A stretch of 64,000 nt of DNA from Candidatus Poribacteria bacterium (lineage in GTDB: Bacteria > Poribacteria > WGA-4E > WGA-3G). A program made the translations under genes and the position numbers. Shown piece after piece: positions 1 to 64,000 of the stretch. The stretch covers positions 3,040,001 to 3,104,000 of the forward strand of contig OZ243938.1 of NCBI GenBank assembly GCA_965214095.1, in the 5' to 3' direction. Each line of letters starts with the position of its first letter. Within the stretch, counting starts at the first letter, position 1. Below the pieces are notes generated by a model. That model was given only the letters and a program-made list of their open reading frames with translations, was not told the DNA's origin and made no database searches.

Positions 1-3000
1 GGCATCGTTACTTGCACCACTGTCATCTGTTGCTGTGACGGTTACTGAATAGGAAGTCTTTGTTTCATAGTTAAGTGCTGCTTTCGTTTTCAACTGTCCT
101 GAAGTGGTAACGATGCTGAGGGATGCAGCATCTGTGCCGGCGAGGCTATAGGTCAAGGTATCATCGGTATCCTGGTCTGTTGCAGTAACAGCATTTCCGA
201 TGTTAGTATTAGCAACGGTATTCTCAGCGATGGCACGTGTGGTTGAAGCACCCTCTGAGAACACAGGTGCATCGTTCGCGTCTGTGACGTTAATCGTCAC
301 CGTGATAGAATCTGTGGCATTATCTGGGTCTGAAGCAAATACCGAGACGGAATATGAACTTTTCGTCTCATAATCTAATGCTGCCTTTGTTTTCAACTGG
401 CCTGTGCCACTCTCAATACTAAACGATGCAGCATCTGTGCCACCGATACCATAGGTCAAAGTATCATCGTCTGCGTCAGTTGCTGTGACAGCATCACCTA
501 TGTTCTGAGCAGCGGCTGTATTCTCTGCGATGGATCGGGTTGTGCTTGCATCTGCGAAGACTGGCGCACGATTTTCATCCACGTCCGTAACATTGATTGT
601 CACCGCGATAGAGGCACTACCACCATTTCCATCGGAAACAGAGACGGTAACTGAATAAGAATTCTTATCTTCATAATCCAGTGCTGCTTTTGTTCGTATT
701 TGACCTGTTGTGCTATCAATGTCAAAGGAAGCTGCATCTGTGCCAGTCAGTCCATAAGTCAGTGTATCGCCAGTGTCCGGGTCTGTTGCGGAAACAGCAC
801 TGCCAATATCAACACCAGACCCCGTATTTTCGGCTACGGACCGGGTGGCACTATTCGCAGAAAACGTAGGAGCACGGTTCTCATCTACATCCGTAACATT
901 GATTGTCACTGCGATAGAGGCACTACCACCATTCCCATCGGAAACAGAGACGGTAACTGAGTATGAATTCTTATCTTCATAATCCAATGCTGCTTTTGTT
1001 CTTAATTGACCTGTTGTGCTGTTAATGTCAAAAGATGCAGCATCTGTGCCAGTCAGTCCATAAGTCAGTGTATCGCCAGTGTCCGGGTCTGTTGCGGAAA
1101 CAGCACTGCCAATATCAACACCAGACCCCGTATTTTCGGCTACGGACCGGGTAGCACTATTCGCAGAAAACGTAGGGGCGCGGTTCTCATCTACATCCGT
1201 AACATTGATTGTCACTGCGATAGAGGCACTACCACCATTCCCATCGGAAACAGAGACGGTAACTGAGTATGAATTCTTATCTTCATAATCCAATGCTGCT
1301 TTTGTTCGTATTTGCCCTGTTGCGCTGTTAATGTCAAAAGAGGCAGCATCTGTGCCAGTCAGTCCATAAGTCAGTGTATCGCCAGTGTCCGGGTCTGTTG
1401 CGGAAACAGCACTGCCGATATCAACACCAGACCCCGTATTTTCGGCTACAGACAGAGTGGCACTATTCGCAGAAAACGTAGGGGCGCGGTTCTCATCCAC
1501 GTCCGTAATATTAATAGTGACATTGATGGTGTCACTACCACCATTTCCATCAGAAACGGTGACTGTCACAGCATAAGAATTGTCGTCTTCATAATCCAAT
1601 GCTGCTTTTGTGCGTAACTGACCTGTTGTGCTAACAATACTGAAAGATGCGGCATCTGTGCCAGTCAGTCTATAAGTTAGGGTATCGTCAGTGTCCGGGT
1701 CTGTTGCTGAAACGGCATCGCCGATGTCTACACCCTGTCCAGTATTCTCGGCGATGGAACGGGATGTGGTTTCCCCATCATCAAAGGTGGGTGCGCGGTT
1801 CTCATCTACATCGGTCACATTGATTGTGATGGTGATCTCATCCTCAAGAGTACCATCAGACACTTTGACCTTTACTTCATAACGAGTTTTTGTTTCGTAG
1901 TCAAGTGCAGCCTTCGTTTTTAGCTGCCCACTTGTGTTGACAATATCAAACGATGCGGCATCTGTACCACTCAGGCTATAAGTGAATGTGGTATCAGCAT
2001 CTGGATCCGCAGCGGTAACTGCTGTGCCAATGTTCACACCGGCAGCGGTATTCTCAGCAACGCTACGCGTGGCATTTTCACCTTCCGCGAAGACAGGTGC
2101 TTCATTGACGTTGGTTATGTTCACCGTGACAGTGATAGTATCACTCAAACTACCATCAGATACGGTGACTGTAACTGTATAGGTGGACTTAGATTCGAAG
2201 TTGAGGACTGTACTGGTTTTTAGCTGTCCAGTTTCACCATCAATACTAAATGCTGATGCACCTGTTCCACTCAGTAGATATGCGAGTGTATTTGTATCTG
2301 CATCAGTGGCACTGATCGGTGTGCCAATGTTGACACCAGTTGCTGTATTTTCTGCGACAGTCCGTGTTGCGGTTGCCCCCTCTGTGAACACAGGTGCGAT
2401 GTTTGAAGGCGTTTCGTCTAAATTTCTGACAGTGATAGTTACGGTAATACTATCACTTCCATTGTTTCCATCTGATACACCTATTGTGACTGTATAGGAG
2501 GCTTTCGTTTCATAATCAAGCGCAGCTTTTGTTTTTAACTGTCCCGTCGTAGATTCAATGTCAAACGAAGCAGCATTTGTGCCGCTAAGGGAGTAAGTCA
2601 ACGTATCACCATCAACGTCTGTTGCAGCAACAGCACTGCCGATGTTTATACCAGCATTAACGTTTTCTGCGATGGTGCGCGTGGTGCTGACACCATCTGT
2701 GAACACGGGTGTCTCGTTGACGTTGGTGACGTTTATCGTAACAGTGATACTATCACTGCCACCGTTTCCATCAGAAACATTTACTGCTACAACATAAGAG
2801 GATTTCGTTTCAAAATTCAGAGCGGAACTGGTTTTCACTTGTCCCGAAGAAGTATCAATACTAAAGGAAGCAGCATCTGTGCCAGTTAGACTGTATGTCA
2901 AGGTATCATCATCTGCGTCTGTGGCAGATACAGCATTCCCAATATTTGTTCCTGATGCTGTATTTTCAGCGACCGTGAGGGTCGTTGTTGCACCTTGTGT

Positions 3001-6000
3001 AAAGATAGGAGCGTTGTTTGTAGGTGACTCGTCAACATCAGTTACATTGATTGTAACGGTGATGGAGGCACTGCCATCCACACCATCAGACACGGAAATC
3101 GTGACCGTATAGGTGGATTTAGTTTCATAATCTAATGCTGCATCTGTTCGAAGCTGACCTGAAGTGCTATCAATCGTAAACGATGCTGCATCTGTGCCTT
3201 CAAGACTATAAGTCAATGTGTCATTATCAGCATCCGTCGCAGATACAGCATCCCCAATATCTAAACCTGTGCCAGTATTTTCAGCGACTGAACGCGTTGT
3301 GCTGCTGCCATCTGAAAAGACAGGAGCGTTATTGGCAGGTCTCTCGCTAACATCGGTGATAGTGATTGTGACAGTAATAGTGTCGCTACCTCCATTTCCA
3401 TCAGAGACAGTAATTGTTACGGAATAGGAGGTTTTCGTTTCATAATCAAGCGCAGCACTCGTTCGCAACTGACCTGTCGTGCTACCTATACTGAACGAAC
3501 CCACATCTGTTCCACCGATACCATAAGTCAAGGTATCATCATCTGCATCTGTCGCAGAGACAGGATTTCCAATGTCAACACCAGAACCCGTGTTCTCAGC
3601 AACAGAACGTGTGGCACTTTCGCCTTCTGTGAACACTGGCACAGTATTGGTAGAACTCTCATCAACATCGGTAATATTTATAGTGACAATAATAGTGTCG
3701 CTACCTCCATTTCCATCAGAGACCGTGAGTCTTACCGAATAGGAGGCTTTCGTTTCATAATCAAGCGCAGCATTCGTCCGCAACTGTCCTGTCGTGCTAC
3801 CTATACTGAACGAACCCACATCTGTTCCACCGATACCATAAGTCAAGGTATCATTATCTGCATCTGTCGCAGAGATAGGATTTCCAATGTCAACACCAGA
3901 ACCCGTGTTCTCAGCAACAGAACGTGTGGCACTTTCGCCTTCTGTGAACACTGGCACAGTATTGGTAGAACTCTCATCAACATCGGTAATATTTATAGTG
4001 ACAATAATAGTATCACTACCTTCATTTCCATCAGTGACCGTGAGTCTTACTGAATAGGAAGTTTTCGTTTCATAATCAAGCGCAGCACTCGTGCGTAACT
4101 GACCTGAGCTACTGTCTATGCTGAAGAAGGAAGCATCTGCGCCAGTCAGACTATAGGTCAAGGTATCCTTGTCAGCATCTGTCGCAGCAACAGGATTCCC
4201 TATGTTGACACCAGAACCCGTATTCTCCGCAACGGAACGTGTTGCGCTACTCCCGTCTGTAAATACAGGTGCACTATTCGCTGTTTCTGGAACAACACTT
4301 GTAGACGTTTCATCTATGTCCGTAACATTTATGGTGATACTTATGCTGTCGCTATACTCACCATCGGAAACAGTGATTGTTACTGTGTAGGAGGATTTGG
4401 TTTCATAATCCAACGCTGCTTTTGTTCTCAACTGTCCAGATGTACTGACAATACTGAATGCAGACGTATCTGCACCTTCAAGGCTATAGGTCAAGGTATC
4501 GTCATCAGCATCTGTCGCTGCCACAGCACTCCCAATATCAACTTCTGCACTGGTATTTTCTGCTACAATTCGTGTAGCACTCTCACCTTCGGTAAACACG
4601 GGTGCGCGGTTATCTACGACATCCGTGATATTGATTGTAATGTTGATAGTGTCCGTAAGCTTTCCATCAGATACTGTTACCATGACCGCATAAGTCGCCT
4701 TCGTTTCATAGTCAAGAGCAGCTTTCGTTTTTATCTGTCCGTTTGTGGTATCAATGTCAAAGGAAGCAGCATCCGTTCCTGTAAGACTGTAGGTTAATGT
4801 GTCCCCATCAGCATCTGTCGCTGATATCGGACTCCCAATACCAACATCAGAACTGGTGTTTTCACTTACAGTTCGAGTCGTACTGCTTCCTTCTGTGAAT
4901 ACAGGAGCACGGTTTTCTGATACATCGGTTACATTGATCGTAACCGCGATAGAATCGCTGCCGTCTTTGCCATCGGAAACAGAAACATTTACTGAATATG
5001 TAGTTTTGGTTTCATAGTCAAGAGCAGCTTTCGTTTTTATCTGTCCGTTTGTGGTATCAATGTCAAAGGAAGCAGCATCCGTTCCTGTAAGACTGTAGAT
5101 TAATGTGTCCCCATCAGCATCGGTTGCGGCTATAGCACTTCCGATATTGATACCCGCTGCTGTGTTTTCTGCGATGGAGCGAGAGGCGGTCTCACCCTCT
5201 GTGAACACAGGTGCGACATTCAAGGCTTTGAATATTTCCAACGAGGTCTGGTTCGTTTCTTCAAGTGCGTATCCAGTATGACCTGTCGGTAGACTCGGCA
5301 CACTGTCGATACTCACGGTGACAGCACCGAAGGTGTTGGGTGTGCGAGTGACAGTATGGAGCTGACTCATAACACTGCCTTTGGCAATGCTGATAACTGT
5401 GAGGCTATTGCTTAGACTACCATTTGTTACGGTGATAGGCAGCGAAATATGATAAGGCGCACCTGCCGGGAGAACCACCTGGATCATGTTATCGCCAACC
5501 TTCTGCAGTGTTAGAGATAACAACAATGGGTCAGTTGTGTTGCCACTCAAGTTGAGTATTGTCAACGATGTCAGACCTTGAAAGATGCCATCAGGTAGGT
5601 CTTCTAATTGGTTATTTGACAGGTCAAGCGATGTGAGTGAAAGTAATCCAGAGAAATCGTCTGATGATAGAGAGGCAATAGATTCACTACCCAAATCAAG
5701 CATTGTAATGGTTGCCAACTGCACATCTGATACATTTCGGCAATCGTCTATATCCTGCAATGTTTCCACAATCGCATCACTTACCTGTATTGTGCGATTG
5801 CACACTGTCGATTTGGCGAGGATATAGCCAAAATGATTCGCTGGCAGGGACGGTAATGCACCTAAACTGACATCTGTCGTTGTGGCAGTAAAAGTATCAC
5901 TTTCAACACTTCCTTTAGAAATTGTAATCGTTGGTATACTTGCGTCATTGAGTGGCACCACAATATCAAACGGCGCACCTGCGGGGATAATCACCTTGAA

Positions 6001-7392
6001 CTGATTTACTGTGACCTGTTGCAATGAAACCATCAGTGGCATCGGATCAACAAAATTCCCACCCAAACGGAGCGATGTGAGCGAATTAAGTCCTTTAAAG
6101 ATACCGATTGGTAGGCTATCCAACATATTACCGTATAGGTTAAGGTTCGTGAGAGCTGTCAGCCCACCAAAATCACCCGTTTTGAGTTCTGTAATACCAA
6201 CGTTACGCAGATTAAGACCGGTAATGGCTGCGAGGTGGGTATCGGTTACATCTTCGGTAGCGTCTACACCAGGGATTGCTGCCACGATGGCATCACTCAC
6301 TGCGGCAGTGCGGTCACTGACAGCGAGTGATGTTATATCCGTCGTGGTGTCACTGGCATCAATAACGTTTACAATCACAGTAATCGTATCTGTCAGTTCA
6401 CCATCAGAAACAGTGATTGAAATGCTATACAAGTGCTTCGTTTCATAATCCAAATCCGCTTTTGTTTTCAGTTGTCCTGTCGCACTATCAAGCTCAAATG
6501 AATTCGCATCAATACCACTGAGTGAATATGTCAAGGTATCTGCGTCTGTATCCGTAGCGGCAACGGCATTGCCGATGTTTGTGTTCGCTACCGTGTTTTC
6601 TACGACTGCGCGGGTAGTAATACTGCCATCAGTGAAAATGGGTGCGGCGTTTATGGTAGGATCGGTGACCTCAGTCATTTCGGTAGGATCAGGTTCCTCA
6701 GTCTGACTTTCAGCACCGATTATTTCAAGTGGTAACGACCCCGGTTTTGTCAAGGTATATCCGTAGTGATTTGCAGGCAAACTTGGTAATGTACCAATAT
6801 TCGCAGTAACAGCATTGGTCGTGTTCGCAGTGCGGGAAACAGAAACAGCATTGCTTGCTGTGCTGCCTTTAGAGACGGTCAGGGTCGTAGTGCCTCCTGT
6901 AATAGTGCCGTTAGTTACGCTGACAGGCACTATTATAGCGAAAGGCGCACCAGTCGGCACAACTGCCTTGAATTGATTTTCTCCAACCTTTTCAAGTGTT
7001 ACCGATATCTGCATCGGGTCAACGGTGTTGTTTCCCAATCGTAGTGTTGTTAACGCTGTGAGTCCTTCAAATATACCATCGGGGAGACTGCTCAGTTCGT
7101 TGTCGTATAGATTGAGACTTGTTAATCCTGTCATACCAGAAAAGTCACCAGTTTTAAGAACGGTAATACCTTTGTCTCTCAGGTTGAGAGCAGTAATTGC
7201 TGCAAGGTGTGTTTCTCTCACTTCGTCGGCAGTGTTCACACCTAAGGCTGCAATAATAGCATCGCGGACTTCTTCAGTTCGATCGCTAACAGATGTAATG
7301 TCTGCATAACTCAATGTCTGTCCGCTTAGTATTGTCAATAGTGATAGTAAAATGGATAAAGTAGATTTGTGGTTGATGAAAAACGTATTCAT
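1..7392 (-). CDS. Giant secreted LRR + cadherin-repeat adhesin (>2464 aa, C-terminus beyond the left edge of the window)
   Basis: Partly translated by hand. ATG at 7392 follows a GGGGAG RBS and reads MNTFFINHKSTLSILLSLLTILSGQTLSYADITSVSDRTEEVRDAII (signal peptide), then LRRs such as LTSLNLYDNELSSLPDGIFEGLTALTTLRL. About 18 cadherin units with L(D/N)(Y/F)E(T/D/S)K motifs follow. Position 1 is in the same frame (...ALNYETKTSYSVTVTATDDSGASNDA). Absent from the ORF track, consistent with no stop codon in the window. Confidence 0.9.
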   Translation of the reverse strand, partial: MNTFFINHKSTLSILLSLLTILSGQTLSYADITSVSDRTEEVRDAIIAALGVNTADEVRETHLAAITALNLRDKGITVLKTGDFSGMTGLTSLNLYDNELSSLPDGIFEGLTALTTLRLGNNTVDPMQISVTLEKVGENQFKAVVPTGAPFAIIVPVSVTNGTITGGTTTLTVSKGSTASNAVSVSRTANTTNAVTANIGTLPSLPANHYGYTLTKPGSLPLEIIGAESQTEEPDPTEMTEVTDPTINAAPIFTDGSITTRAVVENTVANTNIGNAVAATDTDADTLTYSLSGIDANSFELDSATGQLKTKADLDYETKHLYSISITVSDGELTDTITVIVNVIDASDTTTDITSLAVSDRTAAVSDAIVAAIPGVDATEDVTDTHLAAITGLNLRNVGITELKTGDFGGLTALTNLNLYGNMLDSLPIGIFKGLNSLTSLRLGGNFVDPMPLMVSLQQVTVNQFKVIIPAGAPFDIVVPLNDASIPTITISKGSVESDTFTATTTDVSLGALPSLPANHFGYILAKSTVCNRTIQVSDAIVETLQDIDDCRNVSDVQLATITMLDLGSESIASLSSDDFSGLLSLTSLDLSNNQLEDLPDGIFQGLTSLTILNLSGNTTDPLLLSLTLQKVGDNMIQVVLPAGAPYHISLPITVTNGSLSNSLTVISIAKGSVMSQLHTVTRTPNTFGAVTVSIDSVPSLPTGHTGYALEETNQTSLEIFKALNVAPVFTEGETASRSIAENTAAGINIGSAIAATDADGDTLIYSLTGTDAASFDIDTTNGQIKTKAALDYETKTTYSVNVSVSDGKDGSDSIAVTINVTDVSENRAPVFTEGSSTTRTVSENTSSDVGIGSPISATDADGDTLTYSLTGTDAASFDIDTTNGQIKTKAALDYETKATYAVMVTVSDGKLTDTINITINITDVVDNRAPVFTEGESATRIVAENTSAEVDIGSAVAATDADDDTLTYSLEGADTSAFSIVSTSGQLRTKAALDYETKSSYTVTITVSDGEYSDSISITINVTDIDETSTSVVPETANSAPVFTDGSSATRSVAENTGSGVNIGNPVAATDADKDTLTYSLTGADASFFSIDSSSGQLRTSAALDYETKTSYSVRLTVTDGNEGSDTIIVTINITDVDESSTNTVPVFTEGESATRSVAENTGSGVDIGNPISATDADNDTLTYGIGGTDVGSFSIGSTTGQLRTNAALDYETKASYSVRLTVSDGNGGSDTIIVTINITDVDESSTNTVPVFTEGESATRSVAENTGSGVDIGNPVSATDADDDTLTYGIGGTDVGSFSIGSTTGQLRTSAALDYETKTSYSVTITVSDGNGGSDTITVTITITDVSERPANNAPVFSDGSSTTRSVAENTGTGLDIGDAVSATDADNDTLTYSLEGTDAASFTIDSTSGQLRTDAALDYETKSTYTVTISVSDGVDGSASITVTINVTDVDESPTNNAPIFTQGATTTLTVAENTASGTNIGNAVSATDADDDTLTYSLTGTDAASFSIDTSSGQVKTSSALNFETKSSYVVAVNVSDGNGGSDSITVTINVTNVNETPVFTDGVSTTRTIAENVNAGINIGSAVAATDVDGDTLTYSLSGTNAASFDIESTTGQLKTKAALDYETKASYTVTIGVSDGNNGSDSITVTITVRNLDETPSNIAPVFTEGATATRTVAENTATGVNIGTPISATDADTNTLAYLLSGTGASAFSIDGETGQLKTSTVLNFESKSTYTVTVTVSDGSLSDTITVTVNITNVNEAPVFAEGENATRSVAENTAAGVNIGTAVTAADPDADTTFTYSLSGTDAASFDIVNTSGQLKTKAALDYETKTRYEVKVKVSDGTLEDEITITINVTDVDENRAPTFDDGETTSRSIAENTGQGVDIGDAVSATDPDTDDTLTYRLTGTDAASFSIVSTTGQLRTKAALDYEDDNSYAVTVTVSDGNGGSDTINVTINITDVDENRAPTFSANSATLSVAENTGSGVDIGSAVSATDPDTGDTLTYGLTGTDAASFDINSATGQIRTKAALDYEDKNSYSVTVSVSDGNGGSASIAVTINVTDVDENRAPTFSANSATRSVAENTGSGVDIGSAVSATDPDTGDTLTYGLTGTDAASFDINSTTGQLRTKAALDYEDKNSYSVTVSVSDGNGGSASIAVTINVTDVDENRAPTFSANSATRSVAENTGSGVDIGSAVSATDPDTGDTLTYGLTGTDAASFDIDSTTGQIRTKAALDYEDKNSYSVTVSVSDGNGGSASIAVTINVTDVDENRAPVFADASTTRSIAENTAAAQNIGDAVTATDADDDTLTYGIGGTDAASFSIESGTGQLKTKAALDYETKSSYSVSVFASDPDNATDSITVTINVTDANDAPVFSEGASTTRAIAENTVANTNIGNAVTATDQDTDDTLTYSLAGTDAASLSIVTTSGQLKTKAALNYETKTSYSVTVTATDDSGASNDA
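570..1500. repeat. Three near-identical 306-bp tandem cadherin-coding units
   Basis: Shadow ORFs at 773, 1079 and 1385 are offset by exactly 306 bp; the first two translate identically and the DNA is visibly near-identical. Confidence 0.9.
3430..4060. repeat. Two near-identical 315-bp tandem cadherin-coding units
   Basis: gctacctatactgaacgaacccacatctgttccaccgataccataagtcaagg occurs at 3481 and 3796. Confidence 0.85.
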
Positions 7393-7702
7393 ATTCTCCC
7401 CTTTATAATCAATTAACTTGATTGGTAGTTAGTCAATTGATAATATCCCATGAATATGTAGGTAGTGAGTTCATTGCATATTGGATCAGACCTTTGAGAC
7501 CTATAAAATCAAAATTCACATTTATATAAGTAATTATAAATCAGATTATATATATATTTATATTTTATAAGTATATGATTTAACATGACTTAAATAATAT
7601 ATTAAATCGATTCATTTTGCAAGTAAATATACATTTATTGCGTATCATTTTCATTTTATAAGCATTTTGTGTGGGTAGTTGATATCAAAAATTGAACAGT
7701 TT

Positions 7703-7827
7703 TTCAGGAATTACGCAAGAACGGTCGGTACGTTTTGTAAACGTGTCGAGTTTCCACATTTCTGCTGAAATGAACACCTTTTTTGTCAAAAAAAGCGTAA
7801 AATCAAGAAAATTCCGTAAGTACTGAA
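7703..7827. mobile_element. MITE-like element with imperfect terminal inverted repeats ttcaggaattacg / cgtaagtactgaa
   Basis: Imperfect TIRs, no ORF. A related left end (ttcaggacttacg) lies at 13225. Confidence 0.45.
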
Positions 7828-7839
7828 TAGAATTGGTAT

Positions 7840-7956
7840 AATACCATTTCTATAAATGTTTATCCCATTAACATTTATTAAGAATGTCTTGAAGGATGGC
7901 ACAAACTGGCAGTTTGTGCTACAAAAATGCGGTGTTTTCAATTAGAAATGGTATAA
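7840..7956. mobile_element. MITE-like element (TIR ataccatttcta / tagaaatggtat) carrying a REP-like hairpin
   Basis: 12-bp TIRs with internal gcacaaactggcagtttgtgctac. The same TIR pair occurs at 39861-39943. Confidence 0.6.
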
Positions 7957-8014
7957 CCTACGAGTGCCTTGTTATTTAGATGGGGTATGATTTCCTGTAA
8001 ATGATTGAGCAATG

Positions 8015-8057
8015 CAACAAAAACGTCAGCAACTGAAAGATGCTGACGTTTTTGTTG
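8015..8057. terminator. Strong hairpin, probable bidirectional intrinsic terminator
   Basis: Perfect 17-bp stem caacaaaaacgtcagca / tgctgacgtttttgttg with a 9-nt loop and A/T tracts in the stem base. Confidence 0.6.
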
Positions 8058-8310
8058 TTAAACATTTTAAAGATTGATCAGCCATATTAGCTACGGGGAG
8101 TTTATCAATCTTTATCTTTTTCATAAAATAGAAAGGGGTATCTATTCGTCCATGAAAAAGACGGTTGTACGGTTTATTTACCGTATCGTGTTTTGTACAT
8201 GCATCCACTGGGTTGATAAGACAAAACGTTTTTAGTTGTAGTATTCGCCTACATTCCACGTTATACCATTAAAGAAATTACTGGTTCGTAGTCGCGCAAT
8301 TCATTTGATA

Positions 8311-8487
8311 CTATTTCCGTATCAACATCTTGCGCGTAGCGGAGAATCCTCCTGCTGTGAGTCTGTAGAAATACAGGTCGCTCGCCACCTTTTCACCGAA
8401 CTCATTTTTATCGTCCCAATACACAGCACAGGTGCGAGTCTGATACAGACCAGCAAGCTGATTCCCCAAATCCAAAGTTCTAACTAA
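8311..8487 (-). pseudogene. Orphan C-terminal sorting-tail fragment (FlgD/T9SS-CTD-like)
   Basis: LVRTLDLGNQLAGLYQTRTCAVYWDDKNEFGEKVASDLYFYRLTAGGFSATRKMLIRK*. The 5' end abuts a MITE-like element, so the N-terminal half of ORF 8311-8682 is repeat DNA. Confidence 0.7.
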
Positions 8488-8720
8488 CTGAGGGGTGTGT
8501 ATAAATAGATTTGATTCTAAGCTTATGTCGTAGGTCGGGTAGAACGCCGTGAAACCCGACACAATCGTATCCAGTCTTGCATGTCGGGTTTCGCAAGCTC
8601 TACCCGACCTACAAAATCTTGTCCTTTTTGCACTAAGAATAGTGTCCATCCACATGAAGAAGTTTGTGACGTGTGTCACCATCTATGTTGATCCACCGAT
8701 TATTTGTGCACATCCCTTAG
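8488..8720. mobile_element. MITE-like element with an internal inverted REP pair
   Basis: Imperfect 20-bp TIRs ctgaggggtgtgtataaata / tatttgtgcacatcccttag. Internal gtaggtcgggtaga...tctacccgacctac at about 8530-8612. Confidence 0.55.
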
Positions 8721-8745
8721 GTAGATACACCCTACCTAACTTAAT

Positions 8746-18978: not shown

Positions 18979-20301
18979 TTATTCTTCTTCAGCCTTAACA
19001 TTCAGTGCTTCCACGATCATACTCTCTAACTTTTCGCCTCTGGCTTTGTGAGAGATGAGTTTGCCTTCCCTGTCAATAAGCCACATCGTAGGAATGGCAT
19101 AAATACCGTACTGACGTGAGACAGGACTTTTCCATCCTTCGCCGCTAAAGACTTGCCGCCAAGGAATTTCGTTCTCTTTTAGGTAATCGCGCAATCTATT
19201 TTCTTCTGTGTCAAGACTGATTCCAATGATATCAAATCCCTTGTCTTTATATGATTCATAGACCTTCTTGACATTTGGCATTTCTGCAATACACGGACCG
19301 CACCAGACAGCCCAGAAATCTACCAATACGACTTTCCCGCGATATGCTTCAATGGAAATAGGTTTACCTTCAAGGTCTGTTGCTTCAAAATCTGGGACCA
19401 TCTCTCCAAGGAACGCTAAACCCGGCACATACTTTTTCCGGTATTCAAATGCCAATTCCTCATTTCCGCGTAGTTTATGTATGTTCTCAAGCCGTTGTAA
19501 AACAATACGGTTCTTCGGCATCTTTTCTTCAAGTTCCTCATAGAGTTGAAGCTCCTCATCATGCCGATTCATATCTTTCAACATATCTCCAAGGTACCCA
19601 TAATGATACACGTTTTTTGAATCTATGACTGTTTTGTAACGCTCTATGAGTTTCTCAGCATCATCCATTTTATCAGTGCTGATATAGAGTTTAAGAAGTG
19701 TAGGGTAGCTGCTGAAGAAACGCGGATTGTTAGGCATTTTCTGGAAGCCATCTTCCAATGCACTGATTGCTTCTTCAACGTCTCCATAAATTTCTACCAA
19801 ATTATTCTGCCAATAATAATGTGCTTGATATACTTTATAACCAAAACTCAGGTTTATGATGTTTTCAATAGAATTTTTCTCGTTATGATGCATACAACGC
19901 ACAAGCGGAGTGATATCACCAAACATTTCATGTGTATCAAGTACCTGCGTTCTCTGCGCGGCGAGTAACTCGTGATTATAACTTACAGGTTGGTTTGGGT
20001 CTTGTGCGCGTGTGTAGAGAGCTTTACCAACATTCTTATCTGCTGGACAGATCAAAATGTTGGTATCATCTAAATGTTCCGTGAGAAGATCTGAGAGCCA
20101 TTCAGGATAATCTCCATTTTTCTCATGATATTCCTTTATGGCTTTGCCGATTGTTTGTAAGTTATGTTTGCAGGTTTCTGTATGTTTATCAACGTTTTCT
20201 TTCTGAACATCTTTTTTAGGTTCTTCTGCAATGACGATACCAGAGTTAATTAGTGCTATCATCAAACAGGTAAGTATGGTTAAAGTCAATTTTCTATGCA
20301 T
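18979..20301 (-). CDS. Exported TlpA-family thiol-disulfide oxidoreductase with TPR-like region
   Basis: Signal peptide; C-terminal redoxin domain GKVVLVDFWAVWCGPC...IPTMWLIDREG. Confidence 0.85.
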   Translation of the reverse strand: MHRKLTLTILTCLMIALINSGIVIAEEPKKDVQKENVDKHTETCKHNLQTIGKAIKEYHEKNGDYPEWLSDLLTEHLDDTNILICPADKNVGKALYTRAQDPNQPVSYNHELLAAQRTQVLDTHEMFGDITPLVRCMHHNEKNSIENIINLSFGYKVYQAHYYWQNNLVEIYGDVEEAISALEDGFQKMPNNPRFFSSYPTLLKLYISTDKMDDAEKLIERYKTVIDSKNVYHYGYLGDMLKDMNRHDEELQLYEELEEKMPKNRIVLQRLENIHKLRGNEELAFEYRKKYVPGLAFLGEMVPDFEATDLEGKPISIEAYRGKVVLVDFWAVWCGPCIAEMPNVKKVYESYKDKGFDIIGISLDTEENRLRDYLKENEIPWRQVFSGEGWKSPVSRQYGIYAIPTMWLIDREGKLISHKARGEKLESMIVEALNVKAEEE

Positions 20302-20473
20302 TTTTTTACTCCTAATTTCATTTTTTTATTTTGTTATTATAACCCAAGTTACTACCTACAAGATTATGGATATGAAGTCATTGCTTTTTATACAAAAATC
20401 GCATTTATACGACACTTCAGGCTTCCGCTCCAGCGGAGCGATATGTTTATAGCACGCTCAGTTTGCGTGTGCC

Positions 20474-20755
20474 CTATGTAGCTCTTAAAGTTACTTCCAA
20501 TTCATTTCCTTGGAAGTCAACATTTTTCTGTATATCATTTACGTCAACACGCGTCATTATTGTCATCCCCATATCTAGTACCCTAAGAATTTGCCGCAAC
20601 ATGTAACTAATATCTTCTTTTTTTACATCAACGAGGAATAAAACTTCACAATAAGACTCATCCGTATATTTGTAGAGCCGTTTGACAAGAGATTTAGTAA
20701 TCTTATCTAATCCTTCTTTCTTGATCGCATTAGGACCTACGATTATCCGAATCAT
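20474..20755 (-). CDS. Small hypothetical protein
   Basis: AAGGAG RBS 9 nt upstream of ATG 20755 (MIRIIVG...). Co-oriented with neighbours. Confidence 0.55.
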   Translation of the reverse strand: MIRIIVGPNAIKKEGLDKITKSLVKRLYKYTDESYCEVLFLVDVKKEDISYMLRQILRVLDMGMTIMTRVDVNDIQKNVDFQGNELEVTLRAT

Positions 20756-20852
20756 ATAATTACACTCCTTCAATATTCAAGCGATATTCAGCCAGCATCC
20801 CATAATCAATAGTACTGTCTGTTATATGTTAAATCATTCACCATAATGTTAT

Positions 20853-22217
20853 CTACGCAAACCCAATGTAACGTGCGATAAAGAATACTGCGAAATAGTG
20901 AACCAATGGGTTGACTTCCTTATGGCGTTTTGTAACGATTTTTAGTAAGGAAATAGAAATAAAACCGAATGCAATTCCATCGGTAATACTGAAAGATAAA
21001 GGCATCATAAACACGGTCAAGGCAGCAGGAATTGACTCAGTAAAATCGTCCCAATTGATATTGATTAGGTCTTTAAGCATAATACATCCGACAGCAATTA
21101 ATGCTGGTCCGATGATGGGATGGAGTGGAATTGTTTGTGTGGTAAGATTCCCATTGATTACTATAGAATGATTAAACTGAAATGCACCACCTACAAGTTC
21201 AATGAGCGGTGAGAAAAATAGAGCGAGTAACATCAAAAGACCAACGACAACTGAAGTAAGACCAGTTCTTCCTCCTTCAGCAATACCAGAAGCACTTTCA
21301 ATATAACAGGTCACTGTAGAAGTTCCGAGGCAAGCACCACCCACTGAACCAATTGCATCTGTCAAAAGAGCTTGACGTCCTTTAGATAGTTTTCCATCTT
21401 CAAGCAGATCAGCCTCATGGCCGGTTGCCGTGAGTGTGCCAATACTATCAAACATGTCTACAGAAAAGAAAACGAAAATGATAGGTATCAACTCTACTCT
21501 ACTGAAGATGTCGGGTAATTTTAATTGAAGAAACGTTTGACCTAAGGATGGAGGTGGAGAAACGACACCATTGAATTTTACAATTCCAAAAAGCAAAGAT
21601 AGCACAGTTGTCGCAAGAATGCCCATTAGAATGGCACCCTTTACTCTGTGTGCCATAAGGGTGAAAATAACAATAATACCGAAAATTGCTATCAGAACAG
21701 GCTTAGAATGGATATCACCGAGTGTGACAAATGTAGCACCGTGTGACGTGATGATTCCACTCATCTGCAAGCCAATGAACGCAATGAAGACACCGATGCC
21801 CACCGCAATTGCGTTGTGAAGTGAAGATGGTAAAGCATTCATCACTGCAGCACGTAGTCCAACGAATGATAGTATAACGAACAACATGCCTGATATGAAA
21901 ACGATACCTAATCCCTCTTGCCATGGTAGATTTAACCCAGCTGGACCGCAGACGGTAAAAACAAAATAGGCATTTATACCCATACCTGGTGCAAGAGCAA
22001 CAGGATAATTCGTCATGAACGCCATCAGTATCGTCGCGCCTGCGCTTGAAAGACAGGTCGCAACCATTACCGCACCGTCATCCATTCCTGCCATCTTCAA
22101 AAGTGCAGGTTGAACAAAGATGATGTAAGAGAGAGTCGTAAAAGTTGTAAAACCAGCAACTATCTCTCGTCTAACGGATGAACCGTTTTCCTTAATTTTA
22201 AATAATTTTTCTAACAT
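20853..22217 (-). CDS. NCS2/AzgA-family purine permease
   Basis: REIVAGFTTF, YPVALAPGMGINAYF, YIESASGIAEGGRTGLT and many TM helices. Confidence 0.92.
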   Translation of the reverse strand: MLEKLFKIKENGSSVRREIVAGFTTFTTLSYIIFVQPALLKMAGMDDGAVMVATCLSSAGATILMAFMTNYPVALAPGMGINAYFVFTVCGPAGLNLPWQEGLGIVFISGMLFVILSFVGLRAAVMNALPSSLHNAIAVGIGVFIAFIGLQMSGIITSHGATFVTLGDIHSKPVLIAIFGIIVIFTLMAHRVKGAILMGILATTVLSLLFGIVKFNGVVSPPPSLGQTFLQLKLPDIFSRVELIPIIFVFFSVDMFDSIGTLTATGHEADLLEDGKLSKGRQALLTDAIGSVGGACLGTSTVTCYIESASGIAEGGRTGLTSVVVGLLMLLALFFSPLIELVGGAFQFNHSIVINGNLTTQTIPLHPIIGPALIAVGCIMLKDLININWDDFTESIPAALTVFMMPLSFSITDGIAFGFISISLLKIVTKRHKEVNPLVHYFAVFFIARYIGFA

Positions 22218-22357
22218 CGTACCTATCCCCTATTAACGATGTGCCAATTCATAATCTCAATTATAAATTGCTCTTTCTGATTTTTTGCCGAAATTCACTA
22301 AGGATTCACAGTTTCGTAGATATAAACCTCCGATAAAGAAAATAGTGATCAATTATA

Positions 22358-22600
22358 TTATAGTAAAAACCATAATTATTTACACACGACGGTAGGTTCG
22401 GTTTCCTAACCGAACCGGTGTTTGTTCAGTGTCATAGATGCGGTTAGGAAACCGCATCTACCGAGGAGTGTGCACGTATTCTTACATTAATTATTTACAC
22501 ATGACGGTAGGTTCGGTTTCCTAACCGAACCGGTGTTTGTTCAGTATCATAGATGCGGTTAGGAAACCGCATCTACCGAGGAGTGTGCACGTAATTGGTA
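22358..22600. repeat. Family-A MITE-like element with a 115-bp tandem duplication; each unit holds two different GTAG REP hairpins
   Basis: ggtaggttcggtttcctaaccgaaccgg at 22391 and 22506; agatgcggttaggaaaccgcatctacc in both units. Left end is tatagt...aattatttacacac. Confidence 0.8.
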
Positions 22601-22696
22601 TTATTCATGAAATACCGTAGCGCACCTGTTAGTTTGCGTATTGATATGCACAAACTAACAGTTTACGCCACACAAGTATCAACTTAGATCAGTTCA

Positions 22697-24487
22697 TTAT
22701 TTCTGTCGTAGACGTGTTTCTAACGCCTCTAATTCTTCTCTTAACGCGTCAGGTAGTTTGTCCTCAAAACGTTCATAGTGTTCACGAATGGACTTAATTT
22801 CGTTTAGCCATTCGTCTTTATCCACGTTCAAGAGTTCATTCATCTGCTGCTCGGTTACATCAAGATCGGATGTATCAAGTGCATCAGGAGAAGGTAAATA
22901 ACCGATAGGTGTTTTGACAGCATCCGCTTTACCACTGATCCGTTCAACAATCCACTTCAGGACGCGACTATTTTCACCAAAACCAGGCCATAACCAACCA
23001 CCATCGGCATCTTTTCTAAACCAATTGACATAGAAAATTTTGGGGAGTTTGTCCGCATCGGATTTATTACCCATTTCTAACCAATGTGCAAAGTAGTCTC
23101 CCATGTTATATCCGCAGAAGGGAAGCATTGCCATCGGATCACGACGGAGTTCACCGACTGTACCTGCGGCGGCAGCAGTTCGTTCAGAAGAGGCAATTGA
23201 TCCGATGAATGTGCCATGTTGCCAATCAAATGCTTCAAAAACAAGCGGGACTGTGGCAGCACGTCGTCCACCAAATAGAATAGCTGAAATAGGCACACCA
23301 TTCGGATTTTCCCAATTCGGGTCTATGATAGGACATTGTGATGCAGGTGTTGTATAACGTGAATTCGGATGCGCTGCAGTCTTTTCATCACCGGGATGCC
23401 ATTCTTCTCCAAGCCAACTTGTAAGTGTTTCAGGCACTTCTTCGGTCATGTCCTCCCACCAGACATCTGTGTCTTCCGTAAGGGCAGCATTTGTAAAGAT
23501 AGAATTTGATGCAAGTGTGTGCATTGCATTTGGATTTGTATCCATAGACGTTCCAGGTCCAACACCGAAAAATCCAGCTTCAGGATTGATAGCATAGAGT
23601 CGTCCATCTTCACCAAACTTCATCCAGGCAATATCATCTCCAATAGTTTCAGCTTTCCAACCGGGTATAGTAGGTGTGAGCATTGCAAGGTTCGTTTTAC
23701 CACAAGCACTGGGAAATGCAGCAGCAATATAGGTTTTTTCACCTTCTGGGTTGGTCAATCCCAAAATAAGCATGTGTTCTGCCATCCAACCATCGTTTTT
23801 TGCCATAATTGAAGCGATGCGAAGGGCATAACATTTTTTACCGAGTAATGCATTACCGCCATATCCACTTCCATAAGACCAGATGGACCGTTCTTCAGGA
23901 AAATGAACTATATACTTATTGTCAGGATTACAGGGCCATGAAACATCTTCTTGTCCGGGTTCAAGTGGCATTCCTACAGAATGTAAGCACGGGACAAAAT
24001 CCCCATCTTCACCTAAAATGTCCAATACATCCTTACCCATGCGAGTCATAATCCGCATATTAACTACGACGTAAGGTGAATCGCTGATTTCCACACCGAT
24101 ATGAGATATAGGTGAACCGAGTGGCCCCATACTGAAAGGAACGACATACATCGTGCGTCCTTTCATGCATCCTTTAAATAATCCTTTTAAGGTTTCTTTC
24201 ATCTCATCTGGGTCGTGCCAGTTGTTTGTAGGTCCTGCTTCAGTCGGAGTTTTGGCGCATATATATGTTCTACCTTCTACACGGGCTACATCTGCCGGGT
24301 TAGAACGTGCAAGGTAACTTCCTGGACGTTTATCTGGGTTCAACCGTACAAATGTCCCATTCTGAACGAGTTCCTCACATAGACGGTCATTCTCTTCCTG
24401 AGAACCGTCGCACCAATAAATATCATCAGGTTGGCACAATTCTGCTGCTTCTTGTACCCAACTGAGCAGTTTACTATTGTTCGTCAT
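22697..24487 (-). CDS. pckG: Phosphoenolpyruvate carboxykinase (GTP)
   Basis: [31 protein letters not shown] and AHPNSR motifs. Confidence 0.97.
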
Positions 24488-24659
24488 TCAATTCCTCCAT
24501 TGTTGTTAGTCAAACTATATTAGCAAATTTAAAGAAATGTTGCAATTTTTAAATTAAAGTTTGATGTTGCGTATATATAACCGTTTTCTACTTATTATGC
24601 TTATAATTCAAGACGTGTAATTGTTGGTAAAGTTGATATAATCATTCAAAGTTCAGGCA

Positions 24660-26531
24660 TCAAAACGATGCTCCTAACTTCACATGTATTTTGCCTCGTA
24701 ATGCTGAATCACCCGCTGCAAGACCGTAATCCAGTTGAATAATCCCACCTTTAGATTCCAGCCTTGCACCAAACCCGTATCCAATCCTTAATCTGTCAAA
24801 CTCAGAAGGTCGGTCGATGAATGTAACTGAACCTAAATCAAGAAATGTAAAGAATTGTGAATTGCGTCCCATTATGAATCTATATTCAAAGTTTGCATGT
24901 ACTCTGCGTGGACCTGAAAACCAATCTTCATCATATCCCCGTAAATTGCTTGCCCCTCCTAAATAAAAGAGTTCAGTGGGAGGAATGTTGACACCCCAAG
25001 CAGCTGCCCCGTGTAATTCAATAGCGATTATCTGATTTTCCCATGTTTGAAAGTACTGTTGAACGTCAAGCCAGATTTTGCGAAGTCTAAAATCACTTCT
25101 TGAAAGTTCAACTGCAAAACTATCACGTCTTCCACGCGTCGGATTCAGATAATAATCACGTGAATCTCTGGTCACCCTTAAGGTGATACTATACTTTGAT
25201 CCGCTTCCACTTTCTGTGGCAGGTATTCGGTCTACATCGGTAGGATGTGGTGGTACATTCAGCGGATCACCTATGTTTTGCGGAGGCAGTGTTGGTGTGA
25301 TATTTTCAAAATTTAGATACTTATATCCGAGTGTAACTTCACCTTCATAATATCTATCAAATTTGGAAAACCCGCTTAAGTTTGCTTCTTTTTCTTCAGA
25401 TTCGTCATCATTGAAGGGATTTCGTTGCTTAAGTTGACTGTATGCTACACCTAATGTAATAGGTCTTCCCAATATCCACGGTTCTTTATATCCAACTCGT
25501 AGTGCATTCAGTAGACCTGATTTCCAATGGAAATGGATATCTCGTCCAGTTCCTAATAGGTTTGTTTCACCGAATTCCAAAACACCTGTAAGTTGCGGAA
25601 CAGATTCTGAGCCTTCAACAGGAGGCGCATAACCGAGTACACCTATGAGTCGTCCCGTTCTTCCTTCCGTCACTTTGGCATGAAAGATGACCGTATTTTC
25701 AGTTGCTCCCTCCTCAATTAAAGTTGGATTGACATAGTGAAAATATCCTAAATTCCGCAGACGGTGATAGCTACCATCAATCTTTTTCTGGTCATAATCC
25801 TCATTGGCTTTTATCGGCATTTCTCGTATCACCACATGCTGCTTCGTTTTCTCAAGACCACTCACCTTCACATCACTAATTCTAACTTTTTCTCCTTCAC
25901 GTATATGCAAACTGAAATCTAAACTTCCATGCGTAGGTGAAAGATTTTGTATAGTCGGTTCAATCTCAACTTTGGGATGTCCATATTCACTGTATATCAT
26001 CTGAATCCGTTCAATACCTGTTTCAAGAGCCTCTTGTGTGAAGAACTGTCCTTTTCGTAAACCGAGTTCACGTAGTATTTTGGATTTTGAGAACAGTTGA
26101 TTACCTAAAATAGAGAAACTGCCAAAACGCAATCTTTTTCCTTCACGGATTTTCACCTCAATACCGATGCTAACATTGTTTGTTGAAGCAGGAGAGGATA
26201 ATGGAACAACTTGTGCGAACACGTAGCCATCTTTTCTGTATGCCATCGTGATACGTTCAAACCCATCACTGATTTCATTCCGAGAATATACTTTTTTCGG
26301 ATGCCAACCGAATAGATCGCGCAACTTCCTTTGATTGAAATGTTTATTTCCATCAAATTTGAGTTGGGATATGATGTAGATCGGAATTGAATCTTTGTTT
26401 TCTGTTTCGTTGGTAAGTGGTGTATCCTGTTGTGTTGCGTCAATGGCTGACACACTATTTGGTACTGATGCAAGAGCGAGAAATATGATGGAGAGGAATA
26501 AGTAGTATTTTCTGGATGGTTTTGTGTGCAT
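24660..26531 (-). CDS. Omp85 (BamA/TamA) family outer-membrane protein with about three POTRA domains
   Basis: Signal peptide, POTRA repeats, FYLGGASNLRGY loop and C-terminal Phe. Confidence 0.88.
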   Translation of the reverse strand: MHTKPSRKYYLFLSIIFLALASVPNSVSAIDATQQDTPLTNETENKDSIPIYIISQLKFDGNKHFNQRKLRDLFGWHPKKVYSRNEISDGFERITMAYRKDGYVFAQVVPLSSPASTNNVSIGIEVKIREGKRLRFGSFSILGNQLFSKSKILRELGLRKGQFFTQEALETGIERIQMIYSEYGHPKVEIEPTIQNLSPTHGSLDFSLHIREGEKVRISDVKVSGLEKTKQHVVIREMPIKANEDYDQKKIDGSYHRLRNLGYFHYVNPTLIEEGATENTVIFHAKVTEGRTGRLIGVLGYAPPVEGSESVPQLTGVLEFGETNLLGTGRDIHFHWKSGLLNALRVGYKEPWILGRPITLGVAYSQLKQRNPFNDDESEEKEANLSGFSKFDRYYEGEVTLGYKYLNFENITPTLPPQNIGDPLNVPPHPTDVDRIPATESGSGSKYSITLRVTRDSRDYYLNPTRGRRDSFAVELSRSDFRLRKIWLDVQQYFQTWENQIIAIELHGAAAWGVNIPPTELFYLGGASNLRGYDEDWFSGPRRVHANFEYRFIMGRNSQFFTFLDLGSVTFIDRPSEFDRLRIGYGFGARLESKGGIIQLDYGLAAGDSALRGKIHVKLGASF

Positions 26532-26846
26532 GTGTTGTCAACCGATGATGGGATTATAGGATATTTTAACATGCACGATGTGATAAATGCAAATGGCTGC
26601 TATATTTAATGTCAGGGTTATTTTGTTTTAGGATTTTTGTTTAATATTATTCATAAACGTTAAATTCATTATGGGTTTGTATTCCTTATTTGTCTGAACC
26701 AGGATTTTCAGGATTAGTAGATTTTCAGGATTATGAGTTTGGCTCTGCAAAGTTCCTATTCCCAATTTGACGTTTATTTTCTGGATAGCACTTTGATGTT
26801 TAGTCCCGTAGGGACGGCATCTGTATAGGGAATATTAACTACCGAT

Positions 26847-29801
26847 TTATTCTTCATACCAACTCGGAAAAGCAATCCCCTTTTTCTTAAGATCTATCAA
26901 CTCCTTATCAAGATTACACCTTTTCTGCTTTCCGCCGTGTATACTCGGTTCAGCACACAGCATCTCACGTAGAGTCTGCATAGACTCAAGCACGTTGTCG
27001 CTTGTAATACCCAACACCTCAGTTAGCAGACAGCGATCCAACTCCTTACGCACAGGGTCATACGCGCATTCATTGACAGGCAGCATCCGTTTATATTTCA
27101 GACGTTCAAAAATTGCCTCAGCATTTGCTAACGCTTCATCGGAGAGTTCACGGACATCCAGCGTAGGCAGAGTTCGTAATGTTGTTAATCTTAATTTTCC
27201 GCGTCCAGCAGTTTGTTTGCCACTGTGCAACCAGTGACAGAAAAGCCCTAAGGTTGAATTACACCAAAGTGTCCAAGGAATCTCGTGTCTTGGGTTTTCG
27301 AATGCTACGTTCGTTATCAATGTTGGACCGATAGCAGGCTGCTCAGTAAAAAGAACTATTATTGAACAGGCAGTGAATCTTGGAACCATGTTGTAGTGAG
27401 TTCTGCTATTTCGATCTACTCGATTTTGAACTTTAGTTTCAGCGTTTGGAATAGGTATAGCGCGCGAATCTGGGAGGACAAGCATTGATCGCTGGACTTC
27501 GCTCTTTGCATTCCACAAGCAAGCGTACCCATCTTCGTTGTGTTGAAAACCTTCCACTTTACGAAACACACCCCTAACCTCAGCTAATCCCAATGTCGCT
27601 ATGTCTCCGACTTGGCAAATTGGAATCTCAGTAATCGTTTCCTGAAACTCCTGCAGTGGTAATTCTAGTCTGCCTTTTTTCAGTCGTTGGGCAGATTGAA
27701 GTACTGCCATTGACTTCACGCGGACAGCAATCCACCCTTCACCGCGAGGTAAAGGACAGTCAAGCATATATCCGAAAGTTTCCTCTCCGACCTTTATTGC
27801 ATCGCCACCACTTGGCGTATCTTCTAATCGGTACGTTCCGTTACTTCGGATGATTCTGTTAGTAATCTCAAACGCCTCAAGTAAACTTTTTGGACGTTGG
27901 TTTAGGCAAACAAACTTTCCACGTCCTGTATTATTACCTTTCCCTTTTGTGGCAACGATAATGCACTCTGCCATATCTGTATCTGCAGAGAAAGCACAAT
28001 CAAACCCTTTAGCCTCAGCAATGGTTATCACAACCACATCATGATATGCAGTTGCCCACATGTCACGTAATTTCTGGGAAGTTGGTGAAGCTAGCACCGT
28101 TGCAGGCAGGATACAACCCATTACACCTGTAGACTTAAGCATACTGTGGGCAAGTTCTACAAAATAGGAACTGAGTCCTGCTTGTCCATTAGCAATATGT
28201 GCGATTTTTTTCTTGAGGGCGGTTTGCATTGCCTTTGTATACTCTTTAGGTCGATCGCTACCTTGGAATGGAGATTTTGCTCCGTCTATTCCCGCTGGAT
28301 CTGCCCCCGGTTTCGTAAAAGGTGGATTCTGAATAACGATGTCAAATTTTTTGTAAGGAAATTCCTTTTGGAGATCAACAATCCTATTTTCTTCACCACC
28401 AACCTGTTCACCCTCCGTACCAAATAACTTCATATCAAGCAATTCAAGTGAACCTACCGCGTATTTGCTATTGTCTAATTTACCGTAAGGAGCAGTAAGG
28501 ATACGCGTACCACCAAGTTTCATATCAGCATATCTACTTGCAAGTGCAGCAGCCGTAAGATGTGTCGCATTCGGCATAATATCTACACCGCCGATGTTTT
28601 TCTCTAACATCCGCTGATGGATATCCTTGCCATTTCCACCCGCTTGTTCATACAGTGATAAAATACGTTGATAGACACCGTTAAGCAACGCACCTGTACC
28701 GCAGGCGAAGTCTGCAACTTTCGGAAGTTTCCCTTTCGGCAACTCAGGCATTACAAGCGTAGACAGCAGCACAGCACTTTCCGGGAGCGTATAGTTCGCC
28801 TTTACATATTTCCTATCCGTGATTAACTTTTGGAACACAATACCCGAGAGCTCGTGTATCTGCGCGATACCCGTATCAACAAGGTCTTTAGCAGCTTCAC
28901 ACAGGAGTCTTAAGATATGTCTAACAAGCCTGTCATCCGTAGCGAGTGCTTCAACGAGGTTACGAGCATCTTCAAAAATAGGACGATAATTTACCTTAAG
29001 GATAGTGTGCCAGTCGTCAATGACATCAGTATAATCAATTGTCGGTAGGAGTTGGCGGAGTGAACGGACAGATTCCATCTCTGCTTTACCTGCAAGGGAA
29101 CTCTGAAACACAAAAGCATCAGTGATAATCAGTGCTGCCATGCGAAGCGTTTGGATGTTCGGTTTCTCTTCCGAGTTGTCTCCCTCTTTAGAGAAAACCT
29201 CTTGGTGCAAAATTGTCTCAATCTTCTTGCCGATGACAGGATGGTCAACGATAGCATCTTCAAGTAGATATGCTGCCTTGTTGATGCTTTTCTCCATCTC
29301 TTCTGCTGCCGCTTCAAGATGAGAATTCGGCATTGCACCTACGTGCAGAGCATTTGCGATGTCGCTTACTTTGCCTGTTGCCCATCCGTTTTCTGGGAAG
29401 TGTCCTACGGTATCACCGACTGTAGTGACAAGTTTGTATTGTAGGTCATCAGCAGTGCGAAGTTGTGGATTGATATCCTTTCCCGCCATCTTCTTAAAAC
29501 GGTCAGGATAAAGGATTGCCATAACGTTATTGAGCGTTTTCCCGACAACGTGATATTCAGTTTCAAGTTCAAGAACAAGTCTTGTTTCCGCTTGTGTTAT
29601 GAGATTGTTAGCGTTGGTAGTGGTAGCAAATTTCGCTTCAATGCCGACTGGTTCTCTACCGTGTTCAATTACAATGGCATCAAGTTCGCTGTTGCCTTTA
29701 AGGAAAGCGTTGACTTCTGTTTCGAGCTCCCATCCGTGACGCATGTGTCGTAGGATGTTCACCAGTTCATTTGTGATTGTGGTTTCGCGTTGGTTTGCCA
29801 T
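26847..29801 (-). CDS. Type IIG-like restriction-modification fusion (PD-(D/E)XK nuclease + N6-adenine MTase + putative TRD)
   Basis: N-terminal LDAIV...IEAK; MTase motif I VADFACGTG and motif IV IQNPPF. Confidence 0.8.
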   Translation of the reverse strand: MANQRETTITNELVNILRHMRHGWELETEVNAFLKGNSELDAIVIEHGREPVGIEAKFATTTNANNLITQAETRLVLELETEYHVVGKTLNNVMAILYPDRFKKMAGKDINPQLRTADDLQYKLVTTVGDTVGHFPENGWATGKVSDIANALHVGAMPNSHLEAAAEEMEKSINKAAYLLEDAIVDHPVIGKKIETILHQEVFSKEGDNSEEKPNIQTLRMAALIITDAFVFQSSLAGKAEMESVRSLRQLLPTIDYTDVIDDWHTILKVNYRPIFEDARNLVEALATDDRLVRHILRLLCEAAKDLVDTGIAQIHELSGIVFQKLITDRKYVKANYTLPESAVLLSTLVMPELPKGKLPKVADFACGTGALLNGVYQRILSLYEQAGGNGKDIHQRMLEKNIGGVDIMPNATHLTAAALASRYADMKLGGTRILTAPYGKLDNSKYAVGSLELLDMKLFGTEGEQVGGEENRIVDLQKEFPYKKFDIVIQNPPFTKPGADPAGIDGAKSPFQGSDRPKEYTKAMQTALKKKIAHIANGQAGLSSYFVELAHSMLKSTGVMGCILPATVLASPTSQKLRDMWATAYHDVVVITIAEAKGFDCAFSADTDMAECIIVATKGKGNNTGRGKFVCLNQRPKSLLEAFEITNRIIRSNGTYRLEDTPSGGDAIKVGEETFGYMLDCPLPRGEGWIAVRVKSMAVLQSAQRLKKGRLELPLQEFQETITEIPICQVGDIATLGLAEVRGVFRKVEGFQHNEDGYACLWNAKSEVQRSMLVLPDSRAIPIPNAETKVQNRVDRNSRTHYNMVPRFTACSIIVLFTEQPAIGPTLITNVAFENPRHEIPWTLWCNSTLGLFCHWLHSGKQTAGRGKLRLTTLRTLPTLDVRELSDEALANAEAIFERLKYKRMLPVNECAYDPVRKELDRCLLTEVLGITSDNVLESMQTLREMLCAEPSIHGGKQKRCNLDKELIDLKKKGIAFPSWYEE

Positions 29802-29827
29802 AATGTTTCTGTTTTAATTTATCGCAA

Positions 29828-31054
29828 TCACTCTGACCTCAAATCAAAAACAGTTTTAAAACTGGCAGTTTTCCCAGTATTCAGGGCAGTTTGGATGGCG
29901 TGCTTGTAGTCTCGGAGGGGAAAGGGAGTACCAACCAAAGGCAGAAATTGCTCCCCATGTTTCTGTAGCAGCTGCAGACCGAGTTGAAATGTATGCAGTT
30001 GTTCATCATTATAAGTTTCAATTCCGTAGGCATAAGACCCTTTAACCTGTAACTGCTTATACCAAATAGAGGTCCAATCTATATTTTTTGGAATTCCAGG
30101 CATACCAATTAAAACAACCTGTCCACCAAACTGTGTAAAACGGAGGGCATCGTCTATGGTAGAACTTGAACCGACACAGTCAAAGGTAATATCTACACCA
30201 CCCTGTAAGACCAACTTACCGATTTCAGGTTGATATGAAGCCGCATTTGTCAATTCACAGAAAACATCATAACTACTACTATTAACCGGAATTATCTCAT
30301 CTGCACCGAGTTTCTCTGCTAATTCCTGTTGATGCGGGTATTTAGCAGAAATAAGGATCCTGTTTTGATGACCCAACATCCGTAGCGATGCAACCGTCAA
30401 CAAGCCTATTGTTCCACCACCAATTACACAGATTTCGTCTGAATCAGAGATTTCTGTTTGTAGGACACCATGCAACGCACACGCAAACGGTTCAAGCAGC
30501 ACAGCAATTTCATCCGATATATCATCAGGCACATGATGAACTTGTGATTGATGTGCCAGCACAAAATCACTCCAACCTCCTCCTGTATCTCTACAAAAAC
30601 CTGTCTGTAGTCCTTCAGCGATACTCCCCTTTGTAACATTCTCACAGTTTACATACTGCTGATTTTGACATTGAACACAAGGGGGATCAATCTCTCGCAC
30701 GCTACAAGCTAATACAGGTTCAACAACTACCCTATCACCGATAGACATACCGTCAACGTCCTCACCCATTTCAGCGATTTCACCAACTATCTCATGTCCT
30801 AAAACAAAAGGGTCTGATGTGAATGGGGACAGATAGACACTCCCCTTGGCTGTAATCGTGGATAAATCTGAGCCACAGATTCCACTCAATCGGTTCTTGA
30901 TTTTCACCCATTGAGGCGTGGGGAGTTGCGGTTCGGGTAGGTCCACGAGACGTGTGCATGAGAGTGGAGACGTATAGAGACTTCTCCACCTATGTCCAAG
31001 GTAGCGTAGGACTACATAACGTTTGATGCTTTTGGTGTATTGTATGGCTTTCAC
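29828..31054 (-). CDS. Zinc-dependent medium-chain alcohol dehydrogenase
   Basis: GICGSD, GHEIVG, structural Zn cysteines (C..C..C..C) and GGGTIG NAD-binding motif. Confidence 0.9.
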   Translation of the reverse strand: MKAIQYTKSIKRYVVLRYLGHRWRSLYTSPLSCTRLVDLPEPQLPTPQWVKIKNRLSGICGSDLSTITAKGSVYLSPFTSDPFVLGHEIVGEIAEMGEDVDGMSIGDRVVVEPVLACSVREIDPPCVQCQNQQYVNCENVTKGSIAEGLQTGFCRDTGGGWSDFVLAHQSQVHHVPDDISDEIAVLLEPFACALHGVLQTEISDSDEICVIGGGTIGLLTVASLRMLGHQNRILISAKYPHQQELAEKLGADEIIPVNSSSYDVFCELTNAASYQPEIGKLVLQGGVDITFDCVGSSSTIDDALRFTQFGGQVVLIGMPGIPKNIDWTSIWYKQLQVKGSYAYGIETYNDEQLHTFQLGLQLLQKHGEQFLPLVGTPFPLRDYKHAIQTALNTGKTASFKTVFDLRSE

Positions 31055-31063
31055 GGTATCTGT

Positions 31064-32257
31064 CTAATTTGCCTCGTTTTGATAATACTCCATCAATATC
31101 TCAGCAACTTCAGGTCTTGATATTTCAGGTGGAAGCTGCTCACCTGCGCCAAGCATTTCACGCATTTTCGTGCCAGAAATTGAGAAATAATCATCCGATC
31201 CATGCGGACAGTCACCCATCATAATAATCTTATTGCATTTATTGCACCACATTGTCCAATTACCACGGAATATCTCAATTTCTAACGCATCTTTCGGGAT
31301 GTCATCAAAGATTGTCTGTGCGTCAAATGGACCATAAAAATCACCTGCACCAGCATGGTCACGTCCAACGATAAAGTGGGATGCACCACAGTTCTGACGA
31401 AAAACCGCATGAAGCAGTGCTTCTCTCGGTCCAGCATATAACATATCAAATCCATAACCAGTGATAGAGACGGTATTTTCAGGAAAATAGTGGTCTACCA
31501 TAGTTCTAATTGCGGCATCACGAACAGCAGCTGGAATATCACCCGGTTTCAGTTTGCCAAGCAACATGTGAATTAGAACACCATCAGCATCCACATCTCT
31601 TTGTGCTATCTTACAAAGTTCTTCATGTGCACGGTGCATCGGGTTTCGAGTTTGAAATGCAACTACAGTTTCCCAGCCACGTTTCGTAATGTCTTCGCGA
31701 ATCTCAATGGCTGTTCGGAATGTATCAGGAAAATCCGTTGGAAAATAGGAATAGTTCAAAACTTGAATTGAACCGGATAGCACGTTATCACCAACATCTG
31801 CAAAAGCGGGAACACCCGGATGGTCAGGATCGGTTGTGCCAAAAGTCTTTTCTATAATAAGTTGCTTTTGTTCATCTGAAATCTGTTCTATTGTCGAAAC
31901 TTTCATAATTGCAATGGGTGGATTGCCATCAACATTCGGGTCACGAAGTGTAATACGGTCAGTGTTTTTGACTGCATCCGATAGTTCATCGTCAGAAACA
32001 ATGTTCATGATAGGAACTGGCCAAAAAAGTCCATTCGGCAGTTTCATTTCGGATGCAACACTTACCGCTTCGGCTATGTTCATATATCCAGACAACGGTG
32101 TAAAGTAACCCGATGCAAGCATTACGGCTGATGCAGCTGCTCCTGAACTGATTAGGACAGATGGAAGGTTATCCGCCTCTTTTATCAGTTCAGCACGTTC
32201 CGCATCATCCGATACGTAAAGGGGTGTTAAGGTTTCGGCTCCATGTGGTTTAATCAT
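31064..32257 (-). CDS. sat: Sulfate adenylyltransferase (ATP sulfurylase)
   Basis: FQTRNPMHRAH, YAGPREA, IVGRDHAG and ISGTKMR motifs. Confidence 0.96.
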   Translation of the reverse strand: MIKPHGAETLTPLYVSDDAERAELIKEADNLPSVLISSGAAASAVMLASGYFTPLSGYMNIAEAVSVASEMKLPNGLFWPVPIMNIVSDDELSDAVKNTDRITLRDPNVDGNPPIAIMKVSTIEQISDEQKQLIIEKTFGTTDPDHPGVPAFADVGDNVLSGSIQVLNYSYFPTDFPDTFRTAIEIREDITKRGWETVVAFQTRNPMHRAHEELCKIAQRDVDADGVLIHMLLGKLKPGDIPAAVRDAAIRTMVDHYFPENTVSITGYGFDMLYAGPREALLHAVFRQNCGASHFIVGRDHAGAGDFYGPFDAQTIFDDIPKDALEIEIFRGNWTMWCNKCNKIIMMGDCPHGSDDYFSISGTKMREMLGAGEQLPPEISRPEVAEILMEYYQNEAN

Positions 32258-32294
32258 TAGTATCTCCTTAAATTATGTGTAAATAAAACCGTTA

Positions 32295-34496
32295 TCAATC
32301 TTCAACTTCTATCTGTTCAACGATACATCCGTTCCATATCCAATGGATATGTCTCTTTGCAGTTTCAATCCGCTTTTTCGTTGTGTAAATCACGAGAGCA
32401 ATATGTTCATTATTTACCTCTACAATGGCTTCTTTTTCAACCATTTTGTTGTTGGGAGGCACATAAAGTTTCTTTATAATTCGTTTGCCGTTTGCCAACA
32501 TATTAACTTCATGTGTTGCTGCTTCTGCGGATTGAAAGATATTTGTTACCTTATATGTGCCATTCGGCAGGTCAATTCTGAAGGCTGCATCCTCTTTGCC
32601 ATGCACAGAATCTCTTGTGAGTGGTGTCGTATTTTCTGGTGGTCCCAAATAAGCTGCACGAGGTGTGATTCGCCAGTTATCTTTATTTAACGGATCTCTC
32701 GGATTCCACTCTGTATCCCATCCGTATTTGCCACTGATATACATAGTTTTCGGCGCGACAATATGATGATTCTCCTCTGCCTCTGCACTATCAGGCTGCA
32801 TATCAAACCGTATTACCAGATTACCATCTTCTGTCTTGTTCCAAAGTTCAAGTTCAGGTTCAAGTGCTGATTTTCTTTTGAAAAGTTTCAGATGTTCTGT
32901 TTGATGAATAATGTCATAGGTATCTTTGAGATCTGCAAACTCCTCTGTTTCTGGGTAGTTCCATGCAACAACATAATCAGCACGGATATAACTTAATCCT
33001 ACACTTTTTTGGTTGTTGCGATTTACCGGAAAATAGTCATAGTTTGCCTCATAGTTTGACATGTGAACGACATCATCAACATATACACCATAGAATGCTT
33101 GTGCATGGATATAGGGTGTGACATATTTGACTTCACCGAGTGCCTCAGATTTGTGTGCTTGTGCCACGCGTATAGCGTATGTGGTATGGGGTTCTATATA
33201 TTCTGTTCCTGAAACAAGTTCAGCAATTTCTGGTGATATCCGGGCATGGTCATAAGCCGTTCTGCCCCAATGAAGTAAAGCAAAAATAACAAGACAGGTT
33301 GTTATTGCATAACGTATGACTCCATGTCTATTCATAGATAGCAATGGTAGTAACTTCGGTCTCTCAGGATATAATTCCTTATCAGGTTGTGTTTCAAAAT
33401 CTGGAATAAGCAACCACGGTGCCACCATCAATAGAATATATATATGAATCCGATCATTAATCCACCCACCAGGTCCATAACCCCACGGTGCCTTCGCAAA
33501 CATATAAGTAAACAGTAATGCTATCAATAGAAACACATCTGTCTGTTTAATCCACTGTCTTCGGTATATCCTATAAATAATAGAAATTATAACGCCGATA
33601 CCTAAAATCACAAGCAATGAATAATTAACAGGAATATGCCAATCCGTAAAGTAAACAATTGACTTAACACCCCAAAAGTAATCCCAAATCCATTCCATAC
33701 CACGATGGCTTCCTGATTGATGCTGCTTAAGACTTTGCAGATAGTATTCCATCAAAACAAAATACATTGGTACCATATAAAGGAAGAAACCGAACAAAGG
33801 TTTGAGACTAACATTGAGACTAACAGTGAATTGTTTGCATGCTGTGAACCAATCTTTCTTCCGTTCCATCCATGCCTCAACCAAGGCGTTGATACCCCAT
33901 ATACATCCTGCTGCTACAGACATGCCTAACACTATTAATCCATAAGAAGCGATATGGGATAGATAAGTGAGTAACAACAATATGTATAAAATGCAGAGAT
34001 GTCTTACCTGTATATTTTCCTTGTGTTTCCACCAGAAACCGAAACTAAAAAAGAAAAAACTAATGCTCAGTGTAAAATTGTAGAATCCCATATAGAGAAG
34101 GTAGTTATATGCAAATGGAAAACCGATCCAAGCGTAAAGATACTTTGAATCCCGCTCTTTATGGACTGCACTGAGGAAATAGAAAAAGGCAATAGGGATT
34201 AATCCAACAGCAATTGTAAGGAATATTTTTTCGGACATCACAGGTGGAAAGATGTATAAGAGCGCAGCAAGGATTATATGTGACAACCAGTTCGGAAAGA
34301 TGGTAATGTTAAGTTTCCATGCATCACGTATTTTGTAGTTTTCATGTTGTCCATACTCTTTTAGTACAAGAGCATTGTAAACATGGCTCGGACCATCTTG
34401 AGATGGGAAATATGCAAAAATCCAAATCGGAAGGAGATGTAATATCAACAACACAACGAATAGGTGTTTCCAAGACAGGTTTCTCCAACTAAACAT
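32295..34496 (-). CDS. Polytopic membrane protein (GT-C-like) with soluble C-terminal beta-sandwich
   Basis: PSQDGPSH..N after the first TM helix, YMGFYNF and INDR motifs, about 12 TM helices, C-terminal FRIDLPNGTYKV. Confidence 0.65.
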   Translation of the reverse strand: MFSWRNLSWKHLFVVLLILHLLPIWIFAYFPSQDGPSHVYNALVLKEYGQHENYKIRDAWKLNITIFPNWLSHIILAALLYIFPPVMSEKIFLTIAVGLIPIAFFYFLSAVHKERDSKYLYAWIGFPFAYNYLLYMGFYNFTLSISFFFFSFGFWWKHKENIQVRHLCILYILLLLTYLSHIASYGLIVLGMSVAAGCIWGINALVEAWMERKKDWFTACKQFTVSLNVSLKPLFGFFLYMVPMYFVLMEYYLQSLKQHQSGSHRGMEWIWDYFWGVKSIVYFTDWHIPVNYSLLVILGIGVIISIIYRIYRRQWIKQTDVFLLIALLFTYMFAKAPWGYGPGGWINDRIHIYILLMVAPWLLIPDFETQPDKELYPERPKLLPLLSMNRHGVIRYAITTCLVIFALLHWGRTAYDHARISPEIAELVSGTEYIEPHTTYAIRVAQAHKSEALGEVKYVTPYIHAQAFYGVYVDDVVHMSNYEANYDYFPVNRNNQKSVGLSYIRADYVVAWNYPETEEFADLKDTYDIIHQTEHLKLFKRKSALEPELELWNKTEDGNLVIRFDMQPDSAEAEENHHIVAPKTMYISGKYGWDTEWNPRDPLNKDNWRITPRAAYLGPPENTTPLTRDSVHGKEDAAFRIDLPNGTYKVTNIFQSAEAATHEVNMLANGKRIIKKLYVPPNNKMVEKEAIVEVNNEHIALVIYTTKKRIETAKRHIHWIWNGCIVEQIEVED

Positions 34497-34523
34497 TTTT
34501 CACTCCAGATAATGTTTCGTCAC

Positions 34524-35192
34524 CTAAGTTTGTATATTCTCTTTAAAATAGAGACAGTGTTGTGTTAATGGACACTTCTCACATAAAGGTTTTCTTGCAT
34601 TACATATTTGCCTACCGAAATAGATGAGGTTCATGTGGAAAGAATATGTTTTTCCGTTAGGGATGATGGCAGGTAATTCAAGATGAGCCTTTTCTGCACT
34701 ACAATTCGGGGAGATTAATCCGAGTCGTTTTGAAATTCGGAGGATATGTGTATCAACGGGGAACACTTCTCTACCACAGGCAAATGAAAGTGTTACCGAG
34801 GCTGTTTTGATTCCGATTCCTTTATGTTGAATAAGGAATTCTAATGCATCCTCCGTTTTCATATCGTGGATAAATTCTAATGACAATTCATTATATTCAG
34901 TTTTGAGCCAAGATAGGAAGTTCTTAATAGTTTCGGTCTTCTGTCTCCCTAATCCTACAATCTTTATTGTTTCTTCAACGGCATTGGCATCTGCTCGTAA
35001 CACATCTTCCCAAGTCGGAAATTTCTCTCTAAGTTGTGCATATCCCTTATCACGACTGACATCAGTTGTGTTCTGTGACAGTATGGTCAGGATGAGACAT
35101 TCCAGGATATCTTCCGTGCCATCCCAAGTAGGGACACCGAGTAAATGTTCCAGTGTGTCCGATATGTATTGTGCTTTCTGATGTAAATTCAA
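34524..35192 (-). CDS. nth: Endonuclease III (HhH-GPD, 4Fe-4S)
   Basis: LSQNTTD, GIGIKTA, FPVDTH and CNARKPLCEKCPLTQHC. Confidence 0.9.
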   Translation of the reverse strand: MNLHQKAQYISDTLEHLLGVPTWDGTEDILECLILTILSQNTTDVSRDKGYAQLREKFPTWEDVLRADANAVEETIKIVGLGRQKTETIKNFLSWLKTEYNELSLEFIHDMKTEDALEFLIQHKGIGIKTASVTLSFACGREVFPVDTHILRISKRLGLISPNCSAEKAHLELPAIIPNGKTYSFHMNLIYFGRQICNARKPLCEKCPLTQHCLYFKENIQT

Positions 35193-35343
35193 GGATAGAT
35201 TCCATTCTAATGTTTTTATTATTATATCACAAAATGAAAAAATAGCAAATATTTCTATGGTGCACTCAACAACAGAACTCTTGCCAATTTAAAGAAAACA
35301 TGGTATTATCCTATTAATACTAATTCTGCTTGGAGGTCTGATA

Positions 35344-36564
35344 ATGCGTTTTGCTCGTTTCCTGACAACAACGACTGTTTTACTTTTACTTATTAGTTTT
35401 TATGTTTCATCCCCTTCCCACGGTTTTATTGAACGTGAGTTTACGATACGCGAAGTGCTTGATGCATGTACAAATATTGTGTTCGGAGAAGTCCAAGTTG
35501 CCAATGCTCGCAGGTTACAAGCTATCATTACTGTTAAAGAAGATGTAAAAGGCAAAAGTAATTTAAAAGAAATAAAAATGAATTTTGCTACAGGACAATA
35601 TAAACAGAACACTTCACCCCAAATAATGGCCCGTTTGCTAAAAGAGGGTATGCCAATAATTGTGTTCTATCGTGAACAATACGGTATTGATAGTATGTGT
35701 TTCATTGATAATACCTGGTTTCAGATGCGTAGTTATCAGGGCAGACGTAACAGGCTTGAAAGAAACAGTGGTGCATCTTGGTGGAGTTTCACACATATTG
35801 ACCCAATGATGAAACGCACGTATGATGGAAAGACAAAGGATTTTCAGAAAGTTGTTCGTGATATGTTAGCAGGTAAAATGTGGGTCACTGCCCCAAAAAA
35901 CGGGGTAAAAGTTCTCGTCTTAACTGGAAATAGCACCCCTACGACTTGGGGGCAATCTCATGTCCACACAAACACAATGACTTATGAATACAAGGCACTA
36001 CGCAATGTGAAGACGGCTGGAAAACGTCCAATGGCTTATGAATCTACAAAAATGCGTACGTTACCAAACCTAAAAGATGCAGATCTTTTATGGCTCGGAT
36101 ACGAAGAAATATCAAGCTACGGGAGACATCTTCTATCTACTGGGACAGAGAAAAAAATAAAAGACTTCGTCAAAAATGGCGGTATTGTCGTCGTTGCAGG
36201 ACAAGACAGTACAATGCGTAGACCTTGTGGAATCGGATGGTTGCAAGGTAATTTGAAAGGCGTTGAAAGTCCACCAGATAGACATTTTGTGATTATAGAC
36301 AATTCTGAACCCGTATTTTCCACCCCGCACAGAATCCGATCCGGCACACTGTTTATTGATGATGCATGGGTGGAATGGGAAGAAAACGATCAAGTATTTG
36401 CAACTACAAAAGAACGTAATGAACTTGTAGTCGGTGCACGAAAGTATGGAAAAGGGCTATATATCATTACAAGCCTTCGCAATGATACACAGTATACAGT
36501 TTCCAACAACAAACTGCTAATGGAAAACATCCTTCATTATGCTGTGAAGACGCTTAAGAAATGA
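35344..36564 (+). CDS. Hypothetical secreted protein, C-terminal region possibly GATase-like fold
   Basis: Signal peptide, GGAGG RBS, and IKDFVKNGGIVVV...YGKGLYIIT...LMENIL pattern. Confidence 0.7.
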   Translation: MRFARFLTTTTVLLLLISFYVSSPSHGFIEREFTIREVLDACTNIVFGEVQVANARRLQAIITVKEDVKGKSNLKEIKMNFATGQYKQNTSPQIMARLLKEGMPIIVFYREQYGIDSMCFIDNTWFQMRSYQGRRNRLERNSGASWWSFTHIDPMMKRTYDGKTKDFQKVVRDMLAGKMWVTAPKNGVKVLVLTGNSTPTTWGQSHVHTNTMTYEYKALRNVKTAGKRPMAYESTKMRTLPNLKDADLLWLGYEEISSYGRHLLSTGTEKKIKDFVKNGGIVVVAGQDSTMRRPCGIGWLQGNLKGVESPPDRHFVIIDNSEPVFSTPHRIRSGTLFIDDAWVEWEENDQVFATTKERNELVVGARKYGKGLYIITSLRNDTQYTVSNNKLLMENILHYAVKTLKK

Positions 36565-36575
36565 TGTTATACACG

Positions 36576-36665
36576 CTATAGAAATTTCGTCCACGGTAGG
36601 CGAGGTTTCCTAACCTCGCAGATGCAGAGTGTTCAAGTAATTTCAATTTCAAAATCTACTATATA
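36576..36665. repeat. Inverted partial copy of the family-A element with REP hairpin between convergent genes (possible terminator)
   Basis: ggtaggcgaggtttcctaacctcgc...gagtgttcaagtaatttc...ctactatata is the reverse complement of about 13480-13548. Confidence 0.75.
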
Positions 36666-36669
36666 CGTC

Positions 36670-37872
36670 TTATAGAAATTTTGTCACCACTAATGTGATG
36701 TCATCATGTAGGTTTTCACCTTGTTGATATGCTTCAAGATCGGCTAATATCTCAGTCCTAATTTCAACTGGAGATAGGGAGCGATTTTTAACTAGCAGGT
36801 CCTTTAAACGTTCAATCCCATACATCTCAGCATCTGCATTAAATGCTTCAGTGATACCATCAGAATAAAGCACAAGAAAGTCACCGGGTTCCCATGTAGT
36901 TTCTGTACTATGGTAGTGAGTCACTGCATCTTGATCTGGTAATGCAATACCTACTGGCGTAAATTGCGAGTCTAATTCAATGAATTCATCACTCTTCATC
37001 CGATAAAGAAGCATTGAAGGGTGTCCCGCGTTGGCAAATTCAAGTCGATTGTCCTGATGGATAATCACATAACAACATGTCATATAGATAAAGGTCTGTG
37101 CATCTTCCTCCGTGACGCGTTTTACGGCTTGCATTACCTCTGGTACCGATGCATCAAACCGTATTTGTGTCTGAATGCCACTTTTAGTCATCGCTGCGAC
37201 CATCGCAGAATGAAACCCATGCCCCATCACATCACCGATAAAAATTCCAACCTGTTCATTTGGCAGATAGAGATAATCATAATAATCCCCACCGACATTG
37301 TTCGTTGGTTGGCAATATCCGGCAGAAGTAATACACGAATGTTTAATCTCTTCGTTTGGCAAGATTGATTGCTGTACCTGCGCTGCGAGTCGCATAGACT
37401 CCTCTTGGGCGATCTCTTTGCGAATGGCACCCATCTGAACTTCAAGATCATTCCGTATCTTATTATTGAGAACCCGAAACATACCTCTACCAATCAGCGG
37501 AATGCGGGCTAATGCTTGGAAAAAATCGTCACGATCAATACGCAGCAGACGTGTTAAAGTGCACGTTTTAATCGTTGCACTTCTCGGTTTATCGTCAATC
37601 AGCGCAACTTCACCGAAACAATATCCCTTCTCTTTAAATGATAATACTTCTGTTTCAGCTTTGATGATGCTGATTTCGCCATCTACCAAAAAGTAAAGTG
37701 AATCTCCTTCCGCACCTTCCTTAAAAATAGTGTGACTTTTAGGGAAAACTATTTCATGGGCAATGTCGCTAATAGATTCTATATCTGCTATTGAGAGTTC
37801 TGCAAAAAGTTCAGTCTGTTTTAGAAACGTGCTTTTCTCTTTGGCTAACATAAACACAAATATCCTCGGCAA
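36670..37872 (-). CDS. cNMP-binding domain + SpoIIE/PP2C protein phosphatase
   Basis: CFGEVAL...PRSAT (cNMP); VGGDYYD, GDVMGHG, YSDGITE and DDIT (PP2C). Likely start at ATG 37851. Confidence 0.9.
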   Translation of the reverse strand: MPRIFVFMLAKEKSTFLKQTELFAELSIADIESISDIAHEIVFPKSHTIFKEGAEGDSLYFLVDGEISIIKAETEVLSFKEKGYCFGEVALIDDKPRSATIKTCTLTRLLRIDRDDFFQALARIPLIGRGMFRVLNNKIRNDLEVQMGAIRKEIAQEESMRLAAQVQQSILPNEEIKHSCITSAGYCQPTNNVGGDYYDYLYLPNEQVGIFIGDVMGHGFHSAMVAAMTKSGIQTQIRFDASVPEVMQAVKRVTEEDAQTFIYMTCCYVIIHQDNRLEFANAGHPSMLLYRMKSDEFIELDSQFTPVGIALPDQDAVTHYHSTETTWEPGDFLVLYSDGITEAFNADAEMYGIERLKDLLVKNRSLSPVEIRTEILADLEAYQQGENLHDDITLVVTKFL

Positions 37873-38095
37873 TGTGCTTTATTGAGTATTATTTGAAAGA
37901 AATATTCAACTATCGGTTTTATTTAGCAATCGTGGTATTATATCCAACCTACCTGTATTTGTCAAACCTGTTTTTGCCTAAACTCATTAGACATATCTTG
38001 CACAATTGTTCATTGCATAGTATCATTATTTGAATAATGACTTAATGTGACAATTGCATGTTACCATCAATTCACACCAATACTGGAGCACATCT

Positions 38096-38707
38096 ATGAT
38101 CTCAGTCTACAAAATAAAACCTTGGTTTCAACAATTACTAAAACCGGTACTGACAACACTCCATAAAATCGGTTTCACGCCCAACGCTATCACTTGGATG
38201 GCAATACTATTGTCAGCAGTCATCGGTGTTCTATTATGGTTCTATCCTAATGGTGCTATGCTCTGGATATTTGCTGTCGCTTTATTAGTAAGAATGACGT
38301 TGAACGCACTTGATGGGATGATGGCGAAAATGTATAACATGACAAGCACTTCAGGTGAAATACTAAATGAACTTGGTGATGTCATATCCGATGCTGTCAT
38401 GTTTTTCCCGCTGATAAAACTTACTGGGGTCAACTTCTGGTGGGTGCTGTTGTTTATGTTCCTCTCTATGCTAAATGAATTCATCGGAGTCCTAACGAAA
38501 GCTGCGACAGGTACAAGAAGATACGACGGTCCAATGGGTAAGAGTGATAGAGCCTTAATATTGGGGATTACTTGTTTGCTGTTCTTCTTTTGGGAAAAGG
38601 TATCGTTAGCTTTCAATTACATTTTCATTGGAATGAGTATCCTGTTATTATTGAGTTCTGCAATTCGAATTAAAAATGGATTAAAACAAATCGGGAGTGC
38701 TGAATGA
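38096..38707 (+). CDS. ynbA: CDP-alcohol phosphatidyltransferase (YnbA-like)
   Basis: MISVYKIKPWFQQLLKP, NALDGMMA...GEILNELGDVISD and GPMGKSDRA; GGAG RBS. Confidence 0.85.
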   Translation: MISVYKIKPWFQQLLKPVLTTLHKIGFTPNAITWMAILLSAVIGVLLWFYPNGAMLWIFAVALLVRMTLNALDGMMAKMYNMTSTSGEILNELGDVISDAVMFFPLIKLTGVNFWWVLLFMFLSMLNEFIGVLTKAATGTRRYDGPMGKSDRALILGITCLLFFFWEKVSLAFNYIFIGMSILLLLSSAIRIKNGLKQIGSAE

Positions 38708-39660
38708 ATATACTAAATTTGCTTATAGTTCAACAAAAGGAAATTGCATTAGTTATCGGTTTGATTTTCGGAATTCTCGTTTTTGCATCCTTTCTTTTCT
38801 GGATTTTGGGAAAAGTAAAACCAAAAACCGACCTATCTGAATTAGTCATGAGAACCAAATCGTGGTGGGTAATGGCTATTATCTTTGTTTTGGCTATCAT
38901 TTTACATCCTGTTATCACCTTTATCTCTTTAGGGTTGTTGTCTTTTCTTGCGTTGCGAGAATTATCAACAATAAGCAAAAACGTCAGAGAATCAGATCGA
39001 AAGGTATTGATATGGTGCTTCTTGAGCATTCCATTCCAATATTATTTTGCATACATCGGACAATACAGCCTGTTTATCATCTTCATTCCTGTGTTTATGT
39101 ATCTATGGATCGCATTTATGCTGGTGATAATCGGTGAAACAGAGGATATTAGCCGTTCCATGAGTGTCCTACCTGCCCAATTGATGCTTACCGTTTTTGG
39201 TATCAGTCATCTGGCATTTCTGGTTTCATTGCCTGATATTGATGGCTTTGACGCAGGAGGTAGAGCTCTACTGTTGTTCATTGTTTTCATAACAGAAATG
39301 AACGATGTCTTCCAGTTCACATGGGGAAAGTTACTTGGAAGATTTAAGGTCATTCCAAAGGTCAGTCCGAATAAAACTTGGGAAGGATTGATAGGAGGCG
39401 TTATTACTTCGGTAATTGTTGGTTACTTTTTGCGTTTCTTAACACCATTCTCCGAAATTGAAATTTTGATCACTTGTGGCATAGTAGCAATTACCGGTTT
39501 TGTCGGTGATGTCGTTGTTTCTGCTATTAAGAGAGATATAGGTCTAAAAGATACAGGAGAAGCAATTCCCGGTCATGGTGGGATTTTAGACAGAATTGAT
39601 TCGCTTGCTGTCACGGGACCAGTGTTCTTTCATATTGTGTATAACCTATATTACCTCTGA
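38704..39660 (+). CDS. ynbB: Phosphatidate cytidylyltransferase (YnbB-like)
   Basis: RTKSWWVM, VSPNKTWEG and KD.G..IPGHGGILDRIDS. Overlaps the ynbA stop. Confidence 0.88.
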   Translation: MNILNLLIVQQKEIALVIGLIFGILVFASFLFWILGKVKPKTDLSELVMRTKSWWVMAIIFVLAIILHPVITFISLGLLSFLALRELSTISKNVRESDRKVLIWCFLSIPFQYYFAYIGQYSLFIIFIPVFMYLWIAFMLVIIGETEDISRSMSVLPAQLMLTVFGISHLAFLVSLPDIDGFDAGGRALLLFIVFITEMNDVFQFTWGKLLGRFKVIPKVSPNKTWEGLIGGVITSVIVGYFLRFLTPFSEIEILITCGIVAITGFVGDVVVSAIKRDIGLKDTGEAIPGHGGILDRIDSLAVTGPVFFHIVYNLYYL

Positions 39661-39697
39661 CATATTCCCACGCCTAAAGGTGGAGGGTTCTTTGTTC
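39657..39697. mobile_element. Possible IS200/IS605-family end remnant
   Basis: tgacatattcccacgcctaaaggtggagggttc resembles the subterminal hairpin of IS605-type ends (pattern recognition only). Confidence 0.35.
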
Positions 39698-39777
39698 TTA
39701 CATTAACGACTTGTGCTAGTTACGTAATAGTTTAGTTATTTTTCACAACTGTTCATATTTTAGTTGATACTTTCAGG

Positions 39778-39848
39778 AAATTGGTAATTTTTTCCGTACA
39801 CGAATCTTGTCTATGACTGGGTTTTTCCGATCAAAAAATTACCAATTT
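39778..39848. repeat. Inverted-repeat element (16-bp perfect IR)
   Basis: aaattggtaatttttt / aaaaaattaccaattt. Confidence 0.6.
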
Positions 39849-39860
39849 TACCAATTAGTA

Positions 39861-39943
39861 ATACCATTTCTAATAAAGAATAGTTTATTATGAGATTGTG
39901 AATTCAGACTAAGACAGAGAAAATCAATTTTAGAAATGGTATA
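39861..39943. mobile_element. MITE-like element with TIR ataccatttcta / tagaaatggtat
   Basis: Same TIRs as 7840-7956 but a different interior. Confidence 0.55.
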
Positions 39944-40149
39944 ATTTGACAAGATATTGTAGTTCACAAATTAGGGGAGGGTACTAAAAAAGTGACCTTA
40001 TGTATATTTGGCTAAATTGCGTAGACATAGGCTTTACGGTATGTTTGCGTTTTTCAAAATTTTAGTACGCTGCTTATTGAGTAACAGCAGAATGGCTACA
40101 GAAATGTCTTACCTTGAATTTCAGTAATAATATCCTTGTTTTTTCTCTA

Positions 40150-40616
40150 ACTATAGTTTGGACAGTTTTTTGAGGATTTGAACAGTGCTCTGGACAAGGA
40201 GCATCACAGTCATCATATCTATTTCTTGAATGATACACCTATCGCCCCGCTGGGGCTTGCATTGGTCGGGGCACATTTTCTATACACCATAGGCGTCAAT
40301 TTAGCGTCCTTCCAAGTACCGGTAGGTTCGGTTTCCTAACCGAACCGGCTTTGTGCTAAATACCTTCATAGAGGTTCTCGCGTAGGATCCGGTTCGGTTA
40401 GGAAACCGAACCTACCGTCCTGGGGAAAACGCCTAATTTACACTAAATTGACGCCCATGGGGCACATTTTTCTATACACATTCCGCCCCGCTGGGGCTGC
40501 TCATTTTGATGTTTTCACACTTTTTCATCAAAGTATTATCCTATCCAAAACTCACAATATATTGCAAATGCCAGCAATATCAGTATGTAACCAAGAGAAA
40601 TTGTCCAAACTATAGT
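40150..40616. mobile_element. Nested MITE/REPIN composite
   Basis: Outer 15-bp TIR actatagtttggaca / tgtccaaactatagt. Inner 18-bp TIR ccataggcgtcaatttag (40287) / ctaaattgacgcccatgg (40460). Innermost inverted REP pair at 40321-40416. Confidence 0.75.
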
Positions 40617-40776
40617 AAAACTAAATAACCCTACTAAATAGTCTTGCAATTCTTGACTTTTAATCCCAAATATGTTAAACTACATTTACTTGAATGGAAC
40701 ACCTCAAATCCACACGCTATGTTAACAACAACACAATTCTGTTGACAGACAAAAATAAAAACGTCACAAGGATAAT

Positions 40777-43700
40777 ATGTCAATTACCGATTATTTTAAC
40801 GGAAAAGTCTTGCTGATTACGGGTGGTACCGCCTTCCTCGGGCAACCAATGGTTGCCAAAATCCTGACCTCTCTTCCAAATGTCAAAAAAATATATCTTC
40901 TCATTCGGAATCGGGTTGAGTCAAACGGCAAAATCACTTCCGCACAAACACGATTTGAAAAAGAGTTGTTGACCTCCGATGTTTTTGAAGAATTACGTCA
41001 GAAACACGGCACTCAATTTGAAGAATGGGTTAAGGAAAAGATCACTCCTGTTGAAGGTGAACTCACAGATGAAAGACTCGGTTTCAGCGATGCCGACTAT
41101 CAACGTCTACAAAATGAAGTTGACATCTTTATTAATATCGCAGGACTCGTTCAGTTTGATCCGCCATTTGATGCCTCACTAAAAGGTAATACCTTCGCCG
41201 CTAAACATGTTGTGACTTTCGCAAAAGGTTGCTCAAATGCGGTTTTTCTCCATGTTTCCACTGCGTATGTCTGCGGTGACAGAACGGGTCATGTGCCAGA
41301 AGAACTCCATCCACCTTATGAACAATACGCACAAGAACATAACGAAAAAAGTCCAACGAAAATCCCCGCAACCCTCACAGAAGAGATTGATTATCTACTC
41401 TCTTTAAACCAATCCATACGTGATGAAGCTGAATCCGCTGAACAAATAGCACATTTTCAAGAGATTGCTGAAAAGCAATTAAAAGCAGACAAACGTAAAA
41501 GTCGAAAAAACATTGATACCCTCACTGAAGAGGTTAAGGAAGAATGGCTTGAGGAACGTCTGGTGGAAGCGGGACTGGAACACGCGCGGTCACGCGGATG
41601 GAACGACACATATACCTACATGAAATTCCTCGCCGAAGAGGTAATCATGGAAATGCGTGGCGACCTACCGACAGCCATCGTTCGTCCTTCCATCATTGAA
41701 AGTAGTATCGCGGAACCGCATCCAGGGTGGCTCGGTAAATATCGGATGTCCGAACCGCTCATCGTCGGTTTTGCAAAAGGAAGACTCCCCGATTTTCCCG
41801 CAGACCCAGATATTATTTTAGATATTGTGCCTGTTGATTTCGTAGTGAATGCAATGTTAGCCGCAGCAGAAGCCATCGCAGAAAGCGGTGGAATTGAGGT
41901 ATACCACGTCGCTACCGGCACACAAAATCCGCTCTACTTCCGCGGAATTGTAGAAGCTACCTATGACTATTTTACTAAAAATCCTATGATAGAAAACGGG
42001 CAACCTATTCCTGTTCCAGTTTGGCAATATCCCACTTTAGAGGAATTCCAACGAAAATTAGACAGTAAAATGCGTCTGCTTGACCGCGCAATGAAAGCAC
42101 TAACACTACTCCCCTTCAAATCCGCAAAACGACAAAGACGCAGATTGTTCATAAAACAGAGCAGCATAAAAGCAGCACTTCACTATATTCGGATTTACGC
42201 ACCTTATACCCGCACGAACTTTGAATTTGAAACAAAAAAGATGCAAGCACTTTATCAACAACTTTCGCCTGAAGAACAGAAAATGTTTAATTTTGATGTG
42301 TCTCAAATTCAATGGAAACAATACTTCCAAGATATACACATTCCAGGCATCAAAAGACACGTGCTTAAAATTGATGAGGATACACCCAAACAGAAAGAAG
42401 AATCTACACAAGAGGAAGCAGACGATTATCCTGCTCCGGCACCAAATCCTATAGATAACATTTCACCAAGTACAATCGTAGATTTAATTGAGATGCAGGC
42501 GAAACGAGTCCCTGATAGAATTGCTCTCCAGATGGTAACCGAAGATGAATGGGAACGGTATACTTACGCTGAAACCTACTCACATTCACGTCAAGCAGCA
42601 TACCAATTATGGAAAAACGGTTTGCAAAAAGGGGACAGAGTTGTTTTGGTATCAGAAAACCAACCTGAGTGGTGTATCGCCTACCTTGCCGCTTCGCAAA
42701 TCGGGTGTGCAGTTGTTCCACTTGACGCACAAACACCGATAAGAGAGATATTAGCCATCGCGGAGTTCACTACCGCAAAAGCAGTCTTAGCATCAGATGC
42801 TGTTTTAGCCAAATCAAAAACACAACTGACTGAGACAGATATACTCATACAAAACATCAACAAGTTTAACGAAACTGCCAATTTAAAAGACGAGATTCCA
42901 TCAGACTTTCCTAACGTAGAAATTACACCAGACACAGTTGCTTCTATTATCTTTACGATGGGAACAACGGTAGACCCAAAAGGGGCTATGCTAACGCATG
43001 GTGGATTTATCTCTAATGTGAAAGCAGTTGCCAAAGCATTACCACCAACAGATGAAGAACGCATCTTGTCCGCTTTGCCACTGTATCATGCATTGAGTTT
43101 TTCATGTAGTTTATTGATGACTCTTTATGGTGGTACTACCGCAACCTATGTCAACGCACTGCGTCCGACTACTCTTTTGAAAGCCATGCGTGAGGATAAA
43201 ACCACTGCATTTATCAGTGTACCCCGACTCTTTCAAATGCTACAAAGCACTATTGAACGACAAGCATCGCGGGAAGACACACCGGGAGAAACCATTACCG
43301 AAAAAGCAAAAAATGTAATGGGTGGAGACATCCGAGTCCTTGTCAGCGGTGGTGCTGCCCTTGACGATGCTACTTATGATGGATTTCAAAAACTCGGTCT
43401 AACACTTTATCAAGGCTACGGTATGACCGAAACAGCACCGGTCCTTAGCGTCAATCCTTATCTGAATAGTAAACGTGGGTCTGTCGGTCCTCCAGTTGAA
43501 GGTGTTGAATTTCAAGTTTTGAATCCAGATAGTAATGGAGTTGGTGAAATCATCGCAAAAGGTCCCAGTAATATGATAGGATACTATCACAATCAAGATG
43601 CAACCGAAAAGGCTGTCCAAGACGGTTGGCTTTATACAGGTGATCTTGGATACATTGATGAGGATGGTTACCTATTTCTCACAGGACACTGTAAAGATGT

Positions 43701-45012
43701 AATCGTTCCTGCTTCCGGCAAGAACATCTATCCAGTTGAATTAGAAAAACTGTACCAAAACTGTCCAGTCATTGATGAGATGTGCGTCGTTGGCATTCCC
43801 TACGAAGATGGGTTAGATACTGATGTTCATGCAGTAATTATTACAACCGATGACAAAGACAATACGAAAACAGAGGTCCATCATCACTTGCAGAAAATCG
43901 CTAAACAACTGCCGAGTTACCAACATTTTCACAAAACACACCTTTTTCAATCTCCTCTGCCAAAAACCGAAAACGGAGAAATTGACAGGAAAAAGGTTAA
44001 AGTAGAGTTAGAGGAACATCTTGCAAAAGAACAGACTATTATCTCAAATGAAGCAGAACAAGAATCTGAAAATATTCCAGAGGATATTTTAGCACCACTG
44101 GCAGGATTAGCACGGATGCCAGCAAATCAGATTCGTGGAGAAAACCGTTTGGATACCGATCTTGGACTCGATTCACTCACGCGCCTTGACTTGCTGATGC
44201 TCCTCGAATCCAGACTCGGTCAGACAATACCTGAAGCAATAGTTGCGAACTTGCAGACAGTCAACGATGTTGTTGAATTAACACAGACTTTTGCAGAAAC
44301 AGATGTAAATCAATCATCTGGAATATCAGAAAAACCTTTGAAATTGCGGGAAAAACCACATTGGTATGCACGTGCATTTCGTGCAGGTGTACGAAGTTTT
44401 TACAGACACCGTTTTTCATTTGAATGTTTCGGACTTGAAAACATACCACAAGACAAACCTTACATCATCACACCGAACCACGCAAGCCATTTAGATACGC
44501 TTACGGTGATTACAGCACTTGGTCAATATTCACACCGTATGTGGACGCTTGCCGCACGCGATTACTGGTTCGGTAACCGCTTTCAAGGATGGTTTGCACA
44601 CAATTGTCTCAACGCACTGCCTATTGAGCGCGACGGCAATTTTAGTCAGTTTCTACAAGATTTACGTATGGCAAATGCAGTTATGGAGCAAAACAATGGA
44701 TTGCTCATTTTCCCTGAAGGCACACGGTCGGTTGATGGAGAACTACAACCTTTCAAACCGGGTGTTCTCAGTCTACTAATTTATGGAGAACAGGTACCGA
44801 TAATACCGGCATACATTAAAGGCACATATCAAGCACTGCCAAAAGGACAAAACTTACCAAAAAAACATCCGATTCAGATCGCTTTTGGAGAACCACTTCT
44901 ATTTGAAGGCACACAAAACACAGACAACATCACGGAAAATTCGGAAATATACCAGAAATTTCTGACTGAACTTGAAACCCGTGTTGCTGAACTCAAACAA
45001 AAATTATCTTAG
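40777..45012 (+). CDS. ElbD-like multidomain lipid enzyme: fatty acyl-CoA reductase + adenylation-like domain + ACP + PlsC-type acyltransferase
   Basis: FAR motifs ITGGTAFLG, HVSTAYV, YTYMK, IVRPSII, PVDFV; AMP-binding fold QGYGMTE and YTGDLG; ACP DLGLDSL; acyltransferase NHASHLD and FPEGTRS. Confidence 0.88.
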   Translation: MSITDYFNGKVLLITGGTAFLGQPMVAKILTSLPNVKKIYLLIRNRVESNGKITSAQTRFEKELLTSDVFEELRQKHGTQFEEWVKEKITPVEGELTDERLGFSDADYQRLQNEVDIFINIAGLVQFDPPFDASLKGNTFAAKHVVTFAKGCSNAVFLHVSTAYVCGDRTGHVPEELHPPYEQYAQEHNEKSPTKIPATLTEEIDYLLSLNQSIRDEAESAEQIAHFQEIAEKQLKADKRKSRKNIDTLTEEVKEEWLEERLVEAGLEHARSRGWNDTYTYMKFLAEEVIMEMRGDLPTAIVRPSIIESSIAEPHPGWLGKYRMSEPLIVGFAKGRLPDFPADPDIILDIVPVDFVVNAMLAAAEAIAESGGIEVYHVATGTQNPLYFRGIVEATYDYFTKNPMIENGQPIPVPVWQYPTLEEFQRKLDSKMRLLDRAMKALTLLPFKSAKRQRRRLFIKQSSIKAALHYIRIYAPYTRTNFEFETKKMQALYQQLSPEEQKMFNFDVSQIQWKQYFQDIHIPGIKRHVLKIDEDTPKQKEESTQEEADDYPAPAPNPIDNISPSTIVDLIEMQAKRVPDRIALQMVTEDEWERYTYAETYSHSRQAAYQLWKNGLQKGDRVVLVSENQPEWCIAYLAASQIGCAVVPLDAQTPIREILAIAEFTTAKAVLASDAVLAKSKTQLTETDILIQNINKFNETANLKDEIPSDFPNVEITPDTVASIIFTMGTTVDPKGAMLTHGGFISNVKAVAKALPPTDEERILSALPLYHALSFSCSLLMTLYGGTTATYVNALRPTTLLKAMREDKTTAFISVPRLFQMLQSTIERQASREDTPGETITEKAKNVMGGDIRVLVSGGAALDDATYDGFQKLGLTLYQGYGMTETAPVLSVNPYLNSKRGSVGPPVEGVEFQVLNPDSNGVGEIIAKGPSNMIGYYHNQDATEKAVQDGWLYTGDLGYIDEDGYLFLTGHCKDVIVPASGKNIYPVELEKLYQNCPVIDEMCVVGIPYEDGLDTDVHAVIITTDDKDNTKTEVHHHLQKIAKQLPSYQHFHKTHLFQSPLPKTENGEIDRKKVKVELEEHLAKEQTIISNEAEQESENIPEDILAPLAGLARMPANQIRGENRLDTDLGLDSLTRLDLLMLLESRLGQTIPEAIVANLQTVNDVVELTQTFAETDVNQSSGISEKPLKLREKPHWYARAFRAGVRSFYRHRFSFECFGLENIPQDKPYIITPNHASHLDTLTVITALGQYSHRMWTLAARDYWFGNRFQGWFAHNCLNALPIERDGNFSQFLQDLRMANAVMEQNNGLLIFPEGTRSVDGELQPFKPGVLSLLIYGEQVPIIPAYIKGTYQALPKGQNLPKKHPIQIAFGEPLLFEGTQNTDNITENSEIYQKFLTELETRVAELKQKLS

Positions 45013-45020
45013 GAATTAAA

Positions 45021-45707
45021 TTGGAATCGCTTCAGAAAAATACAATCGCTTTCTTTGATGTAGACGGCACTTTGGTAAGCACAACTATTGTGCATTGTTA
45101 CGTCTGGCTTCGGACTTCATCGTTTTCTCGAATACAGAAACTATTCTGGACTATCGGTTTCTTACCAAAGGTCATCTACTATCTGATTTTAGATCGGATT
45201 AGTAGACCGCAGTTTAATCGGGTATTCTATAGAAATTATCGTGGAATGAACGCGGATACGTTAAAAACTTCAGCATCTGATATGTTCGAAAATTATCTGA
45301 AACACAAAATATATCCTGAAGCTATTACACAAATACAAGAACACAAAGAGCAAGGACACCAAGTTGTGCTTTTGACCGGTTCACTTGACTTCATTGTCAG
45401 TCCTATCGCTGAGTTTTTCGGTGCAGATTCAATATTAGCTCCTGAACTCATGGAGTTCGGAGGGAAGTTCACTGGTGAACTCACAACTGAACCGCTCATC
45501 GGAGAACAAAAGGCAATAGCGATGAAGAAGTTTAGTGAACAAACACAGATTCCACTTGATATATGCTATGCTTATAGTGACAGTCAATCTGATCTACCGA
45601 TGTTAAATGCAGTAGGCAAACCTGTCGCAGTCAATCCGAGCAAAGGCCTTCGCAAACAGGCACTTGAAGCAAACTGGGAAATCCACGAATGGATGAAGGC
45701 ATCTTGA
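45021..45707 (+). CDS. HAD-IB family phosphatase
   Basis: AFFDVDGTL, LLTGS, AYSDSQSDLPML and AVNP. Starts 8 bp after the ElbD-like gene. Confidence 0.9.
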   Translation: MESLQKNTIAFFDVDGTLVSTTIVHCYVWLRTSSFSRIQKLFWTIGFLPKVIYYLILDRISRPQFNRVFYRNYRGMNADTLKTSASDMFENYLKHKIYPEAITQIQEHKEQGHQVVLLTGSLDFIVSPIAEFFGADSILAPELMEFGGKFTGELTTEPLIGEQKAIAMKKFSEQTQIPLDICYAYSDSQSDLPMLNAVGKPVAVNPSKGLRKQALEANWEIHEWMKAS

Positions 45708-45729
45708 TTATATAGATAAGGAGAAAAAA

Positions 45730-45942
45730 ATGGAAGTCAAACGTTATTTTGAATCAATGTCTGAACCACAAGACACAATGTATGTTGAAATTGCAGGAAT
45801 GCATCGCTTTACGCGCCGTGGAGATGATTGGACAAAATTCCGTGAGGATCTCATCGAACTGCTTGAACAGACAATCTCTGAAGACCTTTCAAAAGAATTT
45901 GCCAAAGCCACAGAGAATTGGGAAAATGAGGAATTGGGATAA
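45730..45942 (+). CDS. Small acidic hypothetical protein
   Basis: Strong AAGGAG RBS, 70 aa, in line with the operon. Confidence 0.65.
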   Translation: MEVKRYFESMSEPQDTMYVEIAGMHRFTRRGDDWTKFREDLIELLEQTISEDLSKEFAKATENWENEELG

Positions 45943-45995
45943 TTATCTACTCCATCTTATAAAATTATCCTAGGCGACCACCAACAAAGAACTTT

Positions 45996-46787
45996 ATGGA
46001 GAAGACTATGAACACCCTATATGACTTTAAAATAAAACAAAAAAAATATATACCAGTCTTTCCAAAGGCAACTGGAAAGCCGACTATTTACATAGAAGGG
46101 TATCCCTATGAGGACGATGAACCTATGGCAGCAACAGGATTTCACGCTGATCAGATCACTACGTTTTCTGATCAACTTTCACGCTATTTCGCGATTAATG
46201 AACACATATATATCGGGGTTGACAATTTCATCTACTATAAGGAAGGTGACATGTCAAAAGTAGTTGCACCTGATATTTATGTTGTGTTTGGTGTAGATAA
46301 ATACCCACAACGGCGTAGTTTTTACACGTGGTCAGAAGGTGCAGTACCGATAGTAGTCTTTGAGTTTCTTTCCGATGCGACTGCAGATAAAGATCGGCAC
46401 GAAAAAGTACAAGTGTATTTGCAAGATATGAGTGCTCAAGAATACTTTATCCATCAACCTGAGATGGAAAAACCTGCGGAGTTCCAAGGATGGCAGCGGA
46501 TGCCTTCGGGAGATATCGTAGAGATAGAACCAGATACAGAAGGTGGACTGTTTAGCGAAGCATTGAACCTTTGGTTCCGTTGGGAAGATAATCAGAATAC
46601 GCAGGTGAGACTCATGCGTCCGTATCTCCCCGATGGCACACCTATAATGACATCTATGGAAGAAAAGCACATGCGGGAAGAAGCACAACACCTTCATGAG
46701 GCAGCGGAAGCGAAGGTAAGTGAATTAGAAACTGAGATAGAACGGTTACGCGCACAAATCGCAAACACAAAATACGAAAGTGCATGA
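45996..46787 (+). CDS. Uma2 (DUF820) family endonuclease-like protein
   Basis: YPYEDDEPMA, VAPDIYVVFG, VFEFLS..T...D...K and a C-terminal coiled coil. Confidence 0.85.
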   Translation: MEKTMNTLYDFKIKQKKYIPVFPKATGKPTIYIEGYPYEDDEPMAATGFHADQITTFSDQLSRYFAINEHIYIGVDNFIYYKEGDMSKVVAPDIYVVFGVDKYPQRRSFYTWSEGAVPIVVFEFLSDATADKDRHEKVQVYLQDMSAQEYFIHQPEMEKPAEFQGWQRMPSGDIVEIEPDTEGGLFSEALNLWFRWEDNQNTQVRLMRPYLPDGTPIMTSMEEKHMREEAQHLHEAAEAKVSELETEIERLRAQIANTKYESA

Positions 46788-46883
46788 CAAACACCATCCA
46801 TTAGGATAAAATAAGAATTGCTTAACTACAACCATTTACAAATTGCGTTCTCAACCGAAACGGGAGTCTAAACAAACGGATAT

Positions 46884-48779
46884 ATGAGTACATTCTATGT
46901 CACCACCCCTATCTACTACGCCAACGGTGAACCTCATGCCGGACACGCCTACACCACCATCGCTGCGGATGCATTAGCACGATACCACCGAATCAAAGGG
47001 GATGAAGTTTCTTTTCTTACTGGCGTTGATGAACACGGAGCAAACATTGATAAAACAGCTGAAAGCGAAGGACTGGCACCACAAGTATTCTGCGATAAGT
47101 TAGCACCAATTTTCACTAAGTTGTGGGAACGTCTAAATATATCAAATGACATCTTTCTCCGAACAACAAGTGAACTACACAAACGCGGCATAAAAAAGTT
47201 CCTTACTGCCCTATATGAAAGCGGAGATGTCTACAAAGCCCCGTACGAAGGACATTACTGTCGTCCGTGTGAACGTTTTTTTCCTGAGAAAGAACTAACA
47301 GATGAAAAGATCTGTCCTGTCCATAAATTGCCGTTAGAATGGGTGAAAGAGGAAAACTACTTTTTTAGACTATCCAAATATCAAGATCGGTTATTACAAC
47401 ATTATAGCGATAATCCTGATTTCGTATATCCAGAAAGCAGACGGAATGAACTATTGAACGTGCTGGAGTCAGGATTAGAGGATACAAGCATCTCACGTTC
47501 CTCTGTTTCGTGGGGAATACCCTTACCATTTGACCCAGAACACATCGCCTATGTCTGGATAGATGCATTACCCAACTACATAACCGCTCTCGGTTATGAT
47601 GCCGATAGCGAAAAATATCGGACATTTTGGCCCGCGAATGTTCACATGATGGCAAAGGAAATTACCCGATTTCACGCTCTTCTTTGGCCCGCCATGCTAA
47701 TGGCCGCTGACTTACCACTTCCTAAGCAGATAGTCGCACACGGTTGGTTGACGAAAGATGGTGAGGCACTCAGCAAGACACGCGGCATCTTCATTGATAT
47801 GGATGGAGACATCGCAACTTACGGTGTGGATGCATTCCGGTATTATCTCATGCGGGAGTTTAGTTTCGGCAACGATGGCGACTACCGTCCCACTCGCTTA
47901 CATCAACGCTACAACGCTGATCTCGCTAATGATTTAGGTAATCTGCTGAATCGCGTTCTCGGTTTAGTTAACAAGAACTTTGATGGAATCCCAGCACCGT
48001 CAACTCCAGATGATATTGACGTAGAAATCGTGGAGATGGCACAGACCACATCCGAAAAATTAGATGAACACATGGCAACCTTCGCCTTTGATAGTGCATT
48101 AGAGACAATCTGGGAATTTGTGCGACGTGTCAACCGATACGTACAACAAACTGAAGTGTGGACACTTGCAAAACCAGAAACAATGCCGAGGATGGGAACT
48201 ATCCTCTATAATTGTTTAGAAGCGTTACGATATATATCTGTGCTGATTTCACCTTATGTGCCTGAAACTGCTGAGAAAATTCAGAAACAGATCGGTCTAT
48301 CAGACTTCGATACCGTTGCAGAATGGGGACGTTTACCTGTTGACATAAAAGTAAGTAGAGGTGAACCTATCTTCCCGCGTATTAATCTGAAAAAAGAAAA
48401 AACACCACAACCGAAAGAAAGCACAAAACAGGAAAAGAAAACAAAAGAGCAAAAATCCAATCTCATATCCTTCGCAGATTTCCAGAAAATGGATCTACGT
48501 GTTGGATCCGTCATATCTGCTGAACCGATTGAAGATGCGGATCGTCTCCTCAAATTGCAAGTAGACCTTGGAACAGAGGAAAGGCAGGTTGTCGCAGGAA
48601 TAGCAGAACACTATAAGCCAGATGCACTCATCGGAAAACAGGTTATTGTTGTTGTCAATTTAGAACCTGCGACCATACGCAATGTAGAATCACATGGAAT
48701 GATCCTCGCTGCAAGTGATGATTCTGTTGTGTTGGTAAGTCCTGAGACTGAAGTTCCTCTCGGTACACAGGTAAGATAA
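46884..48779 (+). CDS. metG: Methionine--tRNA ligase
   Basis: FYVTTPIYYAN, HAGH, TGVDEHG, Zn knuckle, YVWIDAL and C-terminal tRNA-binding domain. Confidence 0.97.
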   Translation: MSTFYVTTPIYYANGEPHAGHAYTTIAADALARYHRIKGDEVSFLTGVDEHGANIDKTAESEGLAPQVFCDKLAPIFTKLWERLNISNDIFLRTTSELHKRGIKKFLTALYESGDVYKAPYEGHYCRPCERFFPEKELTDEKICPVHKLPLEWVKEENYFFRLSKYQDRLLQHYSDNPDFVYPESRRNELLNVLESGLEDTSISRSSVSWGIPLPFDPEHIAYVWIDALPNYITALGYDADSEKYRTFWPANVHMMAKEITRFHALLWPAMLMAADLPLPKQIVAHGWLTKDGEALSKTRGIFIDMDGDIATYGVDAFRYYLMREFSFGNDGDYRPTRLHQRYNADLANDLGNLLNRVLGLVNKNFDGIPAPSTPDDIDVEIVEMAQTTSEKLDEHMATFAFDSALETIWEFVRRVNRYVQQTEVWTLAKPETMPRMGTILYNCLEALRYISVLISPYVPETAEKIQKQIGLSDFDTVAEWGRLPVDIKVSRGEPIFPRINLKKEKTPQPKESTKQEKKTKEQKSNLISFADFQKMDLRVGSVISAEPIEDADRLLKLQVDLGTEERQVVAGIAEHYKPDALIGKQVIVVVNLEPATIRNVESHGMILAASDDSVVLVSPETEVPLGTQVR

Positions 48780-48791
48780 CGCCGTGCTATC

Positions 48792-51700
48792 TTGTCACTA
48801 ATCTCACAAATGCAAAATATTGAAGCAACCCTCAAAACCCGCATTCAGAATAACGAAGCAGATTCGTTTGTTATCATTGTGCCAACAGATTCAGCACGTT
48901 TGAATCGTCAACGCGAGTTGATTGACTATCATCCGAACAGTGCCGTTGCTAATCTGCAAGTCTACGACATTCAGAATTTTATCCAGAGGTTATACAATCG
49001 GGTTCGTCCTGCAAGAAAACATATTTCAACAGGAATTCAAAACCTTTGGCTTAACGAAATCGCTGAAGATGATGCTGATAACTATAATGCGTTCAGACCA
49101 ATCCAGAATAAACCCATTCCAGACAGCACACTCTCTCTCATTGCTAACACGATAAATAACCTAAAAGAAAAAAGTGAGACTGTCCAAGATATTGAAGCGG
49201 ATACACCTACTAAGACTGACCTATCAAACATATATAGTCAATATGAGTCAAAACTTGAAAACGGGTGGATAGACGACAAAGGCAAACACCTTTACCTCGC
49301 AAACAATTTTGAAGACGACTTTATCAAACAGGCATTCCCCAAAGTAAATCTCATCGTCGTTGAAGGTTTCTTTGTCCTTTCTAAATCAGATATCAAAATA
49401 CTGACCCGTATTGCGCAGATACCTGAAATAGAGTTATGGTTTCGAACCGACTGTATAGAAGCAAATACTGAATTATTTGAGATTATTAAATCCCTCGTCT
49501 CCCAATTTAGAACAGCGGGTGCACATATAGATACGGACTATGACCGAAATGATGACAACCATATCTATTTCGCACAAAATCTGTTTCGCTCAGATAATAC
49601 CTTAACTCACAAGGAAGACCTGACAGAACAGATAAAAGTATTAGAACCCACAGACCGAACCGAAGAGATAGAGCAGATTGCGCATCTAATTCAAAAACAT
49701 GTGTCTAATGGAGACTGCGAATTGGGAGATATCTGTGTGGCATATTACAACTTAACACAATATCAACAACGGATTGCTGAAATATTTCCTGCTTTTGGTA
49801 TACCCTATTCTCTTGTGGAAAACATACCGCTCACAAAATCAGAAGTCGTCAAAGCCATCTTTTCCCGACTTACGCCAAGGAAAGAGTCTATAGAAGACCC
49901 CTATTTCTCAGATGTCAATCCCGCATCACCTACACGTGCATTTTTTCCAAATGAATTCCAGGATTATATCAACGCCATTTTGGATAAGGGTGGTGTTTTA
50001 CAACGCATACTTAACCCGATGCTACAAAAAAACAGTAAAATCGTTGAAGATGAAGTGAATGCATTACAAACATTTAAGAGGATTGTTGGAGAACTTTGCA
50101 CAACACTAACATCAGAAGAGGAAAGATCGTTTCGACTTGAATACTATATTAATAAACTACACTACATTGCCAAACACACACATTATCAGAACAGAGCACA
50201 GCCGAAAAGTGAAGCTGTCAAGATAGTCACCCTCGGTGAACTCAGGAGTTCGGAGTATGATACTGTCTTTTTAGGTGATTTTGTAGACGGGGGATTCCCA
50301 CCGAATTATCGTCCCGATCCCTTGCTACCAGACACACCATCTCGCACGGAAGAGGAACAACTCTACGATAATCGGTTTCTATTCTATCGTGTGTTGAAAT
50401 CATTTCGTGAAAGGTTGTATCTCCTTACACCGCAACGCGAAAATGTATCGGAATTAATCCCGTCCTTGTTTCTGTCGCAGCTACAAGAAATCGCTAACAT
50501 TGGTTCGGAAACGGTTGAAAATCCCACGCAAAGGAGTGTCCCAGGTTTCCTCAGTGCTTACGGAAAGTATGTGTCAACAGCAGAACATCCACCTACCAAT
50601 ACATTCCCTGAAGAACTTGATGACAGACGTTCCTTAATAGACCATGTTGTTTCTATCGAAAAAAGCCGTGAGGACACACACGAGCTTATGGCTTATGAAG
50701 GCATTTTGAAAGAAGGAAGTCTATCCGAAGAAAGTCAAGCACAATTGGAACAGTTGCGTGAAAAGAAATATTCTGTCACAGATTTGGAAACTTATGCCAA
50801 TTGTCCGTTTCAATACTATATTGATAAAGTTTTAGGTTACAAAGTTGAAGATGACGAGGAAGAAGATGAACCGTCTCCTCTTGAAAAAGGTTCGTTGATT
50901 CATGATGTCCTTTTTGAATTCTACAACAATTGTCGTGAAAATGAAGATCCTCCAATAACACAATGTTCAGATGAAAGCTTTGATAGAGCAAAACAGCAAT
51001 TAGATGAAATATTACACTATAAATCTGAAGAAAAACGGAATCAGCGAGAGAACATAAGTGAAGATAATCTCTTTTGGAAAATTGAGATTGAGAAACAACG
51101 GGTAGCACTACATAAATGGCTTGATGCCGAACGTGAATACGATCTAACTCTTGCACCACGTTATTTTGAAGTTAGTGTCGGATATCCACTAGGTAATACG
51201 GATGAGGAACTGAGCCAATCAGAACCTGTTTTAATAGGCAATGTTAACATGGTTGGTAGAATAGATCGGATTGATATTGGTGCGGGGAGTTTTAACGTCA
51301 TTGACTATAAGACTGGAAGTTCTGTGCCGAAAATGCCAGATATACTTGAAGGTCGGAGCATACAAATTCCGATCTATCTCCAGATCGCACAAAAAATATT
51401 GGAGCAAAATGGTATAACAGGTTTAGAACCTACTGCGGGACTCTATCACAAAATTAGGTTGGATGAATTCAAAGTGGAATTGGGTATTGGAATAGAGGAT
51501 TACAATGATATTGCTTTCAGAAATTTTAATGGCTCAGATTGGGGGCCTGTGGGCACAAGAAGTGGACAATTGTTGTATGACGAACAGTTTGAATCACGAC
51601 TTAATCGCGTAAATGGTTATATTGAACAGTACGTTGAAAACATTTCAAACGGTATCTTTCCAATCATCACACGTGTTGATACTTATGTAGATTCTGTAGA

Positions 51701-51815
51701 GGAAGGGGATGCACCGCTTACTCCGAAAGACCCCACCAAACCTTGTAGTTATTGTGCTTACAAGAGGATTTGTCGTGTTGGAGCATTCGTTGAATCATCC
51801 CAAACAGACGCATAA
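48792..51815 (+). CDS. AddB/RexB-like PD-(D/E)XK nuclease subunit
   Basis: Inactive helicase-like N-terminus, YANCPFQY, GRIDRID...IDYKTG and CSYCAYKRIC Fe-S staple. Confidence 0.82.
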   Translation: MSLISQMQNIEATLKTRIQNNEADSFVIIVPTDSARLNRQRELIDYHPNSAVANLQVYDIQNFIQRLYNRVRPARKHISTGIQNLWLNEIAEDDADNYNAFRPIQNKPIPDSTLSLIANTINNLKEKSETVQDIEADTPTKTDLSNIYSQYESKLENGWIDDKGKHLYLANNFEDDFIKQAFPKVNLIVVEGFFVLSKSDIKILTRIAQIPEIELWFRTDCIEANTELFEIIKSLVSQFRTAGAHIDTDYDRNDDNHIYFAQNLFRSDNTLTHKEDLTEQIKVLEPTDRTEEIEQIAHLIQKHVSNGDCELGDICVAYYNLTQYQQRIAEIFPAFGIPYSLVENIPLTKSEVVKAIFSRLTPRKESIEDPYFSDVNPASPTRAFFPNEFQDYINAILDKGGVLQRILNPMLQKNSKIVEDEVNALQTFKRIVGELCTTLTSEEERSFRLEYYINKLHYIAKHTHYQNRAQPKSEAVKIVTLGELRSSEYDTVFLGDFVDGGFPPNYRPDPLLPDTPSRTEEEQLYDNRFLFYRVLKSFRERLYLLTPQRENVSELIPSLFLSQLQEIANIGSETVENPTQRSVPGFLSAYGKYVSTAEHPPTNTFPEELDDRRSLIDHVVSIEKSREDTHELMAYEGILKEGSLSEESQAQLEQLREKKYSVTDLETYANCPFQYYIDKVLGYKVEDDEEEDEPSPLEKGSLIHDVLFEFYNNCRENEDPPITQCSDESFDRAKQQLDEILHYKSEEKRNQRENISEDNLFWKIEIEKQRVALHKWLDAEREYDLTLAPRYFEVSVGYPLGNTDEELSQSEPVLIGNVNMVGRIDRIDIGAGSFNVIDYKTGSSVPKMPDILEGRSIQIPIYLQIAQKILEQNGITGLEPTAGLYHKIRLDEFKVELGIGIEDYNDIAFRNFNGSDWGPVGTRSGQLLYDEQFESRLNRVNGYIEQYVENISNGIFPIITRVDTYVDSVEEGDAPLTPKDPTKPCSYCAYKRICRVGAFVESSQTDA

Positions 51816-51838
51816 TTTCGTTTATTCGTGAGGTAGAG

Positions 51839-52819
51839 ATGTACGAAATACTTGGAGAGACATCGTTAAAAACAGCTGAGGTAATGGAAGTTGGCGTAAT
51901 CAATGCCCCTGACCAACCCCATGCCGATGAGATAAAGAAGTTTCTTGGACACAAACCGCAATTCTTCGATTGGCACATTGAAAGGTGTGTAGTCGAATCA
52001 CTTGACGAACTGGAGACACGATTCTATGTTGGAAAAGTAGATGGTCATATCATCACTAACATCATGACGGTTGAACATGATGGGATAGGTATATTAGGCC
52101 ATGTATATACACTACCGGATCAACGCAGAAAAGGGGCGTGTAAAGGCACAATGGCTTTTCAGATGGAGGATTTTCGTCAGAGGAACGGACGCGCACTCTA
52201 CCTTGGAACAGGGTACAACAGTCATCCATATCACATATACCACAGCTTTGGATTTGAAAGTGTTTATCCAGAATCTGGTTTTATGAAATATTTTGTGAAC
52301 GATGATTTTGAGGAAACATACTTCGCTACAACTACCGCACTTCCGAAACAAGTTGAGTGGCACGATTGGCCGAAGTTGACTGCGTTGTCTGGAATAGTCG
52401 GGTGCGATACACTCCGCAGTCTGCTATGGAACGTCTATGGTCCAACGAATTTGGAAAGCGGCTTTTTGATTTTGAAGCGCACATTGGAAGTAAGTGATGT
52501 CTTAGATGATGCAAAATTATTGACTACACAGGACGGTGCTATTGTTGGTTGGGCAACGGTGAATAGAGATAGTAAGTGGCGACATAATATCGCACTTCTT
52601 GACCTATTCTTTCATCCTAACTTTGTCGATTCTGTTCCTGCACTCCTTTCATCACTGAAGTTTCCTGAACTGAAAATTCAATGTTATATTGATAGTGATG
52701 CTGAGAAGAAAGCAGAAGTATTAGAAGCATCAGGTTTTTCCCGTGAAGGAAGATTCAAGAATCATATTGAATATAGAGGAAAGAAATACGATGTGTTAGT
52801 GTTTGGACGTGAGGTATAG
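51839..52819 (+). CDS. GNAT-family acetyltransferase (tandem GNAT fold)
   Basis: VYTLPDQRRKGAC, IYHSFGF and LEASGFSREG. Confidence 0.8.
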   Translation: MYEILGETSLKTAEVMEVGVINAPDQPHADEIKKFLGHKPQFFDWHIERCVVESLDELETRFYVGKVDGHIITNIMTVEHDGIGILGHVYTLPDQRRKGACKGTMAFQMEDFRQRNGRALYLGTGYNSHPYHIYHSFGFESVYPESGFMKYFVNDDFEETYFATTTALPKQVEWHDWPKLTALSGIVGCDTLRSLLWNVYGPTNLESGFLILKRTLEVSDVLDDAKLLTTQDGAIVGWATVNRDSKWRHNIALLDLFFHPNFVDSVPALLSSLKFPELKIQCYIDSDAEKKAEVLEASGFSREGRFKNHIEYRGKKYDVLVFGREV

Positions 52820-52833
52820 AAGTGGAAAGCATG

Positions 52834-52993
52834 TTATAGTGAAATACAAAATATATGCACACTTTTGGTACGTGAGACCTAAACTAACGGACTGGACTGT
52901 GCCGTAGCACAAACTGCCAGTTTGTGCAGTAGTGTACGCAAACTGGCAGTTTGCGCTACAATTGTGTGCAAGTAATTATAGATTTCACTATAA
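52834..52993. mobile_element. Family-A MITE-like element with TIR ttatagtgaaat / atttcactataa and two REP hairpins
   Basis: Perfect 12-bp TIRs; near-identical inverted copy at 63258-63388. Lies between convergent genes. Confidence 0.8.
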
Positions 52994-52995
52994 TG

Positions 52996-55900
52996 TTACT
53001 TCAACACCAATATCTTACCAACTTTTTGCACACGATCATCACCTTTGGTAGCAGTGAATTTGTAGATATAGACACCGTTCGCAAGTGGATCACCTTCTGC
53101 ATCTAAACCTTCAAAATGATATTCGTTATAGGAGATTGATGCATCAAGCGTATCAATCGTCGTGATTAGTTTACCAGTCAGTGTGTAAATCTTGAGCGTG
53201 ACTTTATCTGCACCACCCGTGAGATAGTAAGCAAAGTTAGTTCCCTTACCAATGCCTTTGCCAGGACGGAACGGATTAGGGAAGTTTGCGATGTTTTTTA
53301 TCTCAAATCCACCAGCAACTTTCGCGTTTAGACCACTATCCTCTACATTTCCATTTGCATCCTGTGCCTGCAGTCTTATACGGTATTCACCAGCATCCAA
53401 TGCATTTATAGGTGAATAGGTAATGAATAGGACGTTGCTACTCAATGGAGAAGCGGAGACTGTGTATTCATCCTGTGGGACACGATCACCGTTCTTGGTG
53501 AGAATGATATTATCCTGACGTGGATCAATGCCGTTTGCATCCTCAATTTTAGCAGAAAAAGTAGGCGTATCAGAAATGTAGTCACCATCAATGAATCCTT
53601 GATTGTCAACGCTTATCTCTAAGGTCGGTGGTTGTGAATCTGTGTGAGATAGCAAGGCAAATGTCCCTGGTAGTTTCACCTCAGCAGATATAGTATCTTC
53701 TGTCTCTGTTTGCTCTCCAACGCGAATCCAGTTCTCTGTCTCATCGTCTTGCATGTATATGTACAAGGTTTCTTCAGCAGTTTTCACAAACGACGCTGTT
53801 GCAACTAATTCTGATTGCTCGCTCAATTTTAGACGATAGGCAACAGGTGTTGTCTCAGTATCCAATGTGGGAGCAGAAACTATATCAGGTTGGTTTTTGA
53901 TGGTCAACGTTTCCGTTTCAAATGTCATTGCCCCGTGGGTTTCAAGGCTACCGGGAGGAATTGTGATGCTAAGCTTCCCATCTAAACTCTGTATTGGCTT
54001 GTCAATACTATCAGAATCAAAGAAAATATGTGAACTTTCAATTTCCCGTGATGCAATATTATTGTTCGTATTATATTCAGGAAAAATACCATCCGGTTTT
54101 TCTGTCGTTGGCATATCAACAAACACAGCTACAATATATTTACCAGGGTCAGGTCGCCACGGCACACTTGCCACAACAGTTCTATTGGGTGGTAATTCAG
54201 GCAGCAAATACACATCACCGATTGGAGTCGCATTCTGTAACATCTCAAGTGTGACCTCTTGTGTCTCTGCACCATCAGTTACTGGAATTTGAAAGAAACT
54301 TACAGGAACATCTTTGGCAGAAAGGGAATCCCGATTACTTATATGTGCCGAAAGATGAAATGGGGAATTGGTATCCCAATCAAGAGTGTGTTCTAAAACG
54401 GTCAAATCTCCTAATCCAACACTATATGTGGCTGTCTCTGTCTGAAGTATACGTCCATCATTTGGTTTGACATATATATAATAATCAATTTGCTCCCCTG
54501 ATTCTTGTCCAGAGATAGGTTGTTCAGTTCTATAGGTTTTCCCTGCCTGTTTAATCATAGGAATTGCTTCAGCTTCATCTCGGCGGGATTCTATTAGGAA
54601 CGGACTCCAATAGAGTGTAATTTCGTCAATTTCACTTTCATTGGCTACTTCTGCGTAAATATGAACAGGTTGATCCGGTAATACAGGATACGGCTCAAGG
54701 CGAACGTCTTTAATATAGTGATCTACAGGATTAGACGATAAATGACCAATTACATCTTTCTCGTTATTCCATGCATAAGTTCGCAGATGCCATGAATCAT
54801 AAGCACTGTTATATGGTAGTTGGATTTCTGCTTCAAATTTACCATCTACAACTTGCACTGTTGCCATGCGTGGTTCAACATCCATACCCAATCGATTCGT
54901 TGTGGATTCAGAACGGAACCATGTTCGGACTCTTTTGCCCTCTCTGTTTAGCGGATTTGGCAGCACTGTTACCTCTGCGTTTCCACTGAAATTCGGATCA
55001 GGTATTGTGCCAGCAACTGTCAACAAGGTTCCTGCATCAAAAACATCTCTATGTAAGATTTCCTCTGTTTCTGTTTTGATCTGCATCTCTGTATGCGGCA
55101 ATCTTAATTTTGTAGCAGGATCACCAAACAATGTAAACACTTCTGTCAGATCAGGGTAACCCGGTAGATTTATCAAAAAACGTGTCTTTGCTTCTGCCAG
55201 GATGGCACCAATATGTAACATTTTGTCATGGAAAATCACATCTAAAATCTCTTTATTCAGGACGTGATCTTGGTATAATAACCCGATGCTTGTTCCACCG
55301 ATCACACCAATAGCACCACCACTATCCGAACGGAGAAATTCCTCAGCAAGACATCCTGTTTTACTATCAAATTCCCCTGTAAAACAGGTCATACTAATGA
55401 CAAAAGGCAATTGTGATATATTCGTTAAGTTTTTCTGCGGGTCCTCCAAATCCATCATACGACTTGATGCCCACCTACCGCCAGCACCATGCCCAACATA
55501 ATTGACAAGACTTGCCCCACTGTTAAAACCATCAATTACTTGTCTCCCAACTGGTGTGCTACCTTCACCTAATAACTGGTCATCTCCGACGGAAGGGGCT
55601 GCATATATTAATTGGGTTTCATATTTTTCGGTGAGTCTATTTTCTTCAATAAGCGAATCTGTTTGGATGTGAAAATCCTCATCTGAACCCGCAAGCATGA
55701 GTATACGTTTATGCCAAGGTCCAATTTCGTCTGTACTCTCATATTTTATTGCACGTTCAACGAATATCCGTGTATCCACGCTATTTGTTGCTGGAACACG
55801 TCCAATGAACATTTCGGGGAAAAAATCGTTGCCGCGAAATGTAACGAACTGGTGATCACTTGAAGATGAACCATAACCAGGGACTTGTATCTGAATCGTA

Positions 55901-58221
55901 GGAACAACGCTTGTTTTGTCTATAGGATTTGCATCTCCAATTAACAGAACATACGTGGGTGCAGGGGGTTGCCAGTTTTCATAAGTATACTTAAGAAAAT
56001 CACGGATTGCGTATGGATTTAGAATACCATGATTGAATTCATCATAGATATCTTGAACATCTACAACTTTCGATCGCATCCCTTGTTGACTTCTGAAGTC
56101 TGCAAGCGGTTGTACATCTCGCATGAGTTCTGTAGCGGTAATAATAATATAATCTGCACCGTTGTGCTGGTTACGTAAATCGGATGGTGTATCTTTTATG
56201 ATTTTTTCAGGTTTTAGGTATTTGTCGTCTGTTATTGCAATATATTGTATAGCAGTATCAGGGATGTGCGGTTGATCTGGTTGTAATCGCGGTACACCGC
56301 CAATCCGAGTAGATTGGAAAACGACATCGTATACACCTGGATTATCTTCATCTTCTATAGGAGCTAAGCCCACATACCGAGTGCCGTCAACACTAAATAT
56401 TTCAATATTTGGATTGGTAAAGTTTTTGAGGGTGACCTTAAAATTTGGATTTATCTCACCGGTTGCGTCATCTGGTAGTAGAGTAATTGAGAAAGGCAAT
56501 ACGTTCTCATTCGCATCATAGGTTCGCCAATAATCAATTTCAAACCAGTTAATCATGACCAGGTCCAACACATGGTCTTCAGGAATAACTGTTCCTAACG
56601 TATTTATACCGTTCTTGAGAAAAGATTGTGATATTTCTCGGTTTTCAAACCGATATTCCGTTGCTGCAGACCATCCCGGTCTTCCAATCACGATATCGTC
56701 ATTCAACCACAGTTCTGTAAAGTGTGTGCCTTCAGACCTACCGTGTAAAATGACCCGTATGGTTGCTTTGTTGCCAGTGCCTGCTACCCCAGCGAGTGTG
56801 AACGAAAAATCCTTGATCTCTGTGGCACTTATCTGTGCCCAAAACCAACTATCATCGGGCAGTTCGGGTAGTGAATTAATAGTGAAGCCTCGGAATTGAA
56901 GCCCATCGCTAAATTGTTCAATATCGTCACCTTGTTCCAAACCGAAGTTCTTAAATCGTCTGAATTGATTATCCTTTTCCACATGGACACGTGTGTAAAA
57001 GTTATTCGGTTCATATAGGTCAATGGAGTCTGTAGAAATAGTTTTCGTATCCATACGGAGCCCCGGTCCACCATTCCATGTAAGCCAATAGATATTTTCA
57101 TCGGTATATGGATCAAAATATGTTTTTTCTCCACTGTGACGCTGTGCGTAGAAGACAATTTCAGCATCAACACCAAATCCTGAATTATCATTTACTGACT
57201 TTCCGTTACCTGTGTTCCGCACAAATATCGGTATAGGCTTTCCTCTGTTAGACAGTACTAATGTAGAAGGTCTGATCGTTGATACGTCAACCCCAGCAGC
57301 TGCTAAATCGCTTGCTGTAATGTGGTGCATCCCAGTAGAAGTTATAATGACTTTGTAGCGAGACGTAGTACTTGCGGGGGCACCCGCTAAAGATAACGGT
57401 GGGTTGGCGGTAGAAAATGCATCAAAACCAGACAAATCACCCTTTGACAATGTATTTCTATCTGAGGAACGCCATTGCTTAGCAGTTTCTGGATTAATCA
57501 ACAGTTTTCCAAACATTTCTTCATAGACTGAAGATTCTGGACGAAGTATTCCTGGCAAAGAAGAAGGAGTGTTTCTATTACCATTGAACTGCACTTCAAC
57601 CACAAGTTTGTGATAGAGTTTAACAATCCCACTCACAGGATTATATTGAACGGGATTTAGTTGAATAGGAAGTACTCGATTTTCTCTGATCCATCCTGCA
57701 GTTCCAATTTTGGCAAGGTTGTAAGGGTAAAAGCGATTAGTTGCATAATTAGAAACCGATTTGTGCTTGAACAGTGTACCTTCAGAATTGCTTCGTCCTA
57801 TAATGTCTCTATAATCTGCAAGTGTGTGTTTGAGGGTGTATGTGCTAAAGTCACCACTTTCAATAATTCGGACAGAAAAACTTGCATCGGATGGAACTCC
57901 TATTAATGCAGTTTGCACGGGTAGATGCGGATTCCCTGGTTCATAACCGAAACGGCATCTTGGAAAAGAAATAGACTGGAACTGTTTGCCGTCGCGTTCA
58001 TGGGTATTAATCTCAAAATCTGCTTTTGAGACCGAGAGTTGTAAGACCACGCCTTGTGGTGTGGCACTGACCAATTCAATCGCACAATCGCGCTGTGTAT
58101 TATCGCTGGCAGTTGAAGGGTTGTTTTCATAAATAGGTGCAGCATCTACAGATATAACAGCAGAAAACGACACTATCGTTATCAGGAGCAAAAGTGTTGT
58201 GAAGAGGGTATTTTTTTTCAT
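52996..58221 (-). CDS. C25 (gingipain/PorU-like) cysteine peptidase with C-terminal FlgD/CTD-like domain
   Basis: Signal peptide, C25 propeptide, ADYIIIT, IYDEFNHG, catalytic NYVGHG and SMTC, LFGDP, and C-terminal NFPNPF...LANGVYIYK. Confidence 0.88.
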   Translation of the reverse strand: MKKNTLFTTLLLLITIVSFSAVISVDAAPIYENNPSTASDNTQRDCAIELVSATPQGVVLQLSVSKADFEINTHERDGKQFQSISFPRCRFGYEPGNPHLPVQTALIGVPSDASFSVRIIESGDFSTYTLKHTLADYRDIIGRSNSEGTLFKHKSVSNYATNRFYPYNLAKIGTAGWIRENRVLPIQLNPVQYNPVSGIVKLYHKLVVEVQFNGNRNTPSSLPGILRPESSVYEEMFGKLLINPETAKQWRSSDRNTLSKGDLSGFDAFSTANPPLSLAGAPASTTSRYKVIITSTGMHHITASDLAAAGVDVSTIRPSTLVLSNRGKPIPIFVRNTGNGKSVNDNSGFGVDAEIVFYAQRHSGEKTYFDPYTDENIYWLTWNGGPGLRMDTKTISTDSIDLYEPNNFYTRVHVEKDNQFRRFKNFGLEQGDDIEQFSDGLQFRGFTINSLPELPDDSWFWAQISATEIKDFSFTLAGVAGTGNKATIRVILHGRSEGTHFTELWLNDDIVIGRPGWSAATEYRFENREISQSFLKNGINTLGTVIPEDHVLDLVMINWFEIDYWRTYDANENVLPFSITLLPDDATGEINPNFKVTLKNFTNPNIEIFSVDGTRYVGLAPIEDEDNPGVYDVVFQSTRIGGVPRLQPDQPHIPDTAIQYIAITDDKYLKPEKIIKDTPSDLRNQHNGADYIIITATELMRDVQPLADFRSQQGMRSKVVDVQDIYDEFNHGILNPYAIRDFLKYTYENWQPPAPTYVLLIGDANPIDKTSVVPTIQIQVPGYGSSSSDHQFVTFRGNDFFPEMFIGRVPATNSVDTRIFVERAIKYESTDEIGPWHKRILMLAGSDEDFHIQTDSLIEENRLTEKYETQLIYAAPSVGDDQLLGEGSTPVGRQVIDGFNSGASLVNYVGHGAGGRWASSRMMDLEDPQKNLTNISQLPFVISMTCFTGEFDSKTGCLAEEFLRSDSGGAIGVIGGTSIGLLYQDHVLNKEILDVIFHDKMLHIGAILAEAKTRFLINLPGYPDLTEVFTLFGDPATKLRLPHTEMQIKTETEEILHRDVFDAGTLLTVAGTIPDPNFSGNAEVTVLPNPLNREGKRVRTWFRSESTTNRLGMDVEPRMATVQVVDGKFEAEIQLPYNSAYDSWHLRTYAWNNEKDVIGHLSSNPVDHYIKDVRLEPYPVLPDQPVHIYAEVANESEIDEITLYWSPFLIESRRDEAEAIPMIKQAGKTYRTEQPISGQESGEQIDYYIYVKPNDGRILQTETATYSVGLGDLTVLEHTLDWDTNSPFHLSAHISNRDSLSAKDVPVSFFQIPVTDGAETQEVTLEMLQNATPIGDVYLLPELPPNRTVVASVPWRPDPGKYIVAVFVDMPTTEKPDGIFPEYNTNNNIASREIESSHIFFDSDSIDKPIQSLDGKLSITIPPGSLETHGAMTFETETLTIKNQPDIVSAPTLDTETTPVAYRLKLSEQSELVATASFVKTAEETLYIYMQDDETENWIRVGEQTETEDTISAEVKLPGTFALLSHTDSQPPTLEISVDNQGFIDGDYISDTPTFSAKIEDANGIDPRQDNIILTKNGDRVPQDEYTVSASPLSSNVLFITYSPINALDAGEYRIRLQAQDANGNVEDSGLNAKVAGGFEIKNIANFPNPFRPGKGIGKGTNFAYYLTGGADKVTLKIYTLTGKLITTIDTLDASISYNEYHFEGLDAEGDPLANGVYIYKFTATKGDDRVQKVGKILVLK

Positions 58222-58254
58222 TGGATTCTTTGGATTCTTATGAGTGTAGTTGTT

Positions 58255-58842
58255 TTATTTATTTGTTACGAGATGATAGACTTGAATCTCACGGACTTGT
58301 GCGATTGAAGGTCGCACCACTCTATAATGTGGAAGGTATTGGTCAAACATTGTCTGTCGTTGGTCTACAATTTTGTCACCAGGGTCAGGTTCAAGTTTAT
58401 TTACGACAATATCGTCTACAGTCCGGGTCACGGCAATACGAATCATCTTTGTGTTGAAGTTCAACCTATCAAAAACATACATTCCCTGTGCAGCTTTACC
58501 TTGAAGGTTGCGTCGTTGTATAACAGAACTGAAAGTCTCCCATTCATCGACTTCTGGCTTCAGGTATTCCATTTTAAAACGGAATAGGTTTTCGTTGTGA
58601 ACGATAATTTTGCGTACTGGCTTCACGTCAGCAAATCGGATGATGAAGTAACGTTCATTTGTTGCAGGAATGGTAGCAATCGTTTCAAGATTTCCATCGT
58701 TCAACCCAGGATGGTTTGCTTCAGTGCCGTAATTGGCTTGTGCGATATTTTCACTGTACTGCGTAGATAATACTGCAGCGAGTCGGCATGCATTAAGACT
58801 GAAACAGAGAAAGAAAAGAAAAATAATTGTTAGACATCTCAT
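58255..58842 (-). CDS. Hypothetical lipoprotein (possible galactose-binding/discoidin-like fold)
   Basis: Lipobox LNAC, LNDGNLET and C-terminal VREIQVY. Confidence 0.65.
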   Translation of the reverse strand: MRCLTIIFLFFLCFSLNACRLAAVLSTQYSENIAQANYGTEANHPGLNDGNLETIATIPATNERYFIIRFADVKPVRKIIVHNENLFRFKMEYLKPEVDEWETFSSVIQRRNLQGKAAQGMYVFDRLNFNTKMIRIAVTRTVDDIVVNKLEPDPGDKIVDQRQTMFDQYLPHYRVVRPSIAQVREIQVYHLVTNK

Positions 58843-59126
58843 TCCGTTTCCTCCAGAAATTCCACGTCAAAATGGTCTACAATACCCATAACGAGTTCTC
58901 TGATAGGAGCATTTTCTACGCCAAATACCTCTTGTGCTACACCCGGTCCAGCACCGACAATGACCGTATCACCTTCACCCGCGCCAACATAATCAACAGC
59001 AATAGTTGGGGTACGAACCAGCTCAGAACGGACACTTAACGGTTGAACAAGCAACAACGTCCGGTTTTCATACGCTGGGTGCTTTATTACAGAAACGACT
59101 TTGCCGATAACTTTTGCCAGATACAT
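58839..59126 (-). CDS. eutN: EutN/CcmL family bacterial microcompartment vertex protein
   Basis: MYLAKVIGKVVS..K, AVDYVGAGEGD and MGIVD. Confidence 0.92.
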   Translation of the reverse strand: MYLAKVIGKVVSVIKHPAYENRTLLLVQPLSVRSELVRTPTIAVDYVGAGEGDTVIVGAGPGVAQEVFGVENAPIRELVMGIVDHFDVEFLEETE

Positions 59127-59217
59127 AACTACCTATGATATTTCATTGGAAATGGGGTTGGAAACCCCGCCAACAAGACTGTTCGTTAAATTAGAAGCAA
59201 TTTAAGCCAATATTACA

Positions 59218-59499
59218 CTAACCTATATTATCAGTGAGTGACATAGAATCCACAATACCGACAATTGCTACATCTACTGGCATCCGTCTGCCGGGTAAAA
59301 CTCCGACAGCATCTCCACCTGTCACCATATAGACTATTTCTCCCACGCCTGCGTCTTGTAGTGTATCTACTGCTACAAGCGGTTCAGAAATCGGTGTGTG
59401 CTTTTCATCCAATGGTTGTACAACGAGAAGTCGTGTGCCTTCCAAACTCGGATCTTTTCGTGTCGCGACAACGGTTCCAATGACTTTTCCTATATCCAT
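59218..59499 (-). CDS. eutN: EutN/CcmL family bacterial microcompartment vertex protein
   Basis: GKVIGTVVATRK, AVDT..AGVGE and PVDVAIVGIVD. Confidence 0.93.
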   Translation of the reverse strand: MDIGKVIGTVVATRKDPSLEGTRLLVVQPLDEKHTPISEPLVAVDTLQDAGVGEIVYMVTGGDAVGVLPGRRMPVDVAIVGIVDSMSLTDNIG

Positions 59500-59549
59500 T
59501 AGTATAATCTCAATTTCATTTAATTCATTATATTCTTTGATTATAGACG

Positions 59550-60983
59550 TTATTTGATGTCGTATTCGGTTAACTTTGTATGCAATGTGTTTCGGTTGAT
59601 TCCGAGAATTTCTGACGCTTTACTCCGATTGCCTTCTGTGTGTTCTAACACGATTTCAAAGAGCGGTTTTTCAAAAATTGATCGTATTGCTGTATACAAT
59701 TGTCCATCATCTGTTTCAGATTCCAAATAGTTTGCCACCTGTCTTTGTAGAAGTGTATAGATCTGTTGGTTAGAATCTTGGTGGTCTATCGACGTATCTG
59801 AAATTGACTTTTCAAATATTGGTGAAAAATGTTCTGTTAGAAGTATCTGTCCGGCACACATGACAAGGGCACGTTTAATTGCGTTCTCAAGTTCACGAAC
59901 ATTACCGGGCCATTCATATTCTGTAAGTCTCTTGATTGTGTCAGAAGAAATTCCAATTCTTGGAAGTTGATATTCATGTGCAAAACGGCTTGTAAAGAGG
60001 TCAATCAACTCAGGTATATCTTCTTTCCGTTCCCTAAGAGGAGGTAGCATAATAGTGATGACATTAAGACGGTAGTAAAGATCATCACGAAATGTTTTTT
60101 GCGATATTGCTGTATCAAGTTGTCGGTTCGTTGCAGCAATAATCCGTACGTTCACTGATCGAGTATCATTACTTCCCACTGGTTCTATTTTTCGTTCTTG
60201 AAGGACGCGTAGTAACTTCATTTGCACATCAATAGGTAATTCTCCAACTTCGTCAAGGAAAATCGTGCCACTGTCTGCTTGTTCAAACTTACCTTTCCGA
60301 TCCGTGTGTGCATCCGTAAATGCGCCTTTAACATGCCCAAAAAGTGTGCTTTCAATAAGAGTTGGTGGAATAGCACTACAGTCAACAACAACAAACGGAT
60401 TTTCACAACGTAGACTATTCTCATGAATCAGTTTCGCAACTAATTCTTTTCCAGTGCCACTTTCACCCATAATAAGCACGGTTTCGTCACTAACTGCACC
60501 TCGACCAATGATTTGATAAACGGCTTGCATTGCTGGACTTTGTCCGACCATTCTGTCCTGTGTGTCAATCGCCTGTGTGGTTTGTGCAACACCGATTCCT
60601 GTTTCCTCTTTTGTAATACTGGCTGCAGAGGCAGCGCGATCTATAAGTTCAAGCAATTCATTACGGTCAATTGGTTTTGTGAGGTAACTATATGCCTGTC
60701 GTTTTGCCGCTTCAATAGCAGTCTGTGTTGTTCCGTGCCCCGTAATAATAATAATGGCAGCTGCTGGATTCAGTTCTTGTATAGATTCTATCAATTCCAG
60801 TCCATCGGCATCACCTAAGAAGATATCCAGCAGTATGACATCAAATTCATCTTTCTGGACACAACCTACTGCTTCCTTCCCATTTTTTGCTTGGACTGTG
60901 TCATATCCTGCCTTTTTTAACGCAGCACTTAGGACGGAACGAAGGCTATTGTCGTCATCTGCAATTAAGACTGAATAAGACAT
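59550..60983 (-). CDS. Sigma-54-dependent response regulator (NtrC family)
   Basis: Receiver domain, GESGTGKE, GAFTDA, WPGNVREL and Fis-type HTH. Confidence 0.95.
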   Translation of the reverse strand: MSYSVLIADDDNSLRSVLSAALKKAGYDTVQAKNGKEAVGCVQKDEFDVILLDIFLGDADGLELIESIQELNPAAAIIIITGHGTTQTAIEAAKRQAYSYLTKPIDRNELLELIDRAASAASITKEETGIGVAQTTQAIDTQDRMVGQSPAMQAVYQIIGRGAVSDETVLIMGESGTGKELVAKLIHENSLRCENPFVVVDCSAIPPTLIESTLFGHVKGAFTDAHTDRKGKFEQADSGTIFLDEVGELPIDVQMKLLRVLQERKIEPVGSNDTRSVNVRIIAATNRQLDTAISQKTFRDDLYYRLNVITIMLPPLRERKEDIPELIDLFTSRFAHEYQLPRIGISSDTIKRLTEYEWPGNVRELENAIKRALVMCAGQILLTEHFSPIFEKSISDTSIDHQDSNQQIYTLLQRQVANYLESETDDGQLYTAIRSIFEKPLFEIVLEHTEGNRSKASEILGINRNTLHTKLTEYDIK

Positions 60984-61024
60984 GAATTTTGTTTCCTTTT
61001 GATCAGCAAAGTTACAATAGGTAC

Positions 61025-62590
61025 CTACATGCCAGGTTCTAAGTTACAAGGTAACGTTAGAACAAATGCAGTACCAGTAGATAGGTTTTTATCTACTTCT
61101 ATGCTCCCACCGTGAAGTCCCAATATCTTTTGGCTTATGTATAGACCAAGTCCGGTTCCCTTCTGTTTTGTTGTATAGAATGCATCAAACAGATGTGGTA
61201 TTTCATTCTGTGAAATACCCGGTCCAGTATCTTGTATCCGAATGTTCACTGTTTCAGTTTTTTCTTGTGTGTAAGTGTTAACTGTTAGTGTTCCCCCTGT
61301 TTCCATTGCTTCAATTGCATTAGAAAAAAGGTTGAAAATGACCTGGGTTATCCCATCCTGGTTGAGGTTCACAGGTGGACATTCGGTGTAGTCTCGGACG
61401 ACATCAATATTATGTCTGTCAAATTCCGGTTGATACGTAGCAAGACAGTTTTCAAGTAATTTATCAATCTGGCAAAGTTCTGCATCCGCTATTGCCGGTT
61501 TTCCGAAAGCAAGTAGCTGCTCAATAGAGCGGTTAAGTCTATCAACTTCTTTGATTATAATTGACGTGTATTCATCAATTTCTGTTTGCTCCTCTTTGGG
61601 GAGCGGTGCAAACCTATCAGAAGGTTCGCTGAGAAGTTGTGTTGCCAATCGGATGCTACCGAGTGGATTTCGCACCTCGTGAGCAATCGTTGTTACCAGT
61701 TTACCGAGAGCAGCTAAACGTTCGGATTGGACTAATGCATCAATTGTCTGTTTGATCTTGACCCGTTGTGCGATGATTGAGGCGATGATTGTTAGCACCT
61801 GTTCATCTTCGGCGGCAGAGAGTTCATCTTTCGCTTTGTCAATAATCAATGTGCCGATGACTCTTTCCTCAACAAAAATGGGTAGCACCCAAAAGGCAAT
61901 ATTATCTTTAGATTCAATGAGGTCAGGAGGAAAAAGTTTAACTGAAGGACGCGGAATGCGGGTTCTTGGGACCCCTTTTGCTTTGCCGTCTGCCAGTACC
62001 TCCCGCTCAAATTCCTCTATTTGGTGATCTGTCCCACGTTTTTGCTCCGCTTCAGTTAATCCTAAGACCGCATTCACCGATTTTACCACCTGTCCATTTT
62101 CATAAAGGTTTAATGTGCCACGATATATACCGAGACGTTCAGAGAGGATTTCAATGATTCGGTGAAATAGTTCCTCAAGTTCAAGTGCTGCATTTGCTGC
62201 TTGACTTACCTCAAACACAATGGACAGGTCTCGCACCCGTTTTTCTAATGTTGATTTCTCGCTACTGACCCGATCAACTTCTTTAGCGCGATCCAATCGT
62301 TGAATCCGTAGTTGACGTATTGTTCTAACAAAAATAAACGCTACAATCGGATATAGAAACGCTACTGCAAAACTCTCAAACTGTTTTGGATGCTGCAAAG
62401 CATACACCCAATTTGCAGCAGTTGTCAATCCGAGTAATAAATTCTGATTACGTGTATTACCGTATATGGCGGCTAACAATATCACACCGTAATAAAGGTG
62501 TGAAACGGTGAAATAATACTGATGTGCTCCCGATACGTATACAATAATATTGGCACATAGCACACCGAGTGCTAAAAATATAGTTTTCAT
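61025..62590 (-). CDS. Membrane sensor histidine kinase with GAF domain
   Basis: N-terminal TM helices, GAF domain, AHEVRNPL, NAIEA, DTGPG and GTGLGL. Confidence 0.92.
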   Translation of the reverse strand: MKTIFLALGVLCANIIVYVSGAHQYYFTVSHLYYGVILLAAIYGNTRNQNLLLGLTTAANWVYALQHPKQFESFAVAFLYPIVAFIFVRTIRQLRIQRLDRAKEVDRVSSEKSTLEKRVRDLSIVFEVSQAANAALELEELFHRIIEILSERLGIYRGTLNLYENGQVVKSVNAVLGLTEAEQKRGTDHQIEEFEREVLADGKAKGVPRTRIPRPSVKLFPPDLIESKDNIAFWVLPIFVEERVIGTLIIDKAKDELSAAEDEQVLTIIASIIAQRVKIKQTIDALVQSERLAALGKLVTTIAHEVRNPLGSIRLATQLLSEPSDRFAPLPKEEQTEIDEYTSIIIKEVDRLNRSIEQLLAFGKPAIADAELCQIDKLLENCLATYQPEFDRHNIDVVRDYTECPPVNLNQDGITQVIFNLFSNAIEAMETGGTLTVNTYTQEKTETVNIRIQDTGPGISQNEIPHLFDAFYTTKQKGTGLGLYISQKILGLHGGSIEVDKNLSTGTAFVLTLPCNLEPGM

Positions 62591-62625
62591 GAGTCATCTA
62601 CGTGCCGTTTAGGGAATACTTGACC

Positions 62626-63228
62626 TTACAATTTCAAGAAATTTGACAACATTTTCAGACCGACGCGTCCGCTTTTCTCCAAATGAAATTGTGTTGCAAT
62701 AAGATTATTATGTGCAATCGCGCTACAAAACTCAAGACCGTAAGTTGTTTTTCCGATGATGGTTTCTTTGTTAACAGGGACAGGATAATATGAGTTGACA
62801 AAGTAAAAGTGTGCAGGATTAGGCACACCCTCAAATATCTTATGTTGTTGTGCTTGCCAGACTTCATTCCATCCGATTTGAGGAACTTTTAGATGCTTTT
62901 CAGCAGGATACTTCTTGACAAAACCGGGAAGCAGTCCAAGGCATTCGGTATCCTCTTCCTCACTATGTTCAAAAAGGATTTGTATACCGATACAGATACC
63001 TAACATCGGCTTACCGGTATCGTAAAATTTGAGGAGCACTTCGTCAAGAGAGCCTTTCTGTAGATTTCCCATAGTTGCTTTTGCTGCACCGACTCCAGGG
63101 AAGATAACGCGTTCTGCAGATAAGATGGTTTCTATATCATCGGTGATTCGGTTTTCGTAACCGAGGCTATCCAATGCGCGGGCTACGCTTGTTAGGTTTC
63201 CTGCTTTGTAGTCAATAATTGCTATCAT
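62626..63228 (-). CDS. hisH: Imidazole glycerol phosphate synthase glutaminase subunit
   Basis: IIDYKAGNL, PGVG, GICIG, VPQIGWN and QFHLEKS. Confidence 0.95.
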   Translation of the reverse strand: MIAIIDYKAGNLTSVARALDSLGYENRITDDIETILSAERVIFPGVGAAKATMGNLQKGSLDEVLLKFYDTGKPMLGICIGIQILFEHSEEEDTECLGLLPGFVKKYPAEKHLKVPQIGWNEVWQAQQHKIFEGVPNPAHFYFVNSYYPVPVNKETIIGKTTYGLEFCSAIAHNNLIATQFHLEKSGRVGLKMLSNFLKL

Positions 63229-63257
63229 ATATGTCTAGTAGTTCTGACAAAATTAGT

Positions 63258-63388
63258 TTATAGTGAAATCTATAATTACTTGCACACAAGTGTACACAAA
63301 CTGGCAGTTTGTGCTACGGCACAGTCCAGTCCGTTGGTTTAGGTCTCACGTACCAAAAGTGTGCATATATTTTTGTATTTCACTATAA
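63258..63388. mobile_element. Family-A MITE-like element (inverted copy of 52834-52993 lacking one REP hairpin)
   Basis: TIR ttatagtgaaat / atttcactataa; shared interior acggcacagtccagtccgtt.gtttaggtctcacgtaccaaaagtgtgcatatat. Confidence 0.8.
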
Positions 63389-63425
63389 ATCAAAAAGCTT
63401 GTATTATTAAGGTATACTGAAAATA

Positions 63426-63905
63426 TTAAGCCTCAATCTCTTGCAGCTGCTTATGAAGGTTTGCCATTTCTATTGCGGTTACCGCAGCCTCAGCACCTTT
63501 GTTGCCTGCCTTTGTACCTGCACGTTCAATTGCTTGCTCAATCGTATCTGTGGTGATAATTCCATAACTAATCGGAACACCAGTTTGGAGTGAAACTTGC
63601 GCGATACCTTTGGCACTTTCACCCGCAACATAATCAAAGTGAGGCGTAGCACCACGAATGACAGCACCGATACAGATAAGCGCATCGTATCGCTTGCTTT
63701 CAGCGAGTTGTTTAGCAATACTTGGTGTTTCAAAAGCACCGGGAATCCAGACAACATCTACTTCATCTAAGTCACCACCGTGTCGTTTTATCGCATCCAG
63801 TGCACCGTCCAGAAGTTTTGTTGTGATAAAACTATTAAAACGACTGACAATGATACCGAATTTTATTCCATTACAATTTAAGTTGCCTTCATAAACGTTT
63901 GGCAT
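63426..63905 (-). CDS. ribH: 6,7-dimethyl-8-ribityllumazine synthase
   Basis: [27 protein letters not shown] and AGTKAGNKG. Confidence 0.97.
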
Positions 63906-64000
63906 AGTATCTCTTTCCTATATGAAAATTGGGATGTTCGTTTTAGAGGAGGTGACCAAGTTTCGTACGTTTTGTCTGTAGATAACGTTGGTTATATGGG

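Follow-up and report, generated by a model that had tools for sequence, protein, structure and literature searches.

Substituted nucleotide-site motifs in a strongly selected adenylation domain of poribacterial ElbD-like proteins

Results

The elbD-like locus

The window analysed here, i.e., the whole 64,000-nucleotide stretch of a Candidatus Poribacteria contig, encodes in a single open frame of 1411 aa, as read from its translation, a fatty acyl reductase (FAR), an acyl-CoA-ligase-like adenylation (A) domain, an acyl carrier protein (ACP) and an AGPAT-like acyltransferase (AT), recognised in this order by Pfam (Table 1). A feature of ElbD-type enzymes, an adjacent ElbB-type HAD phosphohydrolase gene, is likewise present, and a HAD gene follows elbD in all ten poribacterial loci examined. 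The protein is homologous to myxobacterial ElbD along its full length; in our tree its A domain falls among FAR-A-ACP-AT proteins, Haliangium Hoch_3248 and those of Kofleriaceae loci among them, and an orthologue with 95% identity was found in a Candidatus Poribacteria genome. The domain order is also that of Myxococcus xanthus ElbD (FAR, acyl-CoA-ligase-like, ACP, AGPAT-like AT; PMC9131029).

Compared with the myxobacterial elb operon, represented here by Haliangium ochraceum Hoch_3248 (P0210) and 103 Myxococcota loci, the poribacterial gene shares the FAR-A-ACP-AT order, the ElbB-type HAD partner and the protein family in the tree, while myxobacterial ElbD is longer (about 1500-1700 aa), with an A-domain identity to the window protein of about 30-35%. 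Unlike in that operon, no elbA-, elbC- or elbE-like genes (NAD-dependent epimerase/dehydratase, unknown protein) flank elbD among the ORFs at 29.8-58.2 kb. The elbD-elbB cluster families of sponge symbionts (bioRxiv 10.64898/2026.06.23.733905) share the gene pair, the phylum and a variant in which FAR is split from A, and several of them are described there as consisting of elbD and elbB alone. We found the split between FAR and A in 13 out of 79 poribacterial species, A-ACP-AT then forming one unit without FAR.

Upstream of elbD lie two phospholipid head-group genes, coding for a CDP-alcohol phosphatidyltransferase and the CDP-diglyceride synthase CdsA, a pair also found near elbD in loci L012 and L032. 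Searching the 1.1-kb upstream gap against Rfam gave only sub-threshold miRNA-like matches, reflecting a hairpin repeat. In two RNA-library runs of one study, contigs match most of the gene at about 92-93% identity; these were not counted as transcription, because they are a relative's sequences and DNA carry-over is possible.

Table 1 Positions of the elbD-like gene, its domains, motifs and neighbours in the window
Feature	Positions	Strand	Residues (aa)	Basis or remark
CDP-alcohol phosphatidyltransferase	38054-38707	+		phospholipid head-group gene
CDP-diglyceride synthase CdsA	38704-39660	+		phospholipid head-group gene
elbD-like gene (FAR, A, ACP, AT)	40777-45012	+	1-1411	translation, Pfam
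NAD_binding_4 (FAR)	40816-41856	+	14-360	Pfam; GGTAFLG, YTYMK intact
Sterile (FAR C-terminal)	42166-42369	+	464-531	Pfam
AMP-binding (ANL N-terminal subdomain)	42490-43587	+	572-937	Pfam 4.8e-78
A3/P-loop FTMGTTVDPKG	42952-42984	+	726-736	Met728 for Ser, Val732 for Gly
Met728 codon	42958-42960	+	728	P-loop Ser position
Val732 codon	42970-42972	+	732	P-loop Gly position
A5 YGMTE	43417-43431	+	881-885	intact
A7 YTGDLG	43633-43650	+	953-958	intact
A8/hinge TGHCKD	43681-43698	+	969-974	His971 (43687-43689) for superfamily-invariant Arg
AMP-binding_C (ANL C-terminal subdomain)	43738-43977	+	988-1067	Pfam 1.5e-06
Thr1015	43819-43821	+	1015	canonical relatives have Glu; Thr 16/16 sponge rows, Glu 59/78 canonical rows
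A10 PKTENGEI	43960-43983	+	1062-1069	Glu1068 (43978-43980) at catalytic Lys site
PP-binding (ACP)	44098-44277	+	1108-1167	Pfam; Ser of DLGLDSL present
Carrier motif DLGLDSL	44158-44178	+	1128-1134	motif position
PlsC-type acyltransferase (AT)	44422-44820	+	1216-1348	Pfam; NHASHLD, FPEGTR intact
ElbB-like HAD phosphatase	45021-45707	+		9 bases downstream of elbD

Substituted core motifs of the A domain

The initial annotation had reported three substituted motifs (FTMGTTVDPKG, TGHCKD and PKTENGEI) beside an intact YGMTE, YTGDLG, ACP Ser and reading frame, and translation and motif positions bear it out at each of these places. The register was checked by phmmer against the PDB, using the solved and characterised 4-coumarate:CoA ligase 2 (4CL2, 5bsm; 3e-49), which aligned ftMgttVdpkg with ysSgttGlpkg, ltgHckd with ivdRlke and lpktengEidrk with ipkspsgKilrk. 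The P-loop thus departs from the consensus [TS][SG]G[TS][TS]GxPK[GA] by Met for Ser and Val for Gly, His971 aligns with the 4CL2 Arg of A8 (Arg433 in Thermus thermophilus LACS numbering), and Glu1068 with the Lys of A10 (Lys524).

The substitutions are more than chance. The A8 Arg and A10 Lys belong to five positions that, according to PMC6122825, do not vary among 374 class I adenylate-forming (ANL) enzymes from all families; the same source describes mutants of both residues as strongly impaired and P-loop Gly and Pro mutants as severely impaired. Two further ANL-invariant residues, the A5 Glu and A7 Asp (Glu328 and Asp418), are present as E885 and D956, each in 79/79 poribacterial A domains. 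The salt bridge Arg433-Glu475 is likewise described for ANL enzymes (PMC6122825), and by the motif register G-E-x-x-x-A Thr1015 probably occupies the place of the Glu partner. The genome encodes three further AMP-binding enzymes, all with canonical motifs (3/3).

Conservation and selection in Poribacteria

Across 79 poribacterial A domains, Met728 and Val732 were found in 79/79, and the A8 site holds His in 76/79 and Leu in 3/79, so that the substitutions are clade-wide rather than private to this genome. The A10 Lys site, in contrast to its flanks, is free: 13 kinds of residue occur over the 79 species, with Lys in 5/79, Glu in 8 and Asp in 1, and its entropy of 3.10 bits is at the 99.6th percentile of the 504 A-domain columns, while the flanking L1061, K1063, D1070 and R1071 are kept in 78-79/79. 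YGMTE, TGD, K973 and G981-K982-N983 are invariant (79/79), the His of PLYH (A4) is nearly so, and the P-loop retains T730, T731 (76/79), K735 (75/79) and G736; at its Pro site, 66/79 members of the clade have Ala, although the window's own gene has Pro. The carrier motif LGLDSL is present in 79/79, and the acyltransferase motifs NHASHLD and FPEGTR are conserved in the clade.

Median dN/dS over 28 independent pairs was 0.07 for the N-terminal and 0.115 for the C-terminal A subdomain, compared with 0.09 (FAR), 0.078 (ACP) and 0.048 (AT); the A domain is under strong purifying selection similar to that of the other domains, and selection is not relaxed. The conservation in 79 domains and the low dN/dS rule out a private lesion or pseudogene, and the occurrence of the same residues in 76-79/79 independent assemblies rules out sequencing error.

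Between the sponge clade and its canonical relatives only 11 A-domain positions have switched, mostly in or beside A3, A4, A5 and A8, and at three of these (S>M, G>V and R>H) the canonical residue is fully conserved, without overlap between the two groups. No other clade-specific differences in the A domain are as sharp as those at the nucleotide site. Seven conserved basic residues are specific to the clade (R762, R817, R832, K872, R900, H1018 and K1053).

Stepwise erosion along the tree

In a tree of 169 A domains, the A8 Arg is present in 153/153 non-sponge rows, and the change to His falls once, on the long stem of the sponge clade (0.51, support 100). Myxococcota ElbD, Hoch_3248 among them, are canonical, with Arg in 103/103, Lys in 103/103, and Ser and Gly in 101/103 each (2 gaps). 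The erosion of the A domain is nested and stepwise along the tree: the P-loop Gly alone has changed in a middle clade, Lys is often lost in a wider clade, Gemmatimonadota rows also lacking it, and the sponge clade adds Ser>Met and Arg>His on top of the earlier losses. A large Planctomycetota/Acidobacteriota clade combines a P-loop Val or Leu with Arg and Lys, so Gly>Val alone may be tolerated. The raw mean P-loop score is 5.98 in 41 Lys-less rows and 8.33 in 123 rows with Lys, but a coupling of Lys loss with P-loop decay is unsupported, as the second trait differed in 0-1 of 8 independent pairs (p = 1).

Structure model

The AF2 model of the A domain (mean pLDDT 90.9, pTM 0.89) was matched by Foldseek to the two-lobed ANL fold (E 1e-42, TMq 0.80), so the fold is predicted to be intact. 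It superposes as a whole on second-conformation structures with TMq 0.77-0.80 (5bsr with AMP and CoA, 4g37 described as 'second catalytic conformation', and 5x8f), versus just 0.64-0.66 for the ATP-bound states 5bsm, 2d1q, 4fut, 5bur and 6k4d; this choice of conformation by AF2 weakly favours the thioester-forming state. Canonical acyl/aryl-CoA ligases (4CL2 5bsm/5bsr, MenE 5x8f, FadD13 3r44 and ttLC-FACS 1ult) have the same fold (phmmer 3e-49, TMq up to 0.80) and share A5, A7 and the A4 His with poribacterial ElbD, which differs from them in A3 (Met for Ser, Val for Gly), A8 (His for Arg) and A10 (Glu for Lys).

Discussion

In the main aerobic route by which bacteria make alkyl-ether lipids, ElbD is the key enzyme, and Poribacteria and other sponge symbionts have been proposed as producers of sponge ether lipids. 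A role of ElbD in ether-lipid formation in myxobacteria is supported genetically, and ligase and ACP activity in vitro have been reported for M. xanthus ElbD only (review PMC9131029). Judged by 103 other Myxococcota loci, M. xanthus ElbD presumably carries canonical motifs, whereas the poribacterial A domains are substituted at the P-loop, A8 and A10, and therefore the published ligase activity does not transfer to poribacterial ElbD.

We regard the poribacterial A domain as a selected yet non-canonical ANL domain, and the reading we prefer, to which we give an even chance, is that it has lost classical ATP-PPi adenylation and keeps an acyl-handling or thiolation role. The first half-reaction of ANL enzymes converts ATP and a fatty acid into acyl-AMP and PPi. 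The residues given up are those of this step: in A10 the Lys, in the P-loop the Ser, the Gly and usually the Pro, and in A8 the Arg, together with the Glu that probably pairs with it. Every element on the AMP, acyl-adenylate and thiolation sides is retained. Two of five ANL-invariant positions are replaced, the Lys site ranks among the most variable columns between conserved flanks, and the new P-loop and His are fixed while the AMP-side motifs are invariant; low dN/dS, the nested erosion, the clade-specific S>M, G>V and R>H and, as a weak point, the AF2 conformation point the same way. A precedent is the module-3 A domain of CysK, from the cystobactamid NRPS, which is described as lacking the A10 Lys and not loading its substrate, the carrier being loaded in trans (PMC7966384); this domain works in an NRPS setting with a dedicated shuttle, CysB, whereas for poribacterial ElbD no linked trans-loader was found in 10 neighbourhoods, and the P-loop and A8 Arg have changed too.

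The suggestion in the initial annotation that the domain is kept but may no longer adenylate fatty acids stands in its first part, given the low dN/dS; for the second part, the variable Lys site, the clade-specific nucleotide-site changes and the canonical myxobacteria form a supporting comparative pattern. We infer that adenylation is lost, and likewise what the acyl donor is and what AMP does. The domain would then act chiefly in its thioester-forming state, handling acyl groups for the carrier in cis: it would take up an already activated acyl group and pass it to the ACP, which would supply the reductase and the acyltransferase. Conceivably, thioesterification would be run backwards from acyl-CoA with the help of AMP, and the acyl group would then be transferred to the phosphopantetheine of the ACP.

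More tentatively, and on balance unlikely, this could be a naturally evolved ANL domain of the second half-reaction only, which would use no ATP; with AMP or acyl-AMP bound, it would transfer acyl groups to its own carrier from either acyl-CoA or acyl-ACP. The pyrophosphate pocket would be occupied by the P-loop with its fixed Met and Val, and at the hinge His and Thr would stand in for the invariant Arg and Glu; such a reading would cover sponge-symbiont ElbD and, partly, the Lys-less ElbD subfamily of Acidobacteriota, Gemmatimonadota and Latescibacterota.

If the A domain does not adenylate, the Myxococcus-derived model, in which free fatty acid and ATP load the ACP, does not hold for these organisms. 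Their acyl groups must then come from acyl-CoA or acyl-ACP, and the specificity codes of the A domain say nothing meaningful about their substrates. The sponge cluster preprint (bioRxiv 10.64898/2026.06.23.733905) takes the domain as active and specificity-determining while reporting poor AdenylPred and PARAS scores, and its main text, in which the words 'motif' and 'inactive' are absent, leaves the core-motif substitutions undiscussed. For ANL enzymology, a large and strongly selected natural clade without two of five superfamily-invariant residues would amount to a natural experiment, showing what the fold is capable of once the adenylation half-reaction is gone.

A rather unlikely but serious alternative is that ATP-dependent adenylation of fatty acids and loading of the ACP persist, in a remodelled nucleotide site where other residues do the work of the A10 Lys and A8 Arg. 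Several observations that weigh against loss of adenylation fit here: the P-loop, invariant in its new form with T730, T731, K735 and G736, has the look of a phosphate-binding loop still in use, the Val beside Arg and Lys in related clades suggests that Gly>Val alone may be harmless, and the seven conserved basic residues could compensate for the lost Lys. The independent pairs, which gave no evidence of a coupling between Lys loss and P-loop decay, also count against the preferred reading. The conserved carrier Ser, moreover, needs a loading route, and no linked trans-acting loader was found among the neighbours of 10 loci, which does not speak against an unlinked one. Strong purifying selection on the whole A domain and the conservation of E885, D956, the PLYH His, the carrier Ser and the acyltransferase motifs are also consistent with retained adenylation. 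Against it, a Lys site free to vary, even to Glu or Asp, is hard to square with an adenylation conformation in use, Arg and Lys are reported as invariant in 374 ANL enzymes with strongly impaired mutants (PMC6122825), and a natural A domain without the A10 Lys is described as inactive (PMC7966384).

That the domain is a catalytically dead scaffold (pseudoenzyme), positioning FAR, ACP and AT or binding the acyl chain while FAR and AT use acyl-CoA or acyl-ACP directly, appears improbable to us. The loss of two invariant catalytic residues would suit it, and direct use of acyl-CoA or acyl-ACP is general among stand-alone FAR and PlsC enzymes, in most cases at least. A scaffold, which the initial annotation had offered as one possibility, would however have no need for invariant YGMTE, TGD, GKN and K973, a fixed new P-loop and a carrier Ser in 79/79, and so a pure scaffold role fits poorly with the AMP-side and thiolation-side residues; the N-terminal A subdomain has a dN/dS (0.07) as low as catalytic domains, and the 13/79 species that split FAR from A nevertheless keep A-ACP-AT together.

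Very improbable, and unsupported here, is the further proposal of the initial annotation that the altered domain was repurposed for other chemistry such as the ether-bond-forming step, since, although this step of the ElbD route is unexplained (PMC9131029) and a conserved His in a remodelled nucleotide pocket would suit a new reaction, we identified no new set of conserved catalytic residues beyond His971, and ether formation is independent of the substitutions because the myxobacterial ElbD that supports it (PMC9131029) is canonical in all 103 Myxococcota homologues examined.

The ElbD-like protein and its genomic setting

The elbD-like gene lies in a genome of 5.2 Mb and 94% completeness, as a single open frame whose domain order (Table) is that given for Myxococcus xanthus ElbD in the review PMC9131029. 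It is preceded by genes for a CDP-alcohol phosphatidyltransferase and CdsA, and followed by a gene for an ElbB-type phosphatase. The closest relatives of the protein come from 79 loci with 65-95% identity, every one of them titled Candidatus Poribacteria. The elbD-elbB gene pair is already known in Poribacteria from a preprint (bioRxiv 10.64898/2026.06.23.733905), in the main text of which the words "motif" and "inactive" are absent, while its active-site table S4 might bear on the motifs of the adenylation-type (A) domain. New here are the altered core motifs of the A domain and their evolutionary pattern; no ElbD paper was among the best 12 of 1,086 literature matches.

Features of the window and of the ElbD-like protein
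Feature	Window position (strand)	Residues (aa)	Remark
elbD-like gene	40777-45012 (+)	1-1411	translation, 1411 aa
NAD_binding_4		14-360	Pfam
Sterile		464-531	Pfam
AMP-binding		572-937	Pfam, 4.8e-78
AMP-binding_C		988-1067	Pfam
PP-binding		1108-1167	Pfam
Acyltransferase		1216-1348	Pfam
P-loop, FTMGTTVDPKG	42952-42984		substituted
A8 (hinge), TGHCKD	43681-43698		substituted
A10, PKTENGEI	43960-43983		substituted
ElbB-type HAD phosphatase	45021-45707		9 bases downstream of elbD-like gene
116-nt element	40310-40425		putative palindromic repeat
cNMP-binding + SpoIIE (PP2C-type phosphatase) gene	36670-37872 (-)		divergent, upstream of elbD
Peptidase_C25 protein	52996-58221 (-)		1741 aa

In 13 of the 79 poribacterial species (L031, L034, L035, L037, L038, L043, L054, L056, L061, L068, L069, L070 and L075) elbD is split into a reductase (FAR) gene of ~534 aa and an A-ACP-acyltransferase (AT) gene of ~875 aa, a division already reported in the same preprint. 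Pfam confirmed the split at L034 (6001-7602 and 7810-10449), and the variant motifs are found in the split copies too. The cNMP-binding/SpoIIE gene was found at eight of the ten related loci inspected, suggesting a conserved, possibly regulatory neighbour of elbD.

Clade-wide substitution of core motifs in sponge-symbiont Poribacteria

The initial annotation had described three substituted A-domain motifs next to intact YGMTE and YTGDLG motifs and an intact carrier Ser, all of which was confirmed; the carrier DSL motif and, in the acyltransferase, HX4D and FPEGTR are likewise unbroken. The register of the substitutions was set by phmmer against PDB sequences, where the alignment with 4-coumarate:CoA ligase 2 (5bsm, 3e-49) places Met728 at the P-loop Ser, Val732 at the Gly, His971 at the A8 Arg and Glu1068 at the A10 Lys. 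According to PMC6122825, five positions only are invariant among 374 class I adenylate-forming enzymes, two of them the A8 Arg and the A10 Lys, and mutation of the P-loop Gly and Pro severely inhibits activity. As an internal control, the other AMP-binding enzymes of the same genome have each of the three motifs in canonical form (3/3).

The poribacterial set (n = 79) comprised the A-domain-bearing ORFs from 78 of the 79 loci and the window, L044 holding the reductase part only. The substitutions are clade-wide: the P-loop Met and Val occur in 79/79, and the A8 His in 76/79 with Leu in the remaining three (L020, L021, L033), alongside YGMTE, TGD and the carrier LGLDSL, each in 79/79. The A10 "Lys" site is occupied by T (24), S (11), N (10), E (8), A (6), K (5), V (5), G (3), R (2), H (2), I (1), L (1) and D (1), and its entropy of 3.10 bits is at the 99.6th percentile among 504 A-domain columns; its neighbours L1061, K1063, D1070 and R1071 are kept in 78-79 of the 79. 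Among the five Lys-bearing species (L023, L024, L026, L028, L029) is a pair that the tree places as nested sisters, so that their Lys looks secondary.

Median dN/dS (Nei-Gojobori; 28 non-overlapping pairs with 85.8-97.8% amino acid identity, dS reaching ~0.8-1.0 in the most distant pairs) was 0.09 for FAR, 0.069 for the linker, 0.07 and 0.115 for the A-domain N- and C-subdomains, 0.078 for ACP and 0.048 for AT. Because the substitutions are clade-wide and these medians low, neither of the findings that the initial annotation had named as speaking against its reading, substitutions private to this genome and relaxed selection, holds. RNA-library contigs came from one study only and represent sequences of a relative, and are thus no proof of transcription.

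Nested erosion of the motifs

The A domain, used as query in an exhaustive HMMER search, yielded 150 representatives, of which 18 (16 proteins >3000 aa and two short fragments) were left out of the tree. The FastTree phylogeny, with local supports only, covers 169 A domains: 132 representatives, the window, 15 sponge Poribacteria, P0283, L186 and 19 other loci. On this sequence tree the motifs erode in five nested steps. Stand-alone ligases and A-ACP-AT proteins of ~880 aa are canonical (i), as is the FAR-A-ACP-AT clade of 1500-1700 aa (ii; support 100), which includes Haliangium ochraceum Hoch_3248 (P0210) along with those Myxococcota loci that are named. A clade of Planctomycetota, Acidobacteriota and Verrucomicrobiota (iii) has the P-loop Gly replaced by Val or Leu and keeps Arg and Lys. 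In a 49-row clade (iv) of Acidobacteriota, Gemmatimonadota and other Poribacteria, with Latescibacteria among the names, Lys is often lost and the P-loops are degenerate. The sponge-Poribacteria clade (v; 16 rows, support 100, stem length 0.51) gains Ser>Met and Arg>His. The tree requires at least 1 change for Arg, 9 for Lys and 11 for Gly. P0283, a named Poribacteria protein, and P0123, the representative of its 90%-identity cluster (1417 aa), differ at A10 (Glu versus Lys) and both retain the Arg and Ser; the A10 site thus appears already unconstrained in this sister lineage, with A8 Arg and P-loop Ser still present.

Among Myxococcota, 109 loci were examined (79 titled, plus 30 out of 301 sampled genomes of the phylum, which were searched with a stricter first look), and 103 had an A-domain ORF, these being partly non-independent, with one genome (G001) represented twice. 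Arg and Lys are present in 103/103, and P-loop Ser and Gly in 101/103 each, with two gaps each; M. xanthus ElbD itself lies outside this sample and is expected to be canonical too. Its ligase and ACP activity in vitro, as summarised in PMC9131029, is silent on the poribacterial variant because the Myxococcota A domains are canonical. Matches to a GC-biased pattern that targets an ElbD-specific peptide extended to cultured Actinomycetota (Georgenia, Jiangella, Haloactinopolyspora, Oceanitalea and Segeticoccus; L151-L153, L157, L158, L165, L169, L175, L185, L189, L190, L194, L199, L209 and L213), loci in which the A5-motif filter found no A-domain ORF.

The nucleotide site and the predicted structure

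Between the 16 sponge rows and 78 rows that are canonical throughout (fixed in ≥90% versus ≥75%), the A domain has just 11 positions with a fixed difference: 728 S>M, 732 G>V, 737 V>A, 743 N>G, 761 D>E, 770 H>Y, 879 E>Q, 883 L>M, 931 N>S, 971 R>H and 1015 E>T. The majority lie in or beside A3, A4, A5 and A8, and only S>M, G>V and R>H, the switches flagged initially, combine a fully conserved canonical residue with no overlap between the sets. In Thermus thermophilus LACS the invariant A8 Arg forms a salt bridge with a Glu (PMC6122825). By the motif register G-E-x-x-x-A we infer that this partner corresponds to Glu1015, and on that reading both partners would be replaced in the sponge clade, Arg by His and Glu by Thr. 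Seven basic residues (R762, R817, R832, K872, R900, H1018, K1053) are kept in the sponge clade and variable elsewhere.

An AlphaFold2 model from a 49-row alignment (mean pLDDT 90.9, pTM 0.89) predicts an intact A-domain fold. With Foldseek, the whole model superposes at TMq 0.77-0.80 and rmsd 3-4 Å on several structures, including, as judged from entry titles, 5bsr (4CL with AMP and CoA), 5x8f (MenE ternary complex) and 4g37 (luciferase "in second catalytic conformation"), and at TMq of only 0.64-0.66 and rmsd ~11 Å on the ATP-bound entries 5bsm, 2d1q, 4fut, 4gxr, 5bur and 6k4d. Given this difference the model is in the thioester-forming arrangement, which fits a loss of adenylation, the choice of state by AlphaFold2 being weak evidence.

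Possible function of the A domain

The lost residues all belong to the first half-reaction or to PPi binding, and those that bind AMP and the acyl-adenylate or act in the thiolation half-reaction are kept (A5 Thr-Glu, A7 Asp, A4 His, K973, G-K-N 981-983 and the carrier Ser). That the former Lys site varies freely, even to acidic residues, suggests a C-subdomain no longer in need of the adenylation conformation. From these residue patterns we favour, at about an even chance, the reading that classical ATP-PPi adenylation has gone and acyl handling for the protein's own ACP is retained. The second half-reaction is known to be reversible, so that the ACP might be loaded from acyl-CoA through an AMP-dependent reversal of thioesterification. 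Against a loss of adenylation stand the invariance of the new-form P-loop, which retains Thr-Thr-x-x-x-Lys-Gly, the occurrence of Val together with Arg and Lys in clade (iii), and the neighbourhoods of ten related loci, in which no alternative loader was linked to the gene. Adenylation retained with a remodelled site is a serious rival, though we consider it rather unlikely. CysK module 3 (PMC7966384) is a precedent for an inactive Lys-less A domain with trans-loading. A dead scaffold fits poorly with the invariant catalytic-looking residues and is improbable. The role in ether-bond formation that the initial annotation had entertained is very improbable in our view, since the myxobacterial lineage, which produces ether lipids, has canonical motifs and so contradicts it.

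Other features of the window

The 116-nt element lies inside a 1.1-kb ORF-poor gap upstream of elbD and forms a near-perfect stem of ~29 bp (MFE -69.6 kcal/mol, z = -10.9). It is repeated genome-wide on both strands, with at least 150 matches, ~45 of them near-full-length at 84-100% identity, and resembles a palindromic repeat family of MITE or REP type; for this region, nothing beyond sub-threshold miRNA-like matches came from Rfam. Further downstream, the Peptidase_C25 protein, with its propeptide and C-terminal FlgD_ig-like domain, gives this Poribacteria genome a protease of gingipain-like architecture.
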